Assembly (NCBI GenBank): GCA_964419615.1
Contig: CAYQPU010000006.1
Location: 15,418 to 54,521 of the forward strand
Direction of reading: 5' to 3'
Source: an uncultured Methanosarcinales archaeon
GTDB taxonomy: Archaea > Nanobdellota > Nanobdellia > Woesearchaeales > JAGVZT01
Length of the DNA: 39,104 bases
The position numbers and the translations under genes are program-made. Positions 1-39,104 of this stretch are shown here, piece after piece; within the stretch, counting starts at the first letter, position 1, and the number at the start of each line of letters is the position of its first letter. The notes beneath the pieces were generated by a model, which did no database searches, had not been told where the DNA came from, and saw only the letters and a list, made by a program, of their open reading frames with translations.

Positions 1-585
1 AAAGATAAAGAAATAATGGACAAAAATAACATTCAATATGATGTGACAGTGATTCCACAAAATAAGTATGGGGTAGAGCTGGCAAAGACTAAAGGACATT
101 ATCATTCAATTGTTAATGGAACAAATATTACTTATCCTGAAATGTACCAAGTTATTAGTGGGAAGGCTTTGTATTTACTGCAAAAATTAGAAAATGAAAA
201 AGTAGTTGATGTAGTTGCAGTCAAAGCTGTTGCAGGTGATATTGTAATTATTCCACCTAATTACGGACATATAACAATTAATAATTCAGATACAACACTT
301 AAAATGTGTAATTGGATTAGTGTAGATGTAAAAGCCAATTACAAAGCTATAGAAGAAAAAAAAGGAGGATCATATTTCAAGCTTGAGGATGGGATCTTAA
401 TGCAAAACAACAATTATGAAAACCTGCCTAAACCCCGGTTCTTGAAGGTTAACTGGAAAGCTCACTTTGGGGTTGAGGGAAACATGTATGAATTAATACG
501 TAAACCAAAACTACTTGAGTTCCTTAACAGACCGCAATTCCACAGCGAAATTTTTGAATTTATTAATACCTCTAACGCCAGATAA
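1..585 (+). CDS. pgi: Cupin-type (archaeal) glucose-6-phosphate isomerase, 5'-truncated by the window edge
   Basis: KTKGHYH, YPEMYQV and GDIVIIPPNYGHITIN cupin PGI motifs. Frame +1 is open from base 1 (KDKEI-MDKNN), so ATG16 is probably internal. Confidence 0.88.
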   Translation, partial: KDKEIMDKNNIQYDVTVIPQNKYGVELAKTKGHYHSIVNGTNITYPEMYQVISGKALYLLQKLENEKVVDVVAVKAVAGDIVIIPPNYGHITINNSDTTLKMCNWISVDVKANYKAIEEKKGGSYFKLEDGILMQNNNYENLPKPRFLKVNWKAHFGVEGNMYELIRKPKLLEFLNRPQFHSEIFEFINTSNAR

Positions 586-613
586 CTGCCTTGGTTGTTT
601 TAATTAGGCTCTT

Positions 614-643
614 TAGTATACAATGGGAGATTTTTGTATACTA
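614..643. repeat. Perfect 10-bp inverted repeat TAGTATACAA-N10-TTGTATACTA (operator or hairpin)
   Basis: Read directly: arms at 614-623 and 634-643, between the pgi stop and the TATA box at about 685. Confidence 0.8.
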
Positions 644-678
644 GTCTATTACTTCATATCATTTTATCAAATACATAC

Positions 679-692
679 GAAAGATTTATATA
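679..692 (+). promoter_or_regulatory. BRE-TATA promoter GAAAGATTTATATA for the 828 gene
   Basis: Archaeal BRE+TATA consensus. The identical 14-mer occurs at 28137-28150. GAGGGA RBS lies 8 nt before ATG828. Confidence 0.6.
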
Positions 693-827
693 TATGACAT
701 TATCATACATGTGGGTAGGGGGAAATTATTCCATTATGTGGTAAGTAAAAATGGATAACCACTACAGAAAAAATTCACACAATGATTTCTATTATTTTAT
801 GTTGTTAAATTTTGAGGGAACTGTACC

Positions 828-3800
828 ATGCTGCGAAAAAGTGAGATGAATATAAGCATTGATTTCCAAGCAATACACAACACTCTGGTATTTCATTTTT
901 CAACCATAATTGATTCTATGATATTAAATGGATATAATTTAATGACTAATTTTCTTAAATCTGATCAGACTGAATTTATCCTTCAGCAAGGGCATGAAGT
1001 AATTGAGATTCTAGAAGAGGAGCTGGATCTTTGTTTTAGAAAAGGGGTTGAGAATGCACTTAGAAAGGAAGGAGTGTATGTTAACATTTTATGGAAATCA
1101 GATAATTATAATGAACCAAAACTTGGTGGGTCTCAGAATCAATCAGATCCATGGATAGTTGGACTATATGATTGGTGCGATGGAGGAACTAATTTTGCAA
1201 GAAGGTTGCTAAAATTAGTAGATGAAAAAAAAGGGACATCTTTACTAAAAGCAGAAAGAGAAGTATTTACCTGCAATTCAAGTTCATTACTTACTTTTGC
1301 TGAAAGAATAAATGGAAAACTATCTAGGCCTATGGTAAGTATTGTGTATAGTCTTCTTTATAGAAAGACCTATTCTCATTTTAGAGAAACACAAGAGGTT
1401 GAAGGGTCTGCTTTTCTGAATGGAAAGATTCAATCCAAAGTCACAACCAACAAACCTAGTGTTGGCCTGATTAGAATAACGATTCCAAGATATGTTAATT
1501 ACATGTCAAAATATAATGGGATTTTTGAGGATAGATTTTTGTATTATCTAAGAAGAAAAAATATCAGAATAAATTGCTCAATTGCTTCTGGATCAAGTGC
1601 GAATGATTTGACAATGCTAGCAGAGGGAGAAGTAGAAGGATATATTGATATTAGAAAGAAATTTACAAGTCTTAATCCTAATCAAGATGCATGCCTACAG
1701 GAAGAGGATGTGATTTCAATTAAAGAATATCTTTCCAGAAAAGGAATCTATGTGTCAAAAGTAAATGGGCTCGTTCCAAACTTGCAGAGCGGTTTTTGTA
1801 ATTATAGTAAGAAAAATTCAATTAGTTTGGTTGCACTTAATCCAAGCAAAATAAAGGACAATGAACTTGCATATATAATTGAAGCAATAGACTTTGGATC
1901 TTACTATGCCATGCGCCAATACTTTGAAGATAAGTCAAACCAAGGGTGGCCAGCAGCACAAATAACAATTCAGGATTTTATTATGTTTAAAAAATCAAAT
2001 CCAACTGCCAAATCCAATGATTTGAAAGAGATTGTAACTCAATTTAGAGATATACTAGTTAAGGATAGCAAAGGGAATTTTGATATTATGAAGGATGCAA
2101 AGGCTTTGTTAAATAAGTGTGCAAGGAAAAATACACTTAGATCTATTGCTAATGCTGCAATAATGATGTCTCTCCTTGGAATGAATTCAGATGCTAATGA
2201 ACAATTTATTTCCTCATTAACTATTGTGAGACAGAAAATGCAAAATCTAATTGACCAAGGGGAAAATTCAAAAAAAATGAGATACAAAGAAGATTACTCT
2301 GAGTTAATGGTATACAAAAATGATCTTGCAACAGTGACATTTAATTATGCAGTACACTTGAAAAGAGAGCTAAAACTTGTTGATCCAGATGATTTTTCAA
2401 AAATACAGTTATTACACAATAAGATCATAAATTTACTGAGTGAGGCAATTGAGAATAACCCAATTAGGATTGATTGCCTAGTTAGCTATGCTGATATTCT
2501 GCATAGAGATAATCAAAGTAACAGAGCATTGGTTTATCTTATTATTGCTGACAAACTAGTGGATGAACGGGAGATTCAGATGAATCTTGACCTGCCAATA
2601 GAAACAAAGACAAAGCTTTACCAGCTTGGTGTAAGTGCTTGTAGCTCTTTAGCAAATGATGATAAAAAATTGTATTTTAATTCAAAGCTTGAGGTACTTT
2701 TCATCCCAGAGATTAGGAGAATTGCTTCTTGTTTTAGTGACATTAAGAAAGGTTCACATTTGGGAAAGGATGTAGAGAAGTTTTTGGGGATTAATGTCAG
2801 GCATTTAACTACAGACATATTAGTTCGGCTTGGAAAATTATTAGAATCACTAAAGAAAGATCAGGATAAACTTCCTGAAATAGAGAGTAATTTGCAGCTC
2901 ATATTATCTGCTGTTTTTGGCATAAATAATTGGAATATTGAGGGATATCTTGGAGTAGGAAGAGATAAATTAACCTTAAAAGTTACAGATTCAGTTATTG
3001 CGAAAGATAATGCTGCCTTGAAGATTTTAATCCCTTCCAAAGAATCCAAGAAAGAGAGAGAGAGAATGTTGAAGAACTTAAGTTCTGAGCAGATCTCAGA
3101 ATTATCCCGAACAAATCAAAATCTTGTTTACACGCATTCACCTGGCAAATTCACTGCACCTAATGGTGAGATTTACTATTTTTACTTGGAAGAATTGTTT
3201 GACAAAAACCTTGATAAGGAACTAAAAAACAAGAAATATGATTTTGTAAACAAAAATGCTATGAAAAATAGATTGCAATTATTTTTTGATATTTTCGGTC
3301 AGATAGTGAACGGAGTTAAGGGATGTCATGATTCAAATTATGTTTACGATGGACTCAAAGCAGAGAATATTGTAATTAAAGGAGATAGAATTGCACTCTG
3401 TGATTTTTCTTCAATGGTTCAGATTGGAAGTAAAGAGAAATCTGATGGTTCTATGTTAACAATGCCTGTTGAATTAATGAATGGCTGTCCTCCAAGCTTT
3501 GAAACAGATATGTTCAGGGTGCTGGCAGAAGGATATAATATTCTTTTTGGTGCATATCCCTTTTCTGAACAGAATGTAAAACCAAAGACAAAAAGGAAGA
3601 GAATGGAGTTTAACAGTATTTTAAAGGAAAGAGCCCATAAAAGGAATTATGATTTTTTATTTAATTTGGATTACAACCCTTATTTTGAGTTCCTTCCAGA
3701 TAACATTAGATTTAAGATAAAGGCTTTTTTTGAGGCAGGTCTCAAACCAAATTTATCCAAAAGAGTTTACAAAACTATTGATGAATTAAACAAGAGCTTT

Positions 3801-3836
3801 AAAAAATTAAGATTAGAATGCCAAAAATCTATTTAA
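828..3836 (+). CDS. Multidomain protein: inositol monophosphatase/FBPase-like domain, TPR-like helical region and Ser/Thr protein kinase-like (probable pseudokinase) domain
   Basis: N-terminal DWCDGGTNF (cf. DPIDGTxNF), SGSSANDLTMLAEGEVEGYIDIR and EEDVISI...GIYVSKVNG. C-terminal LGVG loop, ALK, YDGLKAEN (cf. HRDLKPEN), CDFS, PVE, TDMF and SKR. Confidence 0.75.
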   Translation: MLRKSEMNISIDFQAIHNTLVFHFSTIIDSMILNGYNLMTNFLKSDQTEFILQQGHEVIEILEEELDLCFRKGVENALRKEGVYVNILWKSDNYNEPKLGGSQNQSDPWIVGLYDWCDGGTNFARRLLKLVDEKKGTSLLKAEREVFTCNSSSLLTFAERINGKLSRPMVSIVYSLLYRKTYSHFRETQEVEGSAFLNGKIQSKVTTNKPSVGLIRITIPRYVNYMSKYNGIFEDRFLYYLRRKNIRINCSIASGSSANDLTMLAEGEVEGYIDIRKKFTSLNPNQDACLQEEDVISIKEYLSRKGIYVSKVNGLVPNLQSGFCNYSKKNSISLVALNPSKIKDNELAYIIEAIDFGSYYAMRQYFEDKSNQGWPAAQITIQDFIMFKKSNPTAKSNDLKEIVTQFRDILVKDSKGNFDIMKDAKALLNKCARKNTLRSIANAAIMMSLLGMNSDANEQFISSLTIVRQKMQNLIDQGENSKKMRYKEDYSELMVYKNDLATVTFNYAVHLKRELKLVDPDDFSKIQLLHNKIINLLSEAIENNPIRIDCLVSYADILHRDNQSNRALVYLIIADKLVDEREIQMNLDLPIETKTKLYQLGVSACSSLANDDKKLYFNSKLEVLFIPEIRRIASCFSDIKKGSHLGKDVEKFLGINVRHLTTDILVRLGKLLESLKKDQDKLPEIESNLQLILSAVFGINNWNIEGYLGVGRDKLTLKVTDSVIAKDNAALKILIPSKESKKERERMLKNLSSEQISELSRTNQNLVYTHSPGKFTAPNGEIYYFYLEELFDKNLDKELKNKKYDFVNKNAMKNRLQLFFDIFGQIVNGVKGCHDSNYVYDGLKAENIVIKGDRIALCDFSSMVQIGSKEKSDGSMLTMPVELMNGCPPSFETDMFRVLAEGYNILFGAYPFSEQNVKPKTKRKRMEFNSILKERAHKRNYDFLFNLDYNPYFEFLPDNIRFKIKAFFEAGLKPNLSKRVYKTIDELNKSFKKLRLECQKSI

Positions 3837-4401
3837 GAATCTTCTTAATAACTGCTTCAACGTTTTTAGTAAGTGTCTCAACTGTCCCCTCATTAATAAT
3901 AGTGTAATCTGCCATTGCTATTGGACCGGCACTATGAAGATCTTCGATTTCTGAGTAATCTCTTTTTTGTGCTTGTTCTTTTGTTAGTGGTCTGTTGATT
4001 GCTTTTGTATCTTCTTTTTTTAGTTTTCTATGGATGAGTCTTTCATATCTTATTTTAGGATTTGCATAGATTGCTATGTGGACAAATTGATCTTTGTATT
4101 TTTCTTTTAGAAGCTTGTACTCTTCCCAGCTCATTAGGTCATCAGCAATTATGTTGGTGGATTTCAGGTACTCATCAAATTTGGGTAATAAGAATTTGGC
4201 CATAGCTGCCATTCCATGTTCTTTTCTCATGTTTTCTCTGACTTTTTTTTCGTTTTCTTCGTTTACACCAATACCTAAACGGATGACTTCATCAAGTACT
4301 GCTTGACCAAATCTCAAGTATTTGAATCCTTGCTCTGCAAATAAGTTTGATACATCTGTTTTGCCAGCTCCTGTCATTCCAGATACAGCTATGAGTTTCA
4401 T
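3829..4401 (-). CDS. P-loop nucleotide kinase, dephospho-CoA kinase-like/UPF0200-type archaeal family (substrate uncertain)
   Basis: GMTGAGKT Walker A, RD..E lid and IAMADYTIINEG C-terminal motif. Confidence 0.75.
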   Translation of the reverse strand: MKLIAVSGMTGAGKTDVSNLFAEQGFKYLRFGQAVLDEVIRLGIGVNEENEKKVRENMRKEHGMAAMAKFLLPKFDEYLKSTNIIADDLMSWEEYKLLKEKYKDQFVHIAIYANPKIRYERLIHRKLKKEDTKAINRPLTKEQAQKRDYSEIEDLHSAGPIAMADYTIINEGTVETLTKNVEAVIKKILK

Positions 4402-4519
4402 TAGGAGTTTTATTTTGCAGCTTGCTTATAAATTTTCCCTATGTTCTATTATATAGTTTGGATTAAAGAAATGAATATAAACTTGGAAGATTCTTTTTAA
4501 TTTCTAGTTCTTGGAGGTG

Positions 4520-5203
4520 ATGAGAATAGGTGCTCAAATACTTTTAGTTGATGGAAATATTGGTGTTGGTAAAACAAAATTACTGGAACATATAGCTGAA
4601 TACTGGCAGGAAGTTACTGGTGATAAAAGAGAAATAATAATATTACCAGAAATTGTTGAGGAAAACCCTCTTTTTCCAGATTATCTAGATGCATTAGATA
4701 GATTTTATAATGAAGATGAACCAATTCCAAACAATATTGGCTTTAATACTCAACTAATTTTTTTAATAAATGGTTACAGGCAACTAAAAGAAGCACATAG
4801 GACTGCTCAATTAGAGAATGCATTGATAATAAAGGATAGAAGCTATATGGGAGATATGGTTTTTTGTCAAAAATTAAAGGATGATTTAGTAATCCCCGAG
4901 CATGACTTTATCACTTATGAAAGAATATTTGGAAAATTATCTCCTGATCTTGATGTGTCCTTGTTTATGTATCTTAGAGCAAAAACCACAACTTTGATGG
5001 ATAGAATTGCACATAGGGGAAGAATTGGAGAAGAAGCTTATGATGAAGAGTACATTGATGACTTGACAGTTAGGCATGACCAGATTTTTGATGATTATCC
5101 TGGCAAAAAATTAAAATTACAATATGACATGCCAAATATTTTTAGTCATACTGATAGAGAAGAGATTTTTTTAAAACTATTTAAGGAATTAAATGGAATA
5201 TGA
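4520..5203 (+). CDS. Deoxynucleoside kinase (dNK family)
   Basis: DGNIGVGKT, FNTQLIFL, DRSYMGDMVF and RIAHRGRIGE lid. ATG4520 is preferred over TTG4511, which overlaps the GGAGGTG SD. Confidence 0.85.
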   Translation: MRIGAQILLVDGNIGVGKTKLLEHIAEYWQEVTGDKREIIILPEIVEENPLFPDYLDALDRFYNEDEPIPNNIGFNTQLIFLINGYRQLKEAHRTAQLENALIIKDRSYMGDMVFCQKLKDDLVIPEHDFITYERIFGKLSPDLDVSLFMYLRAKTTTLMDRIAHRGRIGEEAYDEEYIDDLTVRHDQIFDDYPGKKLKLQYDMPNIFSHTDREEIFLKLFKELNGI

Positions 5204-6543
5204 ATCTAATTAAAATTGGCAAAGATCCAAATTTGAATAGAGATATTAGTAAGTTGGTGAATTTCAAACCAAAATTACAATTGTTTAATGCAGGTGATGT
5301 GTTTGTTGGACATCCAAGTTCTAATCTTGCTATTGGTGTGATTTACACATGGAAAGAGGATCTTGCTCCAAGTCATGTTAAAGAGTTTTTGCAGAAATTG
5401 TCTAATTATGCTTATCTTTCTGGTTTTTGGAGAACTACAAATGGAACTAAGTATGTATTTGCTAATGTTTTAGCTAATCCAAATGTAAATAAACTTGTGA
5501 TTCTGGTTTTTGGACAAAAAGACAACGGTCATTTGTTGGTTGATGCTCTTGAAAGTTTTTGGAAAAATGGTGTTAACGAACAGCTGAGAATAATTGGAAC
5601 AAAAGCTCAGAATCCAAAGTTTGAACAGGTTTCAATAGAAGGATTGGATAGAATCCGAGAACAGTGTGATCTGATTGTGTTGAGGAATGTAAAACCAGCC
5701 TACCTTGGAGTTGTTGAGAAGTTGATAAAGAATTCTGTTAATACTCCAAAGAATGCTGTGAAGGTAGATGATTGTAAATTAGATATTAGTTTTATTTCTA
5801 ATGTTTTAGACAATAAAATAATTTATGATGATGGTGCTCGGTTTAAAGAACCGTTTGATGTTGATTTGAGTAATGATTCTAGTAAACTAAAGATTGAAAA
5901 GCATACAGTCTCTAGTACACTAGGTGGAGCTGTTCAAGCAAAGAACCTTGATGCCGCACTGCATGTTATCTCAGACCATGTTTTTACTAATGGAGCTTTG
6001 AATGTAGATGAGAGGAATTTTCACACTATTGAAAGCAGGAGTTTTACAGTAGTGATTGAGGATGCACTGGAAAAGATCCCTATAGGTTTTTCAACTGAAT
6101 ATGTTATGAATTATGTTGACGAGTTTATGAATGGGTCCAAGCAAAAGCAGAGTTATAATTATCACGATAGGATCTTTAAGAAATGGGGGAATCAAGTTGA
6201 TAGAGCATTAAAGAAGTTAAAGCAAAATCCTGAAACAAGGAGAGCAATAATATCTCTTTGGGATCCAGAGGAAGATTTGGAGTCATCAAATCCACCATGT
6301 TTTAATTTTATTAGTGCAATTGCTAGAGATAGTAAACTTGAGTTTCATGTTGTTTTTAGAAGTCATCATCTTGCAACAGTTGATTCCAAAGGTGGAGTGA
6401 TTTTGGGAGAAGGTGCATTTGTTCCAAATTTATATGCCATTGCGTCACTACAAAAAAGAATGGCACAAAAATTAAATATAAAAAGAGGTCCTCTAGTTTT
6501 GACAGATTTGTCTGGGCATCTGTATGTGAGCGGGATAAAATGA
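5200..6543 (+). CDS. MtrA-like N-terminal domain fused to a thymidylate synthase (ThyA/dNMP C1-transferase) domain
   Basis: N-terminal ANVLANPNVNKLVILV-GQKDNGH111LLVDALESFWKNGV...RIIGTKAQNP matches MtrA. C-terminal RRAIISLW, PPC367F, FRSHH, N410 and GHLY match the TS fold. ATGA overlaps with both neighbours. Confidence 0.8.
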   Translation: MNLIKIGKDPNLNRDISKLVNFKPKLQLFNAGDVFVGHPSSNLAIGVIYTWKEDLAPSHVKEFLQKLSNYAYLSGFWRTTNGTKYVFANVLANPNVNKLVILVFGQKDNGHLLVDALESFWKNGVNEQLRIIGTKAQNPKFEQVSIEGLDRIREQCDLIVLRNVKPAYLGVVEKLIKNSVNTPKNAVKVDDCKLDISFISNVLDNKIIYDDGARFKEPFDVDLSNDSSKLKIEKHTVSSTLGGAVQAKNLDAALHVISDHVFTNGALNVDERNFHTIESRSFTVVIEDALEKIPIGFSTEYVMNYVDEFMNGSKQKQSYNYHDRIFKKWGNQVDRALKKLKQNPETRRAIISLWDPEEDLESSNPPCFNFISAIARDSKLEFHVVFRSHHLATVDSKGGVILGEGAFVPNLYAIASLQKRMAQKLNIKRGPLVLTDLSGHLYVSGIK

Positions 6544-7199
6544 GGGGTCGTAAAGGTATGTTAATAGTTGTTTGTGGAATTGATGGCTCAGGCAAGGGGA
6601 CACAGTGGAAAGAGCTAAAGAAGAGATTTAGGGAAGAAGGTTACAAAGTAAAAGGTTTTGACTTTCCACAATATGGTAAAGAATCCGCAAGAGATGTTGA
6701 GAAATACTTAAACGGAGAATTCGGACCAAAAGAATTAATTGACCCAAAGGTTGTTTCAGATTATTATGCTCAAGATAGATTTTCTGTTGCACCAGAAATT
6801 CAAAAGCATTTGGATGAAGGTTGGATTGTCCTTTGTAATAGATATTCTTCATCAAATGGAGGTCACCAATCAATAAGGTATGAAACATATGATGAGAGAA
6901 TTGAATATTTAAATTGGTTATTTCAATATGAATATGGTGAGCTTGGTATCCCTAAACCTGACCTTACTTTTATTACAGATGTGAATCACCAATTAGCACA
7001 GGAAAATGTTAAGAAAAAAGGTGCCAGAGATTATGTTGGTGGAGAAAAAATGGATATTCACGAGTCAGATCCAATGCATTTGTTAGGTGCTAGAGATGTT
7101 TACCAATGGCTTGCTAATAGGTACGATGATTGGCACTTAATTAATTGTATGCACAGTGGTGCTATGCGATCTGTTGAAGATATCCATGCAGAAATTTGA
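6540..7199 (+). CDS. tmk: Thymidylate kinase (dTMP kinase) paralog 1; probable premature TGA, with the natural end at 7241
   Basis: GIDGSGKGTQ, DFPQY, NRYSSSNGGHQ and PKPDLT. The frame continues GMIVPYLANLKDQ to tandem TGA TGA (7239-7244). Confidence 0.85.
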   Translation: MRGRKGMLIVVCGIDGSGKGTQWKELKKRFREEGYKVKGFDFPQYGKESARDVEKYLNGEFGPKELIDPKVVSDYYAQDRFSVAPEIQKHLDEGWIVLCNRYSSSNGGHQSIRYETYDERIEYLNWLFQYEYGELGIPKPDLTFITDVNHQLAQENVKKKGARDYVGGEKMDIHESDPMHLLGARDVYQWLANRYDDWHLINCMHSGAMRSVEDIHAEI

Positions 7200-7256
7200 G
7201 GTATGATTGTTCCCTACTTAGCAAACCTAAAAGATCAGTGATGACTCTTTTTTGAT

Positions 7257-7270
7257 AAAGTATTTAAACT
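7257..7270 (+). promoter_or_regulatory. BRE-TATA for the second tmk (leaderless spacing)
   Basis: AAAGTATTTAAACT, ending about 22 nt before ATG7292. Confidence 0.5.
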
Positions 7271-7291
7271 ACATATTTCTAAATTGGTGTT

Positions 7292-8011
7292 ATGGGAGGA
7301 TTTGTTATTGTTGATGGGATTGATGGTTCTGGTAAAGGAGTGATGATGCAGGCCTTTAGAGAGTGGGCCTCAGGTAAAAAGTGTTTAGATCTAAAGGAAT
7401 TTGGCCTTGAGAATAACAGGTTACCAACTGAAGAGGAAATTAAAGATTATGAGGTTATTTTTTCTCGTGAACCAAGTCCAGTTTATGCAGGTAAAGCCTT
7501 AACTGAAGAGATTATAAAGAATAATAATAGAGATTATTCTGTTGAAACAACAGCCTGGGCTTTTGCTATTGACAGAGAAATACTGTATAATAGAGTAATC
7601 ATTCCAGCTGTGAAACAGGGTAAGTTTGTGTTTCAAGAAAGAGGTGTTGTTACCTCGCTTGTTTACCAGCCTGTGCAAGGTAGAATGACTTTTAAACAGA
7701 TGATTCAAATGCCTGGCAACAGATTAGCATTGAAGAACTCTCCTGATTTGTTGATTCTTGCAAAGGTTGAGCCAAAGATTGTTGTTGACAGAATGAAAGC
7801 AAATGGAAAGCTTGGAAATGATATTTTCTCAACTCTTAATTTTCAAAGAAAGATTGATAGCCGATATTCCAGTCCATGGCTTCAGAGTTTGTTTGCAAAG
7901 TTTGGCACAAAGATTGTTTATTGTGATAATAATCCTCCAAAAACACCTGAGGAAACAAAAGAAGAAGTTAAAAAAATATGGATGAATTTTGTAAAGGATG
8001 AAGAGAATTAA
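7292..8011 (+). CDS. tmk: Thymidylate kinase paralog 2
   Basis: DGIDGSGKG, SREPS, DREILY...IIPA and ERGVVTSLVYQ. Confidence 0.82.
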   Translation: MGGFVIVDGIDGSGKGVMMQAFREWASGKKCLDLKEFGLENNRLPTEEEIKDYEVIFSREPSPVYAGKALTEEIIKNNNRDYSVETTAWAFAIDREILYNRVIIPAVKQGKFVFQERGVVTSLVYQPVQGRMTFKQMIQMPGNRLALKNSPDLLILAKVEPKIVVDRMKANGKLGNDIFSTLNFQRKIDSRYSSPWLQSLFAKFGTKIVYCDNNPPKTPEETKEEVKKIWMNFVKDEEN

Positions 8012-8088
8012 TCTGCTTCTAAATCTTCTTCAAAGTCGGTCAAAGTCTTATTGTTGATTATAGTCTTAAAACTAATCTTGTTTTCCAC
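8008..8088 (-). CDS. Putative 26-aa micro-protein MENKISFKTIINNKTLTDFEEDLEAD (not in the ORF track)
   Basis: GAGGTG SD (8095-8100), 6-nt spacer and GTG start. The TAA stop overlaps the tmk2 stop in a TTAA. TATA-like CTTTAAATA at about 8144-8152 on the minus strand. Confidence 0.5.
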   Translation of the reverse strand: MENKISFKTIINNKTLTDFEEDLEAD

Positions 8089-8296
8089 GTATTACACCTC
8101 TTTACTACAAAAAATCAGTATAGATTGTTATTTGGTATACTCATATTTAAAGAATCTCAATTTGGAAACTATATAATCCAAGCCGTTATTATTGGTGTGG
8201 TATTACAAGTTTTAAACACTTGTTAGTTAATCAGTCTATTTGGTGATAATATATGGCACTGTCTATAATAATTTAATAATACTTCAAGGCTTAGAA

Positions 8297-9961
8297 TTAA
8301 CCATTGACAATTTTGAACACTTTTCTTAAATCAATTTCAAATGCTGCTGCTGGCATTTCAAGTGTGAAATTTGATAATAGTTGAGGGTTTAGTTCGCCAA
8401 GTGTACCAATGGTTGTCTTTCCAATTTTTACTTCTGCGCACCTGCCTTCAATAAAAGATGGATGTTTTGCAGCTTTGACTGAACATTTTACACCAAGGCT
8501 GTTCATTAAGTAGTCAAGAATTTGCTTTGCTTGCGTGAATGATGATTCTTTTTGGCATAGTATCATAGATAATTTTGAGGTTTCCTTAATACCTGATTCA
8601 GTGTTTTTGTCTTTATTGAACACAATCCCTATTTCAAATAAGTTCTGGGGATATTCGTGATGTTTGTTTGTTCTAAGGACCTGAAGTAAACTTGGCAAGA
8701 GCCAGGTTCGAAGAATATTGTATTCAGAGCTTGAGGCTTTTTCCAGTTCAATGTAGTTTGTTTCCAGTAATGAGTTTTCAATTAGGTCTTTTTCATTGAT
8801 TAAGTGGAATGTGCTTGCTTCAATTAGTTCAAAACCAATCAAAGATTCTGCAATTTTTCTTTTAAATATCTCAAATTTGTCTTCTTGGCCTATTGTTGCA
8901 ACATTTGGAATTTCTTCTTGGAAATTTTCGTATCCATAAGCGATTGCAATATCTTCTACCAGATCTACTTGGTGCATTATGTCAGTCCTATAAGCTGGGA
9001 CAATTACTTCTCCCTTTTCATAACCAAAGCCCATCCTTTCCAAATATTTTTTAAATTCTTTGTCACTCAAAGTGAGTCCGAGCCTCTTATTAACATATTT
9101 GTGATCCACCTTCATTTTACTTGGTTTTAGGTCAGGAGTTGCTATTGTTTTGTTAGGATATTCAATATCCAAACTGTAAATATCTCCACCCATATCTGCA
9201 AACATTGTGACGAAAATGTTCAATGCATGATTAACATTATTCAGATCAGTACCAGTACATTCAATAAAAACTTCTTTAGTTGATTCATCAACTTTTCCAG
9301 TATCATGAGAATTAGTGTATGGAAGCATACACATAACATTTTCTTTTGAATCGATAAAAAAAGGATATTTAGTATATCCTTGTTTCCTCCAAGAATCTGC
9401 TATATGTTTGTATTTTGGAGCAGTTGGATGGACTTCCTCAGTTTTTATTGCCAGCATTTTTTCTTCAAATCCTAATGGTTGGAACATAATTTTTCTAGGA
9501 TCTCTTGTTGTATATCTAATTGGAAATGTTACATTATCAGTTGGGTAAACACCATATGCTGATTTTTTCCTTCCTCTACCGTGTGTGGTAGCCAGTTTTT
9601 CTTGCATGTGCATTACTTCAATAATTCTCTCATTAGTAAATTTTACATTTCTTATAATTGCACACGCAGTGTAGGGTCTCATTTTTACTGAGCTATCAAC
9701 AATCACTTTATAACCTGATTTTTTAACATTGTATTTTCTAAGTCCAGTTTTAACACCTATGAATGATGATAGTGCACGTGCAAAACCTTGCTCACTTAAC
9801 ATGTCTGGTCTGTTTGGGAATACTTCTACTGAGATTTGGTCTCCTTTTATACCATCTAAGTCTGTACCTAAGTAAGAGATTCTGTCTTTTAGCTTTTCCA
9901 AGCTAAGTTTCTTTCCTACTAATGATTCCAAGACTTTTTTGTTTAAGTGTACTGTTGGCAT
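8297..9961 (-). CDS. pheT: Phenylalanine--tRNA ligase beta subunit (archaeal type)
   Basis: PNRPDMLS, PAYRTDIMHQVDLVEDIAIAYGY and YPQNLFEIG. Confidence 0.96.
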   Translation of the reverse strand: MPTVHLNKKVLESLVGKKLSLEKLKDRISYLGTDLDGIKGDQISVEVFPNRPDMLSEQGFARALSSFIGVKTGLRKYNVKKSGYKVIVDSSVKMRPYTACAIIRNVKFTNERIIEVMHMQEKLATTHGRGRKKSAYGVYPTDNVTFPIRYTTRDPRKIMFQPLGFEEKMLAIKTEEVHPTAPKYKHIADSWRKQGYTKYPFFIDSKENVMCMLPYTNSHDTGKVDESTKEVFIECTGTDLNNVNHALNIFVTMFADMGGDIYSLDIEYPNKTIATPDLKPSKMKVDHKYVNKRLGLTLSDKEFKKYLERMGFGYEKGEVIVPAYRTDIMHQVDLVEDIAIAYGYENFQEEIPNVATIGQEDKFEIFKRKIAESLIGFELIEASTFHLINEKDLIENSLLETNYIELEKASSSEYNILRTWLLPSLLQVLRTNKHHEYPQNLFEIGIVFNKDKNTESGIKETSKLSMILCQKESSFTQAKQILDYLMNSLGVKCSVKAAKHPSFIEGRCAEVKIGKTTIGTLGELNPQLLSNFTLEMPAAAFEIDLRKVFKIVNG

Positions 9962-10506
9962 TATAGTAACCTGTTTAGTTTTTCCATTGTTGTTTTGACA
10001 GTTGTTTTTCCAAACTCATCATTTTCAAAAGGTTCGTGAGCAGTTCCTCCAAAGTGAGCATCATCTCCAATCACCACCATTCCATGTATATGCATTGCTG
10101 CCATGATATCAATGATGGTTAATTCCTGGCCACCATTCCTACTTCCACCTACAGCTAGAACTGCTCCAAGTTTGTCTCTTAGTCTCATGTTGTTTCTTCT
10201 TAGCCCAACAGTTCTGTCAATTAATGTTTTCATTTGGCCAGTCATGCTTCCCATGTATACCGGAGATACAAATACAATTGCGTTTGCTTTGTCAAGTTCT
10301 TTGTTAATGTCATTCATATCATCTTTTTGTATGCAAATTCCTTCTTTTTTGCAGTAACCACATGCAGTACAAAAGTTGATTTCCTTTTCTGCAACATGAA
10401 CAACTGAATAAGTATGATTTTTGTTGACTAATGATGTGGCATACTCAACTATTTTAGAGCTGTTTTGTTTTCTTGGACTGCCATTAATGAATGTTATGTG
10501 TGCCAT
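9961..10506 (-). CDS. Iron-sulfur flavoprotein (Isf)/NADPH-dependent FMN reductase family
   Basis: GSPRK, Cx2Cx2Cx5C (CTACGYCKKEGIC), SPVYMG and GGQELT. TAATG overlap with pheT. Confidence 0.88.
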   Translation of the reverse strand: MAHITFINGSPRKQNSSKIVEYATSLVNKNHTYSVVHVAEKEINFCTACGYCKKEGICIQKDDMNDINKELDKANAIVFVSPVYMGSMTGQMKTLIDRTVGLRRNNMRLRDKLGAVLAVGGSRNGGQELTIIDIMAAMHIHGMVVIGDDAHFGGTAHEPFENDEFGKTTVKTTMEKLNRLL

Positions 10507-10515
10507 TTTGTTTTT

Positions 10516-12027
10516 TTATTTTAACCATAGTTTCATTTGTTTTATTTGCTCTAGATCATTTTTGTATAGATCTCGAATATCTGCTAAGTTATAATACTCT
10601 AGGATTGATCTATCAAAACCAAGTCCCCAAGCAATTACTGGGATTTCTGTTCCAAACAATGGTTTTGTTAATTCTGGTCTGAATATTCCAGAACCACCAA
10701 GTTCCATCCATTCTTTTCTTACTGGATGAAATACATCTACCTCAGCTGAGGGTTCTGTATAAGGGAAATAACCTGGCCTGACTCTGACTTTTGGATAACC
10801 CATTCTTATAAAGAAATTTTTAAGATAGCCAATCAGGTTTCTAAAGTTTGCATCTGGATCAACAACTATTCCTTCTACTTGGATTAGTTCAAATAAATGG
10901 CTCCAGTCTAGTGTTTCGTTTCTAAAATTTTTTCCGACTGCGAAAAACTTTGCTGGCAGATCCTGTTTTTTAAGGTTTGAGATGTATCTGGCACTTAAGC
11001 AAGTTGTATGTGTTCTTAAAACATTTCTCATTGCCTCTTCTGGGTTCCACTTGTATTGCCAGCCTTTACTGCCTGTTGTCCAGCCGTTTTCATGAGTTTT
11101 TTTTACTCTTTGCACAACTTCTGGCTTGACTAGTTTTCCTGTTCTTGGTTCTTTTATGTAATATGTGTCCTGCATATCTCTAACAGGATGGTCTTGTGCT
11201 GTGAACAGTGCATCAAAATTCCAAAAACCAGTTTGAACAAGCGGACCCTGCATTTCCTTAAACCCAAGCTCTAACCAAATTTTTTTTACATAGTCTATTG
11301 CCTGGTTTGTAAAGTGCCGCTTTCCAGGATATATTGTTGGGACATTTATTTCAACGTCATATTGTCTGAAGGTTTTTCCTTTCCAAGTGCTGTTTTTTAG
11401 CATTCCAGTTGTTACATTTTCCACAAGTTCTTGTGTTAGATCTGCTTTGACAAGCTCTTTTCCAAGTTGGCTTAATTTGACTAGTTTTGTTTTACGAGTT
11501 TTTAACTTGAAAATGTCTTTTCTTTCTAATAAGGAATCTGCAATTTGTTTTTCGGTTTTAGATAGATTATCATATAGAATAGGAAATTCCTTGTTGAAAA
11601 TGGTTTGGTTATTCTTTAGAGTGTTTAGTGTTTTTTTACCTAGACTGGTGATCTTAATAATCCCTTTATCAAATGTTATGGAGTCCTTTCTAAACATACC
11701 TATACAAACATTGATTTCGCTTTTTTCCAAAACTTTGCTTAATTGTTTAATTGCAGTTGGTTTTTGGACTGTTTGTAAGAATCTAACTTCAGGAAGGCCT
11801 TTTTTTTGGTAGAGCTTTCCATTTTTGTCTAGATGGAGGTAGTCTTTTGTTTGTTTTTTTAATTGAAGAGCTTTTTTGTTTTCAAGCCATTGTAGTGCTC
11901 TGATTACTTCTACTTGCTTAAGCCCTGAATTCTTAGCAATTTCTAGTTCATCTGCATCATCTTTTAAGTGTGGAACAGTTTTTCTTTCCAATGGATGAAG
12001 TGTTTTAACTACTTGCTCTACTTTCAT
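10516..12027 (-). CDS. pheS: Phenylalanine--tRNA ligase alpha subunit (archaeal type)
   Basis: FWNFDALF..QDHP, LRTHTT, FRNE, YFPYTEPS and GIFRPE. Confidence 0.96.
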   Translation of the reverse strand: MKVEQVVKTLHPLERKTVPHLKDDADELEIAKNSGLKQVEVIRALQWLENKKALQLKKQTKDYLHLDKNGKLYQKKGLPEVRFLQTVQKPTAIKQLSKVLEKSEINVCIGMFRKDSITFDKGIIKITSLGKKTLNTLKNNQTIFNKEFPILYDNLSKTEKQIADSLLERKDIFKLKTRKTKLVKLSQLGKELVKADLTQELVENVTTGMLKNSTWKGKTFRQYDVEINVPTIYPGKRHFTNQAIDYVKKIWLELGFKEMQGPLVQTGFWNFDALFTAQDHPVRDMQDTYYIKEPRTGKLVKPEVVQRVKKTHENGWTTGSKGWQYKWNPEEAMRNVLRTHTTCLSARYISNLKKQDLPAKFFAVGKNFRNETLDWSHLFELIQVEGIVVDPDANFRNLIGYLKNFFIRMGYPKVRVRPGYFPYTEPSAEVDVFHPVRKEWMELGGSGIFRPELTKPLFGTEIPVIAWGLGFDRSILEYYNLADIRDLYKNDLEQIKQMKLWLK

Positions 12028-12061
12028 TAAATAAAGAGTTCAGGATTGTGATTTATATAGT

Positions 12062-13135
12062 TTATTGTTTTTCTTTAGTATTAATACCAGATAATCTTTT
12101 TTCAATGTTTTCAATTTGAAAATCAAAAAAACCAGCCAGGTGTTCATCTTCCCATAGATCCTTTTTCTCCAAAAGCACACCTATATGCTCTCTTTCTCCA
12201 TATTTACCAAAATCAGGTAATACATCTTCACAGAAAATCCAACTACTTGTTTCTGGATCAAGATATTCTTCAAATACATGCAATTGTGCGGATCCACCTA
12301 TTTTAAGCATTGCTTCTTTTAGAGCCCAACTTGGAGACCTGCTTCCTTGCCAATATCCTTCAACAAATGATTGTCCATACCATGTGCCAATGTTTGGAGG
12401 TAATGAGTTTTGATTATGTAGTTTAAATAAAGCCTGTAGGGATTCCTGGCTTCCAATTTCTCCGATGATATAGACAATCCATTCTCGTGCACCTGAATCA
12501 ATTGATCTATTTGATGCCAATTCTAATATTTTTCCAATATTAGAAAAACTATCACTTCGTGCAAGAAACTTGCTTGCCTTTTCATATGCTCTTTGGTATT
12601 CATCTCTGTCCCAAAGATTACTTACATTATCCTGGACATCTTGGGCTGAGTATAATCTGATTCTGTTTTGACTAAGATGTTTTCCAATTTTTTCAAGCAT
12701 TGATACAGCCAAGGGCTCTGCTGCTCTAACATCCCATTTGTCAATTATAAACGCACCAGTATAAACAGCACTTGCTGAGTCTCTCATTATTAATTCACAT
12801 GCTGCAGTTTCAACCCAAGGATTATCATCATGTTTTACAGGAATCCATTTATCATAGTTTCCTTCTCTTTCTGACCAAAATGAATGTTGCAGATAATCAC
12901 TTCTAAAGGCTTCTTTTTCTTTAGTAGTTAGTACATCCACTGCCCAATGAGACTGACCTGTTAAAAAATTATATAGAAATTCTTGTTGATTTTCCCAATC
13001 AAGATTATCTGTAATCCAAGTTACAGTTTCTCTTCTTTTTTCTATTATCGTTGGATCCATATCTCTTGTTATGTGTGGTCCAAGAGGTAGTGTTTCCTTA
13101 AGATAGTCAAATGCATTGTTTATTGTTTTATACAT
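12062..13135 (-). CDS. Hypothetical protein with C-terminal HEAT/PBS-lyase-like repeats
   Basis: 357-aa ORF with repeating helix-G-helix units (IIGEIGSQESLQAL, MLKIGGSAQLHVF, FGKYGEREHIGVL). Confidence 0.6.
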   Translation of the reverse strand: MYKTINNAFDYLKETLPLGPHITRDMDPTIIEKRRETVTWITDNLDWENQQEFLYNFLTGQSHWAVDVLTTKEKEAFRSDYLQHSFWSEREGNYDKWIPVKHDDNPWVETAACELIMRDSASAVYTGAFIIDKWDVRAAEPLAVSMLEKIGKHLSQNRIRLYSAQDVQDNVSNLWDRDEYQRAYEKASKFLARSDSFSNIGKILELASNRSIDSGAREWIVYIIGEIGSQESLQALFKLHNQNSLPPNIGTWYGQSFVEGYWQGSRSPSWALKEAMLKIGGSAQLHVFEEYLDPETSSWIFCEDVLPDFGKYGEREHIGVLLEKKDLWEDEHLAGFFDFQIENIEKRLSGINTKEKQ

Positions 13136-13182
13136 TTTTTTAATGGTTTGGATTTTTTGTTTTTGTTAATCGTGTTTTCTAC

Positions 13183-13596
13183 CTAGTACATAGTTGTTAC
13201 AAATGCTGCACATCTTTCCTCTTCATTATCTGGCCAAAAACACAGATCAGATAGTATTATTTCACCAGTCATTTCAGCTTCACCTGCAGCCACTTTCTCC
13301 TCAAGTAGTTCCTTTGCAGCGTATCGATCAATTACCTCCACTTCATATTTTCTCATTGTTTCTGGCATTTCAACATTGTAACTATAAACAAAAACCGATC
13401 CTTCAGTTGGCAAATCAAATTGCATTCTGACAAAGACATCATTTTCTATTGTGGCTTCACCGGGATACAGGGTAGAGATTAGGTCTGCTCCACCAAAAAG
13501 ATTATTACCACATAAAATCCCAAACTCACTGCTTCCTTTAATAAGATAACAGGCAAGCCCCATATATGCACCCATAATTAAATCTTGATTTTCCAT
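13183..13596 (-). CDS. Hypothetical acidic protein
   Basis: 137-aa ORF with GGTGA-type SD upstream; no family recognised. Confidence 0.6.
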   Translation of the reverse strand: MENQDLIMGAYMGLACYLIKGSSEFGILCGNNLFGGADLISTLYPGEATIENDVFVRMQFDLPTEGSVFVYSYNVEMPETMRKYEVEVIDRYAAKELLEEKVAAGEAEMTGEIILSDLCFWPDNEEERCAAFVTTMY

Positions 13597-13674
13597 CTAA
13601 CTTCACCATACTTAGCTAATGGGATTTAGATTAAGATTGTTAACGTGTTACTATACTTACGAGTAGTATTTTGC

Positions 13675-13688
13675 AATAGATTTATATA
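13675..13688 (+). promoter_or_regulatory. BRE-TATA for the phoU-like gene (leaderless)
   Basis: AATAGATTTATATA, ending 23 nt before ATG13711. Confidence 0.6.
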
Positions 13689-13710
13689 TTTTAAAAAGGT
13701 CCCAGTATAT

Positions 13711-14592
13711 ATGAAACGTAAAATTTCTATGGTTGGCAGGAGTTCTTTAGCAGTTACTTTGCCATCAAAGTGGGCCAAGAAGTTTGGCATTACAAAAGGA
13801 GATTTGGTTTCTGTAAAATAAGACGGTAAAAACTTACATATTTCTGTTGATAAAGTAAAATCAGAAAAAGCGGTTGTCCAGATTGATGGTATGGATTCAA
13901 CTGTTGTTTGGCGATATATGCTGTGCTACTATAAACTGGGATTTGATAAAATTGAAGTAAGGTTTGACTCAAATAAAGTTAAAGCTGCAGGAAGGAGAAA
14001 AGAATTTGGCAAGGTTGATGTTTTTGATTTAATGCATGATATTGAACAAGGTCTTGTTGGTATGGATATAGTTAAGGAAGATGAAAATAAAGTAGTGTTT
14101 AAAGAATTGGCAGAGATTAATGAAAAGGAATTTGATAATGCATTAAGAAGGATCTTTCTGTTGATTAAAAGAATGGGTTCAAAGCTAGATGATTCAAAAA
14201 AAGTCCAGGAAATTGATTTGACGGTGAATAGGCTTTGTGTTTATTGTGAAAGAATTTTAACAAAAAAACAGATTGGTGCAGGATCCAAAGCGCATCTGCA
14301 TTATTCACTTGTAAACTTGCTTGAACAGATTGGTGATGAGTATAAAGAAATATCAAAAGTATATTCAAAGAGAAATGCTACAGCTGCTTTGCAAGTAAAT
14401 AAATTAATGGAATTGTTTTATGACTGCAATTATAAGTTTTCAACCGAAAGTGTGCAAAAGAATTGTTCAAAGTGCACTGAATTAAAATCTGCGTTGCAGT
14501 CAAGTAGTAATAAGGTTTTGAGTTTTCATTTATTATCAATAATAGATTTGATTAAGAATGGCATGCAGATTTTAATTGAACTTAACGCTTAG
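13711..14592 (+). pseudogene. AbrB/SpoVT-PhoU archaeal phosphate-uptake-regulator-like gene interrupted by an in-frame TAA (13819-13821)
   Basis: Hand translation from ATG13711 gives MKRKISMVGRSSLAVTLPSKWAKKFGITKGDLVSVK*DGKNLHI..., in frame with the 13891 ORF (KELAEINEKEFDNALRRIF, LEQIGD PhoU repeats). Confidence 0.85.
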
Positions 14593-14797
14593 CTGCAAGT
14601 TTGATGTCCCCTTCTTGAATTGTTTTTCTGCCTGTGTGTCTAGCAATTTTATCAGCTTGCACTGAGATATCTTCTGCAATATCTGTTAAGATTTCTGCAA
14701 ACAAATCAACTGCATCTGCTGACACTCTTTTTGCTCCAGCTTTGTACAATATCCGTGCAATTGGTGCTCTGGGGATTGTGTGTGTTTTTCTTGACAT
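14582..14797 (-). CDS. Archaeal histone (HMf family)
   Basis: IPRAPIARI..AGAKRVSADA...ARHTGRKTIQEGDIKLA histone fold. Confidence 0.95.
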   Translation of the reverse strand: MSRKTHTIPRAPIARILYKAGAKRVSADAVDLFAEILTDIAEDISVQADKIARHTGRKTIQEGDIKLAAKR

Positions 14798-14853
14798 TTG
14801 CTTACCTAAGGTAAAAATTGAAGTTAAGGTATAAATATGTTTTGTATTAATCT

Positions 14854-15858
14854 CTAAGATACCTGTAATAATCCCTCAAGACTAGCAACTATTTCTTGAT
14901 CTCCTTGTTTAAGATGTTTGCATAATTTGCATACATTTTTTGTATTTGGTAATTCATAACCAGGGAATTGTTCTTCAATAAAGGATACTACACTTGGAAC
15001 ACTGTGTATCCTTAGTGTATTTGAAACAATGTCTGCGTTTGCTGCAATCCTTAATTCATCAGCGGTTATTTCCTCTCCCATTTTATTAGTTATCAGTAGG
15101 TTTTCATCAAATATTCCACCGAGAGCGCAGCATCTGTAAACACCTTTTTCTTCTTCGGATATAGGAGCTAACGTAAGAGTTTGATTATGGCAATAGAAAC
15201 TAACTTGCTCTTGAAGACCTTTCATTCCAATTGCTCTCCCTACTTCCTCTACAGGCCAAGGAAACATTCTATAGGTAACAGTTGCTGTCTGATCAGGTTC
15301 ACTAATTATTACTGCAAAATTACCTTGTTTAAAATCCCATGTACAGGAATAATTATCAAAAGTTAGTGCATTACTTATTTCATGCAACACGTTATTTTTA
15401 GATTTATTTGGAGTTTCTATGACATTTAATCTAAGAAGATTAGCACCATTTGTTTCGATATTCTTGTATGTTAATGCTAATAAGAAATTCACTACATGAT
15501 CAACAGGTACAAATTCTTGATGACCTTCTCCAACACTTGTTGACCACTCTGCACTATCATATTTATCAATTATTATTTTTGCTTTTGATAGTGATGAAGC
15601 CCACTGCATATTGGAATTAATGTTTGTCTTAATACCATAACTGTTGCCTACCTCAATAGCTCTTTTCAAATGCTCTGGATATAAAATTGACTCTCCACCA
15701 CTTAATCCATTGAGTTCTTCCCCAAATTGGGCATTTATTTCAATCCAACTTTCAACATCATTAAATCCCAATTGAGGATTATACCTATCCATACCAGATT
15801 CATTGCAGCAATATTTGCATCGAGATCCGCATCCATATCCAAAAAATGTTCCAAACAT
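14854..15858 (-). CDS. Radical SAM enzyme, YydG/EpeE (peptide epimerase)-like
   Basis: C10xxxC14xxC17C18, SGGES, SNMQWAS, TSVGEGHQEFVP, EVGRA, C223, YRC243C244 and C310xxC313, collinear with the YydG motif order. Confidence 0.78.
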   Translation of the reverse strand: MFGTFFGYGCGSRCKYCCNESGMDRYNPQLGFNDVESWIEINAQFGEELNGLSGGESILYPEHLKRAIEVGNSYGIKTNINSNMQWASSLSKAKIIIDKYDSAEWSTSVGEGHQEFVPVDHVVNFLLALTYKNIETNGANLLRLNVIETPNKSKNNVLHEISNALTFDNYSCTWDFKQGNFAVIISEPDQTATVTYRMFPWPVEEVGRAIGMKGLQEQVSFYCHNQTLTLAPISEEEKGVYRCCALGGIFDENLLITNKMGEEITADELRIAANADIVSNTLRIHSVPSVVSFIEEQFPGYELPNTKNVCKLCKHLKQGDQEIVASLEGLLQVS

Positions 15859-15926
15859 TGTGAATCAATAAAACTAATTATTGTTATTTAAATCTTTTGT
15901 TTATTAACTACCTCAGAGTGATTAAG

Positions 15927-15940
15927 ATAAGATTTATATA
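15927..15940 (+). promoter_or_regulatory. BRE-TATA for the 15963 gene (leaderless)
   Basis: ATAAGATTTATATA, ending 23 nt before ATG15963. Confidence 0.6.
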
Positions 15941-15962
15941 CAACAAACCCAAATATTAAATT

Positions 15963-16397
15963 ATGTTTAAGAATAAGTTTGTTTTTGCAATTGCCATTTG
16001 TCTATTGTATATTCCTATGGTATTTATGGCTGTAAACACTTTTTTTCCAGAGATTCCAGATAATGATTGTTACGCAGCAAGGCCATTGGTTGAGACAAAT
16101 GAATCCATAAAGGCAAGTGAAGAGATGAGGGAATGTGAACAAGCTTATGAAAAGGAAAGAGAAAAATATGATGGGTGGAAGTTTATTTTTATTATGATTG
16201 TTAATATTATTGCCACCTTTGTTATGCTTTTTAAACTTGAAGCAAGTATTGTTTATGGTTTGTTTTTTGGAGTGGTTATAACTGCTTTTAGTGCAACAAT
16301 TAGATATATGGAGTCAAGGTCAATTCCGGGATTTGCATTATTGGTTATATTATTTGGAATGATTATTTATTTTATTAGTTCTAAAAAGAAAAAATAA
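15963..16397 (+). CDS. Integral membrane protein (about 4 TM) with a Cys-flanked extracellular loop
   Basis: Four hydrophobic segments, a DNDC...REC loop and a poly-Lys C-terminus. Confidence 0.75.
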   Translation: MFKNKFVFAIAICLLYIPMVFMAVNTFFPEIPDNDCYAARPLVETNESIKASEEMRECEQAYEKEREKYDGWKFIFIMIVNIIATFVMLFKLEASIVYGLFFGVVITAFSATIRYMESRSIPGFALLVILFGMIIYFISSKKKK

Positions 16398-16447
16398 TAG
16401 TCTATAAATATCAAACATGTTTTCCCAATTATTAAAAGTGTACAAAA

Positions 16448-16717
16448 ATGGAAATAGAATATATTCAGGAAAAAGTGTTAAGTGTAATGAGACAGCAATT
16501 TGGAATTGAAAAGATAGATTTAGATCAGGATCTAGGAAACCTTGAAGGTGTTGAATATGATTTTTTAGAGCAGATTGGACTAATTGTTTCTTATGAAGAT
16601 ATGTTCCCCAATTACAAACCAGGACCTAATAATGGGGGAATCGAAGGATATTTACTAGGTGAACCTGATGTGACTCCAGAAAAAATTGCTCAACATATAT
16701 ATGATCATTTAGAGTAG
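16448..16717 (+). CDS. Acyl-carrier-protein-like small acidic protein lacking the phosphopantetheine Ser
   Basis: IQEKVLSVMRQQFGI (helix I), DFLEQIGLIVSYEDMF (cf. DSLDTVELVMALEEEF) and TPEKIAQHI (helix IV). Confidence 0.55.
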   Translation: MEIEYIQEKVLSVMRQQFGIEKIDLDQDLGNLEGVEYDFLEQIGLIVSYEDMFPNYKPGPNNGGIEGYLLGEPDVTPEKIAQHIYDHLE

Positions 16718-16728
16718 AATTAAAAAAT

Positions 16729-17094
16729 TCAACAGGGTAGTCCAAATTGTGGCCACATATATTCAATTCCTTGTTCTTCAAAGAGTGCTACTACAGCTAT
16801 ACTAAGGTCTTTTGTTAAATCATACCCTAATTTACTTGGAACATAGCCTGTAAACATTGAACCTTTTCCAGGAATATCAATTTGAATCCAAAGATATTCT
16901 CCTTGTTGTAATCCATGAGTGTTTTCTATGTCTCTTGTTCGAGGATATGGTTGATATAAAGTATTAAACTTCATTGACTCACCTTCTTCTGGTGTGCCCC
17001 ATGTATCAATTGTACTGTTAATGTGTAAAGCTACTTTTGCTCTTAATTCATCAGTAATTGTTGCTTTGCTTAACTTTTTTTGTAGAGTATCCAT
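16729..17094 (-). CDS. Hypothetical protein
   Basis: 121-aa ORF with GAGGT SD and an upstream TATA-like element; no family recognised. Confidence 0.6.
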   Translation of the reverse strand: MDTLQKKLSKATITDELRAKVALHINSTIDTWGTPEEGESMKFNTLYQPYPRTRDIENTHGLQQGEYLWIQIDIPGKGSMFTGYVPSKLGYDLTKDLSIAVVALFEEQGIEYMWPQFGLPC

Positions 17095-17177
17095 TTTTGA
17101 CCTCGTTACTGTTAAGGAAATGAAATTGGATATATATAATTTGTTAATAGATACGCTAGGTTAGCTTTATATGTATT

Positions 17178-17930
17178 TTACTTTTGAATATGCATTTTCC
17201 CACGCTGCCAATCCTGGAGTACTTTTCGTGAGAATCTCAGTAAATCGGGTTTGCCGCCTTTCATTAAGATTTTCTTTTTTATGGCTGCTGTTTCTAAGAA
17301 ATCATAACCATCTCCAGAGTATTTCTCATCAAAATAATCTTCAAATAGTTTTGGGAATTTTTCAATTAGTTTTGCAGCATAATAATCCGGATCCTTGATC
17401 TGTTGGGGATTAGTTGAACCAATCATTATTCTTTTTTCCATATCTTGCTCTTTAAATGATAAGACTCCTGGGGTGTCAATTAGTTTTAGTTTTCCTTTTG
17501 CACTGAAGAACTGCGCTCCTCTTGTCTGACCTGAGGTGCTGCTAACTCTGGCTGATTTCCTCCCTTTTAACAGATTAATAACTGAACTTTTCCCTACATT
17601 TGGATAACCAAGTACTCCTACTGTACATTTTTCACCTTGCGAAAATTCAAGAATTTTTTTAAATAACAAGGTTCCACCTAGTTTTTCTTTGTTTGACACA
17701 AATACTCCTGGAACATATTTTTTACTGAGTTTTTCCATTTCCTCTTTTGAAACAAGATCACATTTATTCAGGACATAGATTAAGGTTTTGTCCGCCTTTC
17801 GGATTTTGTGTTCGATTTCCCTGCTCCTTGTTAGGTCAGGCATTCTTGAGTCTAACACTAATAGCAGGATATCAGCATTACCTATTACTTTGTTTACAAC
17901 TCTCCAAAAATTTGCCATAATTAATATCAA
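17178..17930 (-). CDS. Circularly permuted ribosome-biogenesis GTPase (YlqF/RbgA family)
   Basis: G4 NKCD precedes G1 GYPNVGKSS, G2 T and G3 DTPG. Confidence 0.92.
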   Translation of the reverse strand: MILIMANFWRVVNKVIGNADILLLVLDSRMPDLTRSREIEHKIRKADKTLIYVLNKCDLVSKEEMEKLSKKYVPGVFVSNKEKLGGTLLFKKILEFSQGEKCTVGVLGYPNVGKSSVINLLKGRKSARVSSTSGQTRGAQFFSAKGKLKLIDTPGVLSFKEQDMEKRIMIGSTNPQQIKDPDYYAAKLIEKFPKLFEDYFDEKYSGDGYDFLETAAIKKKILMKGGKPDLLRFSRKVLQDWQRGKMHIQK

Positions 17931-17961
17931 CTAAAGCTCTGAATATAAATGTATAGCACAA

Positions 17962-18921
17962 TTAAGTGTCTAAAATCAAGATTTCACATTTCAGACCAGA
18001 ATTAATTATGTTTATGCAATCTATGATTTTAATCCCATGCTCTGCTGCTTTTTTTTTGATAATGTCTCCTTGCATGGTGAGGAACACCCACCTTGATTCT
18101 TTCTTTGAAACTCTGATCATTTCATCTATGAACTTTTCAAAAAATCCATCTGGTAACTTTACTTGCTTGCCAAAGGGCAGGTTGCATACTATTTTATCAA
18201 CTGAATTGTCTGGAACATTAGTGTCACTTGCATCCCAATAATGAAACTCTACATTAGTGTCCATGAGCTCACTATTTTCTTTTGCAATATCTAAACTTCC
18301 AATATCTCCACCAATGCAGGTTGCTCCAGTCAAAGCTGCTTTGATTGGTATTGTACCTGCACCACACATTGGATCTAGTAAAACATCACCTTCCGAAACA
18401 TCTGCAAGTTTTAGTAAAGTGTGTGTGATGGAACTTTTAAGACTGCCTGGAACTTTTTTCAGTCTTATTTTGTTGTTATTATGGCTAAGCCCGATTAATG
18501 CAATTTTTTTCCTTATGATTACATGAATTAGTGTCTTTGACTCTTCATAGCATTTCCAGTGATATTTTTTAGAAATTCCCTGCTTTACAACTTTAATGAT
18601 ATCCTTAGCTGTATAATCTATTTTTCCAGTATAACTTGCTTTGACTGAAAAACTATTAATAGGTCCGAATTTGGTAAAATTTGACTTCGCAATCTGATGT
18701 TTTATGTTTGTCAGACTACTTTTATACCTGCTAATGCCTGCTAGTTTTTTTACTAGAAACAAAATTTCATCTGCTGTTTTAACTTCCAAGAGTTTTTCTG
18801 TCTTACCACTAAATTCGAACATTATCATTCCATCATGAATTTTTACTTCACTAACCTGTCCTAATTCTTTTGCAACAAATTTTTCAAGGCCCGGAGCACA
18901 TAATGCTATGAATTTGGTCAT
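17962..18921 (-). CDS. THUMP-domain RNA guanine-N2 methyltransferase (Trm14/RlmL-like)
   Basis: N-terminal CAPGLE, THUMP region, LLDPMCGAGTI and IVCNLPFG. Confidence 0.85.
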   Translation of the reverse strand: MTKFIALCAPGLEKFVAKELGQVSEVKIHDGMIMFEFSGKTEKLLEVKTADEILFLVKKLAGISRYKSSLTNIKHQIAKSNFTKFGPINSFSVKASYTGKIDYTAKDIIKVVKQGISKKYHWKCYEESKTLIHVIIRKKIALIGLSHNNNKIRLKKVPGSLKSSITHTLLKLADVSEGDVLLDPMCGAGTIPIKAALTGATCIGGDIGSLDIAKENSELMDTNVEFHYWDASDTNVPDNSVDKIVCNLPFGKQVKLPDGFFEKFIDEMIRVSKKESRWVFLTMQGDIIKKKAAEHGIKIIDCINIINSGLKCEILILDT

Positions 18922-19037
18922 AGGATTTGGTTAGTCTAAAGTGTTTTATATTTGTTTGTGCTTATTAACCTAAGACTCATAATTTTTGACATGCAGAATA
19001 GGTTATCTTTATAACCAAATCAATATTTGTCCTTGGA

Positions 19038-20288
19038 ATGGAAGACAAAATAACATTTAAAGATCTCAAACTCATACCTTCTCTTAATAGGGCACTAATT
19101 AAACAAAGGTATACTAAGCCTACATCTATTCAATGTAAATCAATCCCTGATTTGTTGTTAGGTAAGGATTTGATTGGTATTGCTCAAACAGGTACTGGTA
19201 AAACTGCAGCATTCATATTACCAATTCTACAAAGGATGACTGAAAGATATCCTAGAAAGATCAGAACATTGGTACTTGCACCTACACGAGAACTTGCTGC
19301 ACAGATTGGAGAAAGCTTTTCAACATATGGTGAGTTTCTTAAATTTAAGCATACTGTCATCTTTGGAGGAGTAAAGCAAGGAAGGCAAGTTCAAGCATTA
19401 TCCAATGGAGTTGACATTGTTGTAGCAACACCAGGAAGATTACTTGATTTAATGAATCAAGGAAAACTTACTTTAAAAAATATAGAATTTTTTGTATTAG
19501 ATGAAGCAGATAGAATGCTTGATATGGGATTTATTCATGACATAAAAAAGATAATATCAAAATTACCCAGAAAAAGACAGTCTTTGTTTTTCTCAGCAAC
19601 AATGTCTTCTCAAGTTAATAAACTTGCAAAAACCCTGCTTAAAAATCCGGTTCATGTTGAGGCTGCAACTCAAGCAACCACTGTTAAAACTGTAAAACAA
19701 TGTGTCTACTTTGTTGATCGAAACTCTAAACAAAAATTATTATTGGAGCTTTTAGAACAAGATCATCTTTCAAGTGTTTTGATTTTTACTAGAACAAAAC
19801 ATAAGGCAAACAGAGTAGCATCATTTCTTAGGAAAAAAAAGATTTCATCAGATGCCATTCATGGAAACAAATCACAAAATCAAAGAACCAGAACAATCAA
19901 AAGTTTCAAAAAAGGTAAGATAAGGGTATTAGTGGCAACTGACATAGCAGCTAGAGGAATAGATATTGATCATATATCTCATGTTGTCAATTTTGAACTT
20001 CCAAATGAGTCAGAAACTTATGTTCATAGGATAGGTAGGACTGCTAGGGCTGGAGCAGATGGAACAGCTATCTCATTTTGCTCAGCTGAAGAAAGAAATT
20101 ACCTTAGGGACATTGAAAGATTAATAAAACAAAAAATTAAATTCAGAAATCATGCTTTACACTCAGAATTTGCCAAAAACGCTGTTGGTGCAGCGGCCAA
20201 ACCAGCACCTAAAAAAAAAGGGGAATCTCGTAGAAACTTTAAACCTAGACAAAGAAACAGACCTAGACGTGGGTATAAAAGAAAATAG
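19038..20288 (+). CDS. rhlE: DEAD-box RNA helicase, RhlE-like
   Basis: Q motif, [32 protein letters not shown] and [10 protein letters not shown], plus a basic C-terminal tail. Confidence 0.9.
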
Positions 20289-20292
20289 GTGA

Positions 20293-20718
20293 TCAATTAA
20301 AGTAATCTTCATAATAAAAGTTCTTTTTTCTCCCTTCAAAAGTACAGCCACCTTTTTTTTCAATAATATTTCCTTCAAGAAACTCTCGATATTCATTAAC
20401 TAAAGAATTACAATCAGTACATCTTCTAAAGTCAGTTCCGATTTCAACCTTAAATTGTTTTTCATCAATTTTAATTAGTTTACTTGGAACACTTGCTTTG
20501 GCTTTAAAGTAGTTATAAATTGTCTCTATAAATCTGTTGTCTGTTAGAGCTTCTGAGAGAGTAATTTGAAGAGAACATTTTTTAGGAGCAGAAGTGTTTA
20601 CCAGCTCTCTTTGGACAAGAATGCATCTTTGTTGTTTTAATTTTTTATTGTTTTCTTCTTTTTTCTTAGCTAAACGCTCTGGAAGTTTGATGCTTCCATC
20701 TGGATTAAATTCAATCAT
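20293..20718 (-). CDS. Conserved-type hypothetical protein (MIEFNPDGSIKLP..., Cys-containing)
   Basis: 141-aa ORF with a TATA box about 20 nt upstream; C65, CxxC and a C-terminal C. Confidence 0.7.
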   Translation of the reverse strand: MIEFNPDGSIKLPERLAKKKEENNKKLKQQRCILVQRELVNTSAPKKCSLQITLSEALTDNRFIETIYNYFKAKASVPSKLIKIDEKQFKVEIGTDFRRCTDCNSLVNEYREFLEGNIIEKKGGCTFEGRKKNFYYEDYFN

Positions 20719-20853
20719 GAACGCAAGATTGTGGGGTTATTTATATTGTTTTGGAAAATTGCAACCGTGGGCTGAAAGGCTTAGTTCAATGGGTTTACTA
20801 GTAATGGATTAATCCAAATATTTGTTTTTCCGGAATTCTCGCAAATATTCTAA

Positions 20854-20901
20854 CAAATTAGTAATCAATGTTATTAATGTCTAATTTGCTTACCAAATTA
20901 G
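20854..20901. promoter_or_regulatory. Three CAAATTAG/CTAATTTG half-sites (candidate antitoxin operator) just upstream of the TA-operon TATA box
   Basis: CAAATTAG 20854-61, CTAATTTG 20881-88 and CAAATTAG 20894-901; TATA-like TATAAATA at 20911-18. Confidence 0.55.
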
Positions 20902-20950
20902 CAAAAAACATATAAATAAGCTTGACTTAGCTGAACTTAGGTTAAGTAAT

Positions 20951-21196
20951 TTGGTACAAGCATTGATTAATTTGAGTGAGAATGCAAATAGGGTGCTCAA
21001 TGTGGTTAAAGCAAAATATAATTTTAAAGACAAGTCTGAAGCAATTGCGTACCTAATTGAAAACTATATTGAAGCACAAGAAGATCCAGATCTTAGACCT
21101 GAGTTCATTGAAAAGTTAAAGAAACTTGAAAAACATGGTAAGTTTTCTCGTTATAAATCCATTAATGAACTAAGGAAAGAGATTGAGAATGCGTGA
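20951..21196 (+). CDS. Type II antitoxin, DUF2683-like RHH-type family
   Basis: MVQALINLSENANRVLNVVKAKYNFKDKSEAI...LRPEFIEKL; TTG start; overlaps the toxin start. Confidence 0.75.
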   Translation: MVQALINLSENANRVLNVVKAKYNFKDKSEAIAYLIENYIEAQEDPDLRPEFIEKLKKLEKHGKFSRYKSINELRKEIENA

Positions 21197-21455
21197 GTAC
21201 AATGTTGAAAAGAAACTTAAGAAAAAACTTAGTAAATTAATGAAGAGAGATATCAAATTGTATTCTGCTGTATTAAGCAAGATGGATGAAATTGTTTGTT
21301 GTTCTGATGTTGGTAGTTACAAAAACTTAAAAAGACCAATGCAAAGATACAAGAGAGTGCAAATTGGATCTTTTGTTTTGATTTTTAATTATGATAAATC
21401 AGAAGATAGTGTGACGTTTTTTGAGCTTGAACATCACGACGATGCTTACAAGTAA
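21189..21455 (+). CDS. RelE/ParE (YafQ-like) type II toxin
   Basis: YKNLK..KRVQIGSFVLIF...HHDDAY. ATG21189 gives an 8-nt overlap with the antitoxin stop. Confidence 0.8.
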   Translation: MREYNVEKKLKKKLSKLMKRDIKLYSAVLSKMDEIVCCSDVGSYKNLKRPMQRYKRVQIGSFVLIFNYDKSEDSVTFFELEHHDDAYK

Positions 21456-21513
21456 TGTTTCTTTAGCTAAGCATTTCCAAAAAATTATAAACACCATTTA
21501 ATTTGTTATAAAT

Positions 21514-22494
21514 ATGATAGTCCTTGGTATTGAATCAACAGCACACACCTTTGGTGTCAGTATTATCAAAGGAGAGAAGGTTTTGTCTAATGTGATTGAT
21601 GCTTATAAGACAGAGAAAGGAGGGATTATTCCATTTAAGGCATCTGAACACCATGTTAATGCGTGCAAAGATGTTGTTGATCAAGCTCTTGAAAAAGCAA
21701 ATGTAAGTATTAAAGATGTTGAGCTTGTTAGTTTTTCTATAGGTCCTGGTATTGGAAATTGTTTAAAGATTGGAGCTGGAGTGGCAAGATCAATTTCTAT
21801 TGTTCACAAGATTCCAATTATTGGTGTTAATCATTGTATTGCTCATCTTGAGATTGGGAATATGATTACTAAGAGCAAAGATCCAGTTTTGCTTTATGCA
21901 TCTGGGGCAAATACTCAAGTGATTGCTTATGATGGTGGTAAATATAGAGTTTTTGGTGAGACTTTGGATAATGGTATTGGGAATATGCTTGATGGTTTTG
22001 CTAGGTTTATTGGGATTGGTTTTCCTGGTGGACCTAAGATTGAGAAACTAGCTTTGGAAGGTAAAGAGTATACTGAACTTCCTTATGCTGTTAAAGGTAT
22101 GGATGTTAGTTTTGGAGGTATTCAAACCAATCTTAAGAATAAGGTTAATTCAAAAAAATACAAAATTGAAGATCTTGCTTATTCTTTACAGGAAACTGTT
22201 TTTGCAATGTTAATGGAAGTGAGTGAGAGAGCAATGGCACATTGTGATAAAAAAGAATTGCTGCTTGGTGGTGGAGTTGCCTGTAATAAAAGATTACAAG
22301 AGATGGCAAATATTATGTGCAAAGAGAGGGGTGCAAAGTGTTTTGTGCCTGAGAATCAGTTTTTAATTGATAATGCTGCTATGATCGCCTGGCTTGGTTT
22401 GATTAAGTATAAAGCTGGAAACAGAATGGAAATCAAGGACACTGGAATAAGACCTTATGAAAGAACTGATGATGTCTTAGTCAATTGGAGATGA
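21514..22494 (+). CDS. kae1: tRNA N6-threonylcarbamoyladenosine transferase Kae1 (archaeal)
   Basis: LGIESTAHT, GPG, HCIAH, SGANTQ, GETLD and IDNAAMIAW. Confidence 0.96.
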   Translation: MIVLGIESTAHTFGVSIIKGEKVLSNVIDAYKTEKGGIIPFKASEHHVNACKDVVDQALEKANVSIKDVELVSFSIGPGIGNCLKIGAGVARSISIVHKIPIIGVNHCIAHLEIGNMITKSKDPVLLYASGANTQVIAYDGGKYRVFGETLDNGIGNMLDGFARFIGIGFPGGPKIEKLALEGKEYTELPYAVKGMDVSFGGIQTNLKNKVNSKKYKIEDLAYSLQETVFAMLMEVSERAMAHCDKKELLLGGGVACNKRLQEMANIMCKERGAKCFVPENQFLIDNAAMIAWLGLIKYKAGNRMEIKDTGIRPYERTDDVLVNWR

Positions 22495-22553
22495 CTAAGG
22501 CTTGAAAATAACACCACAAAACTTATAAACTTACATACTATACAGATTATGAG

Positions 22554-22874
22554 GTGTTTTTATTGGGGAAGATTAGACTAATTGTTTTGGACATATTGAA
22601 ACCACATGAACCTTCAATATTAAAATTAAGTTCAGATTTAAGTGATCTTGATGGAGTAGATGGTGTTGATGTTTCAGTGTTTGAAATAGATAGCAAGGTT
22701 GAGACAGTTAAAGCTACAATTGTGGGTAAGGACATAAATTTTGAACAAGTAAATACTGTTGTGGAGGACATGGGGGCATCTATTCACAGTATTGACAAGG
22801 TTAGTGCTGGTAAAAATCTTATAAAAGAAGTTTTTACTCACCAGGATATGAATTCTAACAAGAATGGATATTAA
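22554..22874 (+). CDS. DUF211 family protein
   Basis: LDILKPHEP and GASIHSIDKVSAG. The start is either GTG22554 or TTG22563 (after GAGGTG). Confidence 0.85.
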   Translation: MFLLGKIRLIVLDILKPHEPSILKLSSDLSDLDGVDGVDVSVFEIDSKVETVKATIVGKDINFEQVNTVVEDMGASIHSIDKVSAGKNLIKEVFTHQDMNSNKNGY

Positions 22875-23442
22875 AAAACAGATTCAGATCTACAAAGAAT
22901 ATTCAAGGATTGCTAAACTATGGGAGATTGGGAGAAGAGTTTTTGCAAAGAACTCTTTTGATGGGATTTTAACAATAATTGGTATTATTCTTGGAAATTA
23001 TTATGCTAAAGTAATTGATTCAAGGATTGTTATTGTCACTGGCATGGGTGCATGTATTGCTATGGGAGTTAGTGGTATTTGGGGAACTTATTACACAGAA
23101 AAAGCTGAACGAAAGAAAAAAATAATGGAATTAGAAAAAGCAACTTTAAGAAAAATGGATAATTCCAAAATCCAGAAGGCTGAGAATTTCGCTTCAATTC
23201 TTATTGCACTTATTGATGGTCTAAGTCCATTTACTGCAGCGTTTATTGTTTTAATTCCCTTTTTCATTGTCGAGATTAAAATTGCCTATTTTGCCTCAAT
23301 TGGTATTGCTTTTGTCTTATTAGCTTTTTTAGGGGGATTTCTTGGGAAGATCTCAAAAGAGAGTGTTCTTAAAGGTAGTTTTAAAATGATTGTAGCGGGA
23401 ATCATTTGCATTTTGTTGTCTTTAGTATTACAGACTTTTTAG
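22864..23442 (+). CDS. VIT1/CCC1-like membrane transporter
   Basis: NSFDGIL, GVSGIWGTYYTEKAE and DGLSP, with multiple TM segments; coupled to DUF211. Confidence 0.8.
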   Translation: MDIKKQIQIYKEYSRIAKLWEIGRRVFAKNSFDGILTIIGIILGNYYAKVIDSRIVIVTGMGACIAMGVSGIWGTYYTEKAERKKKIMELEKATLRKMDNSKIQKAENFASILIALIDGLSPFTAAFIVLIPFFIVEIKIAYFASIGIAFVLLAFLGGFLGKISKESVLKGSFKMIVAGIICILLSLVLQTF

Positions 23443-23504
23443 TAACTACTCCCAAGTAACAAAATATAGAAAGATTTAAATATGGGAAATTGTTTCCACA
23501 AGAT

Positions 23505-24344
23505 ATGAATATCTCACCTGGTGTTAAAAAAGGAGCTTTAATCACTACCTCAACTTTATTAGGACTTCTGACTGTATATTCTGCGTTTTCAGCGGGTCAA
23601 ACAAAAATCGATCTCGGTCATAATCCTATCCTAAGCAACACTGTAAAAGTAAGTCAATCTGGCTGGTTTGTACCGGACTTTTCTATGGTTGATTTATGGA
23701 CTGATGGTACAGCTGACTTTATAGACGCAGAAGAGAAAATACTGCCTAGTGAAAACTATTTTGCTCAATCTGATATGCAAGATGTGGTGGAACAATCATT
23801 GTCAGCTCAGGGCACTTCAAAATGGGTGAACCCTGAAACAGGAATAGGTTATACTGTTGGACTTGCAAGCTTGTATAAAGATCAATGTGCAATTCCAGTT
23901 GGAACTTGGTTTAGAAGAGATTTGAACGAGTGTCAGCAAGAAGTAGCTGATTATGTACTTGGTCAGTTGTATGAACAATTAGGTGTTAATCTAGATGATA
24001 TCACAGCAAATGATTCCCAACCTGAACATCAGATGATTAGAAATCCAAACAGATACATGGGTGGGGAAATGCTTTCAAATGGTCAAATACACCACATGCC
24101 TGAGTGGAGAGAAACACCAAGTCCAAATTCACATGAAGATGCTTATCACAACATACACCATGTTTCTCAGGATAATGAAAGAATGGGTGGATCCCAAATT
24201 ATCAAAGCAAATCCTTGGCCATATACAGATACTGTAATCACGTTTATTATACCAATTGAGCAATTTGAGTCTTGTCCAGAAGAAAGTCCAAGTGGTTTGT
24301 ATGATCAATCAAATGATTCACCATTTGATGGAAGCGGACGTTAA
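23505..24344 (+). CDS. Exported/membrane-anchored hypothetical protein with a His-rich C-terminal cluster
   Basis: ATG23505 lies 23 nt after BRE-TATA GAAAGATTTAAATA (23469-23482) and is preferred over TTG23490. N-terminal hydrophobic helix. Confidence 0.65.
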   Translation: MNISPGVKKGALITTSTLLGLLTVYSAFSAGQTKIDLGHNPILSNTVKVSQSGWFVPDFSMVDLWTDGTADFIDAEEKILPSENYFAQSDMQDVVEQSLSAQGTSKWVNPETGIGYTVGLASLYKDQCAIPVGTWFRRDLNECQQEVADYVLGQLYEQLGVNLDDITANDSQPEHQMIRNPNRYMGGEMLSNGQIHHMPEWRETPSPNSHEDAYHNIHHVSQDNERMGGSQIIKANPWPYTDTVITFIIPIEQFESCPEESPSGLYDQSNDSPFDGSGR

Positions 24345-24442
24345 TTGAATATTAATAAAAACCATTAATTTTCTTATTATTCAAAGTTTTTAGAAAATTA
24401 TTTAAATAAGCATTAGAATATTCATATATAGAGGTTGATATA

Positions 24443-25873
24443 GTGAGGGCTAAAAATATTATTTGGATTATTATGTTTATTTTAGTCCTTAATTCTGTTC
24501 ATGCTATAACTGTTGAAAGTAATGCTGTTAAGAATGCTATTGGTGCTGGAGATACAGCTATTTTTAATGTTACTATAGTAAATGATCTGAAATATGATGA
24601 TAGTTTTGGTCTAAGTTTTTCAGATGATGTTGAGTGGACGATTTTAACAGATCCATTAAGTTACAAGTTTTCCAAATTCAAACTAAAGGTTGGGGAGTCA
24701 GCAAATTTCTTGGTTAAGATTAGAGCTTCTCCTTCTGCACATTTAAGCTATAATCAGTATATTATTGGACTAACAGTTAAAGGTGAGTCAACCAAGGAAA
24801 CAGAATCTGAAAGATTAATTATTGGATATGGTCCACAGTTCCTAACCCCTAAAGAATATGCTGCTTTGATTGTGGCTTCAGCAGAAGTTGATGATAAAGT
24901 TGATCCAAGGGAAGATATGAAAATTACTGTTTTCTTAAGAAATAGAAATCCACTTAACATTACAGAACTTGAGATATATGCAAAGTCTCCGTTATTTGAA
25001 AAATTTATTCTTACTGAACTTGGACCTCTTGAGGAAAAATCAGTTGTGTTTATGCAAAAATTTGACCCACTTCAAAAACCAGCTCACGATAAAGTTACAA
25101 TTTATATTGCAAGAAGGAATTCTACGCTTGTGAGTTTGGAGAAAAATTATGAGATCATTTCTTATTCACAATTTGAGGAGAAAAGAACAACTGAAAAGAG
25201 TTTTTTAAAAACAATCACATATGTTAATTTTAAGAATAATGGTAATCATGGGAAGACTGAAAAAGTTGCTTATGAAACTGCTTTTATCAAGAGCTTGTTT
25301 ACTAGGACTGTTCCTGATGCGGACCTATCTAAAAGTGAAGATGGAAGGTATCTGGTATGGGACATAAATCTTGAATCTAATGATGAAACAACAATTGTTG
25401 TCATTGAAAGCTACTTGCCTTTATTGTTTATTTTAAGTGTGGTTGTAGTTGCACTTGTTTTAGCAAGGGTACTCAGAAGTCCTGTTGTGGTTAAGAAAGA
25501 AGCAATACTTCTTTCCAAGAAACAAGGTGGAATTGCTGGGATGAAAGTTATGCTTAAGGTTAATAATAGATCAAATAGAGTTGTTAGAGATGTTTGGATT
25601 GTTGATTCAATTCCAAACATAGCCAAGCTTGAATCAGCTGAAGAAGTTGGTTCACTAGAACCTCACCGAGTTGTAAAACACCACAAAAAAGGAACTTTAG
25701 TTAAGTGGAAAGTTGGAGATTTGGAAGTTGGTGAAGAAAGGATTCTAAGATACAGAGTTAAAGCAAGGCTTGCTATTGTTGGAGCATTTACTTTACCTGC
25801 TGCTGTTGTTAAGTGTGATTATGCAGGCAAGAATAAATACACATATTCTAATAGGCTGAAATTTAGTGTCTAA
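24443..25873 (+). CDS. Surface protein with signal peptide, Ig-like (CARDB/DUF11-type) domains, a TM helix and a cytoplasmic Ig-like domain
   Basis: GAGGT SD with GTG start, signal peptide ending VHA, beta-rich NxG/NxN motifs, a TM at about aa 327-345, then another beta-sandwich-like segment. Confidence 0.7.
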   Translation: MRAKNIIWIIMFILVLNSVHAITVESNAVKNAIGAGDTAIFNVTIVNDLKYDDSFGLSFSDDVEWTILTDPLSYKFSKFKLKVGESANFLVKIRASPSAHLSYNQYIIGLTVKGESTKETESERLIIGYGPQFLTPKEYAALIVASAEVDDKVDPREDMKITVFLRNRNPLNITELEIYAKSPLFEKFILTELGPLEEKSVVFMQKFDPLQKPAHDKVTIYIARRNSTLVSLEKNYEIISYSQFEEKRTTEKSFLKTITYVNFKNNGNHGKTEKVAYETAFIKSLFTRTVPDADLSKSEDGRYLVWDINLESNDETTIVVIESYLPLLFILSVVVVALVLARVLRSPVVVKKEAILLSKKQGGIAGMKVMLKVNNRSNRVVRDVWIVDSIPNIAKLESAEEVGSLEPHRVVKHHKKGTLVKWKVGDLEVGEERILRYRVKARLAIVGAFTLPAAVVKCDYAGKNKYTYSNRLKFSV

Positions 25874-26898
25874 ATATAAAGGCTGGAAGTTGGTTTATTT
25901 TTACTAATCCTAATTAATAATTCAGCAAGCATTGGTGAAATGTCAAGCTGTTGAAACCAAGGATTTTTTTCAATATATTGTCGTTGATGTGGCACCGTGT
26001 TTGTTGTTAGGAATGTTGTAAAAGGACTAGTGCTGTAGAGATTGTTTAGTCTTTCTGTTGCAGGATCACTCATTATTGCATGAGTACAACAAATTATGAT
26101 CTCTTTAGCTCCTTTTTTGTTTAGAGCTTCAACTATTGGGTCTATTGTGCTCAATGTGTCAGCAATGTCATCTACCAAGAGTACTGTTTTGTTTTTTACA
26201 TCACCAAGAATTCTAGTTAGATCCACTTTTCCGATTTTATCAGTTGATCTTTTTTTTGCGGCAAAAACCAAATGCTTATGAGGGCTATCAAATAATTTAG
26301 AAGCATAATAATAGGCTCTTTTTGTTCCACCTTGGTCAGGTGATAGAACAACCAACTTACTTAAGTCATGATTTTTTTTAATGTATTCAACAAAAATGTT
26401 AGTTGCATATAAAGAATCACATTTAACATTACTTGCCTCAAAAAATCCCTTTACTTGAGTTGCATGTAAATCAAATGTTATGAATGAATCTGCTCCTGCC
26501 TTTCCAATAAATTCAGCAAGCAGTCTTGATGACAACGGTTCTCTTCCATCTCTTTTGTCTTGACGACTATATGCTAACAATGGCATGATCAAGGTTACAG
26601 ATCTTGCATGACAATGTTTTAATGTGTCAAGAGTGATAAGAGTTTCCCATAGATTGTCCTGTACAGATCTATCTGATGTTCTATCAACTGGACATTGTAT
26701 TAGAAATATATCTTTTCCCCTCACAGAACCTTTTAGTTTTACTTTAAATTCCCCACAAGCAAACTGTTCTTTTCCAGGTCTAACTAATACTTTTTTTGGA
26801 GGCCTAAATTGAATATCATATTTTTTCAAGTAATCATATAGATTTAAAGATAATTCATAGGCTGATCTATTAGCATGAATCTCAATAATATTATGCAT
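25870..26898 (-). CDS. prs: Ribose-phosphate pyrophosphokinase paralog 1
   Basis: GEFKVK, AYSRQD, DLHATQ, SPDQGGTKRA and DDIADT. Confidence 0.9.
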   Translation of the reverse strand: MHNIIEIHANRSAYELSLNLYDYLKKYDIQFRPPKKVLVRPGKEQFACGEFKVKLKGSVRGKDIFLIQCPVDRTSDRSVQDNLWETLITLDTLKHCHARSVTLIMPLLAYSRQDKRDGREPLSSRLLAEFIGKAGADSFITFDLHATQVKGFFEASNVKCDSLYATNIFVEYIKKNHDLSKLVVLSPDQGGTKRAYYYASKLFDSPHKHLVFAAKKRSTDKIGKVDLTRILGDVKNKTVLLVDDIADTLSTIDPIVEALNKKGAKEIIICCTHAIMSDPATERLNNLYSTSPFTTFLTTNTVPHQRQYIEKNPWFQQLDISPMLAELLIRISKNKPTSSLYI

Positions 26899-26964
26899 GG
26901 GAAGATTAAGGTTGTTTTTGAAATAAAAAGATTGTTAGTCATGAGATGGTGACGTTTTTATGAC

Positions 26965-28005
26965 TTAAAGATAAGTAGAAGAGGTTTCAATGTCATTGTG
27001 AATCCTATAAATCAATTCTGCAATTAGTGGCGATATGTCAAGTTGCTCAAACCAGGGTTTTTCTTTTATTTCAGGGGGATGAGCAACAGAATTTGTGGTA
27101 AGTAACATAGAAAAGTTTGTGGTTTCATACAAATCATCCAGTATTTTTACTGCTGGACCACTTAGAATTGGGTGTGTTGCAACAATAATTATATCTTCTG
27201 CTCCACCATCATGAGAATTTCTAACCTGAGGTTCTCCAGTACTCATGGTATCCACCATGTCCTCAATTAACATAACACCACGTCCTTTAACATCACTTAA
27301 TAAAACAGAATTATATGTGGTGTTGGCTTCATCTTCAGGTCTGTCCTTATCTGCATATTTGATGTGTGCTCGTGCGTTATCTTTTCCATACATCTTTTCA
27401 GCAAAGAATTTTGTACGTTTTCTATTACCACCATCCACAATGAGAAGATCATAATCATTTATTTTAACATTATTTTGTAGATACTCAAGTAATATTGGAC
27501 TAGCATAAGGTGCATCTATTCTAATACCCGCTGCTTCAAAATAACCTTTAATTTGATTGGCGTGCATATCCATAGTCATAAAATCAGTTGCTCCTGCAAC
27601 AGCGTAATACTGTGCCCACAATCTTATAGACAGAGGTTCCCTTCCACTACGGGTGTCTTGTCTAGCATATGCTAGGCAAGCCTGGATTACATTAATTGAT
27701 TTTGCATGACAGAATTTAAGTGAATCTATTGATAACCAGGTGTCAACTAGGTTATCATTCACACTCCACTCAGATGTCCTGTCAACGGGACTAGAAAACA
27801 TGTAAACTTTTTTTCCTCTTACAGAAGAAGGGAGTTGGTTTTTTATTTCTCCAACAGAGAACTGTTCATGACCTTCTCTGCAGATTATTTTTTCTATTCC
27901 AATCTCACTGTCCATTTTCTTAGAAAGATGCTTTGCTGTTAATTCGCCTAATTCATATCCAGTTTGGGCTGAACAAAGATATAATCCATTTGCATTGTTT
28001 GGCAA
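26965..28005 (-). CDS. prs: Ribose-phosphate pyrophosphokinase paralog 2 (more divergent)
   Basis: GEIK, AYARQD, DMHANQ, VDGGNRKR and EDMVDT; TTG start after GAGGGA. Confidence 0.85.
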   Translation of the reverse strand: MPNNANGLYLCSAQTGYELGELTAKHLSKKMDSEIGIEKIICREGHEQFSVGEIKNQLPSSVRGKKVYMFSSPVDRTSEWSVNDNLVDTWLSIDSLKFCHAKSINVIQACLAYARQDTRSGREPLSIRLWAQYYAVAGATDFMTMDMHANQIKGYFEAAGIRIDAPYASPILLEYLQNNVKINDYDLLIVDGGNRKRTKFFAEKMYGKDNARAHIKYADKDRPEDEANTTYNSVLLSDVKGRGVMLIEDMVDTMSTGEPQVRNSHDGGAEDIIIVATHPILSGPAVKILDDLYETTNFSMLLTTNSVAHPPEIKEKPWFEQLDISPLIAELIYRIHNDIETSSTYL

Positions 28006-28136
28006 TATGATTCCCTCAATTAAACTAAGTTAGAATTTGCTTTATATTGATTATCAAGCTAGATCATATATTATAGTTTATAGGTTTAAGAGCCTATATA
28101 CTAAAAACATTATATATAATATATATTAAATATATA

Positions 28137-28150
28137 GAAAGATTTATATA
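28137..28150 (+). promoter_or_regulatory. BRE-TATA GAAAGATTTATATA of the S-layer-like gene, preceded by an A/T-only tract
   Basis: Consensus match, identical to 679-692; implies a 5' UTR of about 100 nt. Confidence 0.6.
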
Positions 28151-28273
28151 CTACTATTTAAGACTAACTAATTATAGCTACTGCTAAATTACTCAAAGTG
28201 CCTTATGCACTATGGGTCTGGAAATCTGGCTGTTAAATCGATAAACGTCAGGTTTATGCTATGGAGGAATAAA

Positions 28274-29824
28274 ATGAAACTGAACAAGATCTTGTTTGGA
28301 GCTGTCCTATTTGTTTTGCTAGCAACATTTGTATTGGCAGATCCTACAATTACTGTTCCAGGCGCTCAAGCAGTTAATGAAAACGAACAATTACAGTTTG
28401 TGATCACTGCAACTGCTGCGGACAATGGAACAAACACATTTAGCACAGATGCTGCTTTTGCATCAAATCTAGTGCAAAATAGTCAAACACAAGCAACATT
28501 CACCTGGACACCTGATTATGATGATGCAGGTGCTCAAGTAATTAACTTTGATGTGAGTGATGCAGATTCAACTGATGCTGGAAGCGTTGTTGTGACTGTT
28601 AGTAATGTCAATAGAGCACCAAGTATTACAAGCTCAGCTGACACAGATGCTAAGATTGATGACACATATTATTATAATGTAGATGCAACTGACGCAGATG
28701 GAGATGTATTAATTTACTCACTGGCCCAAAGTCCAGATGGTATGACAATTGATTCTGATGATGGAGAGATTAGATGGAGTCCAAATGCAACTAACTTTAA
28801 TGGAAATAATGTTAAAGTTGAAGTTACAGATGGAACTGACACAGTTTCTCAAACATATAGTATTGATGTTGTTGCTCTGGAAATTGACAGACTTGAAGTT
28901 ACTGTTGATGATAATGATGACAAGCTTGATGATGGAGATACATTTGATGTAAAACCTGGAGAAGCTATCAGCTTTGAGTTTACTATTAAGAATCTTTACT
29001 CAGGAGACACTGATGATGAAGAAGTAGACATAGAAGACATTGAAATCAAGGTTACAATCGAAGATTGGGATAGTGGAGACGAAGATTGGAAAAGTGATGA
29101 ATTCGACATTGATTATGATGAAGAAGAAACAATCACTTTGGATATTGACACAGTTCCATCTGATATCGATGATGGTAAACATGATGTCATAATCGAAATT
29201 GACGGTAAAGATGAAGAAGGAAACAGACATGAGATTGAATGGACTGTTCAAATGGATGTTGAAAAGAACAGAGAAGATATTCAACTTTCAAATTTCAACC
29301 TAGAACCTTCTTCAGTTAGCTGTAATAGAAATTTTGCAATTACAGGTAAGTTAAAGAACTACGGAACAAAGGACTCTGATGAGATTGTATTTGAAGCAAA
29401 GAACTCCCAACTGGGAGTTTCACTGCAAAAGTACAATATTGACTTAAATGATGGTCAGTCAAAGTCACTTGATGAGAGTATGTTTATTATGGGAGATGTT
29501 TCACCTGGTGTTTATTCAATAAGAATTTCAACGTATTTTGACTTGGATGATTTTGATGACCAGGATGTTTCTGACTCTGAGAACTTACAACTGACAGTTT
29601 TAAGATGTCAGCAAGATGTAGAAGAAGAGGAAGAGGAACAAGAAGAACCTGAAATTGAAGTGATTACACCTCCACCTGCAACAGGAGGAGATGTTCCTGT
29701 AGAACCTGTTGAAGAAGGCAACTTCCTAACAAAAAACAACTTATATCTTGTAGGATTAATCTTGGCAAATGTAATGATTTTGCTTGTGATAATCTTTATG
29801 CTTGTAAAACTTGCAACAAGGTAG
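28274..29824 (+). CDS. Acidic S-layer-like surface protein with cadherin/putative Ig and CARDB-like domains and a C-terminal TM anchor
   Basis: GGAGG SD before ATG28274 (preferred over 28205), signal peptide, VNRAPSITS and DADGDVLIYSL...GMTIDSDDGEIRWSP repeats, a Glu/Pro linker and a TM helix. Confidence 0.8.
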   Translation: MKLNKILFGAVLFVLLATFVLADPTITVPGAQAVNENEQLQFVITATAADNGTNTFSTDAAFASNLVQNSQTQATFTWTPDYDDAGAQVINFDVSDADSTDAGSVVVTVSNVNRAPSITSSADTDAKIDDTYYYNVDATDADGDVLIYSLAQSPDGMTIDSDDGEIRWSPNATNFNGNNVKVEVTDGTDTVSQTYSIDVVALEIDRLEVTVDDNDDKLDDGDTFDVKPGEAISFEFTIKNLYSGDTDDEEVDIEDIEIKVTIEDWDSGDEDWKSDEFDIDYDEEETITLDIDTVPSDIDDGKHDVIIEIDGKDEEGNRHEIEWTVQMDVEKNREDIQLSNFNLEPSSVSCNRNFAITGKLKNYGTKDSDEIVFEAKNSQLGVSLQKYNIDLNDGQSKSLDESMFIMGDVSPGVYSIRISTYFDLDDFDDQDVSDSENLQLTVLRCQQDVEEEEEEQEEPEIEVITPPPATGGDVPVEPVEEGNFLTKNNLYLVGLILANVMILLVIIFMLVKLATR

Positions 29825-29825
29825 A

Positions 29826-29854
29826 TTTGTTTTATTTTTTTTCTTTGTTTTTTT
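29826..29854 (+). terminator. Oligo-T archaeal terminator
   Basis: Long T-tracts immediately after the stop of the 28274 gene. Confidence 0.55.
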
Positions 29855-29870
29855 AAATTCCTAGATATAG

Positions 29871-30671
29871 CTATTTCCCTTCAATAAACTTTTTCATTAC
29901 ATCGACAAATTCATAAGCTTCTTTAAAGTATTTGTCATATTCTGCTCCTGAGATTTCTTTGATTTCTCTGTGAACTATTTTTTTTGACAAAGTATAGAAT
30001 TTACTCATTGTTTTAACATATTTTTTATCTAGTAGTTTATGTTTGACCATTTTTTCATCTAGCATGTCTGCCACATGACCTGGACTTGGTGGAATTTCAT
30101 CAAGCTTCATTAAAGATGCATGTGCAGAATCAATTACTGCCCAATACAAGTCCAAAGTTGCTTGGTTAAGATGCCATTTGGAATTATGAAGTGTTGTTGG
30201 AGCTCTGGTAAAATAAGTCCAAATTGATTCTGGTGATGGTCTGATTCTTCCTTGTAGTAGTAAGAGTTGTAAAGGTCTAAATAGTCCAGTATCTAATAAA
30301 GGGATTCCATCTCTAAGGATGTTTATTCCAACTGGATCTCCTACTCTGACATACTCCCAAAAGGTGCTTAGTTTAAGTGATGTGATATGAAGTTTTGGTG
30401 AGAGATCAGCATTTATTCTTTCAAGAATTATCCTATATGTTTCTGCAACATCTGCTGTTAGAATTAAGCTGACATCATCTACTAATATTAAGATATCAAT
30501 GTCCCCAGTTTTAGTTTCTTTTCTCGCTGTACTTCCGAATAATACAACTGCTTTTAAGAAATCACCAAATTCTTTGTAGATTTTATTTGTAAATTTATAG
30601 GCTAGATCAAGATCATTTTTTTTATGATCTGGTTTTTGACCTACCTGCCTCTTTTGTACTTTAAACTCCAT
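29871..30671 (-). CDS. Minimal nucleotidyltransferase (MNT)-HEPN fusion protein
   Basis: LFGSTAR...GDIDIL Pol-beta motif. C-terminal HEPN helices (LYWAVIDSAHASL, YFKEAYEFV). Confidence 0.8.
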   Translation of the reverse strand: MEFKVQKRQVGQKPDHKKNDLDLAYKFTNKIYKEFGDFLKAVVLFGSTARKETKTGDIDILILVDDVSLILTADVAETYRIILERINADLSPKLHITSLKLSTFWEYVRVGDPVGINILRDGIPLLDTGLFRPLQLLLLQGRIRPSPESIWTYFTRAPTTLHNSKWHLNQATLDLYWAVIDSAHASLMKLDEIPPSPGHVADMLDEKMVKHKLLDKKYVKTMSKFYTLSKKIVHREIKEISGAEYDKYFKEAYEFVDVMKKFIEGK

Positions 30672-30778
30672 GTATTCCCTCTTTTTATTTGAGTTTTTTA
30701 AGTTTTTTGACTATCTTTTGATAGTGTATTCAATTAGAGATAAGTATATATATATGTTTTTGTTTTTTTGGCATTGAC

Positions 30779-31660
30779 ATGGAAGATATTGATAAGTATG
30801 AGAAAGCAGGAAAAATTGCTGCTGAAGCTTTAGTTTATGGAAAACAACTAATTCAAAAAGAAAGTTTTCTTTTGGATGTAACCGAAAAGATTGAAGATTT
30901 TGTTAAAAAAAAGGCTGGACTTGCATTTCCAGTTCAGATTGCAATGAATAGTGTGGCTGCTCATTTTTATCCAGATCAGGATGATGAGATAAGATTTGAA
31001 GATCAGGTTTGTAAGTTAGATGTGGGAGTGCATGTTGATGGTTTTGTTGGAGATAATGCTGTTACAGTTGATTTATCTGGAAAGCACTCTGAATTGGTAC
31101 AAGCATCTAGAGAAGCACTGGAAAATGCTATTAAAATTGTCAAACATGGAGTTCAAGTTGGTGAGATAGGTAAAGTTATTCAAGATTCTATTACCAAATA
31201 TGGCTTGGCTCCGGTTAGAAACCTGAGTGGGCATGGGCTTGATGAATATAATGTTCATACTCCACCAAATATTCCCAATACAGCAACAGGTGATACTACC
31301 ACTTTAGATGAAGGTGAAGTGGTTGCTATTGAACCGTTTGCATCGACTGGTGCAGGTATTGTTATTGAGACTAGCAATCCAACTTTGTACCAGATTATTG
31401 AACCAAAGCCAGTCAGGGATAGATCAACAAGGCAGATTCTGGAGCACATTATGAGTTATAACAATTTACCATTTGCTAAGAGATGGTTGATAAAAGAATT
31501 TCCATTGTTTAAGGTTAATTTTGCTTTGAGGAGAATGTTGAATTTGAAGATAATTTCCAGTTTTCCTCCGCTTGTGGACAAGGCAAAGGGTATTGTTAGT
31601 CAGGCAGAGTATAGTGTGCTGGTTGAGAAAGATGGTTGTAGAATATTGACTAAAGCTTAA
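30779..31660 (+). CDS. map: Methionine aminopeptidase type II
   Basis: AAHF, DVGVHVDG..GD, GHG, AIEPF and QAE metal ligands, plus the type II helical insertion. Confidence 0.95.
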   Translation: MEDIDKYEKAGKIAAEALVYGKQLIQKESFLLDVTEKIEDFVKKKAGLAFPVQIAMNSVAAHFYPDQDDEIRFEDQVCKLDVGVHVDGFVGDNAVTVDLSGKHSELVQASREALENAIKIVKHGVQVGEIGKVIQDSITKYGLAPVRNLSGHGLDEYNVHTPPNIPNTATGDTTTLDEGEVVAIEPFASTGAGIVIETSNPTLYQIIEPKPVRDRSTRQILEHIMSYNNLPFAKRWLIKEFPLFKVNFALRRMLNLKIISSFPPLVDKAKGIVSQAEYSVLVEKDGCRILTKA

Positions 31661-32253
31661 CCTGGAGGCTCTTCTCTCTTACATATCTCTAAGTATTCTT
31701 TTGCTAACACACTAAGTTTCTCGTGTGTTAATCTATAACCTTCTTCATCAAAATAACTGCCTTCCATTGAAATGATCCCCATTTTAGTTTGAAATTCAAG
31801 GAGCATATCAGCTCGTTCTTGCTCTGACACATCTAGACTATTATCAGAGTCCCCACACACGACGTATAATCTCTGGAAATCTTCGTTATTAGTAATATCT
31901 TCAACAATGTTCCCGCAACCAGTACCAACATACTCTTCCACCAAAACTCCTAATTCAGTAAAATCAACTGGATTACCAGCTGGATCAGAGTAGAAAACCT
32001 CTTCAACACCAGAGCTTGTTGTCTCAAGCACCAAAGAAAAACCATAAACATCACCAAATTCTTTATAAAAACCATGCATCTCGTACTTTGATACTTCTGT
32101 GTCTTTATTATAATCCCCACAAACTGTTGCAGCTCTGTCTAAAATCGGCATAAATATCTCAACAGGTTCAGGTTCAGAATCACAGCCAACCATACTTGTT
32201 GCAGCAATCATAGCTGCTAGACCAACCAAAGTAAATTGTATTGTTTTATTCAT
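31657..32253 (-). CDS. Lipoprotein with two tandem repeats, each carrying an EF-hand-like loop
   Basis: Lipobox MVGC24; loops DYNKDTEVSKYE (47-58) and DSDNSLDVSEQE (135-146); GGAGG SD. Confidence 0.7.
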   Translation of the reverse strand: MNKTIQFTLVGLAAMIAATSMVGCDSEPEPVEIFMPILDRAATVCGDYNKDTEVSKYEMHGFYKEFGDVYGFSLVLETTSSGVEEVFYSDPAGNPVDFTELGVLVEEYVGTGCGNIVEDITNNEDFQRLYVVCGDSDNSLDVSEQERADMLLEFQTKMGIISMEGSYFDEEGYRLTHEKLSVLAKEYLEICKREEPPG

Positions 32254-33955
32254 TTTCCTCCCTTATTCCCGCATCTTTTTCAGTTTGACCAAACCATTCA
32301 TTAAATCCTTTTTCATATTCTTCTAGCTCTCTTTGCTCAGCAGTAGCCTTTTGTTCATCAATATAAGTGTTTAACTCTGATACTTTTCCTAATGTCACTA
32401 GTTCTTCATTTGGAAATTCTTGTGTAAGACTACCAAGCAGTTCTTTTGCATAATCATAATTTTCTATTCCTGTTGCAAGTTCTGCTAATGTGTAGTATGC
32501 TTGAGCAGCCCAATATTTTTGAAAAGGTTCATAACCTGTGGTAAGTGCTATTGATTCTTCTAGATGGCCAGCAACTGCTATAACATCTTCATACTCAAAA
32601 ACAGCACCTTCCTGATCCCAACCCATATCCTTTAACATAAGGTGAGCAATAGAATAGTGTGCAATTGAAGCTCTGAATGGATTTCCATGTGCACTTGCAC
32701 GGTAAATGTCAACTATCTCATCTTGATCAATTGCATATGCTCCTACCAAATCTTCAGGTAGTCTTAGTACACTTATTTTGTCTTCTTCTGCAACTGACAA
32801 AAGTTCAGCTTGTCCTGCATAAATGCTTGCTAAAACATAATTCATCTTAAATGCAAGATTTGTTCCAGGTGCTTGTTTGATTATATCCTTGATCCACTCT
32901 TCTGTTAGATCATGTGCATTTTTGGGATTGTGGTATTGTTGAACATTAAAATTGTCAATAACCAAATCTAATAGGTTTTTAGTTGACCATGCGCTTATTT
33001 TTGGATAATCTAACAACAATGTTGTTTGTTCATCTACAATCTCTTCTGCAGAGAATAAATTTTGATTAAAGTATTTTGTAATATAGATTTCATATTGTGA
33101 ACTGTATGCTTCAACAGTTCCCGGATGCATGAGTATAATCTGCTGAAAAGCATCAATTTTTTCAGATAACAGTTCAGGATCAATTGTTGTCCCCTGATTG
33201 TCCATGCTATCTGGCATGTTCATTGCTTCAACATATAGATAATTTGCTTCATCGGAATTAGGAAGGATTTGATAATCTACGCTAATAACTTTACTGTTTA
33301 TTCCAAGTGTTATTGCTTCTGTTATAGGTGGGAGTTCTTCAGAAGGTTGTGCTGCTAGTATTTGATCATATACTGGTCTCATGAAGTCCCTTCTGCTGTT
33401 AGCATAAATGCTCTCGCTCCTTATTCCAGCATATAACCAAGCTACTCCAATTAAGCAAGAACTCATAACTATCCAACCTAAAGTGCCAAATATTTTTGAT
33501 CTGACTCCTTGTTTAACACTATCTGAGTGATGGAAATCATTTGAAACATTGCTCTTAACATTTTCTCTATTTTGTTTTTTAATCTCTGATTCAATTAGTT
33601 TTTTTACTCGGTTACCATAGCCCGCTAGATCATTTGGTGATGATTTTCCTGATATCACAGAAGCTATGAAACTTGTAATGTCTTTTGGAGTGATATCTGA
33701 GTTCAATAGAGTTTGCAGAACTTCTGATCTTCTGCCCATTGAAAATACATACTGCCTGATTAGAAGGTCGCCAAATTCGTCTCTAGTTGTTACATCTCTT
33801 AGTTGCCTATAAAATTCTGGATCAGGATCTTTTGCTATTCTGTTAGCTAGTATTAAAAGAGCAGGGTGATTAACAAGTTCATCAATTGTTTGATCTCCTG
33901 GTTCATATAACGCATTTGACATTGCTACAATATCTTTTATTGCTGGATCACTCAT
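32246..33955 (-). CDS. Single-pass membrane protein with a cytoplasmic N-domain and extracellular TPR-like repeats
   Basis: TM IFGTLGWIVMSSCLIGVAWLYAG; TPR-like helices (AYSSQYEI, AFKMNYVLASIY, AQAYYTLAEL...NYDYAKELL); ATGA overlap. Confidence 0.72.
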   Translation of the reverse strand: MSDPAIKDIVAMSNALYEPGDQTIDELVNHPALLILANRIAKDPDPEFYRQLRDVTTRDEFGDLLIRQYVFSMGRRSEVLQTLLNSDITPKDITSFIASVISGKSSPNDLAGYGNRVKKLIESEIKKQNRENVKSNVSNDFHHSDSVKQGVRSKIFGTLGWIVMSSCLIGVAWLYAGIRSESIYANSRRDFMRPVYDQILAAQPSEELPPITEAITLGINSKVISVDYQILPNSDEANYLYVEAMNMPDSMDNQGTTIDPELLSEKIDAFQQIILMHPGTVEAYSSQYEIYITKYFNQNLFSAEEIVDEQTTLLLDYPKISAWSTKNLLDLVIDNFNVQQYHNPKNAHDLTEEWIKDIIKQAPGTNLAFKMNYVLASIYAGQAELLSVAEEDKISVLRLPEDLVGAYAIDQDEIVDIYRASAHGNPFRASIAHYSIAHLMLKDMGWDQEGAVFEYEDVIAVAGHLEESIALTTGYEPFQKYWAAQAYYTLAELATGIENYDYAKELLGSLTQEFPNEELVTLGKVSELNTYIDEQKATAEQRELEEYEKGFNEWFGQTEKDAGIREENE

Positions 33956-34785
33956 TTTAGGATCTCCTCCAACACAGTTTTATAATCAAAGGATACGGGA
34001 TCAATACCAATTTCATCAACAAACTCCTCTAAACCTTGGTCTACAAGACCAGGTACATTGACATCCAATTCTTTTTCCAAGTATTCACCAAGAGTTTGAT
34101 CCAAATGATCTGGGATTTCAACACTATATTCCACCCTAACATGTTCCATATATTGTCTTTGATCTGCTAATTGATCTTGGTAAAAGACAAGTCCATTAAA
34201 GAGAGCTATTGCTAATACTCCTGCAATAACAATGGTTCCTAAAACTCTTGGAAATCTACTCCTTCCTCTGATTCTCTTCTTTACTTCCCTGTTTTCATTA
34301 TATTTGTCATGATAATTTCCTAGTAATTCTTCCTCATATTTTGCTTTAAAACCTAACTTAAGTTTCTCAATTAAGTTATCAGTTTGTTTTTTTATTTGTC
34401 TTGATGGAATTGCAGAGAAATATATTGATGCCGCTTTAACAAGATTTGAATCTAGAGTCCTTTCAGATCTATCCATTGCAGCTTCAATCTCTGCTCTGAC
34501 ATTCTCATCTGCAGCGGTATTAATAAACATATCAGCAATCAATAGCTTTGAGTAATCTTGCATGCTCTCAAGTTTATGCAAGTATTTTTCATCTTGAGAT
34601 GTTGTTAATAATGACAACAAACGTCTAGTTGTGTATAATTTTGTTGCTGAAATTGCTTCAAATGGAGTGATGTCTCTTAAATCATCTTCCTCTATCTCTT
34701 CAGGAGGTGTCATCAGTAAATCAAAGAAGTCGTCTACATCTTGCTTTGTTTTGTCTGCAACTCTTGTTCCTGTGTTTGGACCCAT
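33952..34785 (-). CDS. Single-pass (type II) membrane protein of unknown function
   Basis: Basic KKRIRGRSRFPR followed by TM VLGTIVIAGVLAIALFNGLVFY; GGAGG SD; abuts the E1 stop. Confidence 0.72.
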   Translation of the reverse strand: MGPNTGTRVADKTKQDVDDFFDLLMTPPEEIEEDDLRDITPFEAISATKLYTTRRLLSLLTTSQDEKYLHKLESMQDYSKLLIADMFINTAADENVRAEIEAAMDRSERTLDSNLVKAASIYFSAIPSRQIKKQTDNLIEKLKLGFKAKYEEELLGNYHDKYNENREVKKRIRGRSRFPRVLGTIVIAGVLAIALFNGLVFYQDQLADQRQYMEHVRVEYSVEIPDHLDQTLGEYLEKELDVNVPGLVDQGLEEFVDEIGIDPVSFDYKTVLEEILK

Positions 34786-36189
34786 TTATTTTCCTCCAAA
34801 ATGATTGCATTTGTAGTCTGCTTGAATAAAAGCTACTCTGTTAGGTCTTTTGCTACTGTAATCAAAATATCCTCTTGGCATTGGTAAACCAGCTGCCCAT
34901 CTATCAAACAAACTCAGCATTGCATTAGCCCCTATCATGTTTGTTGTACCTACAGAGGGATCGGGTTCTTCAATGCACCCAGCAGGCACATGATCTCTTT
35001 CTGCTAGTTCACTAATATTAAAGACCTCTTCAAGACAAGCAGTTTCACCTGGAACTGCTGCATAAGCTTCACTAGATTTTGCTGTTGAAGTTGCATAAAA
35101 TAAAGGAATATTAATATTATGTTTAGTTGCTGTGTCATTTAACAGGTTGGATAAAGGATGTGAGTCTCCACATCTAAAAATTGCATCTGGAATCTTTCCT
35201 TTAAACTTTCCTTCAAAGTACTCATCATATGCTCTGATTTTTGTTTTCCCATATTTTCTCAAGATTTTAGCTGTTGTGGAAGCTTTTGGAAGACCAATAC
35301 AATCATCAAGCAAAGATATTTCAAAAAGTCTATTTAAGTTAAGTTCTTCATATTCATCTTTATCCCAAAGTCTTACTTCTTTTACTCCTCTTTGGATTAA
35401 TCCTATAGCTACAGGTAATCCAAGTCCACTAACTCCAATAACATCCACTACCAAATCATAGTTTGGAACAGGAGCTTCATGGTCATCCTCATAACCAACA
35501 AAAACATCTGATAAGAAGTTTACATGGACTGTTTCCTCTGACTTTGTCTCACCAGGTAAAGGAATAACAAGTTTTCTTACCATGTCTCCAACAACTCCTC
35601 CAATTAAACCAGCAATTACTGGATCTTGGGGTTGTTTTCTATACCCTGGGGAAAGTTGTCCATAAGTGACAATATCAGCACCCCTTGATCTTTTGGGTAA
35701 TATTATTTTTGCTTCTCCTGTCCATTTCATTGCAGAAGCATTGACCATTGGAATATTTCTTGAATGACAGTATTTTATTAGTAAAGATTCTAGGATTGGA
35801 TTATTTGTTGCATCAACAATAACAGCATGATCAGATACACCTTTATTATCAAGCAATGCAAAATCTCCTCCATCCAAATTCCAAATAGTGCCCATTTTTG
35901 TATTTAGATAATTATGCATTATATCAGGACTGCTTCTTTTAAGAATATCTTCAAGTATTTCTACTTTAAAGGTGCCTGGTGCAGCCCCATGATAGATGAA
36001 CTCATCTGCATTGAATCTTCTATAGATTGCATTATCATAGATATCAATATCTGAAAATCCAAGCATTGATAGAGCTCTAAGTGTTTGAATTGCTAAGGGT
36101 TCAGAACCAAACACACCAATTGAAGCCTCGTAAAGCTTGGACTGATCCCACCCGTCAATTGCTTGTTGTCTTAGATATCTATCACTCAT
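34786..36189 (-). CDS. E1-like ubiquitin/Ubl-activating enzyme with tandem ThiF domains (inactive then active adenylation domain)
   Basis: Domain 1: DRYLRQ..IDGWDQSKL with degenerate GSEPLA. Domain 2: IGVSGLG, DKDEYEELNLNR, PKA, and AGC405IEEPDPSVGTT as candidate catalytic Cys. Confidence 0.85.
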   Translation of the reverse strand: MSDRYLRQQAIDGWDQSKLYEASIGVFGSEPLAIQTLRALSMLGFSDIDIYDNAIYRRFNADEFIYHGAAPGTFKVEILEDILKRSSPDIMHNYLNTKMGTIWNLDGGDFALLDNKGVSDHAVIVDATNNPILESLLIKYCHSRNIPMVNASAMKWTGEAKIILPKRSRGADIVTYGQLSPGYRKQPQDPVIAGLIGGVVGDMVRKLVIPLPGETKSEETVHVNFLSDVFVGYEDDHEAPVPNYDLVVDVIGVSGLGLPVAIGLIQRGVKEVRLWDKDEYEELNLNRLFEISLLDDCIGLPKASTTAKILRKYGKTKIRAYDEYFEGKFKGKIPDAIFRCGDSHPLSNLLNDTATKHNINIPLFYATSTAKSSEAYAAVPGETACLEEVFNISELAERDHVPAGCIEEPDPSVGTTNMIGANAMLSLFDRWAAGLPMPRGYFDYSSKRPNRVAFIQADYKCNHFGGK

Positions 36190-36195
36190 GTATTA

Positions 36196-37344
36196 TCACT
36201 TTAGATTACCTTTTGTTGGTCTATCTCTCCACCATTCCAAAAAGGTGGAAAATAATGCTCCAATCAGAGTTTGGTGTTCAGTTGATTTCACACTAACTGG
36301 TTTTGGAGTCTTTTCAACAACTTCTTTCTCTGGTTCATCTTCTTCATCTACACCAGTTTGTTGTTTTCTTCTAACTCTCCTTGGAGGTCTTAGTGGTTCA
36401 ACAATGTTTTTCATAACATCATATCTCATTTCTTCATCATCAACAATGACATCACCTTCAACATCATGCCAAACTTTTGTTGGCAATCCCCTTCCAGTAG
36501 GTCCAGTTAACAATTCAATTCTTCCAGGTACACCATTAATGTATTCTCTGACAAGTGCTTCAGCATAGATATGTCTACAGTAACCTCCTTCGGAAGTACC
36601 ATCTAGTTTCAATAACTGCTCCTCTCCAATACCTGTACAAATTATACTGATTATGTATTGAAGTTCAATTGTTTGATAGTCAGTTAATTCCTTAATCCCT
36701 GGGCCATTTACAAAATAGTCTTTTACAATCTCCAATAATTCACTTTGTTCTTCCAAGGAAACATCAAATTGTTCCGAGTGCATTCCAAGAGAATTAAGTA
36801 TTGGTTCTAATGGAATACCCATTTTTGTATCTGTTAATAGATCAGACAGCATTAAATATCCTTTACTTTCATCATAAACACAATCAAGATTATTCATTGT
36901 TACTTCTTTAAAGCCCAGAATTTTATTTTGAGGCCTTTTGTACAATATCCTATAGTTTTGTGGCCTATCACCATCTGCGTGATTTGATGGACTAAGTGAG
37001 TGAAATCTTGGATGAAAATGACCCCATCCATCCACAACTACATTTTCAGGATTGTCAGTAGGAAATTCAGCAGCTGCATTACCCAGCCATTCCACGCTAC
37101 CACCTGATGCTTCGTAGTGTTTTGGTATGAATATATCTCTTTTTAGTCCTTCATCACTGATTCTCAAAGGCAAAAAACATGCTTCCTTTCTTCCAAGTTC
37201 TTCTTCTACATGGTGATACATGCTTGTTATTTTTCTAATACAACCAGCTGATATGTCTAATCTATCTACTGAAGGAGTATTATAGTTTACAACTACATCA
37301 CCACTACCGATAGCCATTAATTCTCCAACGATTTCATCTCCCAT
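36196..37344 (-). CDS. JAB/MPN+ (JAMM) metalloprotease, deubiquitinase-like
   Basis: E54 and GWGH109FH111P...PS120NHAD124; a large insertion before the last strand (YIISIIC); acidic tail with a terminal amphipathic helix. Confidence 0.8.
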   Translation of the reverse strand: MGDEIVGELMAIGSGDVVVNYNTPSVDRLDISAGCIRKITSMYHHVEEELGRKEACFLPLRISDEGLKRDIFIPKHYEASGGSVEWLGNAAAEFPTDNPENVVVDGWGHFHPRFHSLSPSNHADGDRPQNYRILYKRPQNKILGFKEVTMNNLDCVYDESKGYLMLSDLLTDTKMGIPLEPILNSLGMHSEQFDVSLEEQSELLEIVKDYFVNGPGIKELTDYQTIELQYIISIICTGIGEEQLLKLDGTSEGGYCRHIYAEALVREYINGVPGRIELLTGPTGRGLPTKVWHDVEGDVIVDDEEMRYDVMKNIVEPLRPPRRVRRKQQTGVDEEDEPEKEVVEKTPKPVSVKSTEHQTLIGALFSTFLEWWRDRPTKGNLK

Positions 37345-37600
37345 TATGCTCTCCTCTCATTTGTTATTGGACAAACTTTTTCAACTTCTTCTTTTGTCCA
37401 TCCTTTAAATTTTTTAAATTCATCTTCTGGAAAATTTGCCCAAGTTAATTTTAAATGTGGATGCACTTTTCCAAAATATCCGTGCCTCAATATATTTACA
37501 CCATAGTGAAGATAATCCACAATTCGCTCTTCAGGTGTTGGTAATTTTGATTTGTAACTATTTGTACATATTGGACTATCCGTTCCAAAATCCCCTGTAA
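37344..37600 (-). pseudogene. 3' remnant of an E2-like (UBC-fold) gene, 5'-truncated at a junction
   Basis: ...GTDSPIC(37566-68)TNSYKSKLPTPEERIVDYLHYGVNILRHGY resembles IC-LDIL..W..I..VL..I..LL. The stop is coupled to JAB (TAATG). There is no in-frame start before the frame runs antisense to the Nudix gene. Confidence 0.5.
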
Positions 37601-37707
37601 AAGCGTGTTTATAATGGTCGTGTACAAAAGGTGAATTCGAGTGATGAATTGCGTGAAACGATGTATGCTTATACTTCTCAACAACAAGGTGCAGAGATAA
37701 TAATACT

Positions 37708-38127
37708 ATGAGATTCAAAAATGCTAGACACAGGAAAGCTGCGTTTGCTAATATGCGTAATAGAACCTCTGCTCGAGGCATAGTTAAACGCAAGAATAAA
37801 TATTTGTTAGTAAGAAGGCTGGATGGTAGGTATGAGTTCCCTGGAGGTAAGACAGATGGTGAACATCCTAAAAAAGCATTGGAACGTGAGATGAAAGAAG
37901 AAACAAACTTAAACATCAAAGATCCAGAACATATTAAAACACTATATAGTAAAGAAGGGTACTGGACTAGGTTTTATAAAACAAAAGCAAACGGTAAAAT
38001 CAAGCTCCAACCTGAAGAACTCAATGAATACAGATATGTTACAACTAAAGAAAGCAAGAAACTAAGAATGACCCGTCCCTCAAGACGGATGTTAAATGTG
38101 CTCAAAAAAGAGGATAAAAATGGTTAA
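37708..38127 (+). CDS. Nudix hydrolase with a basic N-terminal extension
   Basis: Nudix box GGKTDGEHPKKALEREMKEETNL (Gx5Ex7RExxEE). Confidence 0.92.
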   Translation: MRFKNARHRKAAFANMRNRTSARGIVKRKNKYLLVRRLDGRYEFPGGKTDGEHPKKALEREMKEETNLNIKDPEHIKTLYSKEGYWTRFYKTKANGKIKLQPEELNEYRYVTTKESKKLRMTRPSRRMLNVLKKEDKNG

Positions 38128-38791
38128 AAGAAAATTTAAATCAAATAAACAACGTAGAGCAGTGATGGCTAAACTCAACCCAGGACGCGGTATGAGGAAA
38201 GGCAAGCACACCTATAAGAGCATCTGGGAAGGTGACTGGGATGCTGATAAAGTACCTAATATAGACGACAAATACCCGTTCGATAAGAGCAGGACAGAAC
38301 CTGTCAATAAAGATATCAGCCTCTCAGAAGCTTGGGGCAGCCTGCAGTTGAGACGCGCGATCTATAACAAGAATATCAAGAAGATTGCGGGCGCGATCGG
38401 GTCCAAGAAGTACAGGGTCAAGCAGCACTATAGCGCGATCAATAAGCAGATGACTCGCTACATAGATAATATCGAGGACATGGGTGGGCTCACTGTCTAT
38501 GCCAATACCAGGCTAGAGCTCGAGCTGGCAGTGATGAAGCTCAAACGTATGTTCAAGGGCAAGATCCAGGACTATGATAACAAGTACCAGGTAGCGCTTG
38601 ATAAGAAACGGGCATATATGGCACACCATTTCACTATCATCGACCAGGGTCTGCCGTACGAGATCCAGGTCAAGACCAAGAAGATGGCTGCATTACACAC
38701 AAAGATGCACGCGGATTATAAGAAATACGGGCCTGCGTACGTGAAAAAATATACAGAAGAAGCGTTCAGGCTCTACAGTCTCGGCTATTAA
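38120..38791 (+). CDS. RelA/SpoT-domain small alarmone synthetase-like nucleotidyltransferase
   Basis: RVKQHYSAINK (Syn1), EDMGG (Syn2), YMAHH (Syn3) and EIQVKT (Syn4). GAGGA SD before ATG38120, which overlaps the Nudix stop. Confidence 0.78.
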   Translation: MVKRKFKSNKQRRAVMAKLNPGRGMRKGKHTYKSIWEGDWDADKVPNIDDKYPFDKSRTEPVNKDISLSEAWGSLQLRRAIYNKNIKKIAGAIGSKKYRVKQHYSAINKQMTRYIDNIEDMGGLTVYANTRLELELAVMKLKRMFKGKIQDYDNKYQVALDKKRAYMAHHFTIIDQGLPYEIQVKTKKMAALHTKMHADYKKYGPAYVKKYTEEAFRLYSLGY

Positions 38792-39012
38792 TCCTCGAAT
38801 GTATCTTCTAAGATCTCGGCAGTTGTACGTTTAGAATGAGAGCTGCCTGTCAACTCGTCCTTGACTATTCCGAAATACTTTAAGAGTGCGTACTGAACCA
38901 GACGACTGATACTGGGCTTACCCCTGGAATCATGGAACTGTTTCTTCTTGATCTCTTTCATGCTCTTTTGGTAGAGCTCCTCGTTCATATATATACCGTG
39001 TACTGTTGGCAT
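38788..39012 (-). CDS. Ribbon-helix-helix (CopG/Arc-like) DNA-binding protein
   Basis: TVHGIYMNEELYQKSMKEI...SISRLVQYALLKYF. ATG39012 follows a GAGGTG SD; the GTG at 39024 is part of that SD. Confidence 0.7.
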   Translation of the reverse strand: MPTVHGIYMNEELYQKSMKEIKKKQFHDSRGKPSISRLVQYALLKYFGIVKDELTGSSHSKRTTAEILEDTFED

Positions 39013-39049
39013 CGCTTTGTTCACCTCGTTAGTTAATCAGTTAGTGCAG

Positions 39050-39063
39050 TATTTAAGCTTTTC
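39050..39063 (-). promoter_or_regulatory. Archaeal BRE-TATA (GAAAAG-CTTAAATA) for the RHH gene
   Basis: Minus-strand read GAAAAGCTTAAATA upstream of the SD. Confidence 0.55.
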
Positions 39064-39104
39064 CTCTTCTGATGCTATCCACATCAAAGTGTCATAAATC
39101 TCTG

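Follow-up and report, generated by a model that had tools for sequence, protein, structure and literature searches.

Introduction

To our knowledge, thymidylate is made by just two known kinds of enzyme, ThyA and ThyX, neither of which works without methylene-tetrahydrofolate. Together with 9IQC, an FAD-dependent dCMP monooxygenase with a thymidylate synthase (TS) fold, ThyX provides a precedent for pyrimidine C5 chemistry in which another large cofactor replaces or supplements folate. In TsrM, a carbon nucleophile takes a methyl group from methyl-cobalamin. The protein described below may share the chemistry of MetH, the transfer from MtrA to coenzyme M, the core methionine synthases, and TsrM, in which a nucleophile activated by the enzyme attacks methyl-Co(III) and leaves Co(I). 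The core methionine synthase MesA is predicted to use MtrA (PMC7857596), which gives a precedent for the biosynthetic use of an MtrA-bound methyl group.

The gene described here lies in a stretch of archaeal DNA of 39,104 nucleotides (the window) and encodes a protein that joins an MtrA-like domain to a short TS on its C-terminal side. Its C-terminal half shares with the TIGR03283 short TS of the ThyA superfamily (PF00303) a ThyA fold of approximately 200 residues without the small domain, the Arg-Arg pair reaching the partner subunit, the Cys, the Asn, the HxY motif, and a short C-terminus, but differs from it by RSHH where that type has RS[HN]D, by an insert of 12 residues, by an N-terminal MtrA-like domain, and by forming a clade of its own. 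The cofactor of short-type TS is poorly studied (PMC9012536). Its N-terminal half has the Rossmann-like fold and axial His of MtrA and the cytoplasmic MtrA homologues (PF04208; 5LAA, 5L8X, 8Q3V) and, like the latter, no membrane helix; unlike MtrA, it is joined to a nucleotide-acting enzyme. The same order of an MtrA-like domain and a short TS is found in uncharacterized MtrA-like/TS/PterinBD-DUF4346 fusions of about 460–540 aa, which, unlike the present clade, retain RSxD and end in a PF14251 domain, and in which the insert, the axial His, and most of the cobalamin contacts are missing. The protozoan and plant DHFR-TS enzymes, recovered as two-domain matches in Foldseek, also place a cofactor-handling domain N-terminal to TS, but they superimpose on the fusion with an rmsd of about 20 Å over both domains, their N-domain is DHFR, and they are fully folate-dependent. 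ThyX differs from the fusion in its unrelated fold and its continued need for CH2-H4folate. Compared with MetH, MtrA, MesA, and TsrM, the acceptor in the fusion would be C5 of Cys-activated dUMP, and a methyl-loading module is absent.

Architecture and Genomic Locus of the Fusion

The fusion gene and its parts are as follows.

5200..6543, + strand: MtrA-like/TS fusion gene, an ORF of 447 aa with both Pfam domains above cut-off
5245..5847, + strand: MtrA-fold domain of the cobamide-binding type (residues 16-216)
5848..5913, + strand: interdomain linker, with residues 231-238 predicted to be disordered (pLDDT <50)
5914..6540, + strand: short archaeal-type TS domain (residues 239-447)

The Pfam models detect MtrA at residues 58-194 (E 8e-14, 52.1 bits, cut-off 25) and Thymidylat_synt at residues 328-443 (E 3e-9, 36.7 bits, cut-off 24.3), and the methanogen-type TS model TIGR03283 of NCBIfam matches residues 246-442 with 109.9 bits, below its cut-off of 174.55. 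The AF2 model of the whole fusion has a pLDDT of 88.2 and a pTM of 0.85. Directly upstream of the linker is a YDDGARF motif, in which Y209, D210, G212, and R214 are invariant in a 30-sequence alignment. The same domain architecture is common to 127 homologues with 44-72% identity to the fusion; residue conservation was counted over the 117 full-length family members, whose overall identity is about 50%. Since this architecture recurs in all 127 homologues and the key residues are invariant in the 117 full-length sequences, the ORF and its features are confirmed as real rather than products of chance. The original prediction had placed the ORF, its two domains, and a set of residues (GQKDNGH, R347, R348, Cys367, RSHH, and Asn410), each of which was recovered at its position, and had supposed that such fusions might already stand in databases as uncharacterized annotations, as these homologues do. 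A search for shorter homologues as stand-alone versions gave only fragments, all from short contigs. A full-text literature search, which has most subscription journals outside its range, found neither MtrA/TS fusions nor a B12-dependent TS described. The datasets listed as containing the stretch are all DNA metagenomes of marine or seawater origin, from two studies, with no RNA dataset among them.

The fusion is flanked by genes of nucleotide metabolism and a further kinase.

3829..4401, - strand: divergent 190-aa P-loop kinase (AAA_18), a conserved neighbor
4511..5203, + strand: deoxynucleoside kinase (dNK) gene (Pfam dNK E 1.9e-21), whose stop overlaps the fusion start (ATGA)
6540..7199, + strand: dTMP kinase gene (Thymidylate_kin 1.3e-18), whose start overlaps the fusion stop (ATGA)
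7292..8011, + strand: second dTMP-kinase-like gene (Pfam Thymidylate_kin 4.4e-18)

The downstream dTMP kinase matches NF005923 at 103.8 bits, and the second kinase scores 78.6 bits against TIGR00041, just under the cut-off of 83.25. The locus thus holds two Tmk paralogues and four P-loop kinases. Synteny was compared across eight related loci: a dTMP kinase lies directly downstream of the fusion in five of them, the dNK gene occupies the same position in L014 and L015, and an orthologue of the AAA_18 kinase adjoins the fusion in L010, L011, L014, L015, and L017. A scan of the stretch for promoters and terminators gave counts at chance level and is uninformative, being of the bacterial type and applied to an archaeon.

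The MtrA-Like Domain and Its Putative Cobamide Site

The model of the N-domain superimposes on 5laa_B with a VIA-align Z of 17.0 and an rmsd of 2.1 Å over 155 of 159 residues, compared with a Z of 5.8 for the next unrelated fold, and phmmer relates the domain to 5LAA with an E of 3e-12. The TS domain follows where a membrane helix might stand after the MtrA domain; no such helix is present. Two elements of the domain bear on ligand binding.

5434..5466, + strand: T79-T80-N81-G82...N89 segment, equivalent to T53-E54-N55, G57, and N64 of MtrA
5530..5532, + strand: codon of His111 (GQKDNGH), equivalent of the MtrA axial ligand His84 by alignment to the MtrA homologue 5LAA

The expectation that the N-domain would align with MtrA and keep its axial His was upheld, with His111 falling opposite His84 of 5LAA, the cobalt ligand of this MtrA homologue (PMC4915002), and being kept in all 117 full-length sequences. 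The 5434..5466 segment, equally invariant (117/117), holds the equivalents of contacts to the cobalamin tail and propionamides. Altogether, the 5LAA cobalamin contacts map onto D33, T79, N81, G82, N89, N109, G110, and H111, which are present in 117/117 sequences, except for D33 (115/117). Seven of nine MtrA contacts (Asp17, Tyr18, Thr53, Glu54, Asn55, Gly57, Val61, Asn64, and Asn82) are kept in the fusion as D33, T79, N81, G82, V86, N89, and N109, these including the equivalents of Asp17, Thr53, Asn55, Gly57, Asn64, and Asn82. In the two changes, Glu54, which pairs with the His ligand in MtrA, has become Thr80, and Tyr18, which stacks on the lower base, has become Val34. As judged from these alignments, the putative cobamide site is apparently intact in the fusion.

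Fusions from other lineages give a different picture. We compared 42 distant MtrA-like/TS fusions, among which His stands at the ligand position in only 1 of the 37 that carry the PF14251 tail, whereas the four with Gly-His at that position are all without the tail, a distribution that favors the cobamide-assisted reading. Two His-bearing fusions, P0177 and P0190, keep RSxD. DUF4346 was also considered as a split piece of MtrA and rejected (hhalign probability 0.2%). As most MtrA-like/TS fusions elsewhere are without this His, an MtrA-like domain can serve a TS without a His-on cobamide. This lends weight to an alternative that we consider unlikely, though a serious competitor, namely that the fusion is a TS drawing its one-carbon unit from a scavenged pterin or free formaldehyde, with the MtrA-like domain acting as a structural scaffold or as a cobamide sensor through which dTMP synthesis would be matched to a deoxyribonucleotide supply that depends on B12. 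The loss of the His partner Glu54 and the retention of RSxD beside the His in P0177 and P0190 point the same way, whereas the residues at the cobalamin contacts are so strictly conserved that a ligand is more likely to be bound there than the domain to be a mere scaffold.

The Thymidylate Synthase Domain

The positions of the TS domain that bear on the substrate and cofactor are listed below.

6298..6300, + strand: codon of Cys367, the catalytic nucleophile position, lined up with the Cys found in TS of both the canonical and the short type
6358..6369, + strand: RSHH motif (residues 387-390), in which His390 replaces the pterin-binding Asp of RSxD
6379..6414, + strand: clade-specific 12-residue insert (residues 394-405) ending in GEG
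6427..6429, + strand: codon of Asn410, the uracil-specifying position (117/117)

On the dUMP side, R272, R347, R348, C367, R387, S388, N410, and H440 are each found in 117/117 sequences and Y442 in 112/117, so the Arg-Arg pair, the catalytic Cys367, and the dUMP-specifying Asn410 of the original prediction are kept throughout the family. A homodimer through the TS domain only was predicted with an ipSAE of 0.79 (best control 0.00), on a score whose mark is reached by 20 of the 30 proteins solved as pairs and by 1 of the 23 with single-chain structures. The runs had at least 70% of their contacts in common, and the partner pLDDT was at least 83. In this model, R347 and R348 of one chain contact R387 and S388 of the other, and the interface between the chains includes no residues of the N-domain. 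The prediction may stem from resemblance to solved ThyA dimers. Taken together, the conserved residues and the model point to a short ThyA-fold enzyme in the C-terminal half, a predicted homodimer whose dUMP site is complete and draws R347 and R348 from the partner chain.

Structural comparison (VIA) matches the TS domain best with 9iqc (Z 20.2), MilA 5jnh (18.8), and the T4 dCH 6l18 (15.9), while ThyA 3ix6 matches with a Z of 16.7 and an rmsd of 2.3 Å over 178 residues. The first of these acts on dCMP, and the three represent hydroxymethylases and a flavin-dependent dCMP monooxygenase. Such a ranking would suit an enzyme whose product serves DNA modification and is not dTMP but another C5-modified deoxyuridylate, e.g., 5-hydroxymethyl-dUMP or an oxidized form, which would be a substrate for one of the two neighboring Tmk-like kinases; that the locus holds two Tmk paralogues and four P-loop kinases in all fits this reading too. 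We regard it as improbable: the ranking is probably due to the small size that these TS-fold enzymes have in common, and Asn410, His440, and Tyr442 match the residues of TS that use dUMP.

On the pterin side, the determinants of canonical enzymes are missing. His390 is found in 117/117 sequences, which argues against a scavenged pterin as the one-carbon donor; outside the fusion's own clade, RS[HNQE]D is the motif of nearly all listed short TS and MtrA-TS-DUF4346 proteins, a handful having other residues, and RSHH is confined to that clade among the sequences listed. Neither a canonical ThyA nor any of the 11 further short TS aligned has the insert, whose end is nearly invariant (G403 and G405 in 117/117, E404 in 115/117). 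RSHH and the insert together mark one clade of 15 tree rows (SH-aLRT 92), with an inner group of 13 rows (98). The region of the Trp-containing folate loop of canonical ThyA is an alignment gap in the fusion, as in other short TS, and both the C-terminal lid that closes over folate and the DUF4346 domain are absent from the fusion. Read from the sequence, the pterin pocket is dismantled, with Asp changed to His390, an insert, no C-terminal lid, and no DUF4346. Of the departures that had been put forward originally, RSHH390, the 12-residue insertion, and the end of the chain five residues after HLY are all real, but the last is hardly a departure, since short archaeal TS end 10-20 residues after HIY and the short C-terminus of the fusion is close to normal for them. 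The protein contains three Cys, of which only Cys367 is conserved, and an Fe-S-assisted reductive role is therefore unlikely.

Genome Content and Relatives

The source organism is a tiny marine archaeon with a near-complete genome without detected folate enzymes, FolD giving a sub-threshold match only. The suggestion to check this genome for thyX, folA, and folate genes was followed: in G000 (99.4% complete), no thyX, folA, glyA, or pterin-binding gene was found, nor were ThyX, canonical ThyA, DHFR, SHMT, MtrH, or Pterin_bind. The only other TS-like gene, a 221-aa TS paralogue, carries Gly in place of the nucleophile and Ser in place of the Asn and was rejected as a real TS. The fusion is thus the sole intact TS candidate in G000, and two further genomes (G151 and G154, 99-100% complete) have the same gene profile. 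If the product were not dTMP, these three near-complete genomes would be left without any dTMP synthase. The absence of SHMT, DHFR, and Pterin_bind, with FolD below threshold, likewise speaks against a scavenged pterin, whereas symbiont-like cells probably import many cofactors, which speaks for it.

The source cell is predicted to use cobamides, as its genome encodes a class II (B12-dependent) RNR (653 bits, cut-off 400) and six genes with B12-binding domains. The dUMP supply is already B12-dependent through this RNR, and a cobamide sensor on the TS therefore seems redundant. A methyl donor for the cobamide was not found encoded, which favors a scaffold or sensor over a one-carbon carrier: the methyl-loading enzymes MtrH, Pterin_bind, MttB, and URO-D/MtaA have no match in the genome, none of the Mtr complex partners MtrB-H was found (MtrH, PF02007, without a match in the 99.4%-complete genome), and the related loci have no methyl-loading gene conserved next to the fusion. 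As for free formaldehyde, the supplying RuMP enzyme HxlA (hexulose-phosphate synthase) has no match above cut-off (best 36.6 bits, sub-threshold), which disfavors this source.

Among relatives, a ThyA-DHFR(-SHMT) cassette adjoins an intact fusion in G177 and L010, and the fusion occurs together with ThyX in G152. The fusion being intact beside canonical ThyA and coexisting with ThyX, it may not be redundant with either enzyme; its persistence beside ThyA also suits a modified-pyrimidine product. In G184, by contrast, the TS half of the fusion has lost RR, Cys, and RSHH, with a ThyA-DHFR-SHMT cassette 6 kb away, and this decay of the TS half where ThyA-DHFR-SHMT is present argues against such a product.

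Cells that encode the dNK could salvage thymidine, which counts against the fusion as a TS. Three related genomes (G168, G171, and G172) have neither ThyX nor any TS-family gene, and the fusion described here is co-translated with a dNK gene; both points would agree with a relic of little or no catalytic role in cells that obtain thymidylate only by salvage through the neighboring dNK. We consider this very improbable, as the catalytic and ligand-contact residues are invariant across 117 sequences, which at about 50% overall identity indicates strong purifying selection, and as the truly decayed TS half of G184 has lost its catalytic residues.

Proposed Function

The explanation that we favor, with a probability of roughly 40%, is that the fusion is a folate-independent TS that receives its one-carbon unit from the cobamide domain fused to it. 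The original proposal, a C1-transferase acting on dUMP with a donor other than folate that might be a corrinoid, finds support in silico in the predicted intact dUMP site, the loss of the pterin determinants, the conservation of the MtrA cobalamin contacts, and the failure to find folate genes.

More specifically, and more tentatively, the fusion could represent a third kind of TS after ThyA and ThyX, in which a methyl-cobamide bound in the MtrA manner directly methylates Cys-activated dUMP without folate. The N-domain would hold the cobamide His-on via His111, and the addition of Cys367 at C6 of dUMP would generate a carbanion at C5. This carbanion could then take a methyl cation from methyl-Co(III), by analogy with the thiolates of MtrA and MetH and the carbon nucleophile of TsrM. 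Elimination would release dTMP, which the co-translated dTMP kinase would phosphorylate, and some donor, at a guess SAM or a methyl compound from a host, would remethylate the cob(I)amide.

The question raised by this fusion is whether B12 can replace folate in making a DNA base. Even if the proposed function proves false, the family would still define a role of MtrA-like domains outside methanogenesis. If it is true, this would be a new B12-dependent reaction by which folate-free ultra-small archaea could make thymine; the inference of thymidylate auxotrophy for DPANN archaea would change, and the finding would bear on thymine synthesis in lineages that never had folate.

Domain Architecture and Family of the Fusion Protein

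The fusion of an MtrA-fold N-domain to a short archaeal-type thymidylate synthase (TS) is encoded by an intact 447-codon ORF, embedded in the following arrangement (window coordinates):

828–3836, plus strand: 1002-aa ORF, directly upstream of the kinase cluster
3829–8011: fusion surrounded by four P-loop nucleoside/nucleotide kinase genes (AAA_18, dNK, Tmk, Tmk-like)
5200–6543, plus strand: fusion ORF

The Pfam families MtrA (residues 58–194, E 8e-14) and Thymidylat_synt (residues 328–443, E 3e-9) both score above the curated cut-offs, and homology places the protein in both the ThyA and the MtrA superfamily. Translation places the GQKDNGH motif with His111, R347/R348, Cys367, Asn410, RSHH (387–390) and the chain end five residues past HLY exactly where the original prediction had put them. 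The protein differs from folate-dependent ThyA, whose defining Asp and C-terminal lid are both missing; from the methanogen-type TS equivalog TIGR03283, which matches residues 246–442 with 109.9 bits, well below the 174.55 cut-off; and from a subunit of the Mtr complex, since it has no helix and MtrH has no match in the genome.

A word-indexed search identified 127 homologues (44–72% identity), nearly all of 440–470 aa with both domains, from metagenomes and MAGs labelled Woesearchaeota, Nanoarchaeota or Nanobdellota. As had been anticipated, such fusions already stand in databases under automatic annotation, some as [quoted passage not shown]; a literature search found no published description of an MtrA/TS fusion.

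ATGA overlaps join the fusion gene to both of its neighbors: at its start to the end of a deoxynucleoside kinase gene, and at its stop to the beginning of a dTMP kinase gene. A divergent AAA_18 kinase gene lies on one side of this group and a second Tmk-like gene on the other. Adjacency to Tmk or the AAA_18 neighbor was seen again in eight related loci. The AAA_18 protein has weak matches to archaeal (d)CMP kinase and, within an anti-phage dCTP deaminase model, to the kinase portion.

Putative Cobamide Site of the N-Domain

Residues 32–168 align with 5LAA, a cobalamin-bound cytoplasmic MtrA homologue (phmmer, E 3e-12). In the AlphaFold model (pLDDT 88.2, pTM 0.85), residues 16–216 give Z 17.0 on superposition with 5laa_B (rmsd 2.1 Å, 155/159 residues), the next unrelated fold reaching Z 5.8. 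Cobalamin in 5LAA is contacted by Asp17, Tyr18, Lys52, Thr53, Glu54, Asn55, Gly57, Val61, Asn64, and Asn82, with His84 as the axial ligand (PMC4915002); in the phmmer alignment these correspond, in the same order, to D33, V34, R78, T79, T80, N81, G82, V86, N89, N109, and H111. T79, N81, G82, N89, N109, G110, and H111 are present in all 117 full-length family members and D33 in 115. In place of Glu54, the hydrogen-bonding partner of the His ligand in MtrA, there is an invariant Thr, and the Tyr stacking on the lower base is replaced by Val or Ile. The best-conserved residues of the N-domain are thus those that hold cobalamin in MtrA, which is good indirect evidence, short of proof, for a bound cobamide. 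This is the sole MtrA-type domain of the genome.

The TS Domain and Its Relatives

An alignment with other short TS proteins, MtrA-like/TS/DUF4346 fusions, the TS paralogue of the same genome and canonical ThyA shows the dUMP apparatus to be complete and invariant in the 117 full-length members (R272, R347, R348, Cys367, R387, S388, Asn410, His440), with Tyr442 kept in 112; that the protein is a relic in a salvage-only cell seems very improbable. A homodimer model scored 0.79 against 0.00 for the best control. Among proteins of solved structure, 20 of 30 that were solved as pairs and 1 of 23 that were solved as single chains reach this mark; resemblance to known ThyA dimer structures may account for the result. 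At least 70% of contacts recur between runs (partner pLDDT at least 83), and the predicted interface is confined to residues 232–438, with R347/R348 contacting R387/S388 of the other copy, as in ThyA.

Judging from the alignment, it is on the pterin side that the site is incomplete. The RSxD Asp is His390 in 117/117 sequences, a 12-residue insert (394–405) ending in an invariant GEG follows RSHH, the Trp loop found in canonical ThyA is missing, as from other short TS, and only five residues remain beyond HLY. Among 1.84 billion representatives searched exhaustively, 839 relatives were recovered, 146 of which were examined for the motif: RSHH is restricted to the clade of the fusion, nearly all others having RS[HNQE]D and a handful other residues. 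Phylogenetic analysis of 154 TS domains groups the RSHH proteins in a single clade (15 rows, SH-aLRT 92; inner 13 rows, SH-aLRT 98).

Many relatives are longer, with PF14251 (PterinBD-DUF4346) at the C-terminus after the MtrA-like and TS domains. In 42 distant fusions the MtrA-like domain retains its structural core only (G82, N89, N93, P94), the axial His being generally missing. Four of them have Gly-His at the ligand position, and all four end at the TS domain; among the 37 with an 80–137-residue tail, one has His there. Axial His and DUF4346 are thus almost mutually exclusive among these fusions (P0135–P0273, from the representative-sequence search), so that two designs seem to exist: a His-type MtrA domain followed by TS, and an MtrA-like domain without the His followed by TS and DUF4346. 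The window protein is the most derived form of the former. That the protein is a pterin- or formaldehyde-using TS whose MtrA-like domain is non-catalytic or sensing is an unlikely but serious alternative. DUF4346 has conserved motifs of its own (HAxYLGxEL, YxQD) and, with an hhalign probability of 0.2%, is no fragment of MtrA.

Genomic Context and Distribution

The check for thyX, folA and folate genes proposed in the original prediction was run on the genome containing the window (G000; 1.48 Mb, 99.4% complete): profile searches gave no match for ThyX, DHFR, SHMT, MtrH or a pterin-binding domain and a sub-threshold match only for FolD, and tblastn with the ThyA, DHFR and SHMT of relatives returned nothing. 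The cell uses cobamides: all ribonucleotide reductases found belong to the adenosylcobalamin-dependent class II (TIGR02504, 653 bits vs. a 400 cut-off), and there are six B12-binding-domain genes. Three class II reductase genes (573–694 codons) lie in tandem on contig 4 (15348–21168, minus strand; loci L004, L005). Contig 19 encodes a 398-aa "core" MetE-like methionine synthase (PF01717; L013:1414–2610, minus strand). Like the fusion, it stands in a genome without detected pterin-binding or folate enzymes that would account for its methyl donor.

One other TS-family gene was found (221 aa, contig 31; L001:1489–2154, minus strand), with Gly at the nucleophile and Ser at the Asn position. Such TS-like proteins of about 215 aa are widespread in the order (also L014:1377–2033 and L021–L032); replacement of the catalytic Cys by Gly, Ser or Ala, RSND retained and HF replacing HY were observed in 11 of 13 genes sampled, some from genomes that carry the fusion and some from genomes that lack it. 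The gene overlaps a 410-aa ORF without Pfam or NCBIfam match in G000 and its relative G151.

The fusion is present in six genomes (41 relatives surveyed).

Thymidylate genes in genomes with the fusion
G000, G151, G154 (99–100% complete): fusion intact; no ThyX, canonical ThyA, DHFR or SHMT found
G152: fusion intact; ThyX present
G177: fusion intact, directly followed by a ThyA-DHFR-SHMT cassette
G184: N-domain kept, TS half without RR, Cys and RSHH; ThyA-DHFR-SHMT cassette 6 kb away

The G184 orthologue (L018:9504–10649) retains the His of its MtrA-like domain (DNSH), and a tblastn search for a TS remnant in other frames gave nothing. A compact ThyA-DHFR(-SHMT) cassette adjoins the fusion or lies 6 kb from it in three relatives:

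L017:9734–12389 (G177)
L018:1818–4424 (G184)
L010:9421–10772

It looks like a transferred folate-cycle module that landed in the thymidylate locus. Insertion of a full folate-cycle cassette, together with the single decay of the TS half, suggests that both systems do the same job; synthesis of a different C5 modification by the fusion is rather improbable.

Proposed Mechanism

We start from an intact dUMP-activating site in a predicted ThyA-fold dimer, a dismantled pterin pocket and a putative, conserved MtrA-type cobamide site, together with the dTMP kinase coupling and a genome with cobamide enzymes and without detected folate enzymes. Our leading, though tentative, reading (probability about 0.4) is a folate-independent TS that takes its one-carbon unit, as methyl from methyl-Co(III), from a cobamide on the fused domain. 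Cys367 would add to C6 of dUMP, and C5 would accept the methyl of methyl-Co(III) bound His-on in the N-domain, which may swing on the partly disordered linker 231–238; elimination would then yield dTMP. The methyl transfer would parallel that of MtrA and MetH, and that of core methionine synthases, which are predicted to use MtrA-bound methyl (PMC7857596). Methyl-group supply is the weak point of the cobamide reading: no MtrH, pterin-binding, MttB or MtaA-type genes were found in G000, nor was a methyl-loading gene conserved near the fusion across the related loci compared. If this reading is true, the fusion would represent a third thymidylate synthase class.

Follow-up and report, generated by a model that had tools for sequence, protein, structure and literature searches.

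Does a compact cluster of E2-like, JAMM-like and E1-like genes in a DPANN archaeon still encode a working ubiquitin-like conjugation cascade, and if not, what is it derived from? The cluster lies in a 39,104-nt stretch of archaeal DNA (hereafter, the window), and it was originally predicted to be a functional transfer system linked through membrane proteins to an extracellular sensor. We consider it likely that the locus instead descends, by 5′ truncation, from a type of ubiquitin-like conjugation operon found widely among Nanoarchaeota-type DPANN archaea, and that the surviving cascade is most likely dead and starting to decay, because the surviving genes are left without their cognate tag and carrier.

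Organization of the locus

Six co-oriented genes occupy the minus strand of the window between positions 31657 and 37655, in the order remnant E2-like gene, JAB, E1, TM1, TM2 and lipoprotein. These genes and the flank at the break are as follows, with the basis of each assignment in brackets.

37919..37344, minus strand: E2-like remnant frame (homology only in approximately 37655..37344)
36196..37344, minus strand: JAB/JAMM-family protein, 382 aa (syntenic orthologue, family profile)
34786..36189, minus strand: tandem-domain E1, 467 aa (Pfam ThiF, alignment, PDB profile search)
33952..34785, minus strand: bitopic membrane protein TM1, 277 aa (hydropathy scan, orthologues)
32246..33955, minus strand: bitopic membrane protein TM2, 569 aa (hydropathy scan, orthologues)
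31657..32253, minus strand: putative secreted lipoprotein, 198 aa (hydropathy scan, sequence)
37656..38791, plus strand: flank at the break, with a Nudix gene (37708-38127) and a RelA/SpoT-type synthetase gene (38096-38791) (ORFs; Pfam on contigs L010-L013)

The junctions are exactly those first described (a TAATG overlap, a 6-nt gap, an abutting pair, an ATGA overlap and an 8-nt overlap), and the claim that most starts are preceded by an SD site is correct in that GGAG or GGAGG precedes every start but that of the E1, or four of five in all. The five ORFs downstream of the remnant (5.7 kb) are uninterrupted and retain both translational coupling and SD sites; the truncation may therefore be recent, or the remainder may still be used.

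A truncated E2-like gene and a missing modifier

The first gene had been called an E2-like remnant, which is accurate. It corresponds to the final ~104 codons of an E2-like gene, that is, the last ~100 residues of a protein of ~450 aa, with 51% identity to residues 344-442 of the 448-aa orthologue P0007 and a match to the E2-like family HMM at E = 3.6e-20. The invariant Cys of the family (codon 37568-37566) and the C-terminal helices are retained, and an H-A-F motif stands in the alignment where the family has H-P-F. The first three quarters of the protein are missing, and with them almost the entire UBC β-sheet. The remnant frame contains no ATG, and its only in-frame starts are TTG 37718 and GTG 37520, the former of which could yield a 124-aa product that includes the Cys loop.

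Upstream of the remnant, a junction of ~50 nt leads to the divergent Nudix and RelA/SpoT-type synthetase genes, and this pair sits where relatives have a Ubl gene followed by the start of the E2-like gene. The truncation is real, because the identical junction occurs in four metagenome contigs (L010-L013), on which the NUDIX and RelA_SpoT Pfam annotations were made. These contigs are 99.99-100% identical to the window and, being nearly identical, add no evolutionary test of selection. A deletion or replacement took out the Ubl gene and ~340 codons of the E2-like gene. The Ubl gene is missing from the window, and in the genome, which is 99.4% complete, no Ubl of the family is detectable beyond that of a paralogous operon on contig 4. 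The locus adjoins variable, toxin-antitoxin-like genes.

The tandem E1 and the JAMM protein

The E1 matches PF00899 (ThiF) in two stretches of a single chain (6.1e-28, 98 bits, against a gathering cut-off of 28.1), in agreement with the two-domain architecture proposed for it. Residues ~1-210 form an N-terminal adenylation domain that is degenerate and inactive and carries an invariant R7-Q8. The second adenylation domain (~245-467), at the C-terminus, is of the active type, with D276, N284, R287, K302 and D342, and an alignment of 21 sequences places an invariant Cys405 in a short crossover loop; the ATP-site residues and Cys405 are confined to this second domain. The protein contains neither an inserted CYS domain nor a UFD, and the CxxC zinc site has been lost in its subfamily. 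The window protein retains each of the 17 strictly invariant residues, Cys405 among them. At highly conserved columns the window E1 departs from the family in 4 of 31, including G254S and Q288L, compared with none in the orthologue, and its Gly-loop substitution is unique to the window. Locus L059 has as many deviations, although its operon is apparently intact. Overall, the window's substitutions at conserved sites are few.

The 382-aa protein gives no match in Pfam or the PDB when searched alone, but it is 36% identical to a syntenic orthologue, and the profile of its family matches Prok-JAB-positive relatives (hhalign 95.3%, E = 2e-8) and Rpn11-type structures, including the Caldiarchaeum Rpn11 homologue 6fjv (E = 1.8e-4). 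These matches uphold its assignment as a JAB/JAMM homologue, with an N-terminal MPN domain followed by an extension of ~250 aa. Its metal motif is atypical: GWGHFHPRFHSLSPSNHAD, with a Glu upstream, reads HxHx8Sx3D, whereas the canonical form is E ... HxHx7Sx2D. Among 17 family members in which the motif is readable, 15 have the x7/SxxD spacing and L001 has x8/SxxD; Sx3D in place of SxxD is found only in the window, where the Glu, the His pair, the Ser and an Asp close by are still present. Judged from sequence, this spacing, the E1 deviations and the H-A-F motif of the remnant may be hints of relaxed constraint.

Intact relatives and the wider family

A search for syntenic operons with intact parts recovered what the window lacks, namely a GG-ended β-grasp Ubl and a full E2-like gene. 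In loci L001/L051 and L005+L067, the order is Ubl (198-205 aa, ending in GGR or GGI), E2-like, JAB, E1, TM1 and TM2. The gene order first compared to Bil thus exists in intact relatives, as Ubl, E2-like, JAB and tandem E1, and every intact copy of the window's subfamily keeps its own Ubl and E2-like gene. Twenty further loci were fetched. In 16 of these the E2-like and E1 genes cluster together, and a JAB is detectable in 12 of the 16; the other four comprise two with tandem E2-like genes alone, L001's own genome and one split E1.

Most loci carry a small upstream protein that ends in a hydrophobic strand, x-GG and a tail. The C-termini of these Ubls include GGR, GGI, GGYRTLDYRVR, GGLEYKI, GGAEYYFK, GGYF and ...AGG, so that 0 to ~10 residues follow the GG, with longer tails only in a few less certain assignments. 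Ubl length in the family is 123-205 aa, with N-terminal extensions. The E2-like family comprises 488 clusters, and the protein is 420-620 aa long, with ~290 extra N-terminal residues. Its Cys is invariant in 83 sequences and is preceded, 13 residues upstream, by H-P-F. None of these 83 members matches the Prok-E2 Pfam models at E ≤ 0.01, and no Pfam model recognizes the family; Atlas language-model features connect it to Prok-E2_D clusters (0.93-0.94), which we treat as a lead.

Structure prediction points to the same assignments. The AF2 model of orthologue P0007 has a pLDDT of 84 overall and > 94 at residues 290-440, and in an unbiased VIA search the top 24 of 48,161 chains were all of the E2/UBC fold (Z 4.5-5.9, 110-142 residues aligned), with BubB and the Cap2 E2 domain among the matches. 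In a Foldseek-guided VIA search, the top 50 were all E2/UBC-fold, with Z up to 6.6. For the AF2 model of a relative's Ubl (pLDDT 77), the top Foldseek match was Caldiarchaeum ubiquitin (probability 0.96), and an unbiased VIA search returned almost only β-grasp Ubls, including SAMP1, MoaD and BilA (Z 4.4-5.4). These structural matches are modest, and both models are of relatives' proteins rather than the window's; with P0007 as the protein examined, the E2-like domain is predicted to be UBC-like. Of the outcomes named beforehand as contradicting the original reading, neither syntenic copies devoid of Ubl and E2 genes nor a non-UBC fold was encountered; on the third, a grouping of the E1 with sulfur-carrier or TcdA enzymes, the PDB profile search separates eukaryotic E1s from MoeB, ThiF and TcdA by a narrow margin only.

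Of 401 genomes sampled across the phylum to which the window belongs, 58 carry the E2-like family, whereas none of four from the window's own taxonomic family does, and the literature searched yielded no description of a DPANN ubiquitin-like conjugation family. Contig 4 of this genome carries a paralogous operon that is complete but has diverged, its E1 being 27% identical to that of the window, and a separate single-domain ThiF gene is found on contig 49. In a two-sequence alignment, the Ubls of the two subfamilies (205 and 155 aa) are 29% identical. Accessory genes also vary between subfamilies and include membrane proteins, a Ser/Thr kinase and AAA+ proteins. In other subfamilies the surroundings are housekeeping or NAD genes, and kinases or AAA+ unfoldases lie alongside.

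Membrane proteins and the lipoprotein

TM1 and TM2 each have a single hydrophobic span preceded by basic residues. TM1 consists of a helical N-terminal domain of ~180 aa, predicted to be cytoplasmic, a TM span at 181-199 after KKRIRGRSRFPR, and a C-terminal tail of ~78 aa outside; the position of the span is the same in its L001 and L005 orthologues, and no Pfam family matches it. By hydropathy, TM2 has an N-terminal domain of ~150 aa, a TM span at 155-173 and a C-terminal domain of ~395 aa. Its orthologues are 30-32% identical over the full length, and its subtype is rare (2 of 401 phylum genomes). The two proteins are real, conserved partners, but the TPR assignment made for TM2 stays below threshold. 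At most one weak TPR-like repeat (485-516) is present, and TPR_6 scores of 14.6 bits (E = 0.054) for TM2 and 23.7 bits (E = 6.6e-5) for the L001 orthologue both fall under the cut-off of 26.3. Atlas features of TM2 match TPR clusters at 0.85, a lead only.

The protein first described as an EF-hand lipoprotein is a putative secreted lipoprotein of 198 aa. A signal peptide leads to an MVGC lipobox-like site, and each of two internal repeats contains an acidic loop of 12 residues, but searches at E ≤ 1 gave no match to an EF-hand model or to any other Pfam family. Both loops, DYNKDTEVSKYE and DSDNSLDVSEQE, agree with the strict EF-hand pattern at positions 1, 3, 5 and 12 and fail at position 6; they are possible acidic calcium-binding loops. 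A lipoprotein HMM found no matching ORF in any related locus, and the third gene of L001 encodes an unrelated 132-135-aa protein without a TM span. The proposed extracellular TPR/EF-hand sensor is speculative, with a lipoprotein absent from orthologous operons, an unsupported EF-hand and a weak TPR.

A dead cascade or a functional remainder

In the intact form, on the precedent of Bil and from the conserved residues, the JAB protease would cut off the residues beyond the Ubl GG, and the single-chain E1 would adenylate the exposed Gly and load it on its crossover-loop Cys (Cys405 in the window). The large E2-like protein would then receive the Ubl on the invariant Cys in its UBC-like C-terminal domain and join it to targets without an E3. 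In the rare subfamily of the window, TM1 and TM2, whose N-terminal domains would both face the cytoplasm, probably position the system at the membrane or are themselves targets.

The alternative that survives best, although we think it unlikely, is that the truncated locus is functional and modifies or regulates TM1 and TM2 by borrowing a tag encoded elsewhere in the genome. This could be the Ubl of the contig-4 operon, together with its E2-like protein, or a modifier of the SAMP/MoaD type activated without an E2. Five intact, translationally coupled ORFs are what such a locus would have, as are the full set of invariant E1 residues and the JAB Glu, His pair, Ser and nearby Asp. The same genome also supplies a complete paralogous operon and a single-domain ThiF gene, and E2-independent sampylation is established in Haloferax. 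Cross-charging is doubtful, however, because the two E1s are only 27% identical and the subfamily Ubls differ greatly. All intact copies of the subfamily also keep their own Ubl and E2-like gene, and the JAB motif spacing and E1 Gly-loop substitution unique to the window speak against continued use.

A working Bil/Bub-like cascade, tied via membrane proteins to an extracellular TPR/EF-hand sensor and tagging cytoplasmic or viral proteins upon contact or infection, is much less probable still. The family does have Bil-like order and parts, TM1 and TM2 are conserved partners with large extracytoplasmic parts, and a patchy distribution (58 of 401 genomes; none of four in the own family) with toxin-antitoxin-like neighbours is typical of conflict systems. 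Nonetheless, the Ubl gene is absent from the locus, the surviving last quarter of the E2 is not usable, and the only family Ubl detectable in the genome belongs to the 27%-identical paralogous operon. The lipoprotein is not conserved, the EF-hand is unsupported and the TPR sub-threshold; PADLOC models gave only weak Cap2-type E1 matches to the window proteins; and the context of other subfamilies fits regulation or quality control as well as defence. Least probable of all is that the ThiF protein is a sulfur-carrier, TcdA-like or MccB/PaaA-like adenylating enzyme whose neighbours are unrelated to ubiquitin-like chemistry: eukaryotic E1s do barely outscore such enzymes in the profile search (UBA2 2e-35 and Uba1 1e-30, against MoeB 1e-30, ThiF 2e-30, TcdA 1.5e-29 and MccB 6e-27) and MoeB and ThiF likewise have a short crossover loop, but the tandem inactive and active domains, the strict linkage in many loci to a UBC-fold Cys protein, a JAB and a GG-ended β-grasp protein, and the finding of no rhodanese domain or sulfur-transfer partner in the loci examined all argue otherwise.

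Returning to the truncated, probably dead operon, we lean towards a broader view in which the window is a relic of a large DPANN-specific ubiquitin-like branch, defined by a GG-ended Ubl, a previously unannotated E2 family of 420-620 aa with an HP(F)...Cys active site, a JAMM protease for trimming and a single-chain E1 of eukaryotic style with inactive and active domains, all combined with interchangeable output modules. The window subtype would be membrane-anchored, with two single-pass proteins that either draw the cascade to the cell membrane of an episymbiotic archaeon or are its substrates there. Outside eukaryotes, complete E1-E2 tagging cascades have so far been seen in a few archaea (Caldiarchaeum, Asgard) and in the bacterial Bil, Bub and CBASS defence systems. 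If this view is correct, a family present in approximately one in seven sampled Nanoarchaeota-type genomes, whose E2 escapes all annotation libraries and whose single-chain E1 is eukaryote-like, would widen the known range of ubiquitin-like conjugation and offer small, tractable operons with which to study whether tagging in genome-reduced symbionts serves membrane signalling, quality control or defence. The main lesson of the window itself is that such cassettes are gained, duplicated and broken, and it identifies a rare membrane-linked subtype, whose intact form is L001 in genome G194.

Comparison with known systems

The bacterial Bil systems (Type I/II, CEHH/6C), encoded by BilABCD operons (10.1101/2023.09.26.559546, 10.1101/2023.09.04.556158), resemble the intact archaeal (Nanoarchaeota/DPANN) family in having four separate genes in the order Ubl-E2-JAB-E1. 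In both, the Ubl has a conserved Gly and a short tail, which the JAB removes in Bil and may remove, by analogy, in the family; the E1 is a single chain with inactive and active adenylation domains and without a UFD; and there is no E3, with a Cys in both E1 and E2. The differences lie in the E2-like protein, which is larger and has an H-P-F...C motif rather than the C...H of Bil CEHH, in the long C-terminal extensions of the JAB, and in the short crossover loop of the E1 compared with the inserted CYS domain of BilD. The window copy departs further: its Ubl and most of its E2 are absent, so the four-gene order is not found there.

Bub systems (6E/DUF6527) have fused Ubl-E2 and JAB-E1 or E2-E1 proteins, Ser/Tyr oxyesters and the DUF6527 protease BubE (10.1101/2024.11.21.623953). 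Like the family, they combine a Ubl and an E1 with a protein of the E2 fold (predicted for the family) and a JAB peptidase, which in Bub exposes a C-terminal Gly, and the structural searches with the family models returned BubB and BubA among their matches. The suggestion that the locus is Bub-like does not fit, because its genes are separate, E1 and the E2-like protein have an invariant Cys, and no DUF6527 match was obtained.

The operons of Caldiarchaeum subterraneum and Asgard archaea encode Ub, E1, E2, a small RING E3 and Rpn11 (PMC5654768, PMC6043591). Common to these and the family are a GG-ended Ubl precursor with a JAMM protease to process it, an E1 and a UBC-fold E2 (processing and fold being predicted for the family). 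Caldiarchaeum also provided the best matches overall, its Rpn11 to the JAB profile and its ubiquitin to the modelled Ubl. In contrast, no RING E3 was seen in the family loci examined, the ~80-aa ubiquitin is shorter than the family Ubls of 123-205 aa, the family E2-like protein is not recognizable as a UBC by sequence, and its lineage is DPANN.

Sampylation (SAMP1-3, UbaA, HvJAMM1) also combines a GG-ended β-grasp modifier, a ThiF-type E1 with a crossover-loop Cys and a JAMM protease, and the structural searches with the Ubl model also recovered SAMP1. Its activating enzyme, UbaA, is a homodimer of single-domain chains that works without an E2, whereas the E1 of the family is a tandem pseudo-dimer, with an E2-like gene linked to it in every locus examined.

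A truncated operon in the window

Direct reading of the minus strand gives six co-oriented reading frames, joined in operon order by a TAATG overlap, a 6-nt gap, an abutting pair, an ATGA overlap and an 8-nt overlap, with GGAG or GGAGG upstream of four of the five real starts. These six genes and their junction types had been described in the original prediction, and the junctions match exactly.

31657-37655, minus strand: block of six reading frames, namely an E2-like remnant, a 382-aa JAB protein, a 467-aa E1, the membrane proteins TM1 (277 aa) and TM2 (569 aa) and a 198-aa lipoprotein
37708-38791: Nudix gene overlapping a RelA/SpoT-type synthetase gene

The first "gene" lacks an ATG, and its frame runs on upstream, antisense to the Nudix gene. 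Only from about 37655 does it show homology, the frame upstream of this point matching nothing, and the only in-frame starts nearby are TTG 37718 (124 aa) and GTG 37520 (58 aa). The remnant, the last ~100 codons of an E2-like gene, shares 51% identity with residues 344-442 of P0007, the 448-aa product of the gene preceding JAB in a groundwater Woesearchaeota relative; at the motif position it reads H-A-F where relatives read H-P-F.

The 467-aa protein matches Pfam ThiF (6e-28) in two stretches and therefore carries two adenylation domains in one chain. The 382-aa protein has no match of its own in Pfam, PADLOC or PDB sequences, and because a word-indexed homologue search returned only the protein itself, its orthologues were identified by synteny. 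It shares 36% identity with the product of the syntenic gene of the groundwater Woesearchaeota genome, and an hhalign comparison of it and its two orthologues matched relatives that score as Prok-JAB (95.3%, E 2e-8); the profile of this family reaches the Caldiarchaeum Rpn11 homologue and Rpn11. Direct family searches with the TM1, TM2 and lipoprotein genes were empty in Pfam and PADLOC. TM1 and TM2 each have one hydrophobic span preceded by basic residues, which predicts a cytoplasmic N-terminus and an external C-terminus, and the 198-aa protein has a signal peptide and an MVGC lipobox-like site. The original prediction also placed an extracellular TPR/EF-hand sensor here. That part is speculative: the TPR score of the 569-aa protein is sub-threshold, no EF-hand model matches the 198-aa protein, and no counterpart of the lipoprotein was seen in the related loci, where L001 has as its third gene one for an unrelated soluble protein.

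Complete relatives and their distribution

An intact E2-like gene and an upstream ubiquitin-like (Ubl) gene, which the original prediction proposed to recover from syntenic operons, were found in L001 (the L051 region of genome G194) and in L005 plus L067. The gene order at both is a 198-205-aa protein ending in GGR or GGI, a 441-448-aa E2-like protein, JAB, E1, TM1 and TM2. At L001:3405-4691 (-) and L067:509-1771 (-), a gene for a 420-428-aa, probably coiled-coil protein is transcribed away from the Ubl gene; the two products are 24% identical (E 2e-31), and the query used did not detect this gene in the window's genome.

Run against 1.8 billion representatives, the E2-like profile retrieves 488 clusters (50% identity), of which 256 reach E <= 1e-10, all existing names being "hypothetical protein" in Nanoarchaeota or Pacearchaeota records. 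By six-frame search, the family occurs in 58 of 401 sampled genomes of the window's phylum (51 of 280 genera) and is absent from the other four genomes belonging to the same taxonomic family as the window. Across 20 fetched loci the core order is mostly E2-like, JAB, E1, with E2-like, E1, JAB in three; at four loci the JAB profile does not match what lies between the E2-like and E1 genes. Tandem duplicated E2-like genes occur at L048:2780-6325 and L063:8763-11866, and the sequence fetched around them shows neither E1 nor JAB. Single-protein scans of viral contigs with the E2-like protein of a contig-4 paralogue and with the window E1, which detect only close relatives, gave nothing.

Directly before the E2-like gene lies a small gene (123-234 aa), whose products are interlinked through transitive phmmer matches. 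Most end in a hydrophobic strand, x-x-GG and 0-10 more residues, as in ...LAILTHEEGG/R, ...IAVASVQEGG/LEYKI and ...LELVLLNDIAGG (a slash follows the GG), longer tails being confined to a few less certain assignments. Ubiquitin, which ends in LVLRLRGG, has a similar pattern.

The E2-like profile has no match among PDB sequences, and none of 83 family members matches the Pfam Prok-E2 models; language-model features point to Prok-E2_D clusters, as a lead only. One Cys is invariant in all 83 sequences. P0026, the Hainich groundwater orthologue (L067:2547-3872), has K-G-A-F where relatives have K-H-P-F and keeps this Cys, so His-Pro is dispensable in this subfamily.

Predicted structures of the Ubl and E2-like proteins

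The Ubl of the contig-4 paralogue was modelled from a 15-sequence alignment (pLDDT 77). Every entry on its Foldseek list is a beta-grasp protein, and Caldiarchaeum ubiquitin ranks first (probability 0.96, E 0.02). A Foldseek-independent search against 48,161 chains returned almost only ubiquitin-like proteins, including SAMP1, MoaD, BilA, BubA and ISG15, with Z of 4.4-5.4 and 70-89 residues aligned, usually the whole target.

For P0007, the model built from 142 sequences reached a pLDDT of 84 overall and above 94 for residues 290-440. Its meaningful Foldseek matches are E2 enzymes (probability up to 0.96, E 0.02-0.1). The best 50 rows of the VIA comparison are all of E2/UBC fold, and nearly all are E2 enzymes, with 114-142 of ~150 residues aligned at modest Z values of 5.5-6.6. 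In an unbiased search the first 24 rows were likewise E2/UBC-fold chains, among them BubB and the Cap2 E2 domain, followed by UEV and RWD domains. The order of elements in the model, a beta-meander (297-348), H-P-F (359-361), the invariant Cys373 and a long helix (384-401), would fit a UBC core with an inserted region.

The tandem E1

A word-indexed search with the E1 returned only three close clusters, whose contigs are syntenic with the window. A 21-sequence alignment shows an N-terminal domain that starts with an invariant R-Q and otherwise retains just the fold. The second domain retains the Gly loop, D276, N284, R287, K302 and D342, and its short crossover loop carries Cys405, which is also invariant. 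Eukaryotic E1s and BilD have the same inactive-plus-active arrangement, although the E1 here has neither an inserted CYS domain nor a UFD. Both Cys pairs of a CxxC...CxC zinc site are lost in the window E1 and its orthologues P0003 and P0004 and kept in the other 18 family members.

The family profile scores UBA2 at 2e-35 and Uba1/UBA6 at ~1e-30, only slightly above MoeB, ThiF and TcdA, and reaches Cap2 and BubCD at 1e-18, well below UBA2 and Uba1/UBA6. Sequence alone is therefore insufficient to place this E1, and it is architecture and context that place it. The genome's third ThiF-family gene, with a single domain (209 bits; contig 49, 820-1497, minus strand), is likely its MoeB/UbaA-type enzyme.

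Accessory genes

All three copies of the window's subfamily share TM1 and TM2 proteins of identical topology, and TM2 was found in only 2 of 401 phylum genomes, from different families. In other subfamilies the downstream genes encode a 292-aa protein and a Ser/Thr kinase, or one of the following:

L046:13921-15384 and L050:3523-5037: ClpB/Cdc48-type AAA+ ATPase (AAA_2 3e-26, ClpB_D2-small), second gene after E1
L049:2985-4031: 348-aa MazE/AbrB-type-domain protein, downstream of E1
L058:797-3115: 772-aa radical SAM protein, downstream of E1

The AAA+ gene suggests that tagging is linked to unfolding. Comparison by hhalign among the accessory proteins (TM1, TM2, the 292-aa, 250-aa and 500-aa families and the kinase) gave no convincing kinship, the best pair being TM1 and TM2 at 19% probability.

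The break and the contig-4 paralogue

What the window lacks is the Ubl gene and ~340 codons of the E2-like gene; the break is occupied by the divergent Nudix gene and the RelA/SpoT-type gene. Four metagenome contigs, 99.99-100% identical to the window, have the same junction, and the break is therefore not an assembly artefact. These copies differ from the window by one base over 7.6 kb, leaving no variation for dN/dS or a selection test. Contig 6 stops at the window's right end. One metagenome contig (L011:1-4240) continues past it with five small ORFs, an MFS transporter and an NTase/HEPN pair, and the region beyond the break looks variable or mobile. A 371-aa gene in this stretch of L011 shows no relationship to the 420-428-aa gene that L001 and L067 carry in divergent orientation.

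The genome, 99.4% complete, carries a complete paralogous operon on contig 4: a 155-aa Ubl ending in GGR, a 506-aa E2-like protein, a 511-aa Prok-JAB protein and a 472-aa tandem E1 (27% identical to the window E1), followed by the 292-aa protein and the Ser/Thr kinase. Apart from this paralogue, the genome yielded no second Ubl of the family, and no second E2-like gene of the window's subfamily. A simple inversion of an ancestral Nudix-Ubl-E2 segment was rejected, the Nudix gene at the break not being an orthologue of the one upstream of the contig-4 operon. That operon lies within NAD-related genes (1905-15856 of L014, the locus at 38000-57000 of contig 4), with NAPRTase, NAD synthase and Nudix genes upstream and a cytidylyltransferase-like (NMNAT-type) gene and two NAD-kinase-like genes downstream. 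The upstream Nudix and downstream CTP_transf_like genes recur at L045; L047 has the downstream CTP_transf_like gene and no upstream Nudix gene, and both loci have pyruvate kinase genes.

Discussion

Our results support a view of this locus as a truncated operon of a known type of system, in a new archaeal form. The Bil-like interpretation of the original prediction stands for the family, in that relatives have the order Ubl, E2-like, JAB, E1; its working cascade does not carry over to the window, where the Ubl is gone and the E2 is truncated. With tag and carrier absent, a working cascade here is unlikely, and the locus is probably an inactive relic. Several substitutions hint at decay, although the events are few and not decisive. 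In addition to the H-A-F of the remnant, the JAB protein has Sx3D in place of SxxD, unique among 17 family members with a readable motif, and the E1 has a non-consensus residue in 4 of 31 highly conserved columns, two of which hold the Gln of NLNRQ and the second Gly in the nucleotide loop. Its orthologue P0003 shows no such departure (0 of 31), whereas the E1 of L059, an apparently intact locus, also shows four. That the remaining genes are still used in trans, in a genome with a complete contig-4 operon whose E1 is 27% identical, seems to us rather improbable.

For intact members of the family, the conserved residues and the precedent of Bil suggest how a cascade might run. JAB would cut the tail after GG, and the E1 would adenylate the exposed Gly and form a thioester at the Cys405 equivalent. 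The Ubl would then move to the Cys of the E2-like protein, which would ligate it without an E3 and whose large N-terminal region may choose targets. The accessory module, in turn, could fix location or targets.

Our literature search, with subscription-only papers outside its scope, returned no paper tying DPANN, Woesearchaeota or Nanoarchaeota to a Ubl-E2-JAB-E1 operon, and one survey places ISG15-like (Bil) systems in a single archaeal taxon. What the present locus adds is a truncation, a co-resident intact paralogue and a rare membrane-linked subtype. Among known systems, sampylation differs from the DPANN family in having no E2, the Caldiarchaeum-type operon in having a RING E3 and canonical ubiquitin and E2, and Bub in its gene fusions and chemistry. 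Bil is the closest in organisation. However, the DPANN E2-like protein fell outside in the sequence-membership tests that were run, the E1 has no CYS domain and the hosts are archaea, and we treat the DPANN family as working like Bil rather than as a member of it.

What the first reader, a model, noticed from the sequence alone, without database searches (positions are those of the whole stretch)
34786..36189. Eukaryote-style E1: inactive and active adenylation domains in one chain with a minimal Cys loop
Seen in sequence: the N-terminal ThiF domain keeps the DRYLRQ Arg finger but its GxGxxG is degenerate (GSEPLA). The second domain keeps the nucleotide motifs (IGVSGLG, DxDxYExxNLNR, KA) and a lone Cys405 in AGCIEEPDPSVGTT. 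The Zn motifs are reduced (TACLEE and terminal CNH). Established: the inactive+active pseudo-dimer is the layout of Uba1-type E1s and type II BilD. Inference: a compact prokaryotic model of the fused E1. The Gly-to-Ser in the second P-loop could reduce activity.
Basis: partly seen in the sequence, partly recalled or inferred. Interest (0 to 1): 0.7.

Follow-up and report, generated by a model that had tools for sequence, protein, structure and literature searches.

The report
Two-domain E1 in truncated archaeal cassette
This gene of a small DPANN-type archaeon encodes a ubiquitin-activating-type enzyme built, like eukaryotic ones, from a dead and a live copy of one domain in a single chain, but with its reactive cysteine on a short loop. 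The family is widespread and unnamed, yet this copy sits in a cassette that has lost its tag protein and most of its E2, so it is probably decaying or re-purposed.

Summary
Window 34786-36189 (minus strand) encodes a 467-aa protein with two ThiF-type halves. An AlphaFold model (pLDDT 93.6) aligns over its whole length to single-chain eukaryotic E1s (UBA6: Z 34, 433 residues) and to bacterial BilD (Z 31.7).

In 56 full-length relatives the C-half nucleotide-site residues and Cys405 are invariant. The N-half has lost the P-loop and the catalytic Arg. The crossover segment is 29-39 residues in all 56, so none has a Cys domain.

The family is patchy in this phylum (about 55 of 401 genomes). It sits in cassettes ordered small GG-ended beta-grasp-like protein, E2-like, JAMM peptidase, E1. 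That is the BilABCD gene order.

This copy is atypical:
- its cassette has no Ubl gene;
- only the last ~100 aa of the E2 remain;
- the JAMM motif has an odd Ser-Asp spacing;
- the E1 alone among the 56 carries G254S and Q288L.

A complete paralogous cassette lies on another contig of the same genome. This scan already followed up that paralog (e1-5105006) and reached the same family-level reading.

Verdict: a new variant of a known kind, namely an IAD-AAD E1 without a Cys domain, in archaea. Here it is probably an impaired or orphaned copy.

The parts
34786..36189 (-). E1-like gene, 467 aa (P0001): N-terminal inactive ThiF half, linker, C-terminal active ThiF half
35560..36189 (-). Inactive adenylation domain (about residues 1-210). 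It holds the RYxRQ helix (R7 aligns to MoeB R14) and the degenerate P-loop GSEPLA. No Arg occurs at the R287-equivalent column in any of 56 relatives.
36166..36183 (-). DRYLRQ, the candidate Arg-finger helix (R7 in 53/56, Q8 in 52/56)
34789..35454 (-). Active adenylation domain (residues 246-467) with G252, D276, D278, N284, R287, K302 and D342
35419..35439 (-). C-half P-loop IGVSGLG. Ser254 replaces a Gly present in 55/56 relatives.
35326..35364 (-). DKDEYEELNLNRL: DxD...NLNR is kept, but Leu288 replaces a Gln present in 55/56 relatives
34951..35052 (-). Crossover segment (residues 380-413, 34 aa). It has one remaining Zn Cys (C385; position 388 is Glu) and the invariant Cys405. The pLDDT dip to 66 falls here.
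34975..34977 (-). Cys405 codon, the candidate thioester nucleophile (56/56 and 22/22 conserved)
34801..34809 (-). C-terminal CNH, a remnant of the family's CxC Zn pair
36196..37344 (-). JAMM/MPN-like peptidase gene (382 aa). It has Glu and HxH, but a 3-residue insert (NHA) between the motif Ser and Asp. No Pfam hit.
37350..37655 (-). Remnant of the E2-like gene: only the last ~100 aa, 51% identical to residues 345-442 of the 448-aa ortholog. It reads HAF...IC instead of HPF...IC. Further upstream the frame runs antisense into the Nudix gene.
33952..34785 (-). 277-aa single-pass membrane protein, co-conserved with the E1 in the orthologous cassette (249 aa in L003)
32246..33955 (-). 569-aa single-pass membrane protein (the ortholog has weak TPR hits), co-conserved with the E1
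31657..32253 (-). 198-aa lipoprotein-like last gene of the operon. It has no detectable homology to the 135-aa last gene of L003.

Best explanation
The gene encodes a single-chain E1 of an unnamed family found mainly in DPANN (Woesearchaeota-like) archaea.

Architecture. An N-terminal ThiF-type domain has lost its nucleotide site but keeps the RYxRQ helix. [quoted passage not shown]

Inferred family mechanism:
1. The neighbouring JAMM peptidase trims the tail of a small beta-grasp-like protein to expose Gly-Gly.
2. The active half, with Arg7 supplied by the dead half, adenylates that Gly.
3. Cys405 on the short mobile crossover loop takes the protein as a thioester.
4. It is passed to the Cys of the upstream E2-like protein (HPF...C), and from there to unknown targets.

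The layout is that of Uba1-type E1s and BilD. The cysteine, however, sits on the loop as in MoeB/ThiF/UBA5-type enzymes, with no Cys domain and no UFD.

This copy. It is stranded: its cassette has lost the Ubl gene and three quarters of the E2 gene, its JAMM motif is irregular, and the E1 alone in the family carries G254S and Q288L in the ATP site. I judge it about 55% likely that adenylation is impaired, making this a decaying or re-purposed copy. The complete paralogous cassette on contig C4 would then be the working system. I put the architecture and family assignment at about 0.9.
For: Two ThiF halves: Pfam gives two stretches at E 6e-28, and NCBIfam hits 4-201 and 248-405.

Fold: the AF2 model has pLDDT 93.6 and pTM 0.94. 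Residues 1-467 align to UBA6 (Z 34.0, rmsd 3.0, 433 aa), to Uba1 and UBA7, and to BilD 8tyz_A (Z 31.7, 379 aa). Single-domain ThiF, UBA3 and SAE2 cover only 238-467 (Z ~25).

Asymmetric conservation in 56 relatives:
- G252, D276, N284, R287, K302, D342 and C405 are invariant.
- The N-half has 0/56 Arg at the R287-equivalent column.
- The N-half's third P-loop Gly is mostly Ala.

Crossover loop: the segment is 29-39 aa in all 56. The crossover profile matches UBA3 on both sides of UBA3's ~80-aa Cys domain, which here is a ~15-aa loop with the invariant Cys.

History: N-halves and C-halves each form one group (100/99 and 97/96) with congruent topologies, so the fusion predates the sampled radiation.

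Cassette: the order small GG-plus-tail protein, HPF..C protein, JAMM, E1 recurs in most of 20 loci.

Ubl: the model's top hits are all beta-grasp Ubls, though weak.

This copy:
- The E2 is reduced to residues 345-442.
- The genome has no second Ubl.
- The JAMM motif is the only one failing S..D.
- G254S and Q288L are unique among 56 and 149 relatives.
- It shows 7 deviations at 39 conserved columns against a median of 2.
- Its branches are longer than its sister's in both halves: 0.62 vs 0.34 and 0.69 vs 0.45.
Against: All five genes of the truncated operon are intact ORFs in a 34% GC genome. The same arrangement, with an identical E1, occurs on two metagenome contigs from other samples. The E2 remnant has no stop codon and is still 51% identical to its ortholog. 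These facts fit a recent truncation or continued use.

GVSGLG still has Gly at positions 1, 4 and 6, so the loop might tolerate the Ser. All other invariant residues, including Cys405 and Arg7, are kept.

No activity, expression or complex data exist. The position of Cys405 relative to the active site was not measured. The E2 fold is not shown: there is no Pfam or PDB sequence hit, only an Atlas lead. The Ubl fold matches are weak (E >= 0.03, Z <= 5.4).
Confidence: 0.6

Rival explanations
1. The window E1 is fully functional and works in trans with the only Ubl and full-length E2 of the genome, those of the paralogous cassette on contig C4. It would couple them to its own membrane-protein partners.
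For: The ORF is intact and all invariant residues other than G254 and Q288 are kept. The genome encodes exactly one Ubl and one complete E2. The truncated arrangement is stable across samples.
Against: The two E1 paralogs share only 29% identity. They fall in different subfamilies with different downstream partners. The unique ATP-site substitutions and the irregular JAMM motif argue for relaxed constraint.
Confidence: 0.25
2. The E1, the JAMM protein and the membrane proteins form an E2-independent module. In it the E1 adenylates the C-terminus of some other protein, for example a partner or its own ...GGK tail.
For: The 277-aa and 569-aa membrane proteins are co-conserved with this E1 subfamily. 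The E1 ends in HFGGK.
Against: The orthologous cassette with the same membrane partners still has the Ubl and a full E2. The ortholog's C-terminus has no GG, so the tail is not conserved.
Confidence: 0.08
3. It is a MoeB/ThiF-type sulfur-carrier or cofactor adenylyltransferase with a duplicated domain and is unrelated to protein conjugation.
For: The best single-sequence PDB hits are ThiF and MoeB. The N-half profile is closest to MoeB.
Against: NCBIfam scores are far below the curated cut-offs, e.g. 78 against 275 bits for ThiF. The family is consistently linked to JAMM, HPF..C and GG-ended proteins. The genome has a separate single-domain ThiF-like gene on C49.
Confidence: 0.03

Closest known systems
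BilD, the E1 of bacterial Type II BilABCD operons (Ensifer aridi; PDB 8TYZ/8TZ0; bioRxiv 10.1101/2023.09.26.559546)
   Same: Single chain with an N-terminal IAD and a C-terminal AAD. An Arg is supplied by the IAD N-terminus (Arg9 in BilD, Arg7 here). No FCCH and no UFD. The Zn site uses two crossover Cys and two C-terminal Cys (true of the family consensus here). The gene order is Ubl-E2-JAMM-E1, with a Ubl that carries a tail after the conserved Gly. The whole model aligns at Z 31.7 over 379 aa.
   Different: BilD has an ~80-aa helical CYS domain inserted in the crossover loop; here the loop is 29-39 aa with the Cys on it. BilD's IAD is Pfam PF14459, which finds nothing in this genome, whereas this N-half is still recognisably ThiF/MoeB-like. 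BilD is not among the 60 best sequence matches of the family profile. The E2 carries HPF...C rather than the CEHH motif. The hosts are archaeal. This copy lacks the Ubl and most of the E2.
Canonical eukaryotic E1s (Uba1, UBA6, UBA7; heterodimeric NAE1-UBA3 and SAE1-SAE2)
   Same: IAD-AAD pseudo-dimer. 433 of 467 residues superpose on UBA6 at Z 34. The AAD motifs are shared. The segment PLIxGGT...PGxTxCxxC and the re-entry PSV...N helix match UBA3 and SAE2 best (E 7e-8).
   Different: No FCCH/SCCH Cys domain and no UFD, at less than half the length. The N-half is no closer to eukaryotic IADs (NAE1 3e-14, SAE1 5e-12) than to MoeB (1.9e-25).
Homodimeric E1-like enzymes with a crossover-loop nucleophile (E. 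coli ThiF Cys184, MoeB, human UBA5 Cys250, BubCD Tyr370)
   Same: The nucleophile sits on a short flexible crossover loop just before the PSV-type helix. The CxxC...CxxC-type Zn site is shared. Cys405 aligns 5 residues downstream of the column holding ThiF C184, MoeB C187 and BubCD Y370.
   Different: Those enzymes are homodimers with two active sites; here the second protomer is a fused, dead domain. The Cys column is not strictly the same.
Caldiarchaeum subterraneum / Asgard E1-like enzymes of archaeal Ub-E1-E2-RING operons (PMC5654768)
   Same: Archaeal. They act with a JAMM peptidase that trims a pro-ubiquitin to GG, and with an E2-like protein.
   Different: Those are described as UBA3-like, with a Cys-containing domain and a C-terminal UBL domain, and they work with a RING E3. 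No RING gene was seen in these cassettes. I made no direct sequence comparison.

Membership tests
ThiF/MoeB/E1 adenylation superfamily (Pfam PF00899) | Rossmann-type domain matching the ThiF profile above the gathering score | tested here: met
   98 bits against a 28.1 cut-off, two stretches
ThiF/MoeB/E1 adenylation superfamily (Pfam PF00899) | Nucleotide-site residues: GxGxxG, Asp after beta2, NxxR, Lys, and the Mg-binding Asp | tested here: inconclusive
   In the C-half, D276, N284, R287, K302 and D342 are present and invariant in the family. The P-loop, however, is G-V-S-G-L-G (G254S), and Q288 is Leu; both changes are unique to this copy.
Canonical (Uba1-type) E1 | Inactive plus active adenylation domains forming a pseudo-dimer | tested here: met
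   The AF2 model (pLDDT 93.6) aligns over residues 1-467 to UBA6, Uba1 and UBA7 at Z 32-34. The N-half lacks the P-loop and the Arg.
Canonical (Uba1-type) E1 | Catalytic Cys carried on a helical Cys domain (SCCH/CYS) inserted in the crossover loop | tested here: not met
   The crossover segment is 34 aa here and 29-39 aa in 56 relatives. The UBA3 alignment skips its residues 200-279.
Canonical (Uba1-type) E1 | C-terminal ubiquitin-fold domain for E2 recruitment | tested here: not met
   The chain ends at residue 467, just after the last AAD strands (E440-445, E452-456), with no further domain.
Type II BilD | N-terminal domain belonging to Pfam PF14459 (Prok-E2_C) | tested here: not met
   No PF14459 match in the whole genome at E <= 1. 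Pfam finds only ThiF on the protein.
Type II BilD | About 80-aa alpha-helical CYS insertion with the catalytic Cys | tested here: not met
Type II BilD | Structural Zn bound by two crossover Cys and two C-terminal Cys | tested here: inconclusive
   Family consensus is CxxC plus CxC (53, 45, 49 and 43 of 56). This copy has C385, E388, C461 and H463.
BilABCD-type operon | Ubl - E2 - JAMM DUB - E1 encoded together | tested here: not met
   Met by family members and by the paralog on C4. In the window the Ubl is absent and the E2 is a ~100-aa remnant.
BilABCD-type operon | Anti-phage function with Ubl conjugation to targets | not testable with these tools
   Only indirect signs: patchy, multi-copy distribution, and neighbours of defence-island type.
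Non-canonical homodimeric E1 (UBA5/ThiF/MoeB type) | Nucleophile on the crossover loop itself | tested here: met
   Cys405 is invariant, 11-20 residues after the second Zn position and 6 residues before the PSV helix.
Non-canonical homodimeric E1 (UBA5/ThiF/MoeB type) | Homodimer of two active adenylation domains | tested here: not met
   The partner domain is fused and lacks the P-loop and the Arg.

The most novel reading that the evidence does not exclude
This DPANN family preserves a stage of E1 evolution not seen in characterised systems. In it, duplication and fusion into an inactive-active pseudo-dimer has already happened, but the catalytic Cys still sits on the bare crossover loop, before any Cys domain or UFD was acquired. 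On this reading it is a living intermediate between MoeB-type homodimers and Uba1/BilD-type E1s, with a crossover region closest to UBA3 and SAE2. It would show that pseudo-dimerisation and Cys-domain insertion were separable steps.
Probability: 0.25. Interest if true: 0.8.

Novelty: new variant of a known kind. Interest (0 to 1): 0.55.

Why it matters
Until BilD was solved, the fused inactive-active E1 was regarded as a eukaryotic hallmark. This family shows the same layout in archaea, combined with the loop-borne cysteine of the simplest E1-like enzymes, in a protein of about 460 aa.

A complete member, such as the C4 paralog or the L003 ortholog, would be a minimal system for two questions: what the dead domain contributes, and whether a Cys domain is needed for E1-to-E2 transfer.

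The window copy adds a natural experiment. It is a cassette that lost its Ubl and E2 and whose remaining E1 and JAMM genes carry changes at otherwise invariant catalytic positions. The cassettes themselves appear to be undescribed in the papers I could search.

Tried and rejected
- Plus-strand reading of the coordinates: full of stops.
- PADLOC: only weak CBASS Cap2 'E1-E2' hits on the C-half (E >= 9e-6), so this is not a Cap2.
- The search for homologous proteins with the protein and with the profile: few hits, because generic ThiF words saturate the candidate list.
- The listing of cluster members: gave only one named relative, a Candidatus Woesearchaeota ThiF-family protein.
- tblastn of the E1 against phage and plasmid collections: no match at 1e-5.
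- E2-like domain: no Pfam hit, no PDB sequence hit with a 13-sequence profile, and PF14460 absent from the genome. Only an Atlas lead remains: Prok-E2_D clusters at 0.91, and UQ_con models at TM 0.54-0.55 on residues ~272-448 of a poor model.
- Atlas search for the Ubl: noise.
- Recent internal duplication: rejected. The N-half profile scores its own C-halves (median 53 bits) no better than MoeB (93 bits).
- Selection test from population data: impossible, because the other contigs differ by 1 base in 7.6 kb.
- Distance from Cys405 to the active site: not measurable, because model coordinates are not exposed.
- Literature searches for DPANN or Woesearchaeota ubiquitin-like systems: nothing relevant found.

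Full report
**What is there.** The coordinates hold one ORF on the minus strand (34786..36189, ATG, 467 aa). The plus strand is closed. Pfam ThiF matches with two stretches (E 6.1e-28). NCBIfam MoeB/ThiF models hit residues 4-201 and 248-405 separately, all far below their curated cut-offs. So the protein is two ThiF-type domains in one chain and is not an ordinary MoeB or ThiF.

**Fold.** I used 149 relatives from an exhaustive HMMER search: 497 proteins at E <= 1e-3, 137 at <= 1e-10, and about 100 of them full-length two-domain proteins. With these as the alignment, AlphaFold2 gives pLDDT 93.6 and pTM 0.94. The only soft spot in the body of the chain is residues 401-410 (mean pLDDT 66), the loop that carries Cys405.

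The whole model (1-467) aligns to single-chain eukaryotic E1s:
- UBA6: Z 34.0, rmsd 3.0, 433 residues, spanning chain 40-958.
- Uba1 and UBA7: Z 32-34.
- Bacterial BilD (8tyz_A): Z 31.7, 379 residues.

ThiF, UBA3 and SAE2 cover only 238-467 (Z about 25). The pseudo-dimer layout is therefore supported, at the level of a confident prediction.

**The halves are not equally degenerate.** In 56 full-length relatives the invariant columns are G28, G252, D276, N284, R287, K302, D342 and C405. Column counts show the following:
- The C-half P-loop glycines are 56/56, 55/56 and 53/56.
- In the N-half the second Gly is kept in 26/56 and the third is mostly Ala.
- No N-half sequence has Arg at the R287-equivalent column.
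- The N-terminal RYxRQ helix is kept (R7 in 53/56, Q8 in 52/56).

R7 aligns to MoeB R14, which I know as MoeB's trans-acting arginine. BilD uses Arg9 of its IAD in the same way.

**The Cys loop.** Cys405 is invariant in 56/56 relatives, and in 22/22 genome-derived relatives. The crossover segment (P380 to G414) is 29-39 residues in all 56, so no member has an ~80-aa Cys domain.

A profile of this region finds UBA3 (E 7e-8) and SAE2 as its best solved relatives, and the alignment is split. Profile positions 1-32 (PLIxGGT...PGxTxCxxC) match UBA3 168-199. Positions 48-84 (PSV...N helix) match UBA3 280-314. The intervening UBA3 Cys domain corresponds here to about 15 residues holding the invariant Cys.

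Against E. coli ThiF and MoeB, Cys405 lies five columns after ThiF C184 and MoeB C187. BubCD's catalytic Tyr370 falls in that same upstream column. So Cys405 is on the same loop but not in the identical column. Whether the thiol faces the adenylate could not be measured, because coordinates are not exposed.

**History of the two halves.** The N-half profile is closest to MoeB (1.9e-25), ThiF and Uba4. Eukaryotic IADs score lower (NAE1 3e-14, SAE1 5e-12). The N-half is no closer to its own C-halves (median 53 bits) than to MoeB (93 bits).

I built a tree of 22 N-halves, 22 C-halves, E. coli MoeB and ThiF, and the genome's single-domain ThiF. Each set comes out as one group (100/99, 97/96, 99/97) and the N and C topologies are congruent. 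The fusion therefore predates the sampled radiation. Eukaryotic and BilD sequences could not be included.

**Context of the family.** The ortholog (P0003, 49% identity, a Candidatus Woesearchaeota record) sits in a cassette of seven genes: 205 aa, 448 aa, 384 aa, E1, 249 aa, 587 aa and 135 aa.

Across 20 further loci from genomes of the same phylum the recurrent order has four parts:
- A small protein of 127-225 aa whose conserved core ends ...LEIxVxAvqqGG, followed by a tail of 0-20 residues.
- A 430-616 aa protein with invariant H-P-F...C.
- A JAMM peptidase.
- The E1.

This is the Ubl-E2-DUB-E1 order of BilABCD, whose Ubl also carries a tail removed by the JAMM enzyme.

A model of the small protein has pLDDT 74, with its core at 86-92. 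It finds only beta-grasp Ubls among its top hits (Atg8, SUMO, ubiquitin, MoaD, SAMP1, BilA), but weakly (Foldseek E >= 0.03; VIA Z <= 5.4). The E2 assignment rests on the motif, the gene position and an Atlas lead. No Pfam or PDB sequence match was found.

In 401 sampled genomes of the phylum, about 55 have a strong two-domain-type match (best E <= 1e-60), and some have 2-4 copies. A same-genus genome has only a single-domain match. Downstream partners differ by subfamily.

**What is special about this copy.**
- The frame upstream of the JAMM gene matches only residues 345-442 of the 448-aa E2-like ortholog (51% identity). It then runs antisense into a Nudix gene.
- The genome has one Ubl and one full E2, both in a complete paralogous cassette on contig C4: Ubl 155 aa ending GGR, E2-like 506 aa, Prok-JAB 511 aa, E1 472 aa (29% identical), a 292-aa protein and a Ser/Thr kinase.
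- The window JAMM protein keeps Glu and HxH but has a 3-residue insert between the motif Ser and Asp. It is the only one that fails H.H.{6,9}S..D.
- The E1 is the only one of 56 (and of 149) with Ser at G254 and Leu at Q288. It has 7 departures at 39 conserved columns, against a median of 2.
- Its branches are 1.5-1.8 times longer than its sister's in both halves.

These point to relaxed constraint after loss of the Ubl and E2.

Against that reading, all five genes are open. The remnant has no stop codon. The same arrangement, with an identical E1, is found on two contigs from other samples. The truncation may therefore be recent, or the remaining genes may still be used, perhaps with the C4 Ubl and E2.

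**Comparison with known systems.**
- It works like an E1 of the BilD/Uba1 layout. It fails the BilD and Uba1 membership tests on the Cys domain, on the UFD (Uba1), and on PF14459 (BilD).
- BilD is not among the family profile's 60 best sequence matches. Those are led by Uba1, UBA6, SAE2, UBA3, MoeB and ThiF at nearly equal scores.
- It shares the loop-borne nucleophile with ThiF, MoeB, UBA5 and BubCD, but it is not a homodimer of active domains.

I found no paper describing such cassettes in DPANN archaea. The library does not cover all journals.

**Earlier notes of this scan.** Earlier follow-ups of this scan (e1-5105006, e1-5105005) reached the same family-level reading from the C4 paralog. 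I reproduced it independently here. New in this report are the second, truncated cassette with membrane-protein partners and the unique catalytic-site changes.

**Verdict.** This is a new variant of a known kind. The architecture and family assignment I put at about 0.9. That this copy is impaired or orphaned I put at about 0.55.

Noticed in passing
window 37708-38791 (+): A Nudix hydrolase (139 aa) overlaps a small RelA/SpoT-type synthetase (231 aa). The pair abuts the point where the E2-like gene is cut off, and the junction is identical on metagenome contig L054.
   Followed up: partly
window 29871-30671 (-): A 266-aa nucleotidyltransferase (NTP_transf_2 / Polbeta) has PADLOC candidate-system hits (PDC-S09, E 2.8e-9). 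This suggests a defence-island-like neighbourhood.
   Followed up: no
L009 (G000:C4:38000-54000): The complete paralogous cassette (Ubl 155 aa GGR, E2-like 506 aa, Prok-JAB 511 aa, E1 472 aa, a 292-aa protein, a Ser/Thr kinase of 464 aa) is embedded among NAD-salvage genes: NAPRTase, NAD synthase, Nudix and a cytidylyltransferase-like protein. The 292-aa protein, the kinase and the 198-aa protein recur together in L041 and L043.
   Followed up: partly
G194:C1:1112876-1114375, also G207:C32, G036:C4, G113:C14, G236:C107, G373: A subfamily of ~520-565-aa frames matches the E1 profile in two pieces (about 16-314 and 309-452). This points to an insertion of ~50 residues in the active half after about position 314.
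   Followed up: no
L045, L047-L051 downstream of the E1: A family of large proteins (547-1069 aa) follows the E1 in one clade, sometimes in tandem copies. It shares homology with the ~250-285-aa downstream proteins of L038-L040.
   Followed up: no
window 34786-34800 (-): The E1 ends ...HFGGK, a Gly-Gly plus one residue like the Ubl precursors. The closest ortholog lacks this, so it is probably coincidence.
   Followed up: partly
window E1 residue 347 and relatives P0003, P0004, P0006-P0008: The Arg five residues after the Mg-binding Asp (D342...R347, Arg in 48/56) is Ser or Thr in the whole clade that includes the window E1 and its complete-cassette ortholog. This loss is clade-wide, not specific to this copy.
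   Followed up: partly
window 30779-31660 (+): An M24 metallopeptidase (methionine-aminopeptidase type, 293 aa) converges on the 3' end of the operon, overlapping the lipoprotein gene by 4 bases.
   Followed up: no
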